DNA of 63,350 nucleotides, the filler included, from Collodictyon triciliatum (taxonomy: Eukaryota): assembly GCA_043381765.1 (NCBI GenBank). It is 8 parts of 8 records of this genome, joined end to end, with 100 filler letters (N's around TTAATTAATTAA, not from the genome) between each part and the next. Parts side by side here need not be neighbours in the genome. Positions count along the whole stretch, not along the records: positions 8,086 to 16,070 come from JBHJMP010003643.1; 7 more parts are not named here. One strand, written 5' to 3'. Positions 1 through 63,350 of the stretch are shown here, in pieces; within the stretch, counting starts at the first letter, position 1; each line of letters starts with the position of its first letter. A model generated the notes under the pieces. That model ran no database searches. It was given only the letters and a program-made list of their open reading frames with translations, and had not been told where the DNA came from. Position numbers and translations under genes: made by a program.

Positions 1-27
1 AAAAAAAAACACAAAAAAAAACAACAA

Positions 28-84
<57 letters not shown>

Positions 85-528
85 GCAAGGTGTGTCCAAC
101 AGATTCCCTATTCAGAAAATGAGAGCATTGTAATTTTTTTTTAAAATACCTGTTTTGTTTTTTTGCTTTTTTGTTTTTTTGTTTAATCTTTTATCTCGCA
201 ATTTTCTGATGAAAAATAGTAAACTGTGTTGCGTAAACTCTTGGCAGTTGCTTCTTATTTCAAATACACATACGATAAGCGCCTATCACATTTTGTTGCA
301 AAGAAAGATACGGCATGCATATTATGAACAACTCATTCTCTTTTTTTTTTTTTTTTTTTTTTGAAGATGTACCCACAATGTTGATGAGTCTAGATGGTCA
401 AGTTGATTCATGACTTTATTAAGCTCGAAACAAACGATGAGGGCCGTAAAAGAAAATTAAGTGAAGAACAAAGGCGATGTGGCAAACAACGAAATGGTTT
501 AAGTATAGTGAGTTCCCTCTTGAAACTA

Positions 529-5781
<5,253 letters not shown>

Positions 5782-6322
5782 TCGATGAAGCAGAGGCAGA
5801 ACTATCGCTCTGGCCAAACCCCTACACAGATGAGTATCTCTGCTGTCCAAGTTGAAACAAAGAGAACGCCTGAGTGCAGTGGTGATCAGCAGGTGAAAGT
5901 CTTGGCCGGCTCGAGGGACGCTTACTTGAATACTTTAGTGTTGTTGTTTTTTTGTATGTGGTCTTTTATTTCGTTTTTCTATTACAGAGAAAAGTAGATA
6001 AAGAATAAAGGAAAAGAGGACGAAAGAATAAGTGAGAGGGGGCAGCTGCACAACCAGTCAGCGAGAATGAGAATGAAAGGACGAGGGCCGGAGAGAATGG
6101 AGGTTGTGCCTGTCGACAAGGCCGCTTTTGCCATATAGAGGAATCAAAAAGAGAGAAAGAAAAGTGTGAGAAAAGAAAAGGAAAAAGATGAACCTGCCTC
6201 GGCAAAGTCGAGGATCAGCACCGCGAGAAATCAAAGGGCGAAGTAAGGAGGGAAGAAAAGAGCAGGGGGGGAAATGGGGTGAGAGAAGAGTGAGTACACT
6301 GCCGCATGTTCGGCATCCGTCC

Positions 6323-7795
6323 TCAAGGCTGCGCTTCCTTGTTGGGCAGCAGACATGACCCACGCTTCAGGTCTGTGATGAGAAACGGGCCAATCTTGTG
6401 TTGCAGCGTCTTCACAAAGGCAAAGCTGTGTTCTGTGGAGTCGACCTGCGCGCAGTGGTGATACTCGTCCGTCGTGATTCCAACCAGCTGCACAATTCGG
6501 ACAGCCCCGTTGGCCGTCTGAAGCGGCTCTAATTATTTTTATTTTTTTATTGTGTGATCAGTTGCAACAATCACAATCACAATCACAATCAATGTTATTA
6601 CGTGCCGATGCAAACAATTAAATTAATACTTAAATCGTACAAGATTCAGGAAGAAAGAAAGAAAAAGCAAACAAACCACTGACGCGATGAAAAAATGAAA
6701 AATAAATAAATAATAAAAATTAGAAAATCAACAAATGGATAGAAATTCAGCACAGACAGGCAGCACAAGACAGACCAGGAAACTGGGGGTCGGGCACAAA
6801 CAAAACCGCAGTCAGCTCAGTCTCCGGGCCGGCCTTGAGACTGAGAATGGGGCCGGGCAACAGCAGCGAAAGGCCGGGCACGATGGGGCCGTCTTCTGCA
6901 CTGGCGAGATAGTAGTGTGGCGGCAGGGGCTTCTTCGCCTGCAGCGCCAGATTCAGCAGCAGCTGGACGGGCCAATGCGGCGGGTCTTCGAGCGGGCCAC
7001 TTGCCGTGCTATTGCTGCCCAGCCCGGCCTTGGGCCCACCGGCACTCGCCTCGAATTCTACCGGGTCGCTGGTTTCAGCGCCTGTAGCTGTACTTGTACT
7101 TGTACCTGTGCTAGCGCTAATGCTTGTGACAAGATTGGGGTTGTGATTAAGGCTGAAACTGAGACCAGGGTTTGTGGGGGTGCCCAGATTGATGGGGTTC
7201 ACAGGATTTGCTGCTGGCGACGCGGGGGCATTGGTCAGTGCAATTCGCTGCGGCTGCGGCTTCACCAAAGACGGCTTCGCGTGGAGGGCGGGCGGTGCTG
7301 GCTTTGCTGCCGGTGGGCTCTGCTGTTTGGGTGTCGAGTTATGAATACATAGGTACATGGTCTCTTTGTTAGATTGGCGTGGGTGTGCGTGGGAGGTGGG
7401 TGAGGAAAGGTAATATGGGCAGAAACAAACTGGAGGCTCGATATTTGAGCTTGTGTTCGTGTTTGTGATGGTTGTGATGATGGTCGTCTCTGCGGGCTGG
7501 ACAGCTATTTGATTGAGATTCAGCCGCGGCAACTCCGAGACAGTGTTAACTTTGAGGACGCCGCGCTTCCATTTGACACCACAAGCATTGCAGAGCGTCC
7601 CTCGGCCGAGTGGCCCGTGTCGCCACAACACCGTCTGCTTTGCGTGGCAGTGTGTGCATCGACGTCCGTGCGAATCGCCCGTGCTGTTTGGCGGCCCCGT
7701 CGGTGGAATCAGAACAGGAGCTGCATTCCCGGTCGGAGCTGCAGGGACGATGCGCCGTGTCTGTGGAACTCGGATCGACAGCTCGATGCCCAGTC
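6323..7795 (-). CDS. Suppressor-of-fused (SUFU)-domain protein with an inserted GATA zinc finger; 5' end missing at contig edge
   Basis: Exons 7795-6776 (possible in-frame intron 7430-7323) and 6528-6323. SUFU motifs in order: GLGIELSIRV, PPHWPVQLLLNLA, LTAVLFVPDPQF, PLQTANGAVRIVQLVGITTDE, GPFLITDLKRG. GATA finger CTHCHAKQTVLWRHGPLGRGTLCNACGVKW (CX2CX18CX2C) lies between the first and second SUFU motifs. Confidence 0.85.
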
Positions 7796-7985
7796 CTGTA
7801 TGTGTTTTGGTTTCCCATTTTTAGATAAGCGGTGGTTTTTGGTTTTTGGTTTTTTGGTTTTTGTTTTGTTTTTGTATTTTTTTTGTTTTTTTGTTTTTTT
7901 ATTTTTTTGTTTTTTTGTTTTTTTGTTTTTTTGTTTTTTTGTTTTTTTGTTTTTTTGTTTTTTTTGTTTTTTTGTTTTTTTGTTT

Positions 7986-8085
7986 NNNNNNNNNNNNNNN
8001 NNNNNNNNNNNNNNNNNNNNNNNNNNNNNTTAATTAATTAANNNNNNNNNNNNNNNNNNNNNNNNNNNNNNNNNNNNNNNNNNNN
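7986..8085. other. Artificial contig spacer (44N-TTAATTAATTAA-44N); same spacer at 16071-16170, 24147-24246, 32222-32321, 40285-40384, 48353-48452 and 56415-56514
   Basis: Identical 100-bp linker with stops in all six frames. The first seven contigs are 7962-7985 bp, roughly in descending size order. Confidence 0.98.
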
Positions 8086-11000
8086 ATACCATTTATTCAC
8101 ACCTTCGTCATAAACGGTGCATCCAAAAACACCAAACACCTCTCTTGCGACCGAGTAGTATATAAAAAACAGAAGATTCAAGGTAATGAAAACAGCCTGC
8201 AATAAAAAATAATTTTCTATTACTACTAAAGATGAAACTGAAACAAAATGGAGATTTATAATTGAATATATTTTTTCATCCTTACTTTGTTCTGCTTGTG
8301 TCCATATCCGAAATAGTACGTAGCTGAGCCAACAATGATAAAGATTGGTATTCTTGCAAAACTGAACATCAGAGAAGCAAACACATCGTCTACTCCAAGG
8401 ACACAGGAAAGGCTGGGAAATTGAATTGAACCAATCGACGATGAGACTTCGATAAAGCTGTTTGCACTTTCTGAAAGAACGATTCCACCAGACACAATCG
8501 ACAGTGTTTGCATGTGGAACATGATTATCCTGAGTTTCGCTGAATGAAATATTCTGATTAATATGGAAAGAATAAAAGTGAAAATAATTAGTAACATTTA
8601 CCTGATTTTGATGTCTCTGTGAGATAAAGATAGCAAACGAACATAAAAAATCCAATCGAACCAAGAACCATGGTTGAATAAATCGTTCCTTTATCGCATT
8701 TCAAACATGACCTTCCGTGATTTCCGTATCCATTCTGGCATTTTGAGCAGGCATAACCTTCATAACCCTCTTGACAAAGGTCTGTGATTTCGACCGTCGC
8801 ACTTGAATTCGAAATTTTCTCTGGAATCGATAAATCACATGACTCGCGACGTGGACATGGCAGTATTGATTTCACAGACGTGACGCTTGGTGAAGCATAG
8901 CAGAATTTCAAGGACGTTCCATCAAGGCAATCACACCCTCTTGGGCATTGAACGCAGTTATTTCCAAAGCCAAAATATCCAGGCAAGCATTTACAAAATT
9001 CAAAGCCGTAGTATTCTGGATTCAAGTCAACCTCCAACTCAATCAGACCAGATTTCGAAATAATGGAAGGACAAAGGTAGCGTTTCGTTTCATCTTGGAG
9101 ATTGAAAGATGTTGTGAAATTCATGAAATCAGGAAGGAAATTAGCTGTTCCGTGATTCATCAATGTTTTGTTTAATCCCAGATACTCAAGCTTTGAAAAT
9201 CCGATGTATGATTCAGGAATGCTCCCAACAATCGGATTTCCAGTGAGGTCAAGGGAATTCCATCTCAATAGAGTTGTAAGGTCATCAAGCTTAGTGATGT
9301 TGTTATTCTTAAGGCTAAATGTTTTTATGTTAAGAACAAAGTCAAATATCCACCAATTCAATGCTCCATTCAATTGGTTGTCATCAAGCAAAAGGTTTTC
9401 ATAAAAGTAATCGTAATTCACTGAAGCTGGTGAGATGAAAGTACCAATGTCTCCTGAAAATGAGTTGTTTCTTAAGTCAATGGTGACTAAATTCGGCAGA
9501 TTCCAGAATAAATCAGGCATGCTTCCAGAGAATTTATTGTGGGATAAAACGAGTGATTTCAGCTCTGGCAGTCCCTGAAAATAGGCTGGGACTATGCCGT
9601 TCATTTTGTTCCAAGACAAGTCGATGTATTTAATTGATGGTAATTTCCAATTTTCTGGGATAGAGCCACTGATTTGGTTTTCGCTCACATCCAGTCTTGT
9701 CAGGTTATTCAGATTGAACATCGGTAATGTGCCTGACAGCTTATTTCGGAACAGTACTATTTCCTTGATTATTTTGCAATACTTGAAATCTGGGACCTCT
9801 CCCTCCAACTGATTCTCATAAACAGATAAAATCTCCAGTTTACACATATTTGAAAAGTTTGGAATTGCGCCTAAAATTACTCATTAATATTACAGGAAAT
9901 ATGAAATCAAAAGAAATAGAAAGGGAAAATAGTAGAAATCACCATTCAATCTGTTTCTATCAAGGTAAATTATTTCTGCATTTGGATTTCCATTAAAATT
10001 TGGAACGGTTCCTGTAAAAAAGTTAGTTTTGTATCAATACTACATGAAATTAATAATAAAACTCACCATCCAATTGGTTGTTGTCAAGAGAAATTATTTC
10101 AATATTTGGAATTCCACTGAAGTTTGGAACGGTTCCTGTAATATAAAGTTAGTTTTCATCAATAATACATATAATAATAGTATAACTTGCCAGTTAATTG
10201 ATTGCTGTAAATAGAAATCCTTTCAACATTTGGAATCTTACTGAAGTTTGGAACCGTGCCTGTAATATAAAGTTAGTTTTGTACCTATAATACATGAAAT
10301 AATAATAAAACTTACCATTCAACTGATTGCTGTAAAGATAAATTATCTTAAGATTTGGAATTCCACTGAAGTTTGGAACTGTTCCTGTAATAAAAAGTTG
10401 GTATACAATAAATAATACATAAAATAGTACTTAAAACTTACCAGTCAATTTATTGCTGAAAAGATACATTCTTAAAACTATCGGAATTTCACTGAAGTTT
10501 GGAACTGTTCCTGTATTATAAAAAAGTTAATTTTTATCAATAATGCATGAAGTGATAATTAAAACTTACCACTCAATTGGTTGCTATCAAGAGAAATTAT
10601 TTCTACATTTGTAATTCCGTTGAAGTTTGGAACTTTTCCTGTAAAAAAAAAAAATTAATTTTTATCAATAATACATAAAATTATTATAAAACTTACCACC
10701 CAACTGATTGCTGTAAAGAGAAATTATTTTAACATTTGGAATTCTGTTGAAGTTTGGAACGGTTCCTGTAATATAAAGTTAGTTTTGTACCTATAATACA
10801 TGTAATAATATAAAAACTTACCATCCAACTGATTGTTGGAAAGATAAATTATTTCAACATTCGGAATTCCACTGAAGTTTGGAACTTTTCCTGTAATATA
10901 AAAAAATTAATTTTCATCAATAATACATGAAATTATTATAAAAACTTACCAGTCAATTGATTGTTGTGAAGATAAATTCTTTCAAGATTTGGAATCCCAC

Positions 11001-12447
11001 TGAAGTTTGGAACTGTTCCTGTAATAAAAGGTCAGTTTATTAATAATGCATGAAATAATAATTAAAACTTACCACTCAACTGATTGTTGTAAAGGACAAT
11101 TCTTTCAAGATTTGGAATTCCACTGAAGTTTGGAACTGTTCCTGTAATAAAAAGTTGGTATACAATAAATAATACATGAAATAGTCATACAATTACCGTT
11201 CAATTGGTTGCTGAAAAGATACATTCTTGAAACTATCGGAATTTCACTGAAGTTTGGAACGATTCCTGTAATAAATATAAGTAAGTACTTGTACAAGTTC
11301 ACTTTTAATAAAATAGAAAAACAAACCATGAACTTTGCAGCTATAAATCCAAATAATCCGAATATTTGGCAACGCCGAGAAGTCAGGAAGAGTTCCTGAC
11401 ATGAAAAAATCATTAGAATTCAGAATAAATCATATTGGATGTTACTTCAAACCTGTGATTTTTTCACTTGCACCAATCCGGAATATCTTTAGCGACTGTA
11501 TTCCAGAAAAATCTGGTATTGTTCCTTCCAATTCATTTCCATCAATCGCAATATGTTCAATTTTCGGCACTCCTTGAAAGTCTGGAATCATTCCTGTAAT
11601 TAGATTCACAAAGAGATTCAGATACGTAATACTTGGGAGATTAAAGTCTGGAAGATTTCCGTAAATGAAGTTGTAGCTCATGTCCAAGGAATCCAATAAT
11701 TGAAATTTCTCAAAAATCGCAGAGGCAGCTTCAATGTCACCATTAAGATTGTTTTCTGACATACTGATTCTGAATATGGGACATGTGTTGTTCTATAAAT
11801 ATAAAGGAAAATATGTTAAGAATGAGATCAAAAGAGATTATTGTCATACTGGGAATACCTTATAATCCTCATCCAAACAGCTCTGATGACACGATATTCC
11901 ATACCAATCACAAATTGGAATACTTTCATTCTTCCATCCAGTGTTCCGGAACCAATTATCGCCGCCAAGTGAATCGTAAAGTTGGACAAGCAGTTCGTAT
12001 TGGGTCCCAGTAATTCCATCGGCCACATTTCGACTCTCTTTATTCTCCAACCCCCGTTCCCTGTTTCTACTTCGTTTAGGCGAATGGATTTCTTTGTAGA
12101 AATCGGCCTTACTAGATGTTAATTTTCTTCCGTAATTCCATTCAGCACCATGTCCATTTTCTAGCGAGTGTTCTCCATCTTTGCAGTCATTCATCAATAC
12201 TGAAAAGTTATCCTCATTCTCTTTTAACAAGGGACATGTCTCATCGTAGTGGCTCAACAGAATTTGGAACGCATCTTCGACTTTCATGGAAAGCAACTCA
12301 TCTCTTGAATACTGGCATCTGTTTTCCTTATTTGAGTCGAAAGTGTACTCTATAAAACATCATAATCAAAATATACCTTTGACGTGGATGAATTGAGGAT
12401 GCCGATGAAACGATGAAAAGGATGGCAACGAAGGCAACCAAAAGCAT
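8086..12447 (-). CDS. LRR receptor-like protein: signal peptide, LRR N-cap, many LRRs, Cys-rich (EGF/furin-like) region, multi-pass TM domain; 3' end truncated
   Basis: Signal peptide MLLVAFVAILFIVSSAS. N-cap LYDSLGGDNW...ICDWYGISC. Plant-type LRRs LxxLxLxxNxLxGxIP. Cys-rich CKCLPGYFG..CVQCPRGCDC, CQEGYEGYACSKC. TM region KLRIIMFHMQTLS and YYSVAREVFGVFGC. Confidence 0.88.
9943..11395 (-). repeat. Array of twelve 69-nt single-LRR exons with short phase-1 introns; eleven units (about 125-bp period) are similar in both exon and intron
   Basis: Exon consensus GTVPNFSGIPNxxxIxLxxNQLx. Introns share GTAAGTTTT...TTTCATGTATTAT...TTTTATTACAG. Confidence 0.93.
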
Positions 12448-15400
12448 CGAATTTCTGGTTATATATTTAAATTAAGACTAATTAATCAAATGTATTTATC
12501 GCAGATTGAATTATGAAACGCACGTTGCAGGAATTTCGGGAGATGTCCTTCTCGATTCGAAGAAATTATTGCGTTGGAAAATGGTTGTTTTTTCGTCTGT
12601 TGAGTGCATTTCTATCCTATTGTAACCAATTTCTCAGTATAAGTAGAATATCATCAGTTCTGCTGATATTTTATTCACCAAACATAGGAATATTCAGCAA
12701 ACTTGATTTCAAGAATACTCACTATAAAATAAAGTAATTCTCAAATTGAAGCTTAATTTTGTGTCTATTTATCGAATATTATTGATTTTTCGTGTGATAT
12801 AATGTTGATACGATGAAAATAATGCATTATTTATAAAAATAAATTAACACAAACATATTGCGTAGAAAAAAATGAATTAATTTATTAGTGTATAAATTTA
12901 TTTTCATTATTTGATTTGATAATTTTTTTACATTCACCGTCTTATTTTTATTTTTAACTTTCCTTGTAATAAATCAATCTCATATCCGTAAACCACTTGT
13001 CTTTTTCGTACACTCATATCACGATTCACTATTTATAATCTTCTCTCATATTTCAATTTCCAATAAACCAGATAAATAATATATTATTCAGCATCTCGTG
13101 ATATTCACCGATAAGCCAAAACGTATGATTGTAAATACAAATGAATTTTGATAGATAAGAGTATCATGAGTTTTTGCTTCATATGAGTTGATTAACGACT
13201 AAAATAATTAAAAGAGAATGACTCTATTTTCATAAAATCGTTGTGACGGCTAGAACTTTAGTCATTCCTAAAATTATAAATATCAGTTCCAAATTATATA
13301 AAAAATGTTCATTATTGTTGCATTCGTATAAATTGTTATTCATCATAATGAAAAATGTTAGGATAAGAACCATTTATTTGAATCACATTAGTGTTAACCA
13401 TATAGTTACACAGTAATTAATCAAACAACCAGAGGTTAAAACAGCCATATTATCAGATAATTTATAATGAGTCAATTATTAAAGAAACCCTGTTTGCTTG
13501 AGTTTATCGAATAATTATTAAATGAGAAAATTGATATTGCCCTGGAACATGGCTTCCGATAAAATTTGTTCTGGATTTAAAAGTCTAAAATTGAGTATAT
13601 GAAATCTTGCTTCAGTTAGCTGGATTATTAAATGTTTTAGAACTATGCTTACTCATGAAGCACAACCATATGTGTATGGAAATGGCCAAGCGATGAGTCA
13701 CATCCTAATATTCGGTAAACTTACATAAACAACTGATTGTAATAACAAAATATGATGTTTTGTGAGAGCTGGGTATCATCTCTAAGAGGTTCAATTATAA
13801 GCAATAATTTTCACTATAGATTTTCATGTATCTTTTTCATCGTGATTATTTCATTCTCTATAAAAAGGCTCTCAATTTGGATTCAAATCAACCAACTATC
13901 TTAAATCCAATCGTATGTCAGTTTCCATATTCATATTATTCATTATATAAAAACCAGCTATACAAATCAAAAGCAAAGCATTGATTAGTTATATAGATAA
14001 AAATTTGACTATATTCTTTTGGCTATTAATAACGATATGTTTTATGTAAATATTATATTTCATTGAACTCTAAACCATGTCATTTTTAAATTCATTTGGA
14101 ACCCAAGATAAAATCAGTGTTTATAAAAAGCTAAAACTCATGATACGAAAATAATAATAAAAGGTATTGATAGCATTCAATTTACAAGCACAATCATTTC
14201 AAGAGATATTATAAAACTGAAAGTCTAGCTATTCCATTGGTTTAAATTTCTATCAATGCAGACGAATTGAATCCTTGTATTTGAATATTTGATAAAAAAT
14301 GAATAATATAGATTATCAATAAAATTGTATATGCATTAATACTTGTACTCGGCCATATTTTGACCAAATAGGAATAAACCGAACAATATCAAGGATTCAT
14401 TAGAATGATAGAATCATCGATATGAAACAATCATAGAAGCCATACTGTATGTGGTGGATTAACTAAATAAATCATTCAGAGAATCAACATAAATATACGA
14501 AAATATAAATTGTATGCATAAAAAGGGGTTTTTTTTATTATATTTGAACGATGGTAGTCGTAAAACAAAATAAGGGCGTGAACCGTCTACCATATCCTCG
14601 GTTAGTCAGGGGAACATAATAATACATATAACAAATACCTTTTCATTACCTCTGAATCATTTGAAATTGGAAGGGGGAGGGTGGGTTTGTTGGATTTGAT
14701 AAATTGACATCTAAATAACCAAGGGAGAAAATGAAACTAATTTAGATGATTTAACGATTAATTATCAAATAGGTTTATTTATTGAGCGATAAACTTAAAA
14801 ATCATTTTTCCTTGGAGAAACGAACAAGGTCTAGTTAGGTGAGGGGTATGGAGGTGAATTTGTGGACAAAATATTGCAGGTCAGTCAAGGGGAGGGGTGG
14901 TGTATCATTCAGCGGCAAACTGGTTTTCAGCGGGGATATGGTATGTGTTTTTCGATTTGGACATAATAATGTTCATATTTTGGTTTGTTGGTTTTTTAAA
15001 ATTCACTTTTGATGCAAAAGCGTATCTATTAAATTAACAAAACCTATTTTTTTTCTTTATTTTATTCAAAGTGTATTTAGACGGAATGTAAAATACGGAT
15101 ACCAAGAATCTGCAGATAACTAAGCTTCTCTAGTAGATACGCAATTTAAATATTTTTCCGTATATTTAGTATTCATAAGGCGATACATAAAACGATTATT
15201 GAAAAAAAACTACATAGCGATGCAGATGTTTTAGACAGACAATTCATCTTCATTAAAATTTATTAGCGAATATATAGCTGATATTATTGTATTTATTGTA
15301 AGCATTACAATGATTGATTACATGCATTTTATGTTAGGATTAAATCTATCAACTGAATAATGAAATAACTAGGATGGCCAGACTCCGATGATAGTTCTTA

Positions 15401-16170
15401 ATTTTATAGATTTTGTACTATCATTAGTAATGGTTTTACAACTGAAATATTTTTAATTAAAATATTCGAGTTAGTACATGCTGTATTTTATATGTTAAAT
15501 AGGTAACGTTTTCAAATTAAATAAAGTCTCCTTACCACAAGAAAGGATACATGACTCTCGATTACAAAAATTTACAACGAATATGATTTTTTTAATTTTT
15601 TTGGTCATTAATGACTGGACAAAGACATACATACTTCCACACACAACACAACCAACACCCCCACCGTACGTTCTTAGACCTTTACTCCAGGCCATCGGGA
15701 AAACTAGGAGCCGCCGATCCACCACCCCTCCTCCAAGTAGTAGATCGAAACAGTTCCCTTTCCCACGGATTTTGTCTTTTGTCCTTTCCATTTTCAACTG
15801 TATCAGAGTTTTTCCATGACTTAAGTTTGAACATTCTCCGATTCAAGATTAATAATTAGCGCTTAATATGGTAGATGGAATAAAATAATGGGCTTTTTCA
15901 GCATGTCCATGAAGTTTTCAGATTGAACCATTTATCAAAACGAGACCTAAATTAAGAATGAAGTTTGATTGATAATCTGCTAAAAATTAGGCTTTACACA
16001 TGTACTTAAAATGTGCGTATTTGGCTTTTCTATCGTTGAATATCAAGCACGTGACGAATTTTCTGTCGTANNNNNNNNNNNNNNNNNNNNNNNNNNNNNN
16101 NNNNNNNNNNNNNNTTAATTAATTAANNNNNNNNNNNNNNNNNNNNNNNNNNNNNNNNNNNNNNNNNNNN

Positions 16171-16250
<80 letters not shown>

Positions 16251-16257
16251 AAAAGGC

Positions 16258-16546
16258 GTGGGGATCCTTGAGGTACTTTTTTGCTGGATTGCCAGTCGAT
16301 GGGATCGCCTCCAGGCTCGATCATAAGTCGGCGGGACACAAGAAACGCCGGGGGTCGATTTTCTCCGGGCCAGATGGCTTTCACTCGCTCCAAGGCCACC
16401 ACAGCATTGCGTTTGGTCAGGCTGAAGCGCATGGTCTGTGGTTTATGGACTCTGGCTTCGCTTCTCTCTGCAGGTGTGCAAATGTTGCAGGGTATGAGAA
16501 GACTTCTTCTGCGTATGGCTACGTGGCTCAGGCTTTTTTGCAGCAC
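16258..16546 (-). CDS. Possible exon of an unidentified gene running off the contig start
   Basis: GC-richer open frame (…MRFSLTKRNAVVALERVKAIWPGENRPPAFLVSRRLMIEPGGDPIDWQSSK) followed by a GT and a poly-T tract. No recognisable domain. Confidence 0.3.
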
Positions 16547-17329
16547 TTTCTATATTTTATCTTTCTTTCTTTCTTTCTGCACAAGCGAGACGAGGATTTC
16601 TTTCTTGATTGCCTCCTGCGCACTCTGCTGCGACTTGGAAGCAGTTTCTGTCGGCCCCAACAAACGAAACCAAATCAAACGGGTGTCTTACTCATACCAA
16701 ATCTGGATTTCATAACAATATCTTTATTTCCAGAACGAAAAGCCAGTCTTTGTGGTTTCAACTTCGTTGCCGCGCGTCAGTCGGTATATTTCCTGGAAGC
16801 CAATCTTGAACTCAGCATTCTAGACAGATTAAGGTGTTTGTGTAAACAAAAAAAGAGATTTATACAGATGGAAGACGTAAAATCCAGATTATTTCAAAAA
16901 CTCTAGGAGAGTTTTTATGCGCGGATTGTTGTTCAGTACCGTGGATTAAAAAGTGCAAAGCGTAATCACAAACAGACTTCCAAGTTTTCTTCCATCATAT
17001 TCTGATTTATTTCACGAAAAATGAATGACTAACCTTCACAATCTCCCGATAGAACTTTGCCAAGGAGGGGGATGTTGAAATAACCTCATATAGTTGAGCC
17101 AATTTCTTGATGGTTGAGAAGGAAAAGAAGAAAAAGGAGAAAAAGAGAAGAAAATCCATTTTTTATCAATTAAATTAAAAATAAAAACAAGAGGCCATTA
17201 GTTCAACAGGACGTGTAAAAACAAAAACAAAAACAAAAACAAAAACAAAAACAAAAACAAAAACAAAAACAAAAACAAAAAACAAAAAACAAAAAACAAA
17301 ACAAAATAACTGCACCAGTTCTGAAGTGT

Positions 17330-19115
17330 GATCAGATTATCTCACAATCAAATAATAGGCATATTACGATGAAAGGAAGCCCAGGCTCTCTCCCTTGGTA
17401 GTGTTTGTAAACAACATGAATCTTGATGAAGTGATGCTTCTTGATGAAGTTATCGAGGAATAGTTTGGAATCTCTCTCCTTTTTTTTTTAAAGGGCAAAA
17501 TATTATTTGATATCGAAAACTTAAATCACGATATTTCGACATATTTTCGACTTATGGCCATCTGAAAAAGTGGGTTTAATCGATTATAAGAAATAGTCGA
17601 AAATATTTGGACATGGTTCAGCTTAAAATATTTCTGGTGGGTATTGAAAAATAATACGATGCTCCTTATATCCAGGTCTCGACGACCTTCTTTTCCAGAC
17701 TCCTTAGCCTTCTGTTCCACAGAAAAAAGATCCATAATCTGGAAACGATGCACAAGCTCGTAAAGGAAGAGTCAAAGTATTCCACATAAAATCAAGAAAT
17801 TGGATACATTTTTTTGAAGAATTATATACTTTTGTTATGTAGTGTATGGCATGCACTAAAATATGTGCTTCCATAGATGGTGAAATCATGTCCAAGCACG
17901 CATTGAGCTGTAAGGTATAATCGAATTTAAGAAAGTGAATGATTAGCCTTAAATACTCAAATGACGCTTCAATATTCCGTCCTTGTGAAGTTTTGCAAGG
18001 GAATAACTTAAACCATCGAATTCTTGATCAGACTATCTACACTTCCACTCTAGATTTGGGAGAGTTATTGGATGATGTTCAACTACCAATTATATATCAC
18101 ATATTTATTTACATATAAAGCCGATTTTTGTCTTTTATATTTCGAACTAGGGAATTACATGAAATCGAATAATCTGATAAATTGTCTTCCAGGCATTCTT
18201 ATTAAACTCAGAGGACGGGCTATCGCGACAAGAGGTAACAACGCTAAGATAAGAAAAAAAAACACTATTAAACAAAATTTCCGTATATTTTACATATCGA
18301 AAGCATATGTGAAAAGCGTGATGGTACTTCTTACAAGGGTAAAAGTGTATTATCTTTCATAACAATCGACAGTATTTCGGAATTTTTGATCATATGTCTC
18401 ACGGCGTTAAATAAGCCTGTGGGTGTTAACCATTTGAAAAAAAATAATAATATGGGCAACAAACACATGTCTTTCCTTGAACAAAATACCTATGCATATT
18501 TTAAACCCAAAAAGAAATTATTGCATACTTGTTCGGAAAAGAACTGTTCTGCCTGAATCAGGATTGACCAGCATCGAAATCAACTGGGAAAAATCTGAAT
18601 CAAATATATTTTTATTTTTTAAAAAAAAGCCTTATGGTTCTAATGATGGATTTTGCTTTACTTTTTAAAGATATTTTTAGTGTAAAAATATAAAGTTCAT
18701 TAAAAGTACATAAAAAAACGGCTTCGAAATACGACAAGATATAATGTGGGACTATGTCCTTTTAGACCTGTAGCATAAACAATTATTCCAATAGACCCTG
18801 GCTCTCTCTTTGGCCGGTCAGTTGATTTCCCCTGTTGTCAAAGCAATTTTTTATTTTTATTTTTGCAAATTACAATATGAATCGCATATGAATGCGACCA
18901 GTGAGATTCGGTACTATATATAAATCAACAGACCTTCGGGGCATTTGTGTCGATATGAACTTCTATCAATCGAAGGCGATAAAAAGTCTTTACAATCATG
19001 GACAAGAGGTCGACAAAACCCACTCTTTGCTTTAGAGTAAACCATTTTCAAAAAAAGAAGAGAGAAAAATAGGACGAAATCAGGACCATTCTTTAAAGAC
19101 ATTTACACATCCCTC

Positions 19116-19162
<47 letters not shown>

Positions 19163-22100
19163 TTAAAAAAAATTAAAAAACCCCCCAAAAAAAAAAAAAA
19201 AAAAAAAAAGGAACAAGAAAAAGAGAAGCCGAGTTTGCGGAGATGGACTTACAAATGCTTCGTTCATATCACTAGTATTTATTCCTGTAATCAAGTATTG
19301 GAATATACTGTTGTTGACATGAATAAATTTAGTTGTAAAACAAACTCAAACGTATTTTTTAAATGAGAATCGAAACATGAAACCAATTCAATTTAAATTT
19401 ACAATGACGGCTTTACATATACGGTGATTTTTTCACAAGTACACAAAGAGCGTAATTGTGTGTTCTATCATTTTCATCAAATATTTACAACATATTATAG
19501 AGTTATGGGCACACTTACCCACTGAAGAAAGACAAGGATGTCGCATTCGCTTCGGTGTTTTGAAGAGAATCAAGAGTCTCAGATATGAATTTCAACAAGA
19601 GCCCAGTGAAAACAGAGTGCTCTTCACTTCTGTCTGGAGATGGCAGCAAAAGGTCCTATACAATTAATTATTTCATCATCGATTACCAAAATACATTCAA
19701 AAAAGAAAAGGAAATTGATGAAACAACAATCCCAGTAGCGAGGAACCCCAACACATTTCTCTGTACATCGATTTCGAAATTCAATTTTGTGATATGAAAG
19801 TAATTAATTGATGAAAACCTGAAAAAGAGGAAGTTTTGACAAGTCTTCTGTCGATGCGATGTAGGTATTAGCAAGCACCACCCGCATATTTGTTTTCAGA
19901 AGAAGATTCATGATGTGGTTGACAGCGAACTGAGTAAAAAGAACACATTTTACTCAAATTACATCATCATTTTGGCTATGATACCTTACCAATATTTGTT
20001 GAGTATGTGATGCTCACTATCAGAAATTGTAAAAAAAACAAAAACAAAAACAAAAACAAAAACAAAAACAAAAACAAAAACAAAAACAAAAACAAAAACA
20101 AAAACAAAAACAAAAACAAAAACAAAAACAAAAACAAAAACAAAACAATAGTCTTAATGTCTTACTTTCACATGGGAAAACCGTGACCTGGCATTGATGC
20201 GGAGCACATAAACAAGACCAGATAGTGAGTCTTGTGCGACAATCTGGTGGTATAGGACAACGGGTTGATACGATTCAAATGATAATTCTTTTCTTGTTCG
20301 CCGTAGTATTGATAATAAATAGCTGGAAAAATGAAATAGAGATGGATCTGAATACCATAAACTTTGTCGGTAGAGTCATAAGTTGTGCAAGAATCATCGA
20401 TATGACTGTTGATATGGCAAGTGACCGATGCCCAAGTCCCATTTCGAAGTCTCCATAAATAGATGGCGTTGATTTCAAAGCAAGTAATATGCTTAAAATC
20501 ATTTCCTACAGTTAAGATTGTCAAGAATATATTCTAATTTTGGTTAAATATTTTGCTTCAAAAATTCCTTTTTTAAAACTCGAAAAGAAAAAAATATTTT
20601 TATGAATAAAATATCCATATATGTGACTTGTTTCGTGGCCATTAAAATTGCAAGAAAAAAAATTGAATTATAGAGGGAATTACATCGTATAAACTCGAAA
20701 AATATTTAATATCTGCCAGTTTTTCAGAAATAGCTCGAATGTAATAAGATTCCATAAACTTTCTTGCCATCGATACAAAATCCGTGGAAAAAATCTAAAT
20801 CGAGGTATTAAATATCGGGTTGTAAAAAGGTCATAAAATAAAGAACTCGTCGATTGAAAAGTCCTTTTGTTTGATATGTTAATCATAATCATACTTTTCC
20901 GAGCAAAATAATATGTTCCTGTTGGAATGGAAAAAGTATTTCTTGCATTCTCTCGAAAAAGAGAAGACATCGCGATAATGCATGGAGGTTGTCAATATCT
21001 ATGAAAATCATGTGTGAGAAAACTGAGAGTATCTTACGATACCATAATTGATTTTTTTTTTTTTTAGAATACTCTATGAATGAGACATTAAAGAAAGAGC
21101 GAAGCGATGACTTTTTAAGCTCCAAATTTACGTATTATTTACCAATCATAGATGTGATTTCCTTCAAGGTTTCTAAATTGACAAATGTTTTAAAGAATCT
21201 CCTGAGAAAGACAGATAGTTTCGAGTGGATGTGACTGCCGTATGACTCTTTAAAGAGAAGAATCATTTTGACAACAAAATTGGCATTCGTGTGCCGATTT
21301 GCTTTCAAAGATTCAACCAATATATGGAACACACTTTTTTGGGTGAAAGAGAAAGGGTAAAAGAAAAATAAAAGTATAAGTATAAGTATAAATATAAATA
21401 TAAATATAAATATAAATATAAATATAAATATAAATATAAATATAAATATAAATATAAATATAAATATAAATATAAATAAATGATTATATGTCGTATGGTT
21501 ATGTTGGATTTTTTTGAATGATTCATGGATGCAATGAGCCTAGAACCTTTGTCCTGCTGCATTGAAGGATTCATCAAGCAGGAGCTCAAATTGGTCTAGA
21601 TATAAATCAGACCCAAGCAATACATAGAAGTCGTTTTCGGTAATATTTTGCAGGGATTTCAAACTCATTAATACTCCATCATATTTGTTCCGCAGTTCCT
21701 ACATAATCGTTTTTACATTCAAGACAGAGGGATATTAGAGAAAAAAATTAATAATGATTTCTATATCTCATCCTCTTATACCTCAGGCGTTTTGTCTTTA
21801 GCACACCAACTAGATAATGAATTTCGTAGTCCGGTACGAGCGTTTGATTCGAGTTCATTCTTAATCGTGGTAATGACCTTGCATGGATACATCAGTATTT
21901 ATTTGCATTGAAATGTTATTGTAATGCATATGCACTTGACGAATTTGAAAAAATTCATATATATATATATATCAAACATACGGATGGTTCATCGAGTCTT
22001 CCCATCGGTAGCTGTTCTATATCATACCCAGGGATACAACATATAAAGTCCCCTATCTATATTGAATCGTTTTTTTTTTAAATGAGAACTCTTTTATTTT

Positions 22101-23960
22101 CCAAACGGTTCGTCAAGGTAAAGCAATTCAGTCGAGCTTTATTGATAACCTGGGATTCCGGCGTGTTTGTTAATTTCCTCCAGTCAAAACTGCCGCACAC
22201 CTGAAAATCGCGTATTTTTTTAATTTAAAGGCCTAAAACGAAACATAATTTATCGCCAAAATGTTCTAATAAGTTTGTATTCATCACACTTGGTTTTTTG
22301 GCATTCCAGGAACTTTCTCACTAAAAGAATTTCTGCGGTAGATAGTAACCCTATGCAAATATGTTTTAAATTAATCATTTATCTTTTGTGAGTGATGAAT
22401 TCATAATTCTCTCTTTAAAGATGGTATTTGAATGCAGTTGGATATGCATCATTTCCCTATCACCTTGGATTCACTATGTTCATCGCGTCCTATTCAAGTG
22501 ACTTATTTGAGTTTATAGAAGGGTGGTTTGTTTCCCTTGGTTTTCAAGTTTACATCCTCAAACAAATGTATTTTTTTTTAAATTAAATGGCTACGTACAG
22601 TTTTCTGAACACGCTCATGATGTTGTTTGAACATACATATGAGAGATTCTTGATTCTCTGTCGATAAGCTTTCAAATATCCCTCTATCTTTGGACATCTA
22701 ATTACAAACAATATTCTTTTTAAAGCAAGCAAGAAGGTTGAAATGAGCAGTAATTTTCTTAAAACAATGGCAAGTATTCGTAAATGTTCATATCCCATCG
22801 ACCTACCGAGTAATCCCAATTTTCGTCTCGGAATGTAACCTACGATTTGCACTAATTCATCAAAAGGTATAACCACCAAACATAATTCATCATAAATATA
22901 TTCTACGGAAGTTGAATGGATGTGCATACACATGGCCCAGATGATTTAATGTTGACAACAGATTTAGACTTGTATTTTCTGAAAGTCGGGGGATTGTAAG
23001 ATTCTCGCATGCCAAACTCTAATTGGCTGATAACGGTATTTTGTTAATACTATTTGTTCCATAATTGGCTGAAAAGATGCCGCAAGATACACTATATAAC
23101 TTGTACATTATACCAGTCACTTCATAATGTAACCAAAATTTCGTTCTTGACTCACGATATAATTACTGATGCAAGTGGCATTTTTTTCTGTGAGCCAGTT
23201 TGCAAAACTCTTGCATTTGCATCGCTTGATTTCCCATCCATTCGATAGTCATCCTAGTGTGATTTATAGTTAATAAAATTTTGTAATTTAATAAAGATAT
23301 TCAGTCTATAGTTTCACGAACATATATTTTGCAACTTTGATACTTATATCTTTTGACTATAATACTGTTTTTTTCTAACACTCACTTTAGATAATGGTAA
23401 ATTAAGCATATCTGCGAACTCGATAGGATGTGGAGGCAGTTTCTGATTGAGAGATATAACTTTTTTTTCAAAAATTGTCAGTAATTAGCAATTGCATGTA
23501 ATGCTCAATTTACCTTGATACTTTTGCACATTGCTGCCCACGTGCAGAGCGCATCTTCATAATCTACAGCACGAATGAATTGACAAGTTTTTGTAAAATA
23601 CAGCTTATCTTGAAGTGAATTATTCATTTTGATTCAGATGGATGTCTAATACCTCTCAAAAACTATCTCATAAGATTATTTTAATAAAAGCACCTTCAAA
23701 CTTGTCGTACCAATATGGGTCTGGCTCTATCGGAATCAGCTGTGCGTGCCATGGGTCACTATTCGGTATTTTTGGGAATATTAAGTGTTTTATTTTGTAA
23801 AAAAAAAGAACATATAGTATTAACAAAATCCTATATAAATTCAAAGAAATAGCCCAGTATATAAAATCCAAATCTAAATACGCATTCTTTATCCTTCCAC
23901 TCTGCCTGCCTAATCCGCCGAGCCTTGAGGCACTCAAAGTACCTGAAGATGGCTCATACT
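17330..23960 (-). CDS. Large multi-exon gene of unknown function (boundaries approximate)
   Basis: Repeated minus-strand splice donors (plus-strand CTTAC/CTCAC, e.g. near 19250, 19515, 19985, 23150) flank open helical-looking peptides such as DKLYFTKTCQFIRAVDYEDALCTWAAMCKSIK and FHILVESLKANRHTNANFVVKMILLFKES. No family recognised. Confidence 0.45.
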
Positions 23961-25817
23961 GATACAAAATAAAACGATTAACATAAAAGCAAAAAGCAAA
24001 AAGCAAAAAGCAAAAAGCAAAAAGCAAAAAGCAAAAAATAAAAAATAAAAAATAAGAAATCAAAAATAAGAAATCAAAAATAAGAAATCAAAAATAAGAA
24101 ATCAAAAATAAGAAATCAAAAATAAGAAATCAAAAATAAGAAATCANNNNNNNNNNNNNNNNNNNNNNNNNNNNNNNNNNNNNNNNNNNNTTAATTAATT
24201 AANNNNNNNNNNNNNNNNNNNNNNNNNNNNNNNNNNNNNNNNNNNNTTTTGTTTTTTTGTTTTTTTGTTTTTTTGTTTTTTTGTTTTTTTGTTTTTTTGT
24301 TTTTTTGTTTTTTTGTTTTTTTGTTTTTTTGTTTTTTTGTTTTTTCGAGCGTTACATGTCTCGTCACCTGACTAACAAGATGGATATGTGTTTTGGGTTA
24401 GCCTCTTCGGTAACGAAGGACTTCATACTTCGACATCGCTGAAGTCAAACAAGCGATATTTGACATATGTTAAATACATGTGTGTGTTTTTTTTTTATGA
24501 AATCATTTACGAGTAACATGTGTATTTACAACAAAGTGCAAATAACCCAAACATTTATATGCGATTTTAGAATTTGCGTCGCTTGATGAGGGCCAGTATA
24601 TTAAGGTTTTTTTTATTCTCCAGCACAATCCTCCGTCCTCCATCCTCCATAGTCAATATTGATACACTTTTGATTGATAATTCATTATTATTATTTTTTT
24701 TAAAAAAAAGTCCCAAAAAAAGCTTGGTCAAAAATAACGAAGCGAGCGAACGAAAACACGCAGCCTTTCCGCCTGGGAATACAAGTATTTCAATAGTTTA
24801 TTTCTTCCATACGATTTCCCGCTCACCTTGGTCGTATTTATGTATTTTGATCGTGCATTCTTGTATCCCCATAATTCGTCAATCACTCAAAATTATAGAG
24901 CAGATTGAAATAATTCTAGCGATTTTAACCCCAAATAAAATCGTTTGAAATATTTGAATAATGTTTCTGACTGAACTTTTTTACGCTGAAACTCCAGAAT
25001 ACTACCTTCCAAGTATCTCTCCTTGCACAGAGAAACCTCAGCATCATAGAAAAACGTAGATTGCATTCATTTTTTTATTTTTATCAACTTGTCCGATATG
25101 TGATGAAATACCATTAAAATACTTTCTATTTAAATAACAGAAGGGGAGCTCAACTCTTTGATAATTTGGAAGTGAGTTCCTTCTCTCTTTTTTATAGAAA
25201 AAACAAGTAGATGAGTTAATAACATTATCCGTATTATTTTTCTAAACTAAATTATTCCCACTTTATTTTATCCCAGCGCACCCAAGCTTACGGTAGTGTA
25301 TTTTTTTAATGTAATTTTGAACCTTCCAAATCGATGACTCATGTATGAATCACAATATCAGGAACTTCTGGAGGAAAAATACCAGAGATGAAACCAGTGA
25401 GCTTAATTATCCTAAACTTATCCGCATGTATCCTACCCTTAAATTTTACCTATCGATCGTATTCTCTGTTTAACCTGTGTTATAATCTAAATAGGACTAT
25501 ACACCTTATATCTGTGCTGAAATGCAAATGATAGAGAGGTTCTCATTATAGATATATTCATTTTTAAAAGAATGATGTAAACCACCATGCGTCGCTATTT
25601 AATAAGCTAATTCTTTTTGATATCTCTTTTAGCGACGTTTCCATTAAACCCAGAGAGTTGGATAATAATAAGACTTGCAAAGTTGTACCTGAGAAGAGAG
25701 TACCAAAAGGATACTTTTGCAAGTATTATCAATATCAGATAATTAATATTAAAAAAAAAAGAAGGAACTGCCATCATTTCTTCACACCAGACGTTAATTG
25801 CCCCTAAACTTTATTTT

Positions 25818-28800
25818 ATGAAAAAAAATCACGCCAAAAAATGAAGAACAACTGGTCTGGACAAGTCAATTTGCCTCAGAAATCTCTCTGCGAAAGTGGT
25901 CATCTTGTTTACATGTCTTCTAGTTGCCTGTACGCATGGAAGGTCGTATATAATTTCGTAATAAATCGTTTTAATTTTTGAGTGTTGACCTTTTTTATAC
26001 GAATTTCAGAAAAGAGCGCTCCAGTGCGTGCGAGTACAGCCGAGAGGACCTTCTATCCATGAAAATTGAAGAATCTATGTATCTACTTCTCGATCTTCAT
26101 AGCGATATATGCCCTCATCGGCCATCAGAAGGATTCGGAATTGACCAATACGAAAGCGCTCTTCTCCATCAAAATACACGACAATTTTATGACTCTGAAA
26201 TTTTATTACTAAACAACAGTCCATCCGAAAATAACCAAATACATAACCACGGAAGCCATCGATTTGTGAACGAACATCTCCTAGGAGAACTGCATGGGCA
26301 TCAAAGCAAGATGTCTCATGATTCTACAAGGAATGATTCTAACGAGCTCTGTTCATCAGAAGTGTTAGAGCGAAAACTTCTTAATCAGCTCTACAGTACC
26401 CTAAATGGAGATAATTGGAGCAATAAATCTGGCTGGACAAATACTTCTGTTCCAATATGTGAGTGGTTTGGGATAGAGTGTTACCCCCAATGCAGCGTCG
26501 AAATGGTTAAAGTGAGCACCGTATTTTAGAAATATGTTTTTTTTAATCCATTCACATATAAAAATATAATTCAGTAAAATCGCTATTACGCATGTAGAAC
26601 GACCTTTGCTCTGTGATAGGTATTCTTCTGCCAGGGAATAATCTTGATGGCAACATTACTATTGTGGGCGAAATATTGGAGCAGTTCTCTTATATCCAGA
26701 GGATTAACTTGAGTTTGAACTCAATTTTTGGGGATATACCTAACCTGAATCTGACTACGGTGACATATTTGAACCTAGTCAATAACCAGATAACGGGAAC
26801 TTTACCTGATTTTAGCGGAATGAAGTACATTAAATCATTGTGGGTAGATAAAAATCTGAATGAAGGAACTATTCCAAATTTTTCAAATATACAAATGGTT
26901 CAAAGTTTAAGAATAGGGGATAGCAAGAACATTTATGGTATGTGATGAGAGGTTAAGTGCATCGAAAAAAAACATACCATGAAGAAAAATAATCGAACTT
27001 GTAATATCTGCTTCAAAATAGGTTCCGTTCCTAACTTCAACAACATTAGTAGCGTCTCATTACTTGGAATTTATGGGTGTCAGTTGGAGGGTTTGTTCGT
27101 CAATTTACCTTGCTTCATACCTATTTTAAAACAAAAAGTGTATCCAATTTCTTCGTGTCATAGGAACCATACCAGAGTTCGATGATATCCCTATTCTCGA
27201 AAGCCTCTATTTGTATGACAACATCCTGTCAGGTTCTGATATTTTGACTTTATTCAAACATATCCATAATTTTATTTTACAGCTTAGTGGTTGTGAGTCC
27301 TGTCAACTCTGCGTATATTTATCCATAGATAGTACCGCATGCACTTAAATTAATTTATGTTTGTATTCTTAAGGAACTGTGCCAAACTTCAAGTTGCATC
27401 CTCGGCTGAGTGTTTTATCTATTTTTGGAAATAGACTAACAGGTTTGGTGCCGGTACAGACAAATGCATATTCGTTTGTAATTCTTTGTGCACTCACAAA
27501 CATTTTTCAACAGGCACAGTTCCAAACTTCGACTCGATTCCAAACTTATCTTTAATATCAGCCTCCAGCAACTACATTGATGGTATACATTTGTTGGTCA
27601 TTGTTTCCTCTGTTTTCAAGTGCTTAAAGTAATCATATATTAGGGACAATACCTGATTTCAGCTACGTTCCACAAATAAGTTTTATCGGCCTACCAGATA
27701 ACCTTTTAACTGGTTTGTTCTACTTGGATATCAGATCTAAAGTACCTTTCCTTTTCTTAATACTGACTAAATGCTACGAATATTATATAAAATGGTGTAG
27801 TTATGACTAAAGTGTAAATAATTAACCACCTTATACCCAAGGAACCATTCCAAAGTTCAGCTCTATTCCTTTCGTTGAGACCCTCTTCCTATATAGCAAT
27901 TTTCTCAATGGTAAATTCTGGATAATATGAAGAATTTAAATATGCTTGTAAACACACATCGAAGCACAATCATATATAATGATGTTTAAATTAATGATTA
28001 GGCACAGTACCAGAATTCACAAATATGCCAAACATCTTTCTCATAGACATATCTGTCAACATGTTGGAAGGTAAAAAAAAAAAAAAAGACACTGCATTAT
28101 AAGATAAAATAATGCGCATATACTTATCATTCTATGATATCCGTATTCTACAGGAATAATACCGGATTTTGTGAACATCAGTTCAATCGTACAAATCAAC
28201 TTGTCGGATAATCTTATCAATGGTGCGCCTCATTGCCTTTCGAGGAAAATCATTTATGAAAAAAAAAAACGACAGAGAATAGCACTATTAACTTATTGAG
28301 CCTTTTCAATAAATTAGGAACAATCCCGACTTTATCTCAGCTAGTGTATTTAAAGGAGATTTACGTAAATGAAAATAACATTACGGGGACAATACCGTCA
28401 TTTACCGACTCTCCATCACTAGAGGTTATATCTTTGTTCAGAAACAACTTGTCTGGAGGCTTGCCCAACTTAATGTTTCAATCTCTTAAAAGGATTGACT
28501 TCAGTGAAAATGTCATATCAGGTTCCATTCCTCATTTATGGAGCGTTCCTTCCATTCAATATATTGACCTTTCCATGAATAATCTGCGTGGGACTGTCCC
28601 AAGCTTTTTCCAAAATTTGCATGAATTGAAGTCACTCTCATTGGCTTGGAACTGTTTGAGTGGGAGAATGCCCTATAATTTTTGGGGGTTGGCCAACTTA
28701 GTTTCGATTGACTTGAGTCACAATATGTTCTCGGGTGATGTTGGAGTGTTCATTGTACCCAATGTAAATATCTATACGTACTATTACGAAATATTGCTTC

Positions 28801-31263
28801 TAGATTACAATCGTCTTAGTGGAGAAATTAATTGGAGACTCTTCAACTTTCTAACAAATCTAAGAATCCTAAGTTTGAAGGCCAATCAGTTATCAAAACT
28901 CGACGATGTCACCAAATTAATGAAATTCACTTTCATTCACCTTTCCAAGAATCCTCTGATTGGCAGTATTCCTTTCTCTTACAACAATTTTCCAAAGCTT
29001 CAGTATCTAGGAATCAGAAATACATCACTCAATCACGGAAGCGATACCTTGTTACCAAGCTACATGAACTTCATGCCGCCATACAATTTGCAAGAAAAAA
29101 ATGAGCTCTTTGTTTGTCCCTCAATATTTTCGAGAGTCGGTATTGTTGAAACAGAGGTAGATATTGACCCATCGTATTACGATTACGAATTCTGTCAATG
29201 CCTTCCAGGATTTTTCGGGCTCGGAAAAAAGTGCGTGGCGTGCCCAAAAGAATGTGAATGTAAGGACGGAGTGTCACTGAAGTATTGCCACCCCTCACCA
29301 AATATCACTCATATACGTGATGTTCATGTTTGCCCTCGACCAGAATCGTGCCATATAATCCTCCCAATTAAATATTCTAACGTCTCGAAATCGTCGCAAG
29401 TGACCAACTTATGCGAAGAAGGTTACGAAGGCCATAGCTGCTCAAAGTGCAAAGACGGATATGGCGCTCAAGGGAGAGCATGTGTGAAATGCCAAAACGA
29501 TGAGACAGTAACTACTTATGCAATTGGCTCAGTTGCTTTCGCTCTCTTTCTTATGTACCTCTACTTATTTGAGAGGTCATCGACTGGTAAGCGTCTTAGT
29601 TTAAATGGGCGTGATGTCATTTTTTTTATATTCTGAGTGTGATGAATTCGCTCTATTCGAAATATTAAACTCAATTGATTTATAGCCAAGCTGCGGATAA
29701 TCCTCTTTCATATGCAAACGTTGTCAGTGATATCTCCTGTGTTGGTTCAATCAGACAGCGCCAGATTTTTCATCGAAGTCTCTTTCTCCATCGGCTCAAT
29801 TCAGTTCCCAAATAACTCATGTCTTCTAGGTTCGACAGGTGCCTTTGAACTCCTAGTGCTCAGTTACATCAGGATACCCATATTTACCCTCATCGGGTTT
29901 GCAACATATAGGCTGGCATCTGGAAATCTACAGAACAAGGTACCATAAACCGAGTAACTAATTGTGTGGCTATATTAGATTTATAAACAGGTCACTATCT
30001 ACACCACTAGGCAGTTTTCATCACCTTCAACCTTTTGTTTTTTATTTACTACTCGATTGCCAAAGAAGTCTTTGGTGTATTTGGATGCACTGTGCACGAG
30101 GGACTTGAAGTCTGGTACTTAAACTACGCACCTTGGATTGAGTGCAGTCCAGCATCAGATGAGTACTTAAAAATGATTGCAATATCGATTCCTGTTTTTT
30201 TCTTGTTTTTGTTGGGGTATCCGCTGTTGGTGTGGAGTAAAGTCCGGGAAATGAATGAAGATTCGCCGTATGATAGCAAGGCGCGTTACGGATTTTTGTT
30301 CCTGCCTTATAAGCGGGTATGTATGCGATGTCTTTTTTCTTTTACTTTTTACTTTTTTACTTTTTACTTTTTTCCTTTTCACTTTTTTCTTTTCTCATTT
30401 CTTTATCTTTTCTTTATCTTTTTCTTTATCTTTTCTTTATCTTTTTTCTTTATCTTTTTTCTTTATCTTTTTTCTTTATCTTTTCTTTATCTTTTCTTTA
30501 TCTTTTCTTTATCTTTTCTTTATCTTTTCCTTTTCACTTTTTCCCTTTATTTTTTCTTTATCTTTTCTTTATCTTTTCTTTATCTTTTTTCTTTATCTTT
30601 TTTCTTGATCTTTTCTTTATCTATTCTTTATCTTTTTTCTTGATCTTTTCTTTATCTATTCTTTATCTTTTTTCTTCACCTCCTTATTTTGAATCAACTT
30701 TGCGCTTATCTCGGCAGAGCTACAAATTCTGGGAGTTTATCGTGATTATGCGACGTTTGGCATTCTCTTTTGCTACGAGCCTTCTCCCATACACACAGCC
30801 GCATATGTTTTTCCTTTTCTTAGTGGTCATCATACAGGTGATTATTTCTATATCTAGCTCTGTGATTTTTGTATTATTTATGTTTAGTATTTTCATATAA
30901 TTGTTGTATTTCAGCTAGAACCGCGCCATATTACCAGAAATCTAACCCCACTTCGTTTGCTCTCGATGCCAGACTTCTATTTTGCTGCAGTCCCAACACA
31001 AACCATACCAAGCTAAACTAGAGAATCAGATGGAACATTCCAGTCTGATTCTCATCACAATATCGTATCTTCTTGCCCTCTTGTCTACTTTCCTTGGGTC
31101 GCAACTCTGGCTGTCCTGGTTCTTTATCCTTCTGAACACTGGTTGGTTGGTATGGGCGGTGGGCAAGGCATTCGTCATCCCATTCACAAAGAGAGAAAGG
31201 AGTATCAAGTCCACCCTCATCGCCATGAAGCGATACAAAAGACATGAACCCTTATTGAGTTAA
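25818..31263 (+). CDS. LRR receptor-like multi-TM protein, paralogue of 8086-12447; start codon uncertain
   Basis: Same architecture: CEYSREDLLSMK, LYSTLNGDNW..ICEWFGIEC, eight 69-nt LRR exons (27022-28222), Cys-rich region, then KLRIILFHMQTLS, WYLNYAPWIEC, YGFLFLPYK, FWEFIVIMRR and KPYQAKLENQME (TRP/PKD-like C-terminal TM motifs). Stop at 31261-31263. Confidence 0.85.
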
Positions 31264-32321
31264 AACACACGCCGGTGTTTGCCAAAACCAAGGACAACCT
31301 GAACAGCCCACTGGCAGGCAAATATCTTTATACCCAAATCTTCTAATCTTGATATGAGAAAAAAATAGAATAAATAAACTGGCTGCTTTTACAAATACTG
31401 TATTTGGAAGAAATATTTGATACACAGAATGATTGAGTATTACCAGAATCACTTTACATTAAACTTTCTTCTTTTAATATGATTATTAAAGAATTGCTTA
31501 GGATTATATGTTCCGTTAAACCAAATGTTAAATGTGAAGCAAGCTGCATCATTATCATTAAAAAAAAAAAAAAAAGGCAATATACAATCTTTCTTTCTGC
31601 CGTACTTTTTTTTCATATTTCGAAGCCAAATAGCGACCAATGCCACTGATGTCCAAATAATTGATTCCGCTGTTTTCGGATTTTTTTTTTAACATCAAGA
31701 GAGACTGAATTCAATCGAGGTATGCACAAGGAAGTTATATTGCGTTCAGGGTCTCAGTTTTTCTTCATTTTATCATGTTAAGGAGGAAGAATCGAATGGG
31801 TTTCAACTTCAACCATTTGCTGTCCTAGAGAGCACGTAGAATGTCCTCATATTCCCCTTTCCTAGACAAGAAACATACATATATTGAGTGTGAAGATGAA
31901 CTGAAAAAGGATAAGACACTGGTCATCATTATGTATTTTTCCTTTCCAAACAAGCTAGAATTACGAGGACAAGGTCTTTTTACATGAAACATGTACCTTT
32001 TACTTTGATAACTCCTCTGTCCCTCAACTCAAACGTGCCCATTAGTTTTAAAGCCACAGTCTCTGTCACCTGTAGATGCCCAATTTCTGAGTGGCTACAC
32101 ATGCGAGAGGCTATATTGACCCTAGAGCCATATCAGTTAGTCTTTCGTCACCCTTGAAAAAGTCCTGTTTATCAACAATAGCAATAGTGCCACAAAAAAA
32201 AAAAAAAAAAAAGGAAAAAGGNNNNNNNNNNNNNNNNNNNNNNNNNNNNNNNNNNNNNNNNNNNNTTAATTAATTAANNNNNNNNNNNNNNNNNNNNNNN
32301 NNNNNNNNNNNNNNNNNNNNN

Positions 32322-32425
<104 letters not shown>

Positions 32426-32935
32426 GGCATTACGACAGAACTTTATTAGTCTAATGTTTAAAAATACAACAGGCAACAATTTTTTTTGATAAACTATTAA
32501 TCTTATAAGCGAAAAACAGAAAATATCATTCTACATGAAACAGCCTAAATACTTTCGTGATATTCAACAAGAACATAAAATGTGCCAGAGTAAAATATTT
32601 TGAATTAAGTTAAACCCTAGCGCAAAAAACATAAAATATTTAATGATATCATCCAAGAGCAACAAGAAGAAAATATTTTATTTCAGTAGATTAAAGTGTA
32701 TTGATTTTTTATAATACAAATACGCGCTATACTCAAAGCAGTTCCCTAGTCGAATGAAAGTCTAAGTCTAGTCAATAGGTTAAATAATAGTATCCATTAG
32801 GCTCTGTGAAGTCCTTACACAGATTATTTTTTAAGTAATTACTCGTGCTTTGTTACCGAATTGTTCTAATAAAAAAGAAGTATGATACAATATGATTATG
32901 CAATTGTGCGTTATAGTGGACATGGGAATACTCAC

Positions 32936-33968
32936 CTTCTTTGTTTGTGGAATCTGCTGAAATGCTCTTCGTGGTATCTTCCCTTAACGATTAAATAAGA
33001 GCGGGAAAGTAATAAGAAAATTAAAAAAAAAAAAGGAAGCAGAGTCCTATTTCCTGAAATATCTACCTAACCCCGAAATACATGAACCAAAACCTATGCA
33101 CGGGAGACCTTGTTATGAGTCTAATTGTGCACAGTGATACTGAAATCGTGCGAAATCGTGCCTGTGAGCAAGTTCTGTGTTCCTGCTGTGATTTAAATGT
33201 TGCAGAGGATTGAGTTGGTCTGAGGCTTTGGGGTCGACTTCACATGCACGCGGATGTTTTGCATCATGCCCAGCAATAACTCTTGAGCATCTGCGTATTC
33301 GGGTTGGCATTACATAACAGGAAACCCATTATCAGATGGTGCCCAAACACAATATCATGTAGAAACTCTCACATAATCGAAGCATTACTAATTTTTCATA
33401 GTAAAATTCAGCATGTTTCACGCGAAAAAGTCGATTGAACCCGACACCCAAACAGAACAGAACAAAAACCATTAATTAGTATATTTTCCAGAAATAAATG
33501 CCGTTTTATCATAACATTGCGCAACTATTCTTTGAATTGTGCCTCATTTGCGCAGGAAAAGAAGAGGCGGTTAAGCGGCCGCTAATATTTGCTAAGCGTT
33601 GAGGTATCGGTGTCGCGTCCACATCTGATCGCTCACAAACACCAGCGACCACGAGATCAATAGGGGCGATCAAAGTCTGCACAACTCAGGGTTATGTGAT
33701 GGAATGTGCTGTGTAAAAAGAAGGAACAGCTTCACCTCTGCTGTCGACAAGAGAGCGATCGTTAATGGCACATGTCAAAACCCCGATCACGCCCCGCGGT
33801 TGAACCTCATCGTCCTTGGAAACAAACAGAGGCCCTCATAACCCACACAGAATCGGCTTCGACAGCAGACATTAATGGCAGAGTGGCTTGAGAAGCTTCC
33901 CAGGCCGAGTGGCCTCGTGTTGGCTGCTCTTCATGGTGTCTGAGCTGTATGAACCCTTTGATAAGCAT
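32936..33968 (-). pseudogene. Probable decayed PH-domain gene divergent from PP2A-A
   Basis: Fragments in PH order across different frames: MLIKGFIQL / RFCVGYEG / LFVSKDDEVQPRGVIGVLTCAIN / RPY..DLVV / RLFFSCANEAQFKE*LRNVM. TAG at 33525-33527 replaces the conserved helix Trp, and at least two frameshifts are needed. Confidence 0.5.
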
Positions 33969-34197
33969 TCGGCAAAACAAACAGTTACTGAAACAAAGGA
34001 AAAAGAGCGATCGATTTGCAACTCCTCCTTTTGTTTATGGAGTTACTTCATCTTCTCTCCAGTTCTGGCATTCGTCTTAACTGTTCCTTTAATAATTATG
34101 CTTTTTTTTTCATCGGGTGACTCTAGCTTCGCGTCCTTTTTTTTTTTTTTATTTTGCTTCGGATCCAGACAAACAAGTCAAACTAGAGCGCAGAACG

Positions 34198-37100
34198 ATG
34201 GGTAATATCCTTTCCTTTATTTTTTTTTTCCTCTCTCTCTCAAAGTAGCAACTGTCCTTTTTTTTTCTTTCTCCTTACGTCCTCTCATTTGCTATGATAC
34301 CTGTATGTCTCTTACACTCTTACCAAACTGCACACTCTACTCCACTCTACTCTAAGGCTCCGAAGAAGAAACACTGTACCCGATTGCGGTGCTGATCGAC
34401 GAACTCAAGAACGAGGACATTCAAGTGCGTCTGCAGTCGATCAAGCGACTCGGAACAATTGCTTTGGCTCTTGGCGTCGACCGCACACGAAGTGAACTGA
34501 TCCCTTACATCCACGGTATATTCCTGTCCATTTTGAATGTTATTTTTTTTTTTTAATAATAGCATGCAATCTTCATGTTCCAGTTTTTTTTTTATATGTC
34601 TTATCTTCGTTTTCTGTATTTTTCTACTTGCTTTTCATTTTGCTCCTTTACAACTTCTACATAGCTACATCTTTATCCCCGTGATCTCCTATAGTTTATC
34701 ACATTTCCTCTTTTCTAGTAAATTCTCTATTCACCAGTCTATTTCAAACTCTATACTTGTATTGACTGCTACTTTTCCCACGTGATACTGTTTCGTCCCC
34801 CTTCATTCTTATGTCAATCATTATTTAATTACGCTGAACATGTCAAGTATTTTATTCAGAGATAATTCATATGTTTGAAGATACTTTATACGGACCCTTT
34901 TATCAACCCCATTGTCGCAATAGAGTCCATCGACGATGACGATGAAGTCCTGCTGACTCTCGCGGATGAATTGGGAGGATTTGTGGATTATGTTGGCGGT
35001 CCCGATCACGCACATTTGCTCATTCAGCCTCTGGAAAGTCTCGCCATGGTGGAAGAAACCGTGGTTCGAGATAAGGTTTGTTATTTGCTGATTACGTTCC
35101 TTTCTGATGCTCGCATACATCTTGTGACACTATCTATTTATCTATTTATTTTGAAATAGTTTTGCTACACGTTTCGATATTTCTCCGCGTAGTCATCTTC
35201 CTTGGTTTCTTTGTTTCTTCGATAACATTGGATTTCATATTATTCTGCCACCGAATGTTTCTCACAGGCTGTAGAGTCGCTATCAAAAGTGATTGAGCAG
35301 ATGTCCTCTGACAGCGTTGTGGAGCACGTTGTTCCCATGCTACGGAAGTTATCTACAGCTGATTGGTTCACCTCACGAACTTCAGCATGCGGGATTTATC
35401 ACGTGGCATATCCTCGAGCTGGCACGATGAAAACGGAATTACGGACGTACGAGTCACACATATAAACTCTGATCACAAATATTCATATTTCTGCGAATGT
35501 CATTCTGCCCCAAAACAGGTATTTTCATGGCAAAATCCTTATGCGCTTTATATTTTTTTTTTGTCCCCTTTGCTATCTTTGGGCTTCACAAATGGAACGC
35601 AGGATGTTTGCCGCCCTCTGCCGTGATGAAACTCCCATGGTGCGACGCTCTGCTTCAGTGAATCTTGGGGTCTGTTTCTCGTGTAATTTGAATAAACTGT
35701 GAAGCAATATTTCCCAGATTTCACGAAAATGTGTTTCCTGTTTTCCATTATTCCATGCCAAACACCCTTCAAATATACACCGATCTTCACATTAAAACTG
35801 AACACACGAAATAATGCTTTCTGACCAAACCAGAAACTGGCCAAGAAGATCGAGAAGGATTTAGTCAAGGCTGAGATTATCCCGTCGTTCACTACCTTAT
35901 CTCAGGATGACCAAGACTCTGTCCGTCTTTTGGCGGTTGATAACTGCGTTGCCATTGGATCAGTTCTTACTGCAGAAGAGAATGCCAGTCTCATTCTGCC
36001 AACCATTCGTGCATGCTCGAGCGACAAGTCATGGAGAGTTCGCTACATGATAGCTGACCATTTCAATGAGGTTCTGGCAATTTTCAAAATGAAACAAAAT
36101 CATCTTGCCCTCACTCACATGATTTTGCATCTCCAAATTCATTTTCCATACCCATCGTATTTTCCAACACCTATCATCGCCTGTTGTACCATACAGAGAA
36201 TGTTGGGTAGCTACTTAATTATTTTTTTTTCCATTGAAACAGCTGAGCTCATGTGTCGGAGCCGAAATCACAAAGAGTGAACTTGTAAATACATACGTGC
36301 GCCTTCTGAGCGATACTGAGGCTGAAGTCCGAACTGCTGCAGTCTCTAAACGTATGCAATCTATCATCGAGTGTGTAACAATAAGGCGAATATTGCATAT
36401 GGAAACCATAGCAGTTCTGTTAATTTGTTTTATTTCACCTTCCTCTCTGTTTAGTTGCCAGCTTCTGTGCTCAAATTCCTGTGGAGGTGACACTGAAGCA
36501 AATCATCCCTTGTATTCGTTCATTGGCCATCGACCCATCCCAACACGTCCGATGTGAGCTATTTTATTGGCCTTTTTATTTTATTTTAGTTTGAAAGGAC
36601 AAGGCCTGAATCAAGTTCCTCAATCTTAACACTCTGCATTATTTGACTGATGAAGCCCCACCACTCCTACCCGCCCCACCCGTCCTATTTATCGATACAA
36701 CCTTCATCGCTGCAATACATGACCGAACAAATAAATTGGCACTCCTAGCATCCTTGGGTAACGTCATTATGGCTCTCACTCCCATCGTTAGCCGTTCAAA
36801 CACCATCGACCATGTTCTCCCTATCATCCTCCAACTTCTCAAGGACGAGTTTCCGGAAGTCCGCCTCAATGTCATCTCCAAGTTGGAGTCTGTCAACAAA
36901 GTCATAGGCGCTGAAATTTTGTCACAGGTAGGACACATCTCGCATTCATTCCAGCTCATTCATGATTTTAAATTGCCTCATGGACAGCACAATGCCACAT
37001 CCTACAATATTGAAAGAAAAGGCGTGTCTATGTATAGTCACTTCTCCCTGCGATTGTGGAGCTCGCAGAGGACCGTCAGTGGCGAATTCGCCTTGCCATC

Positions 37101-38233
37101 ATCGAACACATCCCGCTCCTTGTTGGGCAGTTGGGAACAAAGTTCTTTGATGACAAACTCAACAGCCTTTACATGAACTGGCTGGGAGACAGCGTCTATG
37201 CCGTTCGTGAAGCTGCTACTATTAACCTGAAGAATCTGACGGAATCCTTTGGTGAGTAGTCATATAATGACTGTTAGTATTCACATTTTTTTTCTATCTT
37301 CATCGTCCTATTTTCCCTTGGTATGTATTGCATCACTTTTCTTGGGTTGGTACTAACATACTTTTGGGGCAGGCGCTGACTGGGCGCGCGCGAACATCAT
37401 CCCTAAAGTGATGATTATATCACAGCATCCCAATTACCTTTATCGCATGACAGCTGTGTACTCCATCAAAACTCTGGGACCAGTCATGGGAGCGGACCTA
37501 ACAGCATCTGTTTTCATTCCGCTGCTTTCTCGGTCTGCTTAATATGACACATAAATTCAGCATATACTATCCTTCCATCAACTTAAATCCTGAAATAGTT
37601 GTACATCCAAAGCTGAATTTCACCAACGAGCTCTTTTATTGCCTTATCTGTTTTGCTGGTGTGATTCTTTTTTTTCTTTTCTCCCATGCTAATAGCCTTT
37701 GATATTTCTCTTTCTTTTTTTTTTACGTCGATTTATGGAACCTCCTATGTGCTCGTCAGACTCGTGTCAGACTCGGTCCCAAACATCAGATTTAATGTGG
37801 CAAAGGCTCTCCAGCAAGTCTCCAGTGTCGTTGAGTCTTCAATAAGTAACCATTGCTACACATTCTCTTCATAACTTACTCTTTCCTCCATGATTATTCG
37901 TTTGGCTTTTTATCCTTCATTTATTATTCGTATACATAATATTCGTAAATCATACAATCTCCCTTTACAAGTCCACTAGGGTTCAACATTTTTTTTATAT
38001 ATATATACTCCCGTCGCCCTGATGTTTACGAATATTTTTTTTAACGTGAAATTGCAGAGCTTATCCTGTTCCTTTCGCTATTCTCTATCCGCACTGCGCC
38101 ACTGGCCCTAATCCTCGCCTCCTCACCTTTAATTGCAGCGCAACAACAAATCAAGCCGCTACTGGGCCGCCTTGCAGAAGACTCTGACCGCGATGTCAAA
38201 TACTATGCGAACCACGCCCTGTCCCAGTTATGA
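34198..38233 (+). CDS. PPP2R1A: Protein phosphatase 2A scaffold subunit A (PR65, HEAT repeats), complete multi-exon gene
   Basis: First coding exon is ATGG. Then [97 protein letters not shown] at 38231-38233. Confidence 0.97.
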
Positions 38234-38955
38234 TGCCCCAGTGCTTTTCGCTCTGCACTCGTCTCCTAGAGAAACACAACCGAGAAGCGCGAATCCTGAG
38301 ACCAACTAGACCCAGATACAGACACCGCCGTTTCGCACTCTTCGTAGTTCCCCTTCCATTTGCTTTCTCGTCTTATGTGTGAAACCAATTTGCATCATAA
38401 ATCACTTCTTTGCCGCGGTTCCAGCCACTTGCCGAACTTCTGCTTCTGCAAACTTGCCTGGATGCGCCCGTTTCAAAGCCGCTTCTCTTCTTTCTTTATT
38501 TCCCCATTCTACGACCATCCTTTTTGCTATCCTATGCCCGCACTTTGTTCTCGCCCCACACCGCCGACTTCTTTCTGCGCAACCATTTTAATACTCTCCA
38601 TTAAAATAAAGAAAAAAAGAAAAAAACGCAGCAAGATATCCAAGAATCACGACTACCCGCCCAACCCTCATCTTGGCTAACCTGTCACCTAAAGCCATCC
38701 GTCCATACCCACAATTTTCTAATCATCATTTATTTGTTTTTGTGCGATTCTTGATGAAATCATTTCGATACACCTAAAACTGATATTGGCGGAAGAGCCG
38801 GCAAGGAGCCACGTCAGGAGAGCAACAGCCTGAAAAGAAAACCATTAAAGAAAACAGAATGAACAGATAAAAGCAATAGAAGCAGTTGCGGCGGCGCTTG
38901 AAAGGATAAATTGCGCCTTTGGTGAGCAGAGGATTCCCCACAACCAGCGCGGAGT

Positions 38956-40026
38956 TCATATAATCCGCTTCAAACGCAGAATCCGGTACATAGACGCAAA
39001 GATGGCGGCTCCCACGACCGTGACTCCGCTGGTGACTGTGTGTGATAAGGGTGGGTGTATGCGGGTGGCAAAGTTCAGCTGATGGTAAGGTGGATGCGTT
39101 CGAGATACAAACACGATGCTCATTCTTTTTTCTTTCTTTTCTTTTCTTTTTTTTCTCCTCTTCCTGGGAGCAAATGTCGATGCAAAATATATATGAATAT
39201 TGGTGTGAAGGCGATGAAATGAAGAGAACCGTAGTAAAAGGTTTCGGGATGTGACTCAAAGTGATTCATCAGGTTCATTCCAAAGACAGACGAGATTAGA
39301 GCAGCCGAGGAAACAGAAAGCGTTGCGACAGTAAGGACAAGATCGAGTCGGATGATTTGATTTCGCGTGCTATTTGGGTAAGGTCACGAATAGATTGGAT
39401 GGGTTATGAAGCCCCAATAAAGTGGAATAGGGTCTGACATAAGAAAAATAAAGAGATAAAAAGAAAAACAACATTTTCGCCCGTGTTTGGGATTAAATGT
39501 CCACCTATTCAGAGTCAAATTGATGTAGTCCTGTGTGGATTGCACAGTCATGCGGAGTTGAGCAACATCATTCACAATTTCGTCCACCTGGGGTATGTTC
39601 GATATTTGGCAAAAAATTGATTAGATATCAAAATTAATGACCACTGCAAAGAAAATAAAAGAAAGGAGGTGTATTTGCGAATGTGATACCTGCTGCAGGT
39701 AAGTCTCCAGCATCATCTCCATCTCATCATGTTGATCTACTAGACGGGCACACCTTTGGGTAAATTGTTTAGGCGCAAATACGATGCAAACAAAGCTCAA
39801 ATTAATTTTATGACAATCATCAAATGACTTGAAAGAGGGTAGTTTAAATGTTTATGAATTTTTTTTTATTTTTGTTGAGATAAATCCATGAGCTTGTATG
39901 TGGTTTACGACAGACCCAGTCTGAGCACGGATTGTAAGATACATTCCCGCCATGTCATTATTCGAGTTGAGAATCGCGGCGATGGCCTCCTTCACTTCAT
40001 TCACCGACACATCAAATGAAGTGAGA
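38956..40026 (-). CDS. MRS2: MRS2/CorA-family magnesium transporter, 3' exons (5' end missing)
   Basis: NDMAGMYLT, EMEMMLETY, TRNQIIRLDL, TM1 ending FGMNL (GMN motif), TM2 FYYVTSGVTVVGAAIFASMY. Stop at 38956-38958. Confidence 0.92.
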
Positions 40027-40100
40027 CTATGATATTACACATCGGTCTACATTAACCAAAACCATAGCACACTGCTTGGCTGCAAGCATAGTTTGAAACA

Positions 40101-40284
40101 TAAAAGTAAATAAAAGTAAATAAAAGTAAATAAAAGTAAATAAAAGTAAATAAAAGTAAATAAAAGTAAATAAAAGTAAATAAAAGTAAATAAAAGTAAA
40201 TAAAAGTAAATAAAAGTAAATAAAAGTCAATAAAAGTCAATAAAAGTCAATAAAAGTCAATAAAAGTCAATAAAAGTCAATAAA
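40101..40284. repeat. (TAAAAGTAAA)n/(TAAAAGTCAA)n minisatellite at contig end
   Basis: Directly visible. Confidence 0.95.
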
Positions 40285-40384
40285 NNNNNNNNNNNNNNNN
40301 NNNNNNNNNNNNNNNNNNNNNNNNNNNNTTAATTAATTAANNNNNNNNNNNNNNNNNNNNNNNNNNNNNNNNNNNNNNNNNNNN

Positions 40385-40745
40385 TTGGAGATGCGCTGCT
40401 CTTGGGTCTTGCGATGTACGGGCTTGTCCGGTGTTGGCGATGAAGGGCTCGAGTGCGAGGATTCTGAAGAGGAACCGAGATTTTCTTCCATGTCATCGTC
40501 GCTGTCACTGTATGTGCGTATCTGCTGTGAGTCTTGCGGACTTTGTTGTTGCCTGGCCTTGGCTTCCTTGACTCCGTTGCTGCTTGTCTGCTTGGCGGGT
40601 GTATTCTTTTGCGGGGTTTTTACTTGTCATTCGTTATTTGTGGCTGGCGGACGCTCTTTGAGGATGCGCTTTGGATACTTTTTCCTATGACCGTAAACTT
40701 TGCAGGGAGCTGGTTCTTGTGACAAAGAAGCTTCACCACGGCCGT
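40385..40745 (-). other. GC-richer degenerate reading frame flanking the viral element (host or retroelement remnant)
   Basis: Minus frame RGEASLSQEPAPCKVYGHRKKYPKRILKERPPATNNE*QVKTPQKNTP...DSDDDMEENLGSSS has one in-frame TGA. Composition differs from the element. Confidence 0.3.
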
Positions 40746-41185
40746 GTCTGTGGAGAAGCCTTTGTCCTTTATCTCTTTATTTTATGTGAAGGACGCATCT
40801 TTTTTCTTTCTTTTTGGAACAGAATATCATTTCGTCGTATTTAGATGTTTGCCATTGGAATGCTTATTCCCTTCTTTTCAAAATTTTTACTTTTTTTTTC
40901 GAACGAAGATATAAATGGCAGTCTCTCTGACTCTTATTTTAGAAAAATGATTATATGATTATGTCCACTCACAACAATACTGCAACGATGCAATCAAGAC
41001 GTAGTTTGGTGCAGTGATATCTTGCGGATTCTTGATTCAATCACACAAAATGCCAAAGCGAGAAGAAATGAAAACATTCACTTTATGTTGCGTGGCTAAT
41101 AAATTGAATTGAATTACAGTAAGAATAAACAATATGTGAAATATGTTGAATTATAAATGCATATTAATGCAAAAAACGATTCAAA

Positions 41186-41228
41186 TGTGGTATTATCACC
41201 TATATATTATAGAGGTGATAATACCACA
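41186..41228. repeat. Perfect 16-bp inverted repeat (hairpin)
   Basis: TGTGGTATTATCACCT (41186-41201), 11-nt loop, AGGTGATAATACCACA (41213-41228). Confidence 0.95.
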
Positions 41229-41342
41229 GATTGCCGCTTTTCAACCTTTCAAAACCCGCTTTTCATATCTGCCTACCAGTCAATCGCCTACCCCCACCCC
41301 ATTATTCTCACGCTACTTCCATTTATGGTATGTGTTGTCAGT

Positions 41343-41834
41343 TTATTGTTTTTGTTTCTTCGACGACGGTCCCGACTTCAAGCTTGGTGGCGCAGATATC
41401 TCTTCGTGTTTATTCTCCAGCAGAATAAAGAGTTGAATCAAAAGCACGCGGCACATCTCCTGCGACAATTTAATTTGTCGAGCTCCCACGCCTGGCGGCA
41501 CATCCAGAACCATCATACAAGCTCGTCCTGTTGCTTCAAGATGTTTCTCCAAGTCCACATTCTCATAGTCCCAGTCCTGGACAGCATCCACATATTCACT
41601 TTGTCTACCACGTAATATCCATGTCGCTTCCTTAGCTAGTCCACCTTTAATCTTCATTGTCTCCCAATTATCCATTATAGCGTCACCAGCAGCAAAGTCA
41701 AAACTTTGAAACTTAATTTCATATCTACCGCCTCTTACACCAGGTTGAGCTTCCCATTTTTCAACAAAGTAACGATACCCAGCCGAATGATATACCTTTT
41801 CATCGGTATATGTCTTGATTGATTGGCATGCCAT
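41343..41834 (-). CDS. Element hypothetical protein, 163 aa
   Basis: Intronless ATG-initiated ORF, divergent from 41990 ORF, with a basic C-terminus. No motif recognised. Confidence 0.7.
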   Translation of the reverse strand: MACQSIKTYTDEKVYHSAGYRYFVEKWEAQPGVRGGRYEIKFQSFDFAAGDAIMDNWETMKIKGGLAKEATWILRGRQSEYVDAVQDWDYENVDLEKHLEATGRACMMVLDVPPGVGARQIKLSQEMCRVLLIQLFILLENKHEEISAPPSLKSGPSSKKQKQ

Positions 41835-41989
41835 TGTAATCTAATTAATTAATGTTAGTATCTGATTATCTTTTTTATATATACTACCCTACAACTTTTA
41901 AGCCATCAATTTTATAAAAATCACTTCATTAATTACTTACTTAAAACCAATGCGTTAGATATCTATAAAAATAATCCGTCAATTTAATA

Positions 41990-42571
41990 ATGGCTCCCAA
42001 GAAATATACCCGCAAAGAACCCGCACGCACTGAAGACTCGTCCAAAACTAAAACTAAAACCTCTCTGCCTACCGACGACAAAGACTATAAAAAAGCTGAG
42101 TACTCTGACCTCAAGAAAGGTGACTACATTATGTATGAAGTAAAAGCTAGAACTTATCAAGGCAAAGATTATCCCGCCAAAGTCAATCAAGGTTTCGTGT
42201 CTATGCTTCAGAACGAAGTTGGAGACGCTCTCTGGAAAGATCAAGATGGTAAAGTACTTGGAATGACAAACTATGGTAAGTCATGGACCAATAACACAAA
42301 AGACATCGGCGACATATACAAACAGACCGAGGAAGCTGCTTTGGCTAAAAAGAAAAAGGGTCTTGAGTCGATTGCCAAGAAGGCACCTGAACGCGCACAG
42401 AAACGCAAGATCAAAGCTGAAGTCGAAGCTGAAATATTGGATAAAGAAAAGAAAGAAGCCAAGCTAACAGAATTAGATGCTGACGCTTTAAAAAAACTAG
42501 CAGAGTCCATTCAGACTGAACTCAAATCCAAGAAGCGACGCGTCACTAAAACTTTCAAACCCAAAGAATAA
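41990..42571 (+). CDS. Element hypothetical Lys-rich protein with C-terminal coiled coil, 193 aa
   Basis: Intronless ORF with NLS-like KSKKRR; a hairpin follows the stop directly. Confidence 0.8.
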   Translation: MAPKKYTRKEPARTEDSSKTKTKTSLPTDDKDYKKAEYSDLKKGDYIMYEVKARTYQGKDYPAKVNQGFVSMLQNEVGDALWKDQDGKVLGMTNYGKSWTNNTKDIGDIYKQTEEAALAKKKKGLESIAKKAPERAQKRKIKAEVEAEILDKEKKEAKLTELDADALKKLAESIQTELKSKKRRVTKTFKPKE

Positions 42572-42604
42572 AATTAAACTATGATATATATCATTGTTTA
42601 ATTT
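42571..42604. terminator. Palindromic hairpin between convergent genes (candidate termination/polyadenylation signal)
   Basis: AAATTAAAC-T-ATGATA-TA-TATCAT-T-GTTTAATTT fills almost the whole intergenic gap. Confidence 0.65.
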
Positions 42605-42607
42605 ACA

Positions 42608-44002
42608 TTAAATTATATTCGATTCTAAAATATCGCCATCTGATTTTGTCACATTCTTACCATATGTTAGTATTCTTCTTAGCTTCTCTAGATTCTTTTT
42701 CTGATAAAGCAGAAGTGGAGCTTTTAAAGCATCGCCATACTCCTTTACATATTTATCATACAGTTTCTGAATCTTTGGTTTTTGTGCTTCCAATTCTTCT
42801 TTCCTACCTTCCTTTCGAATGTCAAACTTGCCAGTGCGATTTGTAAAGTTCTTAGCTAATGACCATAATACAGTATATGCTTTACGAGCTGCTTGTGCAT
42901 CTGTTGACAAACCTGGTCTACCTCTTGCTTTTCTCATATCACTATCCTTTTTTACAAAATCTACTTTCGGTTTAAAGTCTTCTGGAGTTTCATCATCGAC
43001 AGGCTGTAAATCTCTGCGCAGATACTTTTTCTGCTTCAATATCTTTTTGTCTTCCTCGCTGCCTTCCAAAATATATTGTGGTGCTTTGAATCCTTCTTTG
43101 TGTACGATGACTTTGTTAATTGTAAATGTTTCATTTGAGAATTTAGGTATCCAGCCTTTTTGTGTTTTGTATTTGTTTCTTTCTTGTGTCGTTAGATTTG
43201 TTTTGTTTAGACTCACTCTTACTAACTGGCCTACTTCCAACAGATTGTCTTTCTGACTAACTTTAGCTTTATCTATTTTCTCTTGATTTGCTTGAATCAA
43301 CTTTGTCATGTTTTCTTTTGTAGCAGCATTGTTAGGTATGACTCCTGTATGTCTATTTGGTTGGTCATTAATACTATCAACTGTCTTTTCCAATATATCT
43401 TTATTCAATACTGAATCGCCAGTCTTTTGTTGATACTTGTATAAAGCATTCTTTACAACTTGATTCATTCTTTCCACATACGCTTGAGATGTAGGGTTAT
43501 ACGCAGAACTCTTTACGTGTTTTAGATTATTTGCTTGTAGCCACGACTTGTCATATTTAAATTCTGTGCCGTTGTCTGTTTGCACCACTGTCAAGGCTGG
43601 ATAATCTTTTTTTAACTGCTCCACTGCTTTCTTTGATTCCGCTAGCGTCTTGTCTTTCATAGGATATACAAAAACCTTTCGCGTCAATAGAACAACACAC
43701 ACCATTAGATATTTATATCCATCTGCCAATTCAGTATCATCTTTATTTAAATTCTTTACATCTATCAAATCTAGTTGGGCATATCCTGGGGATGTCACGT
43801 TAAATGGATTCACATCCTTGCTCTTTAATGCTCTTTTATTTATTTGCTGGTAGGGATTCTTTTTCAACCAGCGCGCAATGTAGGTCCTAGGAATCTCCTT
43901 GTTGAAATGTCTATACAGCGAGTCTATGCTATTGACCTGACCCGGATCGTTAAATCGCTTCTGTAACTTCTCATCGTAATTTTGACTAGAGCTTTTTTCC
44001 AT
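42608..44002 (-). CDS. Retroviral-type (rve, DDE) integrase of Polinton/Maverick type, 464 aa
   Basis: QLDLID (D1), YKYLMVCV, QTDNGTEF (D2), SQAYVERMNQ (E). Polinton-type C-terminal block VGQLVRV..KGWIPKFSNETFTI..YLRRDLQPV. Frame intact. Confidence 0.93.
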   Translation of the reverse strand: MEKSSSQNYDEKLQKRFNDPGQVNSIDSLYRHFNKEIPRTYIARWLKKNPYQQINKRALKSKDVNPFNVTSPGYAQLDLIDVKNLNKDDTELADGYKYLMVCVVLLTRKVFVYPMKDKTLAESKKAVEQLKKDYPALTVVQTDNGTEFKYDKSWLQANNLKHVKSSAYNPTSQAYVERMNQVVKNALYKYQQKTGDSVLNKDILEKTVDSINDQPNRHTGVIPNNAATKENMTKLIQANQEKIDKAKVSQKDNLLEVGQLVRVSLNKTNLTTQERNKYKTQKGWIPKFSNETFTINKVIVHKEGFKAPQYILEGSEEDKKILKQKKYLRRDLQPVDDETPEDFKPKVDFVKKDSDMRKARGRPGLSTDAQAARKAYTVLWSLAKNFTNRTGKFDIRKEGRKEELEAQKPKIQKLYDKYVKEYGDALKAPLLLYQKKNLEKLRRILTYGKNVTKSDGDILESNII

Positions 44003-44081
44003 TATTATAATCTACATTTTAATTTACCCAAATAAACGCAACTTAAAAACAATAGTACATATACATGTAAAAACCTACAAC

Positions 44082-44306
44082 ATGGACAAATTAAATGCCG
44101 AGGAAGAACGACTACTCAACACTCTTATTTTTCGAGAATTCGAATTCACACTCAAGGAATTACGCGAACTGGTACGCTCTGCTCTTAGAATAAGAAAACG
44201 GAACGCAAGGCAATACCGCTTGCGCATGGAAAAAAAGAAAGCTATTCAAACTAATTACGTCAAAGTCGAACAGCCTACCATGGAGCCATTATTAGAAACA
44301 AAATAA
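44082..44306 (+). CDS. Element small basic helical protein, 74 aa
   Basis: ATG ORF divergent from the integrase, with basic RIRKRNARQYRLR; a hairpin overlaps the stop. Confidence 0.7.
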   Translation: MDKLNAEEERLLNTLIFREFEFTLKELRELVRSALRIRKRNARQYRLRMEKKKAIQTNYVKVEQPTMEPLLETK

Positions 44307-44332
44307 ATTGTGTGTATCACACTATTTATTTT
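44300..44332. terminator. Palindromic hairpin between convergent genes
   Basis: AAAATAAAT-T-GTGTG-TAT-CACAC-T-ATTTATTTT; same architecture as 42571-42604. Confidence 0.65.
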
Positions 44333-46644
44333 TATTCATCATCAATGATATGTTTCTTCTTCAAATGTTCTTTGACATATTTGTCGCAAAACTTGTACTT
44401 TCTGGCTTGATCCTTTTTGATTCCTGTCCTTTTCAACTCTTGTCCAAAATATTGGATTGTCCATATATCTTTACGTCCTGCTCTTATCATTACCTCTTTG
44501 AACAGATCGTAAACTTCTGTGGGTGTATGAGTCTTAACATATATGGCAGCAAATCTATCATTTGGGCCACTGAGCATGTAATCTTCATAAGTCATTTGTA
44601 AGAACTGGTCCATTTGTGAAATTTGTAAATGTATCTGTTGTTTCCAGATTTCCTTTTCTTTTTGTTTACCAACAACATAACTTTCACTGTTCCAATTATC
44701 ATCATACTTTGTAAACAGATATCTACAAAATGTCAATACTTGTTCTTTATCCTTTAGAGTATTCTTTAAAAGTTGTTGATCGTCCTCAGGCATCTTTTCT
44801 TCTTTACATTGCACAACCACATATCGTCGATTGCTAACAGACATATTAAAGACTGATACATTGTTTGTATTACAACATATGTGGACATAGTTGTTAGTCG
44901 TATACTTGTTTTGACCTTTCTTGTGAATAACAATGTCATTAGCCACTAAAGCATCTTTCATAACATCAGTAAACTGGACAGCTTCCTTGCGTTGTCCCTC
45001 CTCTAGCAAAACATATAATTTGTTCTCTAGTAAATCGTTAAATTCACCAAAAAACTCGGCCATCTTGCTCGAACTTACCCCATACTGCTTACCGATGATT
45101 TTTTCTATTAACAAGTCATGAGTAATAAATGATTTGCCAATACCCTCTGTTTCGCTATAGAAAACAAGACAAGTATGAAAACGACCCATCTCATGAGGAG
45201 CAAACAATAAATGAGCAAACCATTGTATGACATAAGCATAAACGTCAGAATCTCCATTACACAATCGATAATATAAATGTATGTTGATCGGGTTGTCCTT
45301 GTAAAAATGGCTAGCCTCTTCATCTGTAAGTTGTACCTTTATGTCTCCATGCTTTTGTATTTCATAACCTCTGAACATATTGTATGTTTGAGGATATATT
45401 GATTGATCTAAATCTATTGGTAAATCTGGACGCATCACCAGTTTACTGACTATTCGTTTATGTTTGTCTCTTTTCAAATCATCAATGAATTCAATGTCAG
45501 CTTTCGAGATTTTGTAATGATAATGTCCGTATTGTACTTTGGCTTCACTTTGCGTATATGTGTGTAACGTACCATCCTCGTTAATTCTCATAAATTTACC
45601 ATTCATGATAAAATGGTCTTTTTCGTATATTTCCTTGATATAGTTGTAAGCATAATGTCCTTCTTTTGCTTTGACATCTTTACGTAACTCGGTAAATGTG
45701 TCACGATCTAGGTATTCTAGAAATAGGTCAAACAATGTTCCTACTCCTAACTCGCTCTTGACTTCGTTTTGCTGAACATTGTCGATCACACTTTTCAGCT
45801 GATTGATTCTATCTTCTGTAGTCGATTTGGATTTATCTGGCATTTGCTCACAAATTCTTAACCAGAACTTTGTCACATCACGTAACCCATTATTAACAAT
45901 TATGTAGCATACCTTTATCCATGTGTCATAGTCATCTGGTAAATTTTTAAACAACTCCTGGTCTAAAGCCATTCTGACTAAACATTCGCATGTTGCTCTT
46001 TCTTGGAAATCAGGAAATTTATTTCGATTAACCTTGATTTCTTCTATCTCTGGGTCGACTGGTGTGTCAGATGTTTGTGGTTCTTTTCTTTTCTTTGACT
46101 TGTACTTTGCTATCAGAGGCGTCATGTCAAATTCCTGTATATTGTTGTATATCAACTTGTCTTGTCGTTCCCACATGTTTTTTGTTTTGAATATGACATC
46201 TATGTCCGGATATTTTTCGTCTAAAACTTTTGTGCCCTCCCATTGCGGATTCCAGTTAGCTGGCTTCTTTATGTACATATGAATGCCTTTTGTGTTTCCT
46301 GGTGTCCAACACATATCATTTGTAAAACTTGCTATTCCCAATTTTTCTCCAAGTTGGCTAGGAGTGTGTATGTTTTTGTCATCACAGTCAATGCAAACAA
46401 CATCCCAGTACTTTAGAAATAATGAGAAACATCGTTGAACGTTTTTGCTTTCTTCCACTCTCAAATTGCGTTTCAATCTAGCAATATAATTACCTGATGA
46501 CTTGCTTTTTTCTTTCCATTCGGGTAAATCAACCAACGCACAGTTGTTTTTCTCTCTAACCGTTTCTTTTTGCCCATCAATCAAAACATAATGCGCATAC
46601 GCATATGGCACTTGTTTAGTAATCAAAAACTCTCCAATGTCCAT
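44332..46644 (-). CDS. AEP primase(-polymerase)-PriCT-SF3 helicase fusion (NrS-1/D5-like), 770 aa
   Basis: AEP motifs VCIDCDD, TPGNTKGIHMY and DIDVI. PriCT-2-like DYDTWIKV..FW. Helicase YVIQWFAHLL, Walker A SETEGIGKS, FGEFN..ENKLYVLLEE (Walker B), CNTNN, arginine finger NRRY. Confidence 0.9.
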   Translation of the reverse strand: MDIGEFLITKQVPYAYAHYVLIDGQKETVREKNNCALVDLPEWKEKSKSSGNYIARLKRNLRVEESKNVQRCFSLFLKYWDVVCIDCDDKNIHTPSQLGEKLGIASFTNDMCWTPGNTKGIHMYIKKPANWNPQWEGTKVLDEKYPDIDVIFKTKNMWERQDKLIYNNIQEFDMTPLIAKYKSKKRKEPQTSDTPVDPEIEEIKVNRNKFPDFQERATCECLVRMALDQELFKNLPDDYDTWIKVCYIIVNNGLRDVTKFWLRICEQMPDKSKSTTEDRINQLKSVIDNVQQNEVKSELGVGTLFDLFLEYLDRDTFTELRKDVKAKEGHYAYNYIKEIYEKDHFIMNGKFMRINEDGTLHTYTQSEAKVQYGHYHYKISKADIEFIDDLKRDKHKRIVSKLVMRPDLPIDLDQSIYPQTYNMFRGYEIQKHGDIKVQLTDEEASHFYKDNPINIHLYYRLCNGDSDVYAYVIQWFAHLLFAPHEMGRFHTCLVFYSETEGIGKSFITHDLLIEKIIGKQYGVSSSKMAEFFGEFNDLLENKLYVLLEEGQRKEAVQFTDVMKDALVANDIVIHKKGQNKYTTNNYVHICCNTNNVSVFNMSVSNRRYVVVQCKEEKMPEDDQQLLKNTLKDKEQVLTFCRYLFTKYDDNWNSESYVVGKQKEKEIWKQQIHLQISQMDQFLQMTYEDYMLSGPNDRFAAIYVKTHTPTEVYDLFKEVMIRAGRKDIWTIQYFGQELKRTGIKKDQARKYKFCDKYVKEHLKKKHIIDDE

Positions 46645-46825
46645 TCTCTTGTAAGTACTTTAATAATGTATATTAAACGCATTTCTTTAAACCAACATTT
46701 TTGACTTTTTATGCTAGACTGTCAGAGTTAAATGACTTTTGGGGCAACCTCCGTATAAAATAAAAATCGTTTGTTCAACAAAATAACTTTCTTCTCTCTC
46801 TATGAAACCCTTTAAAATCCTGTAT

Positions 46826-46942
46826 ATCTTACATTTCTTACTTTTTAAGAAATATATAAATATATTGTTATACAAAGTAGTAAGGGAGAGTAAGAAAAGA
46901 GTTCTGCTAGATATTGAAAAAAACCATGTAAGACTGTAAGAT
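46826..46942. promoter_or_regulatory. Candidate replication origin: inverted CTTAC/GTAAG repeats around an AT-rich core
   Basis: CTTAC at 46828 and 46837; AT-rich core 46842-46876; GTAAG at 46880, 46890, 46928 and 46936. Lies in the largest internal non-coding gap, just upstream of the primase-helicase. Confidence 0.45.
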
Positions 46943-46943
46943 T

Positions 46944-47114
46944 TTAATCGAATAGGACTTTCACTGGACCCTCTATCAACCCGTATAATTCTGGTAATCT
47001 GACTTTATTCTTTCGCTTCCTTCGTTTGTTTTTCTCTAGCGAGTCAAGGAAAGCCTGTATCTCTTCAAAAGTTTTAAACTCAATCACCTCGTCAACTGTA
47101 TATAATCGTAGCAT
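46944..47114 (-). CDS. Small 56-aa basic protein missed by the ORF track
   Basis: MLRLYTVDEVIEFKTFEEIQAFLDSLEKNKRRKRKNKVRLPELYGLIEGPVKVLFD*. Starts 16 nt after the ATPase stop on the same strand; NLS-like KRRKRK. Confidence 0.6.
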   Translation of the reverse strand: MLRLYTVDEVIEFKTFEEIQAFLDSLEKNKRRKRKNKVRLPELYGLIEGPVKVLFD

Positions 47115-47130
47115 ACCTATGATTAGATAT

Positions 47131-47853
47131 TTAAAAGAGGATCTCTTCCGTAAAGTTCTTGTAAGCCTTGATTCTACGAGGCACCATCAAGTTGACGTAG
47201 AGAAAGCAATAGGGGTCTGCTGTAGCAAAATCAAAGACTTCATCAAAGAGTTTCTGATCGAGATTTGTCATTTCATTGAGAGCCTCTCGTTCGTGTTTGT
47301 TGTCTGTAAAGAAAGCTACCAAGTGGCTTGCGTTTTGACGGACTTTCGGATTAAACAATCGAATGGCATGACCCACTACAATCATAGACAACCTGTAGTG
47401 CCTGTGTTGAAGCATTTTCTTGAGCAAGGTCTTACTCGGTCTTTCAAATGAAGTACCCAAGTCATCTACCACGAGGAGGTAAGCATTGTCTTTGAAATCG
47501 GGGTCCTCTGTAATGTCGTTTGTAATTTTCTCAAATACCTGCTCATTGAAATCGTCGTACATGCGACTTTTGTGAAATTTGACACCCTCGTAACTCGAAT
47601 CGTGGATTTCTCCTCCGGAAATGTTTGAAGAGCAGAAATACACTTTGTCAAAGATCTGGTGATACATTTCCTTCTTTCCCAGCAAATTACTGATTAATGT
47701 CGTTTTACCACTAGCAACTTTCGCAGAGATGAGCATCCAGAATGGCCTATCACTTTTTGCGTCTGGTAATATATCCAAGATTACTTCCCGCTTGTTTTTC
47801 TTGACTGTCTGGAGTGGTTCAACCTTGATGTTGTTTATCTTTTTGCTTTCCAT
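47131..47853 (-). CDS. A32/FtsK-HerA-family genome packaging ATPase, 240 aa
   Basis: Walker A variant ISAKVASGKTT, Walker B LLVVDDL, family motifs HRHYRLSMIVVGH and PKVRQNAS, C-terminal PYCFLYVNL..YKNF. Confidence 0.93.
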   Translation of the reverse strand: MESKKINNIKVEPLQTVKKNKREVILDILPDAKSDRPFWMLISAKVASGKTTLISNLLGKKEMYHQIFDKVYFCSSNISGGEIHDSSYEGVKFHKSRMYDDFNEQVFEKITNDITEDPDFKDNAYLLVVDDLGTSFERPSKTLLKKMLQHRHYRLSMIVVGHAIRLFNPKVRQNASHLVAFFTDNKHEREALNEMTNLDQKLFDEVFDFATADPYCFLYVNLMVPRRIKAYKNFTEEILF

Positions 47854-47855
47854 AC

Positions 47856-48182
47856 TTATCTAAATAAAAGATTTGAATCATATGAGAGTTCTCTGACTTG
47901 AGCCTTGTCTACTGTTTCCTTAATTCTTCGCTTTTCGATTTTTCTAGCCTCTTCCTTTGTGAGATACTGTTTGATTAAAGACACGTCGTGCTGTAACGAA
48001 GAATAGTCGTGAATGGGTTTTTTGACAGCCTCGTATTTCTTGACCGTCTGGACAATCTCCTTATTCATCTTTTTCGCTTCTGTCGCTTTTGGTTGAATTC
48101 TTGCTAGATGTGCTTTCTGCTTTTCAGAGGCTACGCGTTTCTTTTTTGGTTTCTCAATGGTTTCCTTTTCAGAATCACTCAT
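47856..48182 (-). CDS. Element Lys-rich protein, 108 aa
   Basis: KPKKKRVASEKQKAHLAR basic segment; stop is 2 nt before the ATPase ATG. Confidence 0.75.
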   Translation of the reverse strand: MSDSEKETIEKPKKKRVASEKQKAHLARIQPKATEAKKMNKEIVQTVKKYEAVKKPIHDYSSLQHDVSLIKQYLTKEEARKIEKRRIKETVDKAQVRELSYDSNLLFR

Positions 48183-48217
48183 ATGAATCCATAGAAAAAA
48201 ATTTCTAAACGAGTAAT

Positions 48218-48352
48218 ATGGACAAAGCGTTTTATATTTATGTTGATTCCGAAAACCGAGAAAGCGGAAGTATCGCAGACTTTAATTTCGCAACGACACA
48301 GAACAGATATGTGTCAAGCAAAGCAAAAATTGGGCTAGAGAGCATCCAGATA
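48218..48352 (+). CDS. Probable minor capsid (penton) protein N-terminus, truncated
   Basis: FYIYVDSENRESGSIADFNF...KIGLESIQI resembles the hxhDSxxR..G...F start of PLV/virophage single-jelly-roll minor capsid proteins, and sits beside the packaging ATPase module. Only 45 codons are available. Confidence 0.6.
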
Positions 48353-49260
48353 NNNNNNNNNNNNNNNNNNNNNNNNNNNNNNNNNNNNNNNNNNNNTTAA
48401 TTAATTAANNNNNNNNNNNNNNNNNNNNNNNNNNNNNNNNNNNNNNNNNNNNAAAAAACAAAAAACAAAAAACAAAAAACAAAAAACAAAAAACAAAAAA
48501 CAAAAAACAAAAAACAAAAAACAAAAAACAAAAAACAAAAAACAAAAAACAAAAAACATGTCGCTGGTGCAAACTTCGAATCAAATAAAGGTGAGAAAAA
48601 CCATAAAAGCACAAACACAAATGTTTGCTTGGCAACTTTTTTTGTAGGGAGAAACCATCAAACCACCACAGACATGACAAATTGTTATTCACAGGCCCAA
48701 ACACACCGATGGATTTAGAAAGAGCGGGCTCTTCGTTACGAAGAAGGACACCATCCGGCCCCTCAGCATTAGCAGCCGATCCTGCGCCAAATACCTTGGA
48801 AATAGTTGGTATTTGTTCATTGTTTTGTACTTTATTGGCCACAGTCGTTTTGGATGGGTTTTTGATATGTGCAACATGCACACTATATGCAGCAGAAAAA
48901 GGCAAAATAATAATACAATATTGGTCTAGGAGGCCGTGAGGACACTTCGCTCGAATACAAAGTAGGCCAAAAAATCCATTCTTTGAATGAAAAAAAAAAA
49001 AAAAGGAGAAAATGGAAAAGAAAGAATGGTGCTTATACAAAATAGATATTCATATGCTGCATCCTTGTCATGTGTAGCAAAGTTCTTTGCATGAATACCT
49101 ATTTATCATCAACCACATGAAATAACCTTGATGAAAGTAGAGATAGAACATTTGCTTTTCATCACAAAATTTTGTTAAGTCGATATTTGAAATCGAACGA
49201 AAGGACAAAGATGCAAAAATAGAAATATCCTGGAATGCAAATCCATCAAGCAATTTTGTT

Positions 49261-49720
49261 ATGGCAGAACAAACAATTGAAGGGGACTTTCTAATGGTAA
49301 AAATAACGTGACTTTATTCTACATTTCAATCCATTCGCGTTTTCCAGCTGATAATACCGAATATCAGTTTTATATACCTCGTCTTTTATTTATATTTACT
49401 TCCCATCTTCGAGTGTAGTAATTGTATTCGTAGACAATATTTCAAATGAACTGAATCGTATTTGAATTCGGCATTATACCAACAGGAGTCAGATGGAGAT
49501 GATTCCATTATTTCGTTCGAGTTACCTGAGGGATATCATAGCTTATTTCTCAATCGCTTCATGATTGACGAAGAGAAAGAAAAAGTGAATACAATACCAA
49601 TTATTTTTCTCTCTCCTTTATTTAAACAAACCAAAAAACCAAAAAAACCAAAAAAACCAAAAAAAAACCAAAAAAAACCAAAAAAAAAACCAAAAAAACC
49701 AAAAAAACCACTTATAATCG

Positions 49721-49764
<44 letters not shown>

Positions 49765-52700
49765 GTTTTTGTTAGAGCAGATTGAATGCATGACTGCAGA
49801 AAACTCTTTGGATGGCTTGCTGGACGTCTTTGATAAGGGAAAATGCTATATTGACACAATTATACCTGGCTGCACCGAACCTCTTCATAGTAATTATTTA
49901 TTATTTCACAATTTATTTTAGTTCTCAATATTTTTTTTAGTGATTACGAACAATCAATTCATTCCAGTTTCAGCGTACTTGAAGTCTCACTCTGCAATTT
50001 CCTTCCTACTTGAAAATGTAAGAACTGGGATTTGAATATGTTTCCATTATTCTAGTGAGGAAGTTGATTTTTATATTTAAATTTTTACCTCAACAAAATT
50101 TCTGACATAGTCCGCATTCTTTTTTTATGCCTATATAAAAGGGATTTGATCCGGATTCGAAGGATAGGAAACACAGAACTCCAATATGGATATCCACGCT
50201 CATTGTATGGTGTCTAACCGAGTATTTTTTTTTGTAACTATTAATCATGATTTATATTACAGGGTTCATTTTCAATCACAAAAAGACTTATGCGAGAGAG
50301 TGTCAATCCATTCATTGCTGATGTCGATGGGAATACAGGTGAACCTCATGAATATAAAGAGAACAGTAAAATTTAACTTGACGGAATACATGCAATATAT
50401 ACTATCGCATTTGATATATGCCGATTAATTCTATATATTCCATTCAATTGCGACCATCGACTTCCTCTTTTTAGTGCTACATGTATCTGTAAGAGAGAAT
50501 AATACGAAAATACTAAAGTACTATCTTGGGGTGAGTCATATACTATCCAATATTCAATATATTTTAAAATTACAGGAAATTCAATCGATATTTTTCTCTC
50601 CGTATTTTACATATAGCTCAGAATAGGGAAAGTACTCGACTCGATAGATAAGCACGTAAAATTATAAATTGAAATCAGAATTACCTGATAAATAGCCACT
50701 CATTTGTTCAATATCCCTATTGAGTGATTTGTTTTCGATAAATATTTTACCTCTTTGGTGTCTCTTTAGTCTCATTGATCTTTACTCAAAAGGGTCTCAC
50801 GCCTTTGGAATACGCGGTCGTTCTTGGAAACTTTGAGGCAATCAAACTACTAATCCACTACGGTAGCGACCCTCATGTAGAGGGTCCACCTATTATGTCC
50901 ATGCCGGAAAAAAAACTTCTTCATGGGGAGAGTGGAGGTGTCACGTTGCTTCATAGAGCAGTTTGCAGAGGATACCACGAGGTATATCCGTTTTGTGTGT
51001 GTTCTAAGAAAACAATATTTGAATCGCTTTCTTAACAATTCTCTCGGACTTTGAATTCCAATATCACATTTTCTTTGGAATTAACATGTATATTTTTTTT
51101 CAATGCGAAGCATACCTGTTAGAATGAAATGATATTTTTATTTCACTTGAACAGGATTTTATTGTACCTTTTTAGATTGTAGAGTATCTATTGGGGATTT
51201 TGTTGGATGTAAACTCAAAGACACACAAGCTCGGAGTTACACCCATCCAATTAGCTCTTTTGTCTGGACATGAGGACATTTCCTTTTCCTTACTGAATTG
51301 TGGTGCAAGTGCCAAAGTTATATCAAGTCGAGGTCGAAGTACCGTGTTTGCCGCGTGCAAGGTAATCATATATATGTCCATTTAAAATCAAAGTTCTATG
51401 TATAAAGTGAATGGGTGAAAAGCAAATTATTTTTTCTGTCTCAACAACCTGTTGTGCGCTTTTTTTGGATCAATTGTTTAGTGAACCAACCAATTTCCGC
51501 GTAGCATGGATTCACATCACTTATAAAACCACTTGTTGAATGCGGGGCATCTTTGGCTGAAAAAGAACAAGGGAGGACAGTTCTTATGGCAGCTGTGAAA
51601 TACAGGCGGTATGATACAAGTGAAAAACTATTGAAGTTGGGGTAATATTATAGTTTTTCAACATAATTAAAAAAGTCGAAATATATAAGTCAGAATTCCA
51701 TTTTTTCCTTAATTAAAAAAATAACAATAATGAAAGGCTATATTTACCCCACAAAAACCAAATAAAATCATCCGAAAAATGAACTAAGCATACTCAATAT
51801 TATGGTAAGTACAGGGCCGAGCCAAACACTCAAAATCGAGAAGGGATGACAGCGCTCCATATTGCCATTAAAAATCAAGATTATGAAGTATATAACCTTT
51901 TGTCGGAATTGTAAATTGTGCTCTAATAATGAATTTATAATAGATGGTAAAGCTTCTCCTTAGTTTTAGGGCAAATAAGTCTATAGCTTGTAAAAATAAG
52001 TTTAATGCATACTTTTACGCGGTCTATCGAAATCAAACAGATATACTTGATCTATTGCTATCAGGTATACTCATTTTCATCGAATAATTGATGTGTTCGA
52101 TATTGCTTTGATATTTATATATATCCAAACTCCTTAGATTCAAGTATCGGCATCGACCATATTGGGACAGAGGGTAGCACTGTCCTGCATTGGGCTGCCG
52201 GAAGAGCCTCAGAGAATTGTATCAGCCATATACTGAATACAGGAAAGGTAAATTGATACTATCGAAAGTTGAGATGCTATTATGAGAGCAATCACATATA
52301 TGAAAGGAGACTTGATATTTTCTTGTCAAAGGTATCAGTGAATTCAAGGGATTCGAGTCACATGACTCCACTATACTGGGCAATAGAAAAAGGGAATTCA
52401 AAGGTAGTCTTAACTCCACCATTTTCTACCTTTTTTTTTTAACCCTCTTTATATATGACAACATTTTCTTCAATAATTATGGTACATCGACGCAGAATGT
52501 ACAATATCTTCTTGAGAGAGGGGCAAATCCGGGTGTGACCACATCTGAAGATGTGACCCCTCTGATGTGGGCTTGCAAAGCAGGGAGCGTAAAGATACTC
52601 AAGCTTTTGATTGAGGTTAGCAGTAGTATATTTTTGAACGAAAACAATGTCACTGAAGACCTGTAACACAGATGAGGACAAAGCATATTTCAAGCATGTC

Positions 52701-53844
52701 TGTGATTACCTTTCGAACCAATAAGTGAAGCATGTAATCTTCCTGTGCGCAATTAGCCATCAACATCCATTTTAGGCAGGAGCAAACTTTGGTTTAAAAG
52801 ATAAATCAGGGCGGAGCGAGCTTCATTGGGCCGTGCTTGGGAATAGCGCAGAGGTCTCATCGTTATGCTTTACCCTTTTGATTTCTCGAACGCCCTAAAA
52901 CAATCTTTCTTCTTTCTCTGGAAATATCAATTTGGATCAAATCAGCTGGCAATACACCTATCCACTTTTCAACTAAACAATCAGATAATCGGCATTCTTT
53001 TGGATACGGGCTCTGATGCCATGTGCTGCGATATAGGCGGGTTAAGAGTATGTATGAAACAAGAACTATAACCAATTATGAATGAAAATCCCAGATAAAA
53101 TGCAGTGACCTGAAAGATAAATCACGAGCTCTCAAAATTAGCCGATTCACTACGCAGCTTACTATGGTTGTTTGGAGGCTTGCAAGGCTATAGTCGCAAA
53201 GGGAATTCATGTGGACCTTCTTGACGATAGAGGCCGAACGCCATTGATGTGGGCAGCTGCTAAGGGCCATTGTGGTTGCCTCATATTTCTCTTGCAAGAG
53301 GGAGCAAATGTAAATACCATATCCAGATATTTCATCTATCAATAAAGCAGCTACGAGGAAAATCACTTGTTGACTCTTAATACATATTTTGGAAGCTCCG
53401 ATTCGTAGACTCCGAAGGGCAATCAGCGTTATTGCACGCATCGAATTTGGTATGGGTTATTCATATTTTATACTTACTTTCGAGCGGTAAGGATATCGAA
53501 TGATTTTTTTTTCCTTTATTCAGGATATCGAATGATTTTATTATTATGAGTCTTTTTGTTTTGTTTTTGTTTTTGTTTTCCCTTTCTTTTATACCCAGAG
53601 CCAACAGAATGCCGCTCGTGTCCTTGTCGATTTTGACCATGGAAGAAGTTCGAGTATTCCTGTGTCACTCGTGGGCGATTCGCGTCCCAACAGAATTGGA
53701 AAAACGTTGAAAAGTGAGCACACACATGATCAAGAGAAAAGTGACGCACATGGACACTCGCAATCTGCATTCCCTCCCATCAAAGTGGCATCTAGAGGCG
53801 GAAAGAATGATATGGGTCTCCAAAGAAGAGGAAAGTCTGTCTAA
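49261..53844 (+). CDS. Multi-exon ankyrin-repeat protein (start uncertain)
   Basis: Repeats GLTPLEYAV, GVTLLHRAV, GVTPIQLAL, GMTALHIAI, GSTVLHWAA, HMTPLYWAI, DVTPLMWAC, GRTPLMWAA. Stop at 53842-53844. Confidence 0.88.
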
Positions 53845-54065
53845 TTTTTTTAAGGAAAAAAAAAACGGAAAAAACAGAAAAAAAAACCAAAAAGGAAAAC
53901 ATCGCAGAGGGTGTATTTATTCATTACATCAATTTCTTATTTATAGAAGAGAAAAGCCAATAGGTATTTTTTTTCTTAAAAAGTAATAAACCATGAGGCT
54001 ATATTTAAGGTTGATGGAAGTAAAATCTGTAGACTCGGGGGAAAAGAATTTTTCCTTTTTTTTCT

Positions 54066-56207
54066 TTACAACCGAGAGCGGTGACTGTTTCCAATGAGTG
54101 TCGGAGTTTGCTGTGGAAAAAAGGATTTAATTAGTTGCAAAAGATTGGATTGTGCTCTAACAAGCGGTATTCTAGACACGCTTTTTTTTTTACAGCCATG
54201 ATAAATTGTATATGCAAGGCTCTATAGAATATTAAACTGAAGAATCAGGGGAAAAGAAGAAAAAAAATATCTTAGATGTGAGTTCACATTTGTTCCATAA
54301 AGCAAAGGAGTTGTTTCAGTGACTGGTTTCTGTGCAACAACAAAGATTGAGTAATTTGTCCTCAAAATCGATTCATATTTCAAGGAGACTATTGACAAAG
54401 ATGATATTCGTAAGAATGCCTATCTATACCTTTCTCAGTATCTTCAAGAACATAATGAGAGGCAAATAGTCAGTGATGAAATAGAAGCTCAATTGAGCCC
54501 AATCATTTTCATACAGATTCTGTGGTAATCGAAGATTCTTCTTTCAATTCAAGAGCCTTTTTTTTTTAAAAAAAAAAGACATGTAAAAAGAATTATATCA
54601 CTGATGATACTAATTTTCAACGAGACAAACCAACCTCTACATGAACGATAACAAGCAGAAAACCTATTAATCAGAGTGTTTTATGTTGTAAGATGTTATA
54701 CGCTTCAAATCGAAAATTATTCAACAGGAAGTAAGCAAAACCAATAACATAGCTAGTAAACACATACAACTTCGAACAAACAAGCCGACTGAGCCGATAC
54801 CCAAGACTATTAGACATCGTTTTTGTTAAAGGGAAAATCGGTTGTCCCTTTTTTTTTCTTTTTTTTTTTTTAAAGAAAAGAAACCTCAACCGAGTGCCGA
54901 CAAAGATATTAGTAAATGGGCATACTTGCTGTGATACTGCGCAGTCTTCTTCGACGGCGCTCAAGGCTGGCTGATTGAAACTCTTCATTACTTAATAGGC
55001 TTATCAGCACATTCTAATATACAGTTTATAATTAAATATGTAAATAAATCATCCGAATTTGAACCAGCAAAAATAAAAATGAATGACAGTATTATATTCA
55101 AAAAAGTATACCCTTCCGTAGATTAAGTAAGGCACTAAACATGATATACACACAAGACTTCCAAAAGTGTAAAAAACTATCGTGAGAAGCTTTTCATTAA
55201 AGGTATTGAGAATCCTCAGGATGTAGGTGATGGCTGCAAGGGCGTACATAACCCCATTTACTACAGGTAACCATTATTTGCAGTCGGGAAATATCAATTT
55301 ATATTTCCAACAATATAAACTCAGTTAATTCGTCATGACGATATATCGGCACGTCTAATAGCAAGAAGAATGAATAATTCAATCAAATGATGAAGATTAT
55401 ACGTGTATATGCTGTTCTCCATATGAAAGGAAGCTCGACAAAAGTACCATGTTGTCTATAATTCTCATATAGCTCAGCCCTTCATTCATTTATACATGAG
55501 TTGAGCGTTGCGATCAATATTTATGTTAATTGAGTATAGTATTAAATCACAACAACATTGGCAAATAGAGAAAAATGCATCCTAAATCTTATCTTATTAT
55601 TCGATCAAGAGCAAAAAAATTCATAAATAAAAGAAAACTGACCAGAAGCACGCTAACAGTGACCATAATGAGAAGAACATAAAACCTGGAATCGAAGAGA
55701 GGATAAAATCTGCAATCTCACCAACCTCCCCTTCGAGTATTCCCCAAGCATAGAGCAATAGCCAAATGGAACGTACTAGGGTTTAATGTTATGGTGGAAT
55801 AAAATCTACTGATATCTTAGTATATATTTTCCTTTATTCGATTCAAAGTGCATCTTAATATATAACTATTCTGTACGACCAAATATATAATTCTTATTAT
55901 GCTTCATGAATAGTAGCACCTGATGATACATGCATCTTAATTAAGAGAGGGCTGACTTTTGCAAAGTTTTCGCAGGCACAGATATATGTCAGATTAAAAA
56001 AAAAGAGAGAGAGAAGAAAAGGGAGCAGCCTGGTGAAATAACAGACAAACCCAATGAGATGAGCCAAAGGAGAGCGTGCAGCGAATGGAACAGGCTGAAC
56101 TTTGCCGAAAAAGACTTTTGGTTGAACAAACGAATACTGCAGGTGACCAGTATTAGCGCGTATGCAGCAACCAGAAAATGGAGCACAATTTTTTCTCCAA
56201 TATCCAT
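54066..56207 (-). CDS. THH1/TOM1/TOM3 (GPR137-like) multi-pass membrane protein
   Basis: MDIGEKIVLHFLVAAYALILVTCSIRLF..LFHSL, VRSIW, SSIPGFMFFSLWSLLACFW, then further TM exons. C-terminal dileucine motif ETTPLL. Confidence 0.7.
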
Positions 56208-56687
56208 CACTAAAAAAGTTATTACAAAATAATGATAGTGAGTCAGACAATATATATAATGAAATGAACAAAACAAAACAATAAAGAAAAAGAAAAAGAA
56301 AAAGAAAAAGAAAAAGAAAAAGAAAAAGAAAAAGAAAAAAACAAAACAATAAAAAAAACAATAAAAAAAAAAATAAAAAAAAATAAAAAAACAATAAAAA
56401 AAAAAAAAAAACAANNNNNNNNNNNNNNNNNNNNNNNNNNNNNNNNNNNNNNNNNNNNTTAATTAATTAANNNNNNNNNNNNNNNNNNNNNNNNNNNNNN
56501 NNNNNNNNNNNNNNAAAAAAAAAAAAAAAAAAAAAAAAAAATAAAAATCAAAAAAAAAAAAAAAAAAAAAGACAATAACAAAATCTTATCTTTGTATGCG
56601 TTGACTTGTTAACTCTGTTTATTTTTCTTTGTGTTCTTTTTTTTTTAAAAAATAATTATCTTATTCTCTGTGTGAATAATCACACAG

Positions 56688-58833
56688 GTGCCCGACCAAA
56701 CTTCTACGAACCTCACTGGTATCCCCTGGAGAAAGGCAAATATCAAATACACCAACAACGAGGTTTATTTCGACATCGTGGAGGAAATCGACGTTGTTTT
56801 TGAAGCGTAAGGGGGAAAAATTCACAAATGCTGTCAAATACCTATCTTAATTAAAAGTATACTCATAAAAGCATGCATTTATATATATGTACAAATATTG
56901 TATTTTTCGTCTCCTATTTCTCCTTTATCGCATCATTGAAGCTGTATCAAATTAAGACAATATGACCTCACATAATGACTTCCAATCCAGGGGTGGATCA
57001 ATTGCCTACAACGAAATTAATGGCGAAATACTGTGTAATTGTCGTTTATCAGGTGCGTGTTTTATTTCGTGCACTTATTTATGAATTGAAGCGAGATATA
57101 ATTGATAGCTTCTATTAGGAATGCCCGACCTGCTTCTCATTTTCGCGGACCCTTCTCTTTTGGATGACTGCTCTTTCCATCCGTGTGTGCGCTACAACAG
57201 ATTCCAATCAGAAAAGGTATGCAATTTCTGTGGAAAGTAAATATCCAACACTCCACACGCCTGCTACTTAACTAATACATTATTATTTTTTTGTTCCTAC
57301 TACAATATTTCATGAGTAATATTTTGCTTCATTTTTCTTTTTACTCTTTTTTTTTTCTTTCTTTATGCTGTGCATACAATGAAGAAGAAATAATGTAGGT
57401 CCTCTCCTTCATCCCCCCAGACGGTCAGTTCAAGTTGATGGGCTTCAAGTATTGGTCAATTCTTCTGCCTATTCATTTCACACAGTTTTATGCTCAATTT
57501 ACTCTCATGAAAGCACTGTTTGCTTGAATAATATATCTAGATGTTTTACTTCTCACCACAGTCATATATGCAAATATGATAAGAATTTCAAGACCCACAC
57601 CTGGAATTCCGTTAAATATTCGACCCAATATTTCTTTCTCTGCAAACTCTGGTCATATTCAGATTGCTGTGTCTTCAAAGAATATTGGAAAGTATGTACC
57701 GAGTATCATCCTGTTTTGTCTGTGATTGGCATTAACATGAAGGCGATGTCATCTACTTCATTTACATTATTGATTTTTTATATTATATTACTGGCAAAGA
57801 TAGATACTATATTTTGACATAGGAACATTATATTAGTCTATCTTTTTGTTCTATGAAATTACTCTGGAATTTGACTCATCCATATGTATATATCCTGATA
57901 TCTTTTTTCTTTTCTTTTTCTTTTTCTTTTTCTTTTTCTTTTTCTTTTTCTTTTTCTTTTTCTTTTTCTTTTTCTTTTTCTTTTTACTTATTACTCTCTT
58001 AATTTGTATATATTTCCTATCTTGGTGGTCAACAGCTCAAAAGTCGCTGAAGAGGTTGCCATTACTTTCACCGTACCCAAAACTACAACCACCCACACTC
58101 TGTCTGCCACTTACGGACAGATTAACTACGATGAATCCACAAAGGTCTCCTCTAGCCATAAATATGATCTGTACACTTTTGTTTCCTGTAATAGCGGTAG
58201 CTGTCTATATGTATTCAGCCAATGGATTAAATATCACTTGATATGCTAAAGAATTCATTGAACTTGCATCGCAATATGCATCCGTAGACTGTTCGATGGG
58301 ACATTGGCCGAATTCCATCAGGTGCAACTCCTACTATGACTGGAAATCTGGCTCTTTCATCAGTTCCTGGTGAGATTTATGTGTCATGATTGACTAAATC
58401 TCTTTTCTCTTTTCTCTTTTCTTTTTTCTTTACTTTTCTTTTCTTTTATTTTATTTTTAAAACTTGTATATGTATATCCTTCCGTCATTTAGCCCAAATA
58501 AAACCTCGCAGTATCGTAAACGCACTCGTGCCTTTGTCATCGCATCGTGGATTAACATCTCTTCGTCATCAGGATACACACCAAGCAATCCGGACCTACT
58601 TGTCGAATTCAAGATGACGACCTTTTCGGTCTCTGGATTGAAGGTCTTCAAAGGACTTCCATCCTGACTATTCATCCCTCATTTTCCACATACCGAGTGA
58701 TATTTATGTTTGGTTTCTCTTCTGCACTGTTTTGCAAAAGGTTCAATCGGTTGCCATCATGAACGAGCGCTACAAGCCATACAAGGGAGTCCGCTCCATC
58801 ACCAAAGCCGGGAAAGTCCAAGTTAGAACCTAA
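56688..58833 (+). CDS. AP3M1: AP-3 adaptor complex mu subunit, 3' part (5' end missing)
   Basis: IPWRKANIKYTNNEVYFDIVEEID, CRLSGMPDL, LDDCSFHPCVRY, LSFIPPDGQFKLM, SVSGLKV, YKPYKGVRSITKAGKVQVRT*. Confidence 0.95.
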
Positions 58834-59444
58834 ATCAGCGTTGTGTGGCTCAGACAAGATATTAACAAAACAAAACAAAAAATAAGACAATCTTCCAGAA
58901 TGAACCTCTTTCATTTCTGTTTTGTTTCCCTTTATTCTACTTTTTTTTTCTTTTTCTCTCTCTCTCTTGTTGGTGTTCTTGTCGAGCTGCGTCGCTGAAA
59001 CCTAACAGAACACACACAATTTGAACCCAAAATCAAGAAGTGAAATAAAGAAAAGGATTTATTTTTTTCACTCGAGTTCGCTTATTATTTGCGCAAGTGT
59101 ATGAAAGGGGCTGTCCTCTCTTTCTTAATTGCTTTATTATTATTATTATTATTATTATTCTTTCATTACTTATTTTAAAACTAGACATTTGAATGAATAA
59201 ATGGGAATGAGTTAGAAGTGGTTTCTTTCAAAAAAATCATGGCAGCCACGAGGAAATTGCGTTAACGAAGATGCGGTTTTTTTTATCCAGCCAACCGTCA
59301 CAAGGAAATGAAGAAAAAAAAAAAAGACGTGATGGAATAGAAAGAAAAAGTTGAAAGGGTCATTGCAGAATGGAAAGGTGAGGCAAGAGGCATTGTGTGC
59401 AGCTTTTGTATTTTGTAGAATAAATACATGGATAAGTCAGACAT

Positions 59445-62537
<3,093 letters not shown>

Positions 62538-63350
62538 GGATTGATGGGTTCACTTTTTATCTTATTTTATTTTATTTTTACTTGTTTTCTTTTTTATTTT
62601 ATTTTTACTTGTTTTTCTTTTTTATTTTTACTTTTTATTTTATTATTATTTTATTATTATTTTTCCTTTTTTCTTTTATTATTTTCTTTTCATTTTTCTT
62701 TTATTATTTTCTTTTCATTTTTCTTTTATTATTTTCTTTTCTTTTTTCTTTTATTATTTTCTTTTCTTTTCTTTCATTTTTATTATATTTTTATTTTAAT
62801 TTTTATTCTTACTTGTTTTTCTTCTTTTCTTCCACTTTGATTTGATCTGGCGTGTTTCTGATGGGCTGCGGATGAGATTTAAATGAATGCAAAAGAAGGC
62901 TGCAGTAACCTCGTATAACGAATATCACTATTATTGGATTATATTATTTTTGGAAATGTTCGAATGCAGCGAAGCTTCTGGAACTGTGTCCATTTGTGGA
63001 ACCATTTATGCTTGGCTGTGTTTCTTGTGTTGCTGATCTCGAATGTTTTACTTTTTGTTTGAGCCTCGGTTTTCTGTGGAGCCCAACTTTTGCAGAGGCC
63101 GCCGAACAACAGGACGACTCGCAGACGAATCTCTTATCGACACCGTTTGAGCCACTGCCTATCCTCTCTTCTCTTCATATTTTTTCTATTTTACTTTTCT
63201 CAGTCGTTTTTTGTTTTTTGTTTTTTTATTTTTTGTTTTTTTATTTTTTGTTTTTTTATTTTTTGTTTTTTGTTTTTTGTTTTTTGCTTTTTGTTTTTTG
63301 CTTTTTGTTTTTTGTTTTTTGTTTTTTGTTTTTTGTTTTTTGTTTTTTGT

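Follow-up and report, generated by a model that had tools for sequence, protein, structure and literature searches.

SUFU domains and GATA fingers in described systems

Nearly all work on SUFU concerns its part as the GLI repressor in animal Hedgehog signaling or as a bacterial immunity protein. Parts of two surveys describe the SuFu fold as a versatile protein-binding scaffold, used both in bacterial immunity and in animals (PMC3113570; PMC3482391). The signature residues of the superfamily, as tabulated there, are GxS, E, E, and DxxR (Zhang 2012, Table 3, PMC3482391). The same table gives SuFu fusions to SUKH, ankyrin, several Imm domains, and PsbP/MOG1, and eukaryotic occurrences in chlorophytes, ascomycetes, choanoflagellates, and animals; a GATA fusion is absent from its SuFu entries, supplements aside (PMC3482391).

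Animal SUFU (human structures 1m1l, 4km8, and 4bl9; Drosophila 4kma) has an N-domain that is homologous to the one described below, with the same order of motifs. Binding of the GLI1 peptide is stated, in part of the structural literature, to require Tyr147, Asp159, and Glu376 together with both SUFU domains (PMC3852661). Animal SUFU occupies target promoters and recruits the GATA-finger protein p66beta/GATAD2B, according to part of a further study (PMC4233246). The bacterial SUFU proteins of the Imm-SuFu superfamily, at ~350 aa, have a contiguous and fingerless domain; they are prokaryotic and are tied in the literature to toxin-immunity loci. GATA factors with an 18-residue loop, such as Arabidopsis GATA18 (PDB 8j48) and fungal members, have a CX2CX18CX2C finger with TxLWR and LCNACG motifs and a basic tail, the same features as the finger reported here; in known GATA factors this finger lies between disordered regions, whereas in the protein reported here it is nested in another globular domain.

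Gene anatomy

The window, meaning the whole stretch of DNA that was analysed, measures 63,350 bases and consists of eight pieces of ~7.96-7.99 kb each, the last of 6.8 kb, joined by N44-TTAATTAATTAA-N44 linkers. The pieces are AT-rich (0.30-0.40 G+C), with 0.55-0.64 G+C in the coding part of the SUFU-GATA gene, which lies on the minus strand near the end of the first piece (1..7985). The position and strand given in the preliminary description proved exact, with 7795 being the first exon base and 6323 the last base of the TGA stop. The features of the gene are as follows.

7796..7985, minus strand: 3' portion of the intron upstream, extending as far as the contig end; sequence read directly
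6776..7795, minus strand: exon A, one unbroken coding exon, from the open frame and tblastn collinearity with Diphylleia
7767..7795, minus strand: final strand of the N-half of SUFU, (G)LGIELSIRV, corresponding to human residues 115-124 (GFGFELTFRL)
7581..7658, minus strand: GATA zinc finger, CX2CX18CX2C, from Pfam PF00320 (46.8 bits) and a regular expression
6990..7544, minus strand: low-complexity linker of 185 aa (P 26, S 23, T 22, A 20, N 16)
6776..6989, minus strand: SUFU C-half part 1 (EDPPHWPVQLL ... VPDPQFP), from the family HMM; 63% identical to Diphylleia
6529..6775, minus strand: intron of 247 nt, GT..AG, AT-rich and containing (ACAATC)4
6326..6528, minus strand: exon B, SUFU C-half part 2 (PLQTANGAVRIVQLVGITTDEY ... 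GPFLITDLKRG); human SUFU at E 4.1e-6
6323..6325, minus strand: TGA stop, 12 codons past the DxxR motif

The minus-strand open frame spans 7820..6747 (357 codons), and the start of exon A is placed at 7795 because 7797-7796, the acceptor of the upstream intron, is the only AG in range. Within the 340 codons of exon A, the SUFU strand is followed by the GATA finger, then by the linker, and lastly by part 1 of the SUFU C-half. On the 5' side of the acceptor there is only A-rich low-complexity sequence up to the contig end, including an (A7C)n / (TTTTTGTT)18 microsatellite ((TTTTTGTT)18 on the plus strand; TRF array 7843-7985). Removal of the 247-nt intron restores the frame and gives the same spacing as in the transcript of the protist Diphylleia rotans; exon B then reads PLQTANGAVRIVQLVGITTDEY...GPFLITDLKRGSCLLPNKEAQP, followed by TGA. 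The spliced product within the window is 1221 nt (407 codons) and stop-free.

About 100 N-terminal residues are absent from the window because the contig, whose boundary is at 7985, ends inside the upstream intron. Since Diphylleia residues 1-99 have no match anywhere in the window by tblastn, the N-terminal SUFU part would lie beyond the contig end. The SUFU domain that had been reported for this locus is thus represented in the window by the last strand of the N-half and by the C-half, with the remaining ~100 N-half residues lying outside. There is no SUFU C-terminal domain after the stop: the downstream ORF has no SUFU family match, and Pfam gave no match in that ORF or in the antisense ORFs. 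An Rfam scan of the window gave no match, and a scan of the 3' flank for bacterial promoters and terminators found nothing, a result that is not meaningful for eukaryotic DNA.

Although the SuFu signature is common to both, the window gene differs from bacterial SUFU genes in having an intron and in lying in eukaryotic DNA, and there is no toxin-like ORF within 5.5-8.8 kb of it. With a GT..AG intron, AT-rich flanks, and a protist as closest relative, it does not encode a bacterial Imm-SuFu immunity protein. The spliceosomal intron and the Diphylleia transcript as nearest relative also uphold the earlier claim of a protist protein that has SUFU and GATA in one chain.

Sampled words of the window were recovered at 0.39 in one sequencing run of uncertain type and at 0.05-0.12 in three water/metagenome RNA runs; we do not count either as evidence.

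Domain identity of the finger and its flanks

Five SUFU-like motifs occur in order in the window, distributed over exons A and B, as the preliminary description had it: GLGIELSIRV, PPHWPVQLL, PDPQF, LQTANGAVRIVQLVGI, and GPFLITDLKRG. Also borne out is the presence of a GATA finger and a long linker between the first two motifs in one frame, both being on exon A. The finger, which begins 36 residues after the SUFU strand, reads CTHC-X18-CNAC, followed by the basic tail GVKWKRGVLK, and matches Pfam PF00320 with 46.8 bits (E 2.2e-12; cut-off 26.8). All four zinc cysteines are present, and the CX2CX18CX2C spacing is found in the window, Diphylleia, and Rigifila. The zinc cysteines and the TxLWR and LCNACG motifs align with solved DNA-binding GATA fingers, and this conservation suggests that the finger binds DNA at GATA sites.

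The SUFU assignment of the flanks is based on several comparisons of unequal strength. Exon B alone matches human SUFU with an E-value of 4.1e-6, over QPVQTPFGVVTFLQIVGV...GPWLITDMRRG, and scores 20.5 bits against Pfam SUFU (PF05076; profile positions 120-171 of 172), short of the 25-bit cut-off. When exons A and B are spliced, the resulting 407-aa product reaches 66.2 bits with a family HMM based on 81 SUFU-only proteins; model positions 98-208 correspond to its aa 269-399. A PDB search with the 94-aa first part of the SUFU C-half alone gave no match at E <= 10. Because the matches to the HMM and to human SUFU are accompanied by weak scores of the fragments, we regard the window flanks as SUFU, but divergent SUFU. 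Scoring of the flanks as SUFU, which had been put forward as a check, therefore holds for the spliced product and for exon B against human SUFU; of the check proposed with Pfam profiles, the GATA half succeeded and the SUFU half, for exon B alone, fell short of its cut-off. Of the superfamily signature, E (GIELS), E (TTDEY), and DxxR (TDLKR) are all in the window protein; GxS belongs to the N-terminus outside the window, and the Diphylleia orthologue has it as YGMSE.

On the Diphylleia protein the family HMM matches in two blocks, model positions 8-97 at aa 24-116 and 98-209 at aa 385-516, with 268 residues between; since the two matches abut in the model, the SUFU domain is cut at a single point. 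Against PDB 4km8, the N-half match stops at chain position 149 and the C-half match begins at 145, and these PDB matches put the cut at human SUFU residues ~125-132. Human residues were numbered through the alignment of a family member to 4km8, with residue names from part of PMC3852661, and the numbering is fixed because the spacing of Tyr147, Asp159, and His164 fits the 4km8 chain index minus 20; the equivalence of the N-half strand to human SUFU was likewise obtained by alignment through a SUFU family member. In this numbering the strand FRL is 122-124, the loop K125-A132, and PPTWP 133-137. Because the cut maps between the strand and PPTWP, the insert replaces the 8-residue loop K125-A132 of animal SUFU, in the window by 261 aa with the GATA finger (276 aa in Diphylleia and 136 aa in Rigifila). 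The protein offers a clear natural case of a globular domain lodged within a loop of a second one.

CRuMs relatives with the same nesting

The closest relative of the window gene is a Diphylleia rotans transcript in EukProt, where D. rotans is represented by isoforms of 534, 349, and 177 aa and Rigifila ramosa by a protein of 441 aa. The 534-aa form scores 63.4 bits against Pfam SUFU, in two stretches, and 44.9 bits against GATA at residues 135-166; the corresponding scores of the Rigifila protein are 53.3 and 49.8 bits. By tblastn, Diphylleia aa 100-456 fall on 7799..6774 and aa 457-518 on 6526..6341, collinear with the window, and the Diphylleia transcript likewise ends soon after the DxxR motif. 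A word-indexed search with exon A returned 21 proteins at E <= 0.01, two of which match Pfam SUFU and one of which (1/21) matches both SUFU and GATA.

In the assembled transcripts of both Diphylleia and Rigifila the finger is nested at the same point as in the window, so the finger is in the mRNA of these two species, and the earlier suggestion to look for the architecture in other protists is answered by them. The recurrence of the nesting in transcripts of two other species of the deep eukaryote group CRuMs, which are members of different orders, indicates from sequence that the arrangement is old within CRuMs.

Identity between the window and Diphylleia proteins is distributed unevenly along the chain:

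Finger plus tail: 33/38 identical
SUFU C-half: 73/133 identical (55%)
Pre-finger stretch: 17/33 aligned positions identical
Linker: 26 identical (lengths 185 and 212; ~14%)

The finger is the most constrained segment, and an intronic or non-functional finger is therefore hard to reconcile with these values. The Diphylleia-type proteins also share an extra 9-aa insertion in the ARYVF helix region.

Distribution of the architecture

Searches beyond these species returned the combination only in CRuMs. The Rigifila protein was run with HMMER in full against 1.84 billion representatives, a scan in which a protein with both domains would be expected near the top; it gave 3212 matches at E <= 1e-3, of which the best 150 were considered. 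The full-length Diphylleia form is not among the matches listed, which means that clustering can hide cases. Among the 190 proteins gathered, 95 match the SUFU C-half, 98 match the finger, and four match both, these four all being CRuMs proteins or the window exon. A word search with Diphylleia returned 20 proteins, and beyond the query's own cluster both domains were found in one, that of Rigifila. None of the SUFU-only proteins examined has a GATA finger.

A metagenome profile scan gave 80 loci with finger-only matches and SUFU halves in 0/80, a weak negative because most of the contigs are only 1-3 kb. A profile search of genome contigs with a SUFU family member found no relative, and an alignment-based search for protein homologues returned two proteins and was uninformative. 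In the literature searched, PF05076 appears in a single paper (PMC3482391), "suppressor of fused" was not found together with "Diphylleia," and publications on CRuMs taxa, among the matches listed, leave SUFU unmentioned. Judged from these comparisons of sequence, the nested SUFU/GATA architecture is real and conserved and is so far restricted to CRuMs. The expectation that it is undescribed stands, in that it was found elsewhere neither in the sequence nor in the literature searches, and it is apparently new; the novelty lies in the combination, the SUFU and GATA families themselves being known.

Proposed function

With a little more than even confidence, we interpret the locus as a genuine, expressed-type eukaryotic gene from a CRuMs relative of Diphylleia, encoding what would be a nuclear regulator that binds GATA sites and docks a partner through its SUFU domain. 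The two SUFU segments would refold into one putative SUFU N-domain, with the insertion site predicted to be a surface loop that links the GFGFELTFRL-type strand to the PPxWP helix, and with the finger held on flexible tethers. The finger is predicted to bind GATA-type DNA sites in the nucleus, and a partner protein would be held at, or drawn to, these sites by the SUFU domain. Such a protein would be a self-targeting counterpart of animal SUFU, which reaches promoters only via GLI. A nuclear protein that docks partners at GATA sites is suggested by the scaffold nature of the SuFu fold, the p66beta precedent, the DNA-reading motifs of the finger, the tethers, and the KRRK basic cluster at the Diphylleia N-terminus, which may be NLS-like. 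Retention of a finger-bearing SUFU domain across two or more CRuMs orders offers a concrete, testable hypothesis for what SUFU may do outside Hedgehog signaling, namely partner docking at GATA sites.

The precedent itself is an analogy. In the vertebrate SUFU-p66beta pair, as described in part of PMC4233246, the SUFU domain cooperates with a GATA-type finger at chromatin, the two being separate proteins that are brought to DNA by GLI and the p66 finger being of a divergent type; we draw the comparison with the CRuMs fusion as analogy only, and claim no homology.

It is unlikely, though conceivable, that the finger is not a DNA reader and serves instead as a protein- or histone-binding module, or as an intramolecular lid on the SUFU docking surface. 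GATA-type fingers of p66/GATAD2 and the FOG-binding N-fingers of animal GATA factors have such non-DNA roles. Nesting puts the finger close to the SUFU surface, but the long tethers of the window protein (36 and 185 aa) argue against tight coupling to it. That vertebrate SUFU binds the GATA-finger protein p66beta, as stated in part of PMC4233246, would also fit a protein-binding finger; against this, the score of 46.8 bits is well clear of the GATA cut-off of 26.8, and the Rigifila finger aligns best with the DNA-binding fingers of Arabidopsis GATA18 (1e-9) and GATA3 (1.1e-10). TxLWR, LCNACG, and the basic tail are all retained, which favours DNA binding.

Equally doubtful is that the protein is a plain GATA transcription factor in which the SUFU segments persist only as a degenerating relic or as an inert scaffold that docks nothing. 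The SUFU part has indeed diverged strongly, both the C-terminal domain and Asp159 are gone from the Diphylleia-type proteins, and the additional 9 aa in the ARYVF region could be taken as a sign of decay. However, the window and Diphylleia proteins share 55% of their residues in the SUFU C-half, compared with ~14% in the linker, the signature residues E, E, and DxxR are retained, and both halves are kept in two CRuMs lineages of different orders.

We regard as very unlikely the further alternative that the protein acts as animal SUFU does, by repressing a GLI-like zinc-finger factor through a clamp on a short motif in it. Homology to human SUFU is in its favour, as are the retention of Tyr147 in the window and Diphylleia (HYYL) and a tail in Rigifila that aligns with the second domain of the family, at model positions up to 306 of 349. 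On the other side, GLI1 binding needs Tyr147, Asp159, Glu376, and both domains (PMC3852661), and the window and Diphylleia proteins stop before any C-terminal domain, so that in the window protein Glu376 is absent along with the C-domain. Asp159 is replaced by Leu in the window and Diphylleia and by Thr in Rigifila, and Tyr147 by His in Rigifila; the MAFFT mapping of Tyr147 and Asp159 is approximate because the 9-residue insertion precedes this stretch in the Diphylleia-type proteins. These proteins have neither the C-terminal clamp domain nor the disordered region of vertebrate-type SUFU, and because they lack that domain the two-domain clamp action of animal SUFU is not open to them. With the C-terminal GLI clamp and Glu376 absent and Asp159 replaced, the window protein, as judged from its residues, is not an animal-type SUFU orthologue.

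An artefact, whether a chimeric assembly or a wrong gene model that fuses a GATA gene to a SUFU gene, is barely credible, since the fragmented assembly (the window being a string of ~8-kb contigs) and the possibility of chimeric Trinity transcripts are set against the presence of the strand motif, finger, linker, and SUFU helix within one unbroken 340-codon exon, the same order in independent transcriptomes of two other species, and the splitting of the family HMM at one exact position.

Relation to other SUFU proteins

The top SUFU-only relatives are proteins of ~350 aa that score up to 90 bits to Rigifila (best 150 of 3212). When 20 of the ~350-aa clusters were looked up, two were named to organism, both bacterial (WP_433611363.1 of Dactylosporangium sp. 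and a Lachnoclostridium MAG protein), two had a functional label only, and 16 were unlabelled. We had considered the ~350-aa family to be eukaryotic, an assignment that was dropped as the organism-named clusters among the 20 are bacterial in two cases of two. Human SUFU is matched over both of its domains (E 1.9e-73) by a profile in which this family predominates, and the Dactylosporangium protein alone scores 155 bits against the human SUFU N-domain.

The CRuMs proteins are more distant. Rigifila matches human SUFU with 40.8 bits (E 1.2e-9), the Diphylleia N-half matches animal SUFU with an E-value of ~1e-6, and the Diphylleia C-half isoform has no match in PDB at E <= 0.01. Because Rigifila reaches 40.8 bits compared with 155 bits for the bacterial protein, and the Diphylleia C-half is unmatched, the CRuMs SUFU domains are regarded as fast-evolving.

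The preliminary description had considered the architecture relevant to the origin of Hedgehog-pathway parts. This link is not sustained, given that the C-terminal clamp is absent, Asp159 is replaced, and the SUFU-only proteins that score closest to Rigifila, among the matches listed, include bacterial ones. By itself the finding is uninformative on the origin of the animal pathway because the protein is divergent and the clamp domain is lost in the Diphylleia-type proteins, and any bearing on Hedgehog origins is speculative. As a long shot, the CRuMs protein might be a Rosetta stone for pre-Hedgehog SUFU, which would then have been a nuclear, chromatin-tethered docking module near the base of Amorphea, associated with zinc-finger DNA binders, and later split in animals into SUFU plus GLI and p66beta/GATAD2B. 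If so, the CRuMs protein would be a living, experimentally tractable case of SUFU acting directly on DNA.

The relationship among the three nested proteins was examined with a tree of 124 columns of the SUFU C-half and 90 rows, built without animal sequences. MAFFT alignment A3 and HMM alignments were preferred in this work, two other MAFFT alignments (A1 and A2) misplacing the Rigifila halves. The tree pairs the window protein with that of Diphylleia as sisters (SH-aLRT 99), and Rigifila is not joined to this pair in the free quick tree; in FastTree the three CRuMs proteins are in a clade of five with two finger-less proteins (support 0.82). The AU test does not reject a clade of the three nested proteins (p-AU 0.677), so that the data would allow the nested form to have arisen once, long branches being involved. 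Constraining the three to group gave a tree that improves on the free quick search by 15.46 lnL units.

Transcript Isoforms in Diphylleia rotans

Alongside the full 534-aa form, two shorter assembled isoforms are seen for Diphylleia rotans: P0025 (177 aa), which carries only the N-half of the SUFU domain and the GATA finger and terminates right after the finger, and P0003 (349 aa), in which the ORF starts within the linker and covers the SUFU C-half only. These two forms may reflect alternative splicing, incomplete splicing, or assembly noise.

Bacterial SUFU Proteins and Human SUFU

Human SUFU is strikingly near bacterial SUFU-domain proteins of ~350 aa, found in Dactylosporangium sp. and a Lachnoclostridium MAG (the P0106, P0078 cluster). 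The Dactylosporangium sp. protein scores 155 bits on the human N-domain, and the bacterial family, used as a profile (alignment A2), aligns over the human C-terminal domain too (E 1.9e-73). One paper on bacterial Sufu-like proteins refers in its title to the N-terminal domain alone.

Composition of the Window

The window comprises eight contigs that differ little in length (7985, 7985, 7976, 7975, 7963, 7968, 7962, and 6836 bases), separated by N44-TTAATTAATTAA-N44 linkers at 7986-8085 and at six further joints. As the joined contigs are non-contiguous DNA, neighbourhood across the joints is meaningless. Two repeats lie in introns of the SUFU–GATA gene:

6567-6591: (ACAATC)4 repeat, within the second intron
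7843-7985: (TTTTTGTT)18 microsatellite, filling the upstream intron as far as the end of the contig

The microsatellite probably caused the assembly to break at this point.

Other Coding Regions

Other ORFs in the window include the following:

8588-9880, minus strand: long leucine-rich-repeat ORF (LRR_8, E about 1e-18)
28260-29636, plus strand: long leucine-rich-repeat ORF (LRR_8, E about 1e-18)
42608-44011, minus strand: rve-type integrase (E 3.2e-6, under the Pfam cut-off)
44332-46659, minus strand: DUF5906 (E 9.1e-13)
47131-47859, minus strand: poxvirus A32-like packaging ATPase (E 1.4e-8)
60074-60775 and 61398-62549, minus strand: two ORFs that between them cover the N- and C-parts of a homologue of the GATOR1 subunit NPR3/NPRL3

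The integrase, DUF5906, and ATPase ORFs are neighbours on a single contig (40385-48352), all on the same strand, and we read them as a gene set of the kind that integrated Polinton/Maverick- or virophage-like elements typically carry. The two leucine-rich-repeat ORFs, located on separate contigs, look like receptor-like proteins; the minus-strand ORF is followed by a Cys-rich stretch. The two NPR3/NPRL3 ORFs are presumably exons of a single gene.

Follow-up and report, generated by a model that had tools for sequence, protein, structure and literature searches.

How did a leucine-rich repeat (LRR) gene come to carry a tandem run of similar exon–intron cassettes, and is that run a diversifying recognition-receptor system, as an initial annotation of the locus proposed? 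The window, that is, the whole stretch of Collodictyon triciliatum DNA that we analyzed (63,350 nucleotides), consists of contigs of ~8 kb each joined by N44-linker-N44 spacers. Tandem Repeats Finder, run on the whole window, reports one 125-bp array (10.7 copies, 78% matches, score 1405; Table 1) and no other long-period array. On the minus strand between 9943 and 11395, all of the exons (12/12) are exactly 69 nt long and each encodes one 23-residue LRR, so the cassette array described in the annotation is real. Every cassette is preceded by AG and followed by a donor that is GT in 11/12 cases and GC in one (at 10190); also, 12/12 are phase 1-1, that is, symmetric, as had been stated. The introns between them measure 61, 55, 54, 59, 56, 58, 59, 57, 56, 55, and 55 nt. 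The count of eleven units of ~125 bp was correct for the array proper, which comprises the eleven cassettes with introns of 54–59 nt (u1–u11), but the range holds a twelfth, divergent cassette (A0); the intron 3′ of u11 is unrelated to the array introns. A 29-nt cassette motif (≤3 mismatches) has eight matches, all within the array (0/100 shuffles gave any); all eight are coding, with no cassette copies on the non-coding strand or inside introns. In 11/11 array units residues 12, 15, and 17 are hydrophobic, residue 20 is Asn, and residue 22 is Leu; the LxxLxLxxNxL core expected every 22–25 residues of an LRR protein is present in these units.

The cassettes lie midway along the ectodomain-coding portion of a gene (gene A) that we modeled, together with its paralog (gene B), from GT/GC–AG splice sites, reading frame, and colinearity with homologs. 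Its spliced frame is open for 1111 residues to the contig end at 8086, which truncates the gene; the membrane domain is short by ~200 residues. The predicted product consists of a signal peptide, an N-terminal region, an LRRNT cap, ~27 LRRs of the plant type, a stalk rich in Cys, and a membrane domain of approximately ten helices; the signal peptide, encoded by exon 1, is putative and was assigned by eye. Most of the LRRs are 23 residues long and start with G-x-[IVL]-P-x-F. Pfam identifies LRRNT_2 (E = 2.7e-4; 21.6 bits vs a cutoff of 20.7) as well as LRR_1 (64.7 bits) and LRR_8 (66 bits) above the curated cutoffs; all of these matches come from the exons flanking the array. The large exon 3′ of the array is 41% identical to P0001, a transcript-derived homolog (vide infra), over 98% of the query, and has a DUF7630 match below the Pfam threshold. 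No kinase family matched, and a Roc-COR GTPase domain turned up in neither of the two genes and not in the relatives.

Table 1. Positions in the window of the modeled parts of genes A and B and of the tandem array.
Feature	Positions	Strand	Remarks
Gene A exon 1: initiation codon, hydrophobic N-terminus	12377..12447	-	GT donor; frame runs into exon 2
Gene A exon 2: N-terminal region, LRRNT cap at its end	11859..12318	-	Pfam LRRNT_2; colinear with P0001
Gene A exon 3: first five LRRs, intron-free	11453..11792	-	Pfam LRR_1, LRR_4, LRR_8
Cassette A0: one divergent LRR, 69 nt, phase 1-1	11327..11395	-	51–61% identity to other cassettes
Tandem array: unit of one exon + one intron, 125 bp	9941..11275	-	Tandem Repeats Finder; PHI mosaicism
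Cassette u1: 69 nt, phase 1-1	11197..11265	-	90% identical to u7
Cassette u2: 69 nt, phase 1-1	11073..11141	-	
Cassette u3: 69 nt, phase 1-1	10950..11018	-	
Cassette u4: 69 nt, phase 1-1	10822..10890	-	Downstream intron 95% identical to that of u8
Cassette u5: 69 nt, phase 1-1	10697..10765	-	
Cassette u6: 69 nt, phase 1-1	10570..10638	-	
Cassette u7: 69 nt, phase 1-1	10442..10510	-	
Cassette u8: 69 nt, phase 1-1	10316..10384	-	
Cassette u9: 69 nt, phase 1-1, then GC–AG intron	10191..10259	-	Sole non-GT donor of 12
Cassette u10: 69 nt, phase 1-1	10067..10135	-	Metagenome contig over its 3′ junction
Cassette u11: 69 nt, phase 1-1, final array unit	9943..10011	-	
Gene A large exon: ~10 LRRs, Cys-rich stalk, first membrane helix	8602..9870	-	Pfam LRR_1, 5e-19
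Gene A exon for membrane helices	8286..8539	-	Colinear with P0001
Gene A last visible exon	8086..8196	-	Cut by contig end
Gene B: sister of gene A on another contig	26010..31263	+	Architecture like gene A
Gene B single-LRR exons: eight, 69 nt, phase 1-1	27022..28222	+	8/8

The closest relatives of gene A form a large LRR/Cys-rich/multi-pass family in the transcriptomes of Diphylleia rotans (P0001, P0145, P0146, and others), and gene A sits within the tree of this family. Its members are colinear over the full length (35–45% identity; gene A residues 11–1111 align with residues 40–1101 of P0001 at 38% identity) and share with gene A the Cys pattern and conserved motifs in the membrane domain; they are known from transcripts alone, hence no exon structure is visible. 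With a 166-residue query spanning the Cys-rich region and the first helix, a search space of 1.84 billion yielded 172 cluster representatives at E ≤ 1e-3 (44 at ≤ 1e-10); of ten representatives from this search that were checked, eight are from D. rotans and two are metagenome proteins. The AlphaFold model of one relative, P0139 (pLDDT 83.6), is an LRR solenoid followed by approximately ten helices, and superposes best on RGFR1 (Z 22.7, rmsd 2.3 over 224 residues); by way of this relative, and not of a window protein, a curved LRR solenoid is the predicted fold. For the membrane domain, Foldseek found no fold match at E ≤ 1e-3 (best VIA Z 5.8) and Pfam has no model for the family's membrane part; the TRP-like profile PF06011 matches 3/16 relatives (best E = 6.5e-4), and an Atlas cluster with PF06011 in 25% of its members scores 0.95. 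No paper turned up in a full-text search of the literature that combined Diphylleia with ‘leucine-rich repeat’.

Plant LRR receptor kinases and receptor-like proteins (e.g., FLS2, PEPR1, RGFR1, and PGIP) share the LRRNT_2 cap and the G-x-I-P motif with gene A, and plant receptor ectodomains give the best superpositions of the modeled LRRs of the family member (Z 20–23). The gene A family differs in having neither a kinase nor a single-pass anchor; in their place are the Cys-rich stalk and ~ten helices. Plant-type LRRs are 24 residues long, unlike the 23-residue repeats here.

Gene B provides the comparison from which the history of the array can be read. It was modeled from 26010 to 30121 and then trimmed to the visible end of gene A (the exons past the modeled part, to a stop near 31263, come from the ORF list only). 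Its eight cassettes start at 27022, 27164, 27374, 27514, 27644, 27842, 28002, and 28154 and are separated by introns of 61–141 nt; its Pfam LRR and LRRNT_2 matches are equivalent to those of gene A. The two proteins are 48.7% identical over 981 residues and are sisters in the tree (support 100/99). In A the LRRNT and Cys-rich anchors span 699 residues, in B 607, a gap of 92 = 4 × 23 residues; the sister paralogs thus differ by exactly four cassettes (12 vs 8), bearing out the earlier claim that cassettes may be gained or lost without disturbing the frame, with four either gained in A or lost in B. Among outgroup paralogs the same span varies from 293 to 893 residues. The gene A span equals that of P0001 exactly, and gene B is colinear with the partial protein P0137; A and B are sisters, and therefore at least one of these two matches is convergent. 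Cassette A0, the first gene B cassette, and unit 5 of P0001 all have a Cys at the site of the conserved Asn (in A0 the Cys is at residue 20, with Val at 22).

The cassettes of the two genes differ greatly in their similarity to one another. Nucleotide identity among cassettes averages 0.789 in A (0.65–0.90) and 0.476 in B (0.32–0.61). The A introns also resemble each other (local-alignment score 0.56 vs 0.21 for shuffled sequence), whereas the gene B introns resemble each other no better than shuffled sequence (0.135 vs 0.129); the score between A and B introns is 0.172 vs 0.172. Judging from exon structure, the one-LRR-per-exon design is ancestral to A and B, because gene B has eight such exons that diverged long ago and have unrelated introns. 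The flanking LRRs of gene A match by position (diagonal 0.37 vs off-diagonal 0.27), but those inside the array do not (0.35 vs 0.36), and no array unit has a position-specific match to a unit of gene B or P0001. The central LRRs of the D. rotans proteins have diverged from one another (0.35 identity), and those of gene A are homogenized (0.67). The mean synonymous p-distance is 0.35 within the array and 0.78–0.82, which is saturated, between the flanking exons of A and B. The description of the cassettes as ‘recently amplified’ holds in a relative sense only: the array is younger than the A/B split, but its closest units are only ~90% identical. Together these comparisons support a lineage-specific amplification or homogenization of the gene A cassettes with their introns, younger than the gene duplication.

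Within the array the units are mosaics. The PHI test on the units gives p = 0.0035 and 0.0055, mean identity rises to 0.83 at an offset of six units (vs ~0.77), the two-unit blocks 10140–10396 and 10646–10902 are 86% identical, and exon similarity and intron similarity conflict between unit pairs. Block duplication or conversion had been suggested by u1 and u7, thought to be the most similar exons and introns. Their exons are indeed 90% identical, but in this they tie with u2 and u3, and their downstream introns (88%) are surpassed by those after u4 and u8 as well as those after u3 and u5 (92%); over whole units the closest pair is u4 and u8 (0.91), with u1 and u7 at 0.89. In a poorly resolved tree of the 69-nt cassettes the 11 A units do not form one clade; the A-array label needs three changes, and a single origin is found in 0/200 bootstrap trees. 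We propose that, after the A/B split, 11/12 of the gene A cassettes and their introns were replaced or homogenized, the source being a single cassette or a small number of them; unequal crossing-over and/or gene conversion among the 125-bp units would have driven their concerted evolution, the outcome being a tandem array and a cassette count four off that of gene B, and the units would since have diverged by 10–35%. Ancestral one-LRR exons followed by this later amplification or homogenization in gene A is, taken as a whole, the best explanation of the locus (we put its probability at roughly 0.7).

Could the array instead be an artefact of a short-read assembly that collapsed or expanded the repeats or put them in the wrong order? 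The assembly is fragmented, as the window of ~8-kb contigs with spacers makes evident; in addition, metagenome contigs span the array only in part, and a 264-nt contig diverges from the window at 10017, although its matching part past the join measures only 21 letters. Against this, all of the units are distinct, and their identity of only 65–90% makes them distinct enough for unique assembly; length, frame, and splice sites are intact in 12/12 exons; contigs of 151 nt from other public runs agree with the window letter for letter (100% identity) at 9744–9894, 9772–9922, and 9984–10134; and one further contig matches 9878–10027 with a single gap. These independent reads corroborate the array at its 3′ end only; even so, we regard an artefact as very improbable.

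The tandem, length-identical, similar, and phase-symmetric exons also call to mind a Dscam-like cluster, in which the twelve exons would be mutually exclusive or alternative and one or a few would enter each transcript. However, the 54–61 nt introns are normal for gene A (by exon coordinates the array introns of 54–59 nt lie alongside other introns of 57–89 nt), and complete splice sites occur at every cassette. Inclusion of all 12 cassettes gives the 699 residues that are the anchor span of P0001; the corresponding LRRs are all present in series in gene B and in the Diphylleia proteins; and, without 11 of the LRRs, the ectodomain would be shorter than most of the family spans tallied. Equal-length similar exons in tandem are what the locus shares with Dscam-type clusters; colinearity with homologs suggests that, unlike those, the gene A exons are used in series, and we consider the alternative cluster the least probable reading of the array. 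We infer that all of the cassettes are spliced constitutively into a single long LRR solenoid; lying outside the cell, this solenoid would bind the ligand of a surface receptor or adhesion protein, which in turn would signal via its membrane domain.

Diversifying selection was the central interpretation of the initial annotation, which described a nearly fixed scaffold and variable β-strand positions. The eight β-strand variants that it listed are all present (two more occur in u8 and u10), and the uneven distribution of change is evident: pN is 0.32 at concave-face positions, 0.10 in codons 1–11, and 0.17 in the other codons between 12 and 23. The proposed dN/dS check, however, gives pN/pS = 0.84 at the concave positions (Jukes–Cantor-corrected dN/dS 0.79). 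In codon models M1a is strongly preferred to M0 (lnL −407.43 vs −417.32), with 57% of codons at ω = 0.11 and 43% at ω = 1, and M2a brings no gain over M1a (2ΔlnL = 0.69, p = 0.71; 23 codons and 11 units, recombination ignored, little power). When the ω of the variable class is estimated from these 23 codons and 11 units it is 1.30 (profile interval ~0.7–2.4), and values ≥2.5 are rejected (2ΔlnL = 4.24 at 2.5); this class also takes in positions 2, 8, 12, 21, and 23, which are off the concave face. Variation thus peaks at the concave face without exceeding the synonymous rate, that is, there is no significant non-synonymous excess, an outcome that the annotation itself had listed as counting against its reading; weak positive selection, with ω up to ~2.4, may act. 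The scaffold residues are under purifying selection (ω ~0.1–0.3), with the x positions, including those of the concave face, changing at a nearly neutral rate.

These estimates bear on the proposal that the array generates diversity for an immune-like receptor, with positive selection on the binding face and cassettes that vary between strains or by skipping. Amino acid change two to three times denser at concave positions, a maximum-likelihood ω above 1, and different cassette numbers in sister paralogs are what it would lead one to expect; the family is also large in the nearest sampled relative, with members on 2/8 window contigs, the one GC donor could lower the inclusion of its exon, and the design is like that of the brown-alga ROCO genes (PMC3341825, PMC11378527). 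But neither M2a nor the concave pN/pS indicates positive selection, strong selection (ω ≥ 2.5) is rejected, and the variable class is not confined to the binding face; moreover, in the 18 pairs of Trinity isoforms compared among the Diphylleia relatives no indel is LRR-sized, the differences being truncations at the ends and a single internal gap of 12 residues, and an immune role is without support of any kind. We therefore judge a diversity generator unlikely; for the array, neither selection for diversity nor skipping of exons nor a function in immunity is supported. The observation in the annotation is confirmed and its interpretation partly supported: what we favor is amplification or homogenization of an older exon design.

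The precedent on which the annotation drew, LRR exon shuffling in brown algae, does exist (PMC3341825). The ROCO genes of Ectocarpus and Saccharina have 72-nt one-LRR exons in symmetric phase, with positive selection and alternative splicing reported (PMC3341825, PMC11378527). On that description the likenesses to gene A are one LRR per exon, a constant length divisible by three, symmetric phase, exons opening with the Gly of G-x-x-P, LRR numbers that differ among paralogs, and variable concave-face residues in the same register. The differences are that the gene A exons measure 69 nt, not 72, with repeats of 23 residues; that the host is a multi-pass membrane protein with extracellular LRRs and not a cytosolic Roc-COR GTPase; and that gene A shows no significant positive selection and has none of the eight cassette-motif matches on the non-coding strand or in introns. 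In Tetrahymena, according to PMC6564038, LRR genes have 90-bp exons with phase-2 introns, young arrays have long introns, and the origin of the arrays is ascribed to unequal crossing-over. As portrayed there, these arrays resemble the present one in their intragenic tandem exon–intron units, visible at the nucleotide level, in uniform intron phase, and in copy number that varies among in-paralogs; they differ in that the gene A cassettes are 69 nt, phase 1, and exactly one LRR per exon, and in that its array introns are of background length (~56 nt).

Tandem exon amplification is a known growth route for LRR genes, and gene A is an ordinary but clean example. If our reading is correct, genes A and B are a before-and-after pair with a shared design, one retaining old cassettes and the other having eleven overwritten by later amplification; the growth and homogenization of LRR solenoids, and the later rate of divergence of scaffold and binding face, are therefore measurable, and this in a lineage that, judging by the relatives found, is otherwise represented by transcriptomes only. 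Should strain or RNA data show variable cassette use, cassette-based receptor diversification would extend to another branch of the eukaryotes. A more speculative possibility, which we think doubtful, is that A and B sample a large, fast-turnover repertoire of LRR surface receptors whose cassettes are amplified, reshuffled, and possibly skipped to create new binding surfaces; these receptors would serve in the recognition of prey or microbes and relay their signal by a new membrane domain of ten helices that may be channel-like. If true, cassette-based LRR diversification would have originated independently a third time, in addition to brown algae and Tetrahymena. The organism hosting such a repertoire would be a little-studied freshwater protist related to Diphylleia.

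The cassette array sits on the minus strand within gene A, a gene for a leucine-rich repeat (LRR) membrane protein in the piece at 8086-16070. Tandem Repeats Finder describes the array as 10.7 copies of a 125-nt period with 78% matches, the only long-period array anywhere in the window. The cassettes are exons, each exactly 69 nt long and each encoding a single 23-residue LRR that begins at the Gly of the G-x-V-P-N-F motif; they are separated by introns of 54-61 nt, with AG before every exon and GT after every exon except u9, whose GC donor is the one departure from GT in the 12 cassette introns. The tandem LRR exon-intron units described in the initial annotation are therefore present, as is the symmetric phase attributed to them (12 of 12 cassettes are phase 1-1); however, they lie on the minus strand, number 12 rather than 11, and do not have the closest pair named there. 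The exons at 11197 and 10442 are 90% identical, which only ties with the pair at 11073 and 10950, and the most similar introns (95%) are those after 10822 and 10316.

Coordinates of features in the joined stretch
Feature	Position	Strand	Remark
Tandem array	9941-11275		Tandem Repeats Finder
Twelve cassettes	9943-11395	-	69-nt exons
A0	11327-11395	-	first cassette
u1	11197-11265	-	first of eleven similar cassettes
u9	10191-10259	-
GC donor	10189-10190	-	after u9
u11	9943-10011	-	last cassette
Gene A start codon	12447	-	ATG
Gene A break	8086	-	contig end
Gene B model	26010-30121	+	trimmed to gene A's visible end
Gene B stop	near 31263	+	from ORF list
Gene B intron	about 30320-30680	+	T/C-rich simple repeats
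GATA zinc-finger ORF	6747-7820	-	GC-rich
Simple-repeat contig end	7843-7985
Simple-repeat contig end	24247-24345
Simple-repeat contig end	48453-48558
Simple-repeat contig end	63206-63350
Spacer	7986-8085		N44-linker-N44
Spacer	16071-16170		N44-linker-N44
Spacer	24147-24246		N44-linker-N44
Spacer	32222-32321		N44-linker-N44
Spacer	40285-40384		N44-linker-N44
Spacer	48353-48452		N44-linker-N44
Spacer	56415-56514		N44-linker-N44

Pairwise identities among the eleven cassettes u1-u11 range from 65 to 90% (mean, 79%); A0 is just 51-61% identical to the others. The ten introns within the array are plainly homologous to one another, judging from a normalised local alignment score of 0.56 vs 0.21 for shuffled copies. 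All eight matches of a 29-nt cassette motif in the window fall within the array; 100 shuffles gave none.

Joining the exons of gene A by GT/GC-AG sites and reading frame yields a predicted open frame of 1111 residues that is broken off by the contig end. We take its hydrophobic N-terminus, judged by eye, to be a putative signal peptide; this is followed by an LRRNT_2 cap (21.6 bits, Pfam cutoff 20.7), five LRRs in one exon, the twelve single-LRR exons, and a 1269-nt exon that encodes approximately ten further LRRs, a Cys-rich stretch (with a match to DUF7630 below threshold), and one membrane helix. Two exons that encode more membrane helices form the 3'-most visible part. The best database relatives are Diphylleia rotans transcriptome proteins (EukProt), which have the architecture of gene A and run on into approximately ten membrane helices; one of these, P0001, matches the large exon with E=8e-146 (41% identity over 98% of the exon). 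A 166-residue query (the Cys-rich stalk and first helix) retrieved 172 cluster representatives at E<=1e-3, 44 of them at <=1e-10, from 1.84 billion proteins. Ten representatives were looked up: eight are from D. rotans and two are metagenome proteins (62% and 50% identity); the family is thus large in the closest relative sampled. Three D. rotans members (P0005, P0153, and P0135) have two or three LRRNT anchor motifs each, upstream of the common Cys-rich and membrane module, and P0005 also contains FG-GAP repeats, so the ectodomain of the family is modular. The host family of gene A, that is, an LRR ectodomain on a multi-pass membrane protein, is undescribed; a full-text literature search found no paper pairing Diphylleia with 'leucine-rich repeat'.

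A six-frame motif scan of the window located gene B on the plus strand of a separate contig. A tree built from the 306 C-terminal residues groups genes A and B as sisters (support 100/99), nested within the Diphylleia paralogues; over 981 residues, the two proteins share 48.7% identity. The modelled part of gene B has the same layout as gene A, with eight single-LRR exons at the equivalent protein position, all 69 nt and phase 1-1; no in-frame start codon was found for its signal-peptide-like first exon. The gene B cassettes share 48% nucleotide and 38% protein identity among themselves, and their introns (61-141 nt) are no more similar to one another than shuffled sequences are. Downstream of the modelled part, an intron of gene B is full of T/C-rich simple repeats (Table).

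This pair of paralogues allows the array to be dated. Synonymous sites in the flanking exons of A and B are saturated (p-distance 0.78-0.82), whereas synonymous p-distance within the gene A array averages 0.35 (range, 0.105-0.75). Since gene B has old exons of the same length and phase, the design of one LRR per exon is older than the A/B split; the contrast between A and B in cassettes, introns, and synonymous distance places the likeness of gene A's eleven units and their introns after it. The cassette amplification proposed in the initial annotation is thus supported and acquires a relative date. The eleven units have no position-by-position match to the cassettes of gene B or to the LRRs of P0001 (0.35 on the diagonal vs 0.36 off it), whereas the flanking repeats do match by position (0.37 vs 0.27). 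A Cys that replaces a conserved Asn is common to A0, the first cassette of gene B, and unit 5 of P0001; on this comparison of sequences, A0 is a cassette that escaped homogenisation.

How the units came to resemble one another is best explained, from their sequences, by unequal crossing-over and/or gene conversion, by which the 125-bp units would exchange. In ten aligned exon-plus-intron units, a pairwise homoplasy test was significant (p=0.0035 and 0.0055), and exon and intron similarity are discordant between unit pairs; units six apart have a raised mean identity (0.83 vs about 0.77), and a block of two units is 86% identical to its counterpart four units away. The homoplasy test, the discord, and the traces of multi-unit blocks argue for units that exchanged sequence repeatedly, as opposed to one clean series of duplications. 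The 69-nt cassettes are too short for a tree to resolve their relationships: 16 of its 21 inner branches stayed open. The span between the LRRNT and Cys-rich anchors is identical to the residue in gene A and P0001 (699 residues), which favoured pure gene conversion with a conserved LRR count; this reading was weakened by the sister gene, in which the span is 607 residues, that is, shorter by exactly four 23-residue cassettes. A difference of four cassettes implies that whole cassettes were gained or lost in frame, as had been anticipated from their phase. Gene B is itself colinear with the partial relative P0137 and, given the sister relationship of A and B, one or both of the matches (A with P0001 and B with P0137) must be convergent; the span lies anywhere between 293 and 893 residues in other paralogues. 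In gene A, amplification and the turnover of cassettes in frame are thus supported.

Nonsynonymous differences are concentrated where the initial annotation placed them, on the binding face: pN reaches 0.32 at the five canonical concave-face positions (13, 14, 16, 18, and 19), against 0.10 for codons 1-11 and 0.17 for the rest of the second half of the cassette. Its proposal of diversifying selection is not supported by the dN/dS check that it suggested, as concave-face pN/pS is 0.84 and the corrected dN/dS is 0.79, so nonsynonymous change there is no faster than synonymous change. We fitted codon models with a purpose-written likelihood program (F3x4 codon frequencies, FastTree topology, all branch lengths free). 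M0 gave lnL -417.32 with omega 0.51, and M1a gave lnL -407.43 with omega 0.11 for 57% of codons and 1 for 43%; M2a (lnL -407.09, omega 1.30 for 42% of codons) fitted the array units no better than M1a (2dlnL=0.69, p=0.71) in this test of 23 codons x 11 units, which are repeats of one protein rather than alleles and whose detected recombination the model ignores. The likelihood profile for omega of the variable class spans about 0.7-2.4 within 3.84 units, with 0.5 and 2.5 rejected. Strong positive selection on the array can be excluded by these estimates; weak positive selection may act on its units. The variable class (positions 2, 8, 12, 13, 16, 18, 19, 21, and 23) takes in sites off the concave face and leaves out concave position 14, and per-position entropy is correlated between the young array of A and the old cassettes of B (Spearman 0.63, p=0.001). 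The simplest reading is that the varying positions would be those that any LRR tolerates changing. Localised conversion or splicing-enhancer constraint in the fixed 5' half of the exon was also considered; the halves differ little in pS (0.305 in the 5' half vs 0.398 in the 3' half), too little for either to be claimed.

Indirect evidence favours a transcript in which all cassettes would be used in series: splice signals are complete at each cassette, the array introns are of normal size for gene A, full inclusion gives the ectodomain length of the transcript-derived homologue P0001, and the isoforms of relatives differ only at their ends, with no whole-LRR insertion or deletion in 18 Trinity isoform pairs of Diphylleia family members. 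Four freshwater-metagenome runs contain contigs of about 80-260 nt that match gene A, some at 100% and others at about 90% identity, which suggests that Collodictyon triciliatum and close variants or paralogues are present in such samples. The matches fall in 9744-10134 and 11473-11835 (runs of three studies); those that are 100% identical (over 9744-9894, 9772-9922, and 9984-10134) disfavour a gross artefact at the 3' end of the array, and none of the contigs spans more than one junction, all being too short for a cassette count. Two apparent contig joints, one linking 10017 with 11042 and the other 10696 with 11041, were discounted, as one side matches just 21-22 letters with unmatched letters between; a cassette-motif scan of the metagenome contigs gave a single match, to a bacterial ABC-transporter locus, that is, by chance.

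The precedent cited in the initial annotation exists: as described in the excerpted text of PMC3341825 and PMC11378527, brown-alga ROCO genes have one 72-nt exon per LRR in the same register as gene A, with exon shuffling, positive selection at concave sites, and alternative splicing reported. The LRR genes of Tetrahymena, as excerpted from PMC6564038, number in the thousands and contain arrays, made by unequal crossing-over, of phase-2 exons that are each exactly 90 bp long; PMC11378527 names LRR exons in vertebrate glycoprotein-hormone receptors as another case. As far as these excerpts go, gene A shares a mechanism with the brown-alga and Tetrahymena arrays but differs from both in lineage, in its 69-nt phase-1 exons, and in its host protein, an LRR ectodomain on a multi-pass membrane protein. 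Its value lies mainly in the built-in comparison of paralogues A and B and in the uncharacterised family of putative receptors.

The membrane domain of the family matches no Pfam family; PF06011 (TRP-like) gave weak matches in three of 16 relatives (best E=6.5e-4), and one Atlas cluster for this lead scores 0.95. A model of the truncated relative P0160 (pLDDT 70) had no Foldseek match at E<=1e-3 and hence gives the PF06011 leads no structural support; its best VIA match (Z 5.8) is to generic helical bundles. In the AlphaFold model of another relative, P0139 (pLDDT 83.6), the LRR part best fits plant receptor-kinase ectodomains (RGFR1, Z 22.7, rmsd 2.3, 224 residues), and matches to this part took up both lists of structural hits.

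The window comprises eight pieces of approximately 8 kb, and at each join a 12-nt all-frame stop linker is flanked by 44 N on either side; the spacers lie between contigs, so adjoining pieces need not adjoin in the genome. Simple repeats of the T5-7G / A5-7C type or homopolymer runs occur at many contig ends (e.g., those in the Table), which are probably where the assembly broke. The minus-strand GC-rich ORF near the end of the first piece encodes a GATA zinc finger (Pfam E=2e-12) amid low-complexity Pro/Thr/Ala-rich sequence; GC content is approximately 50% in 6001-8000 vs 30-36% in the stretches alongside.
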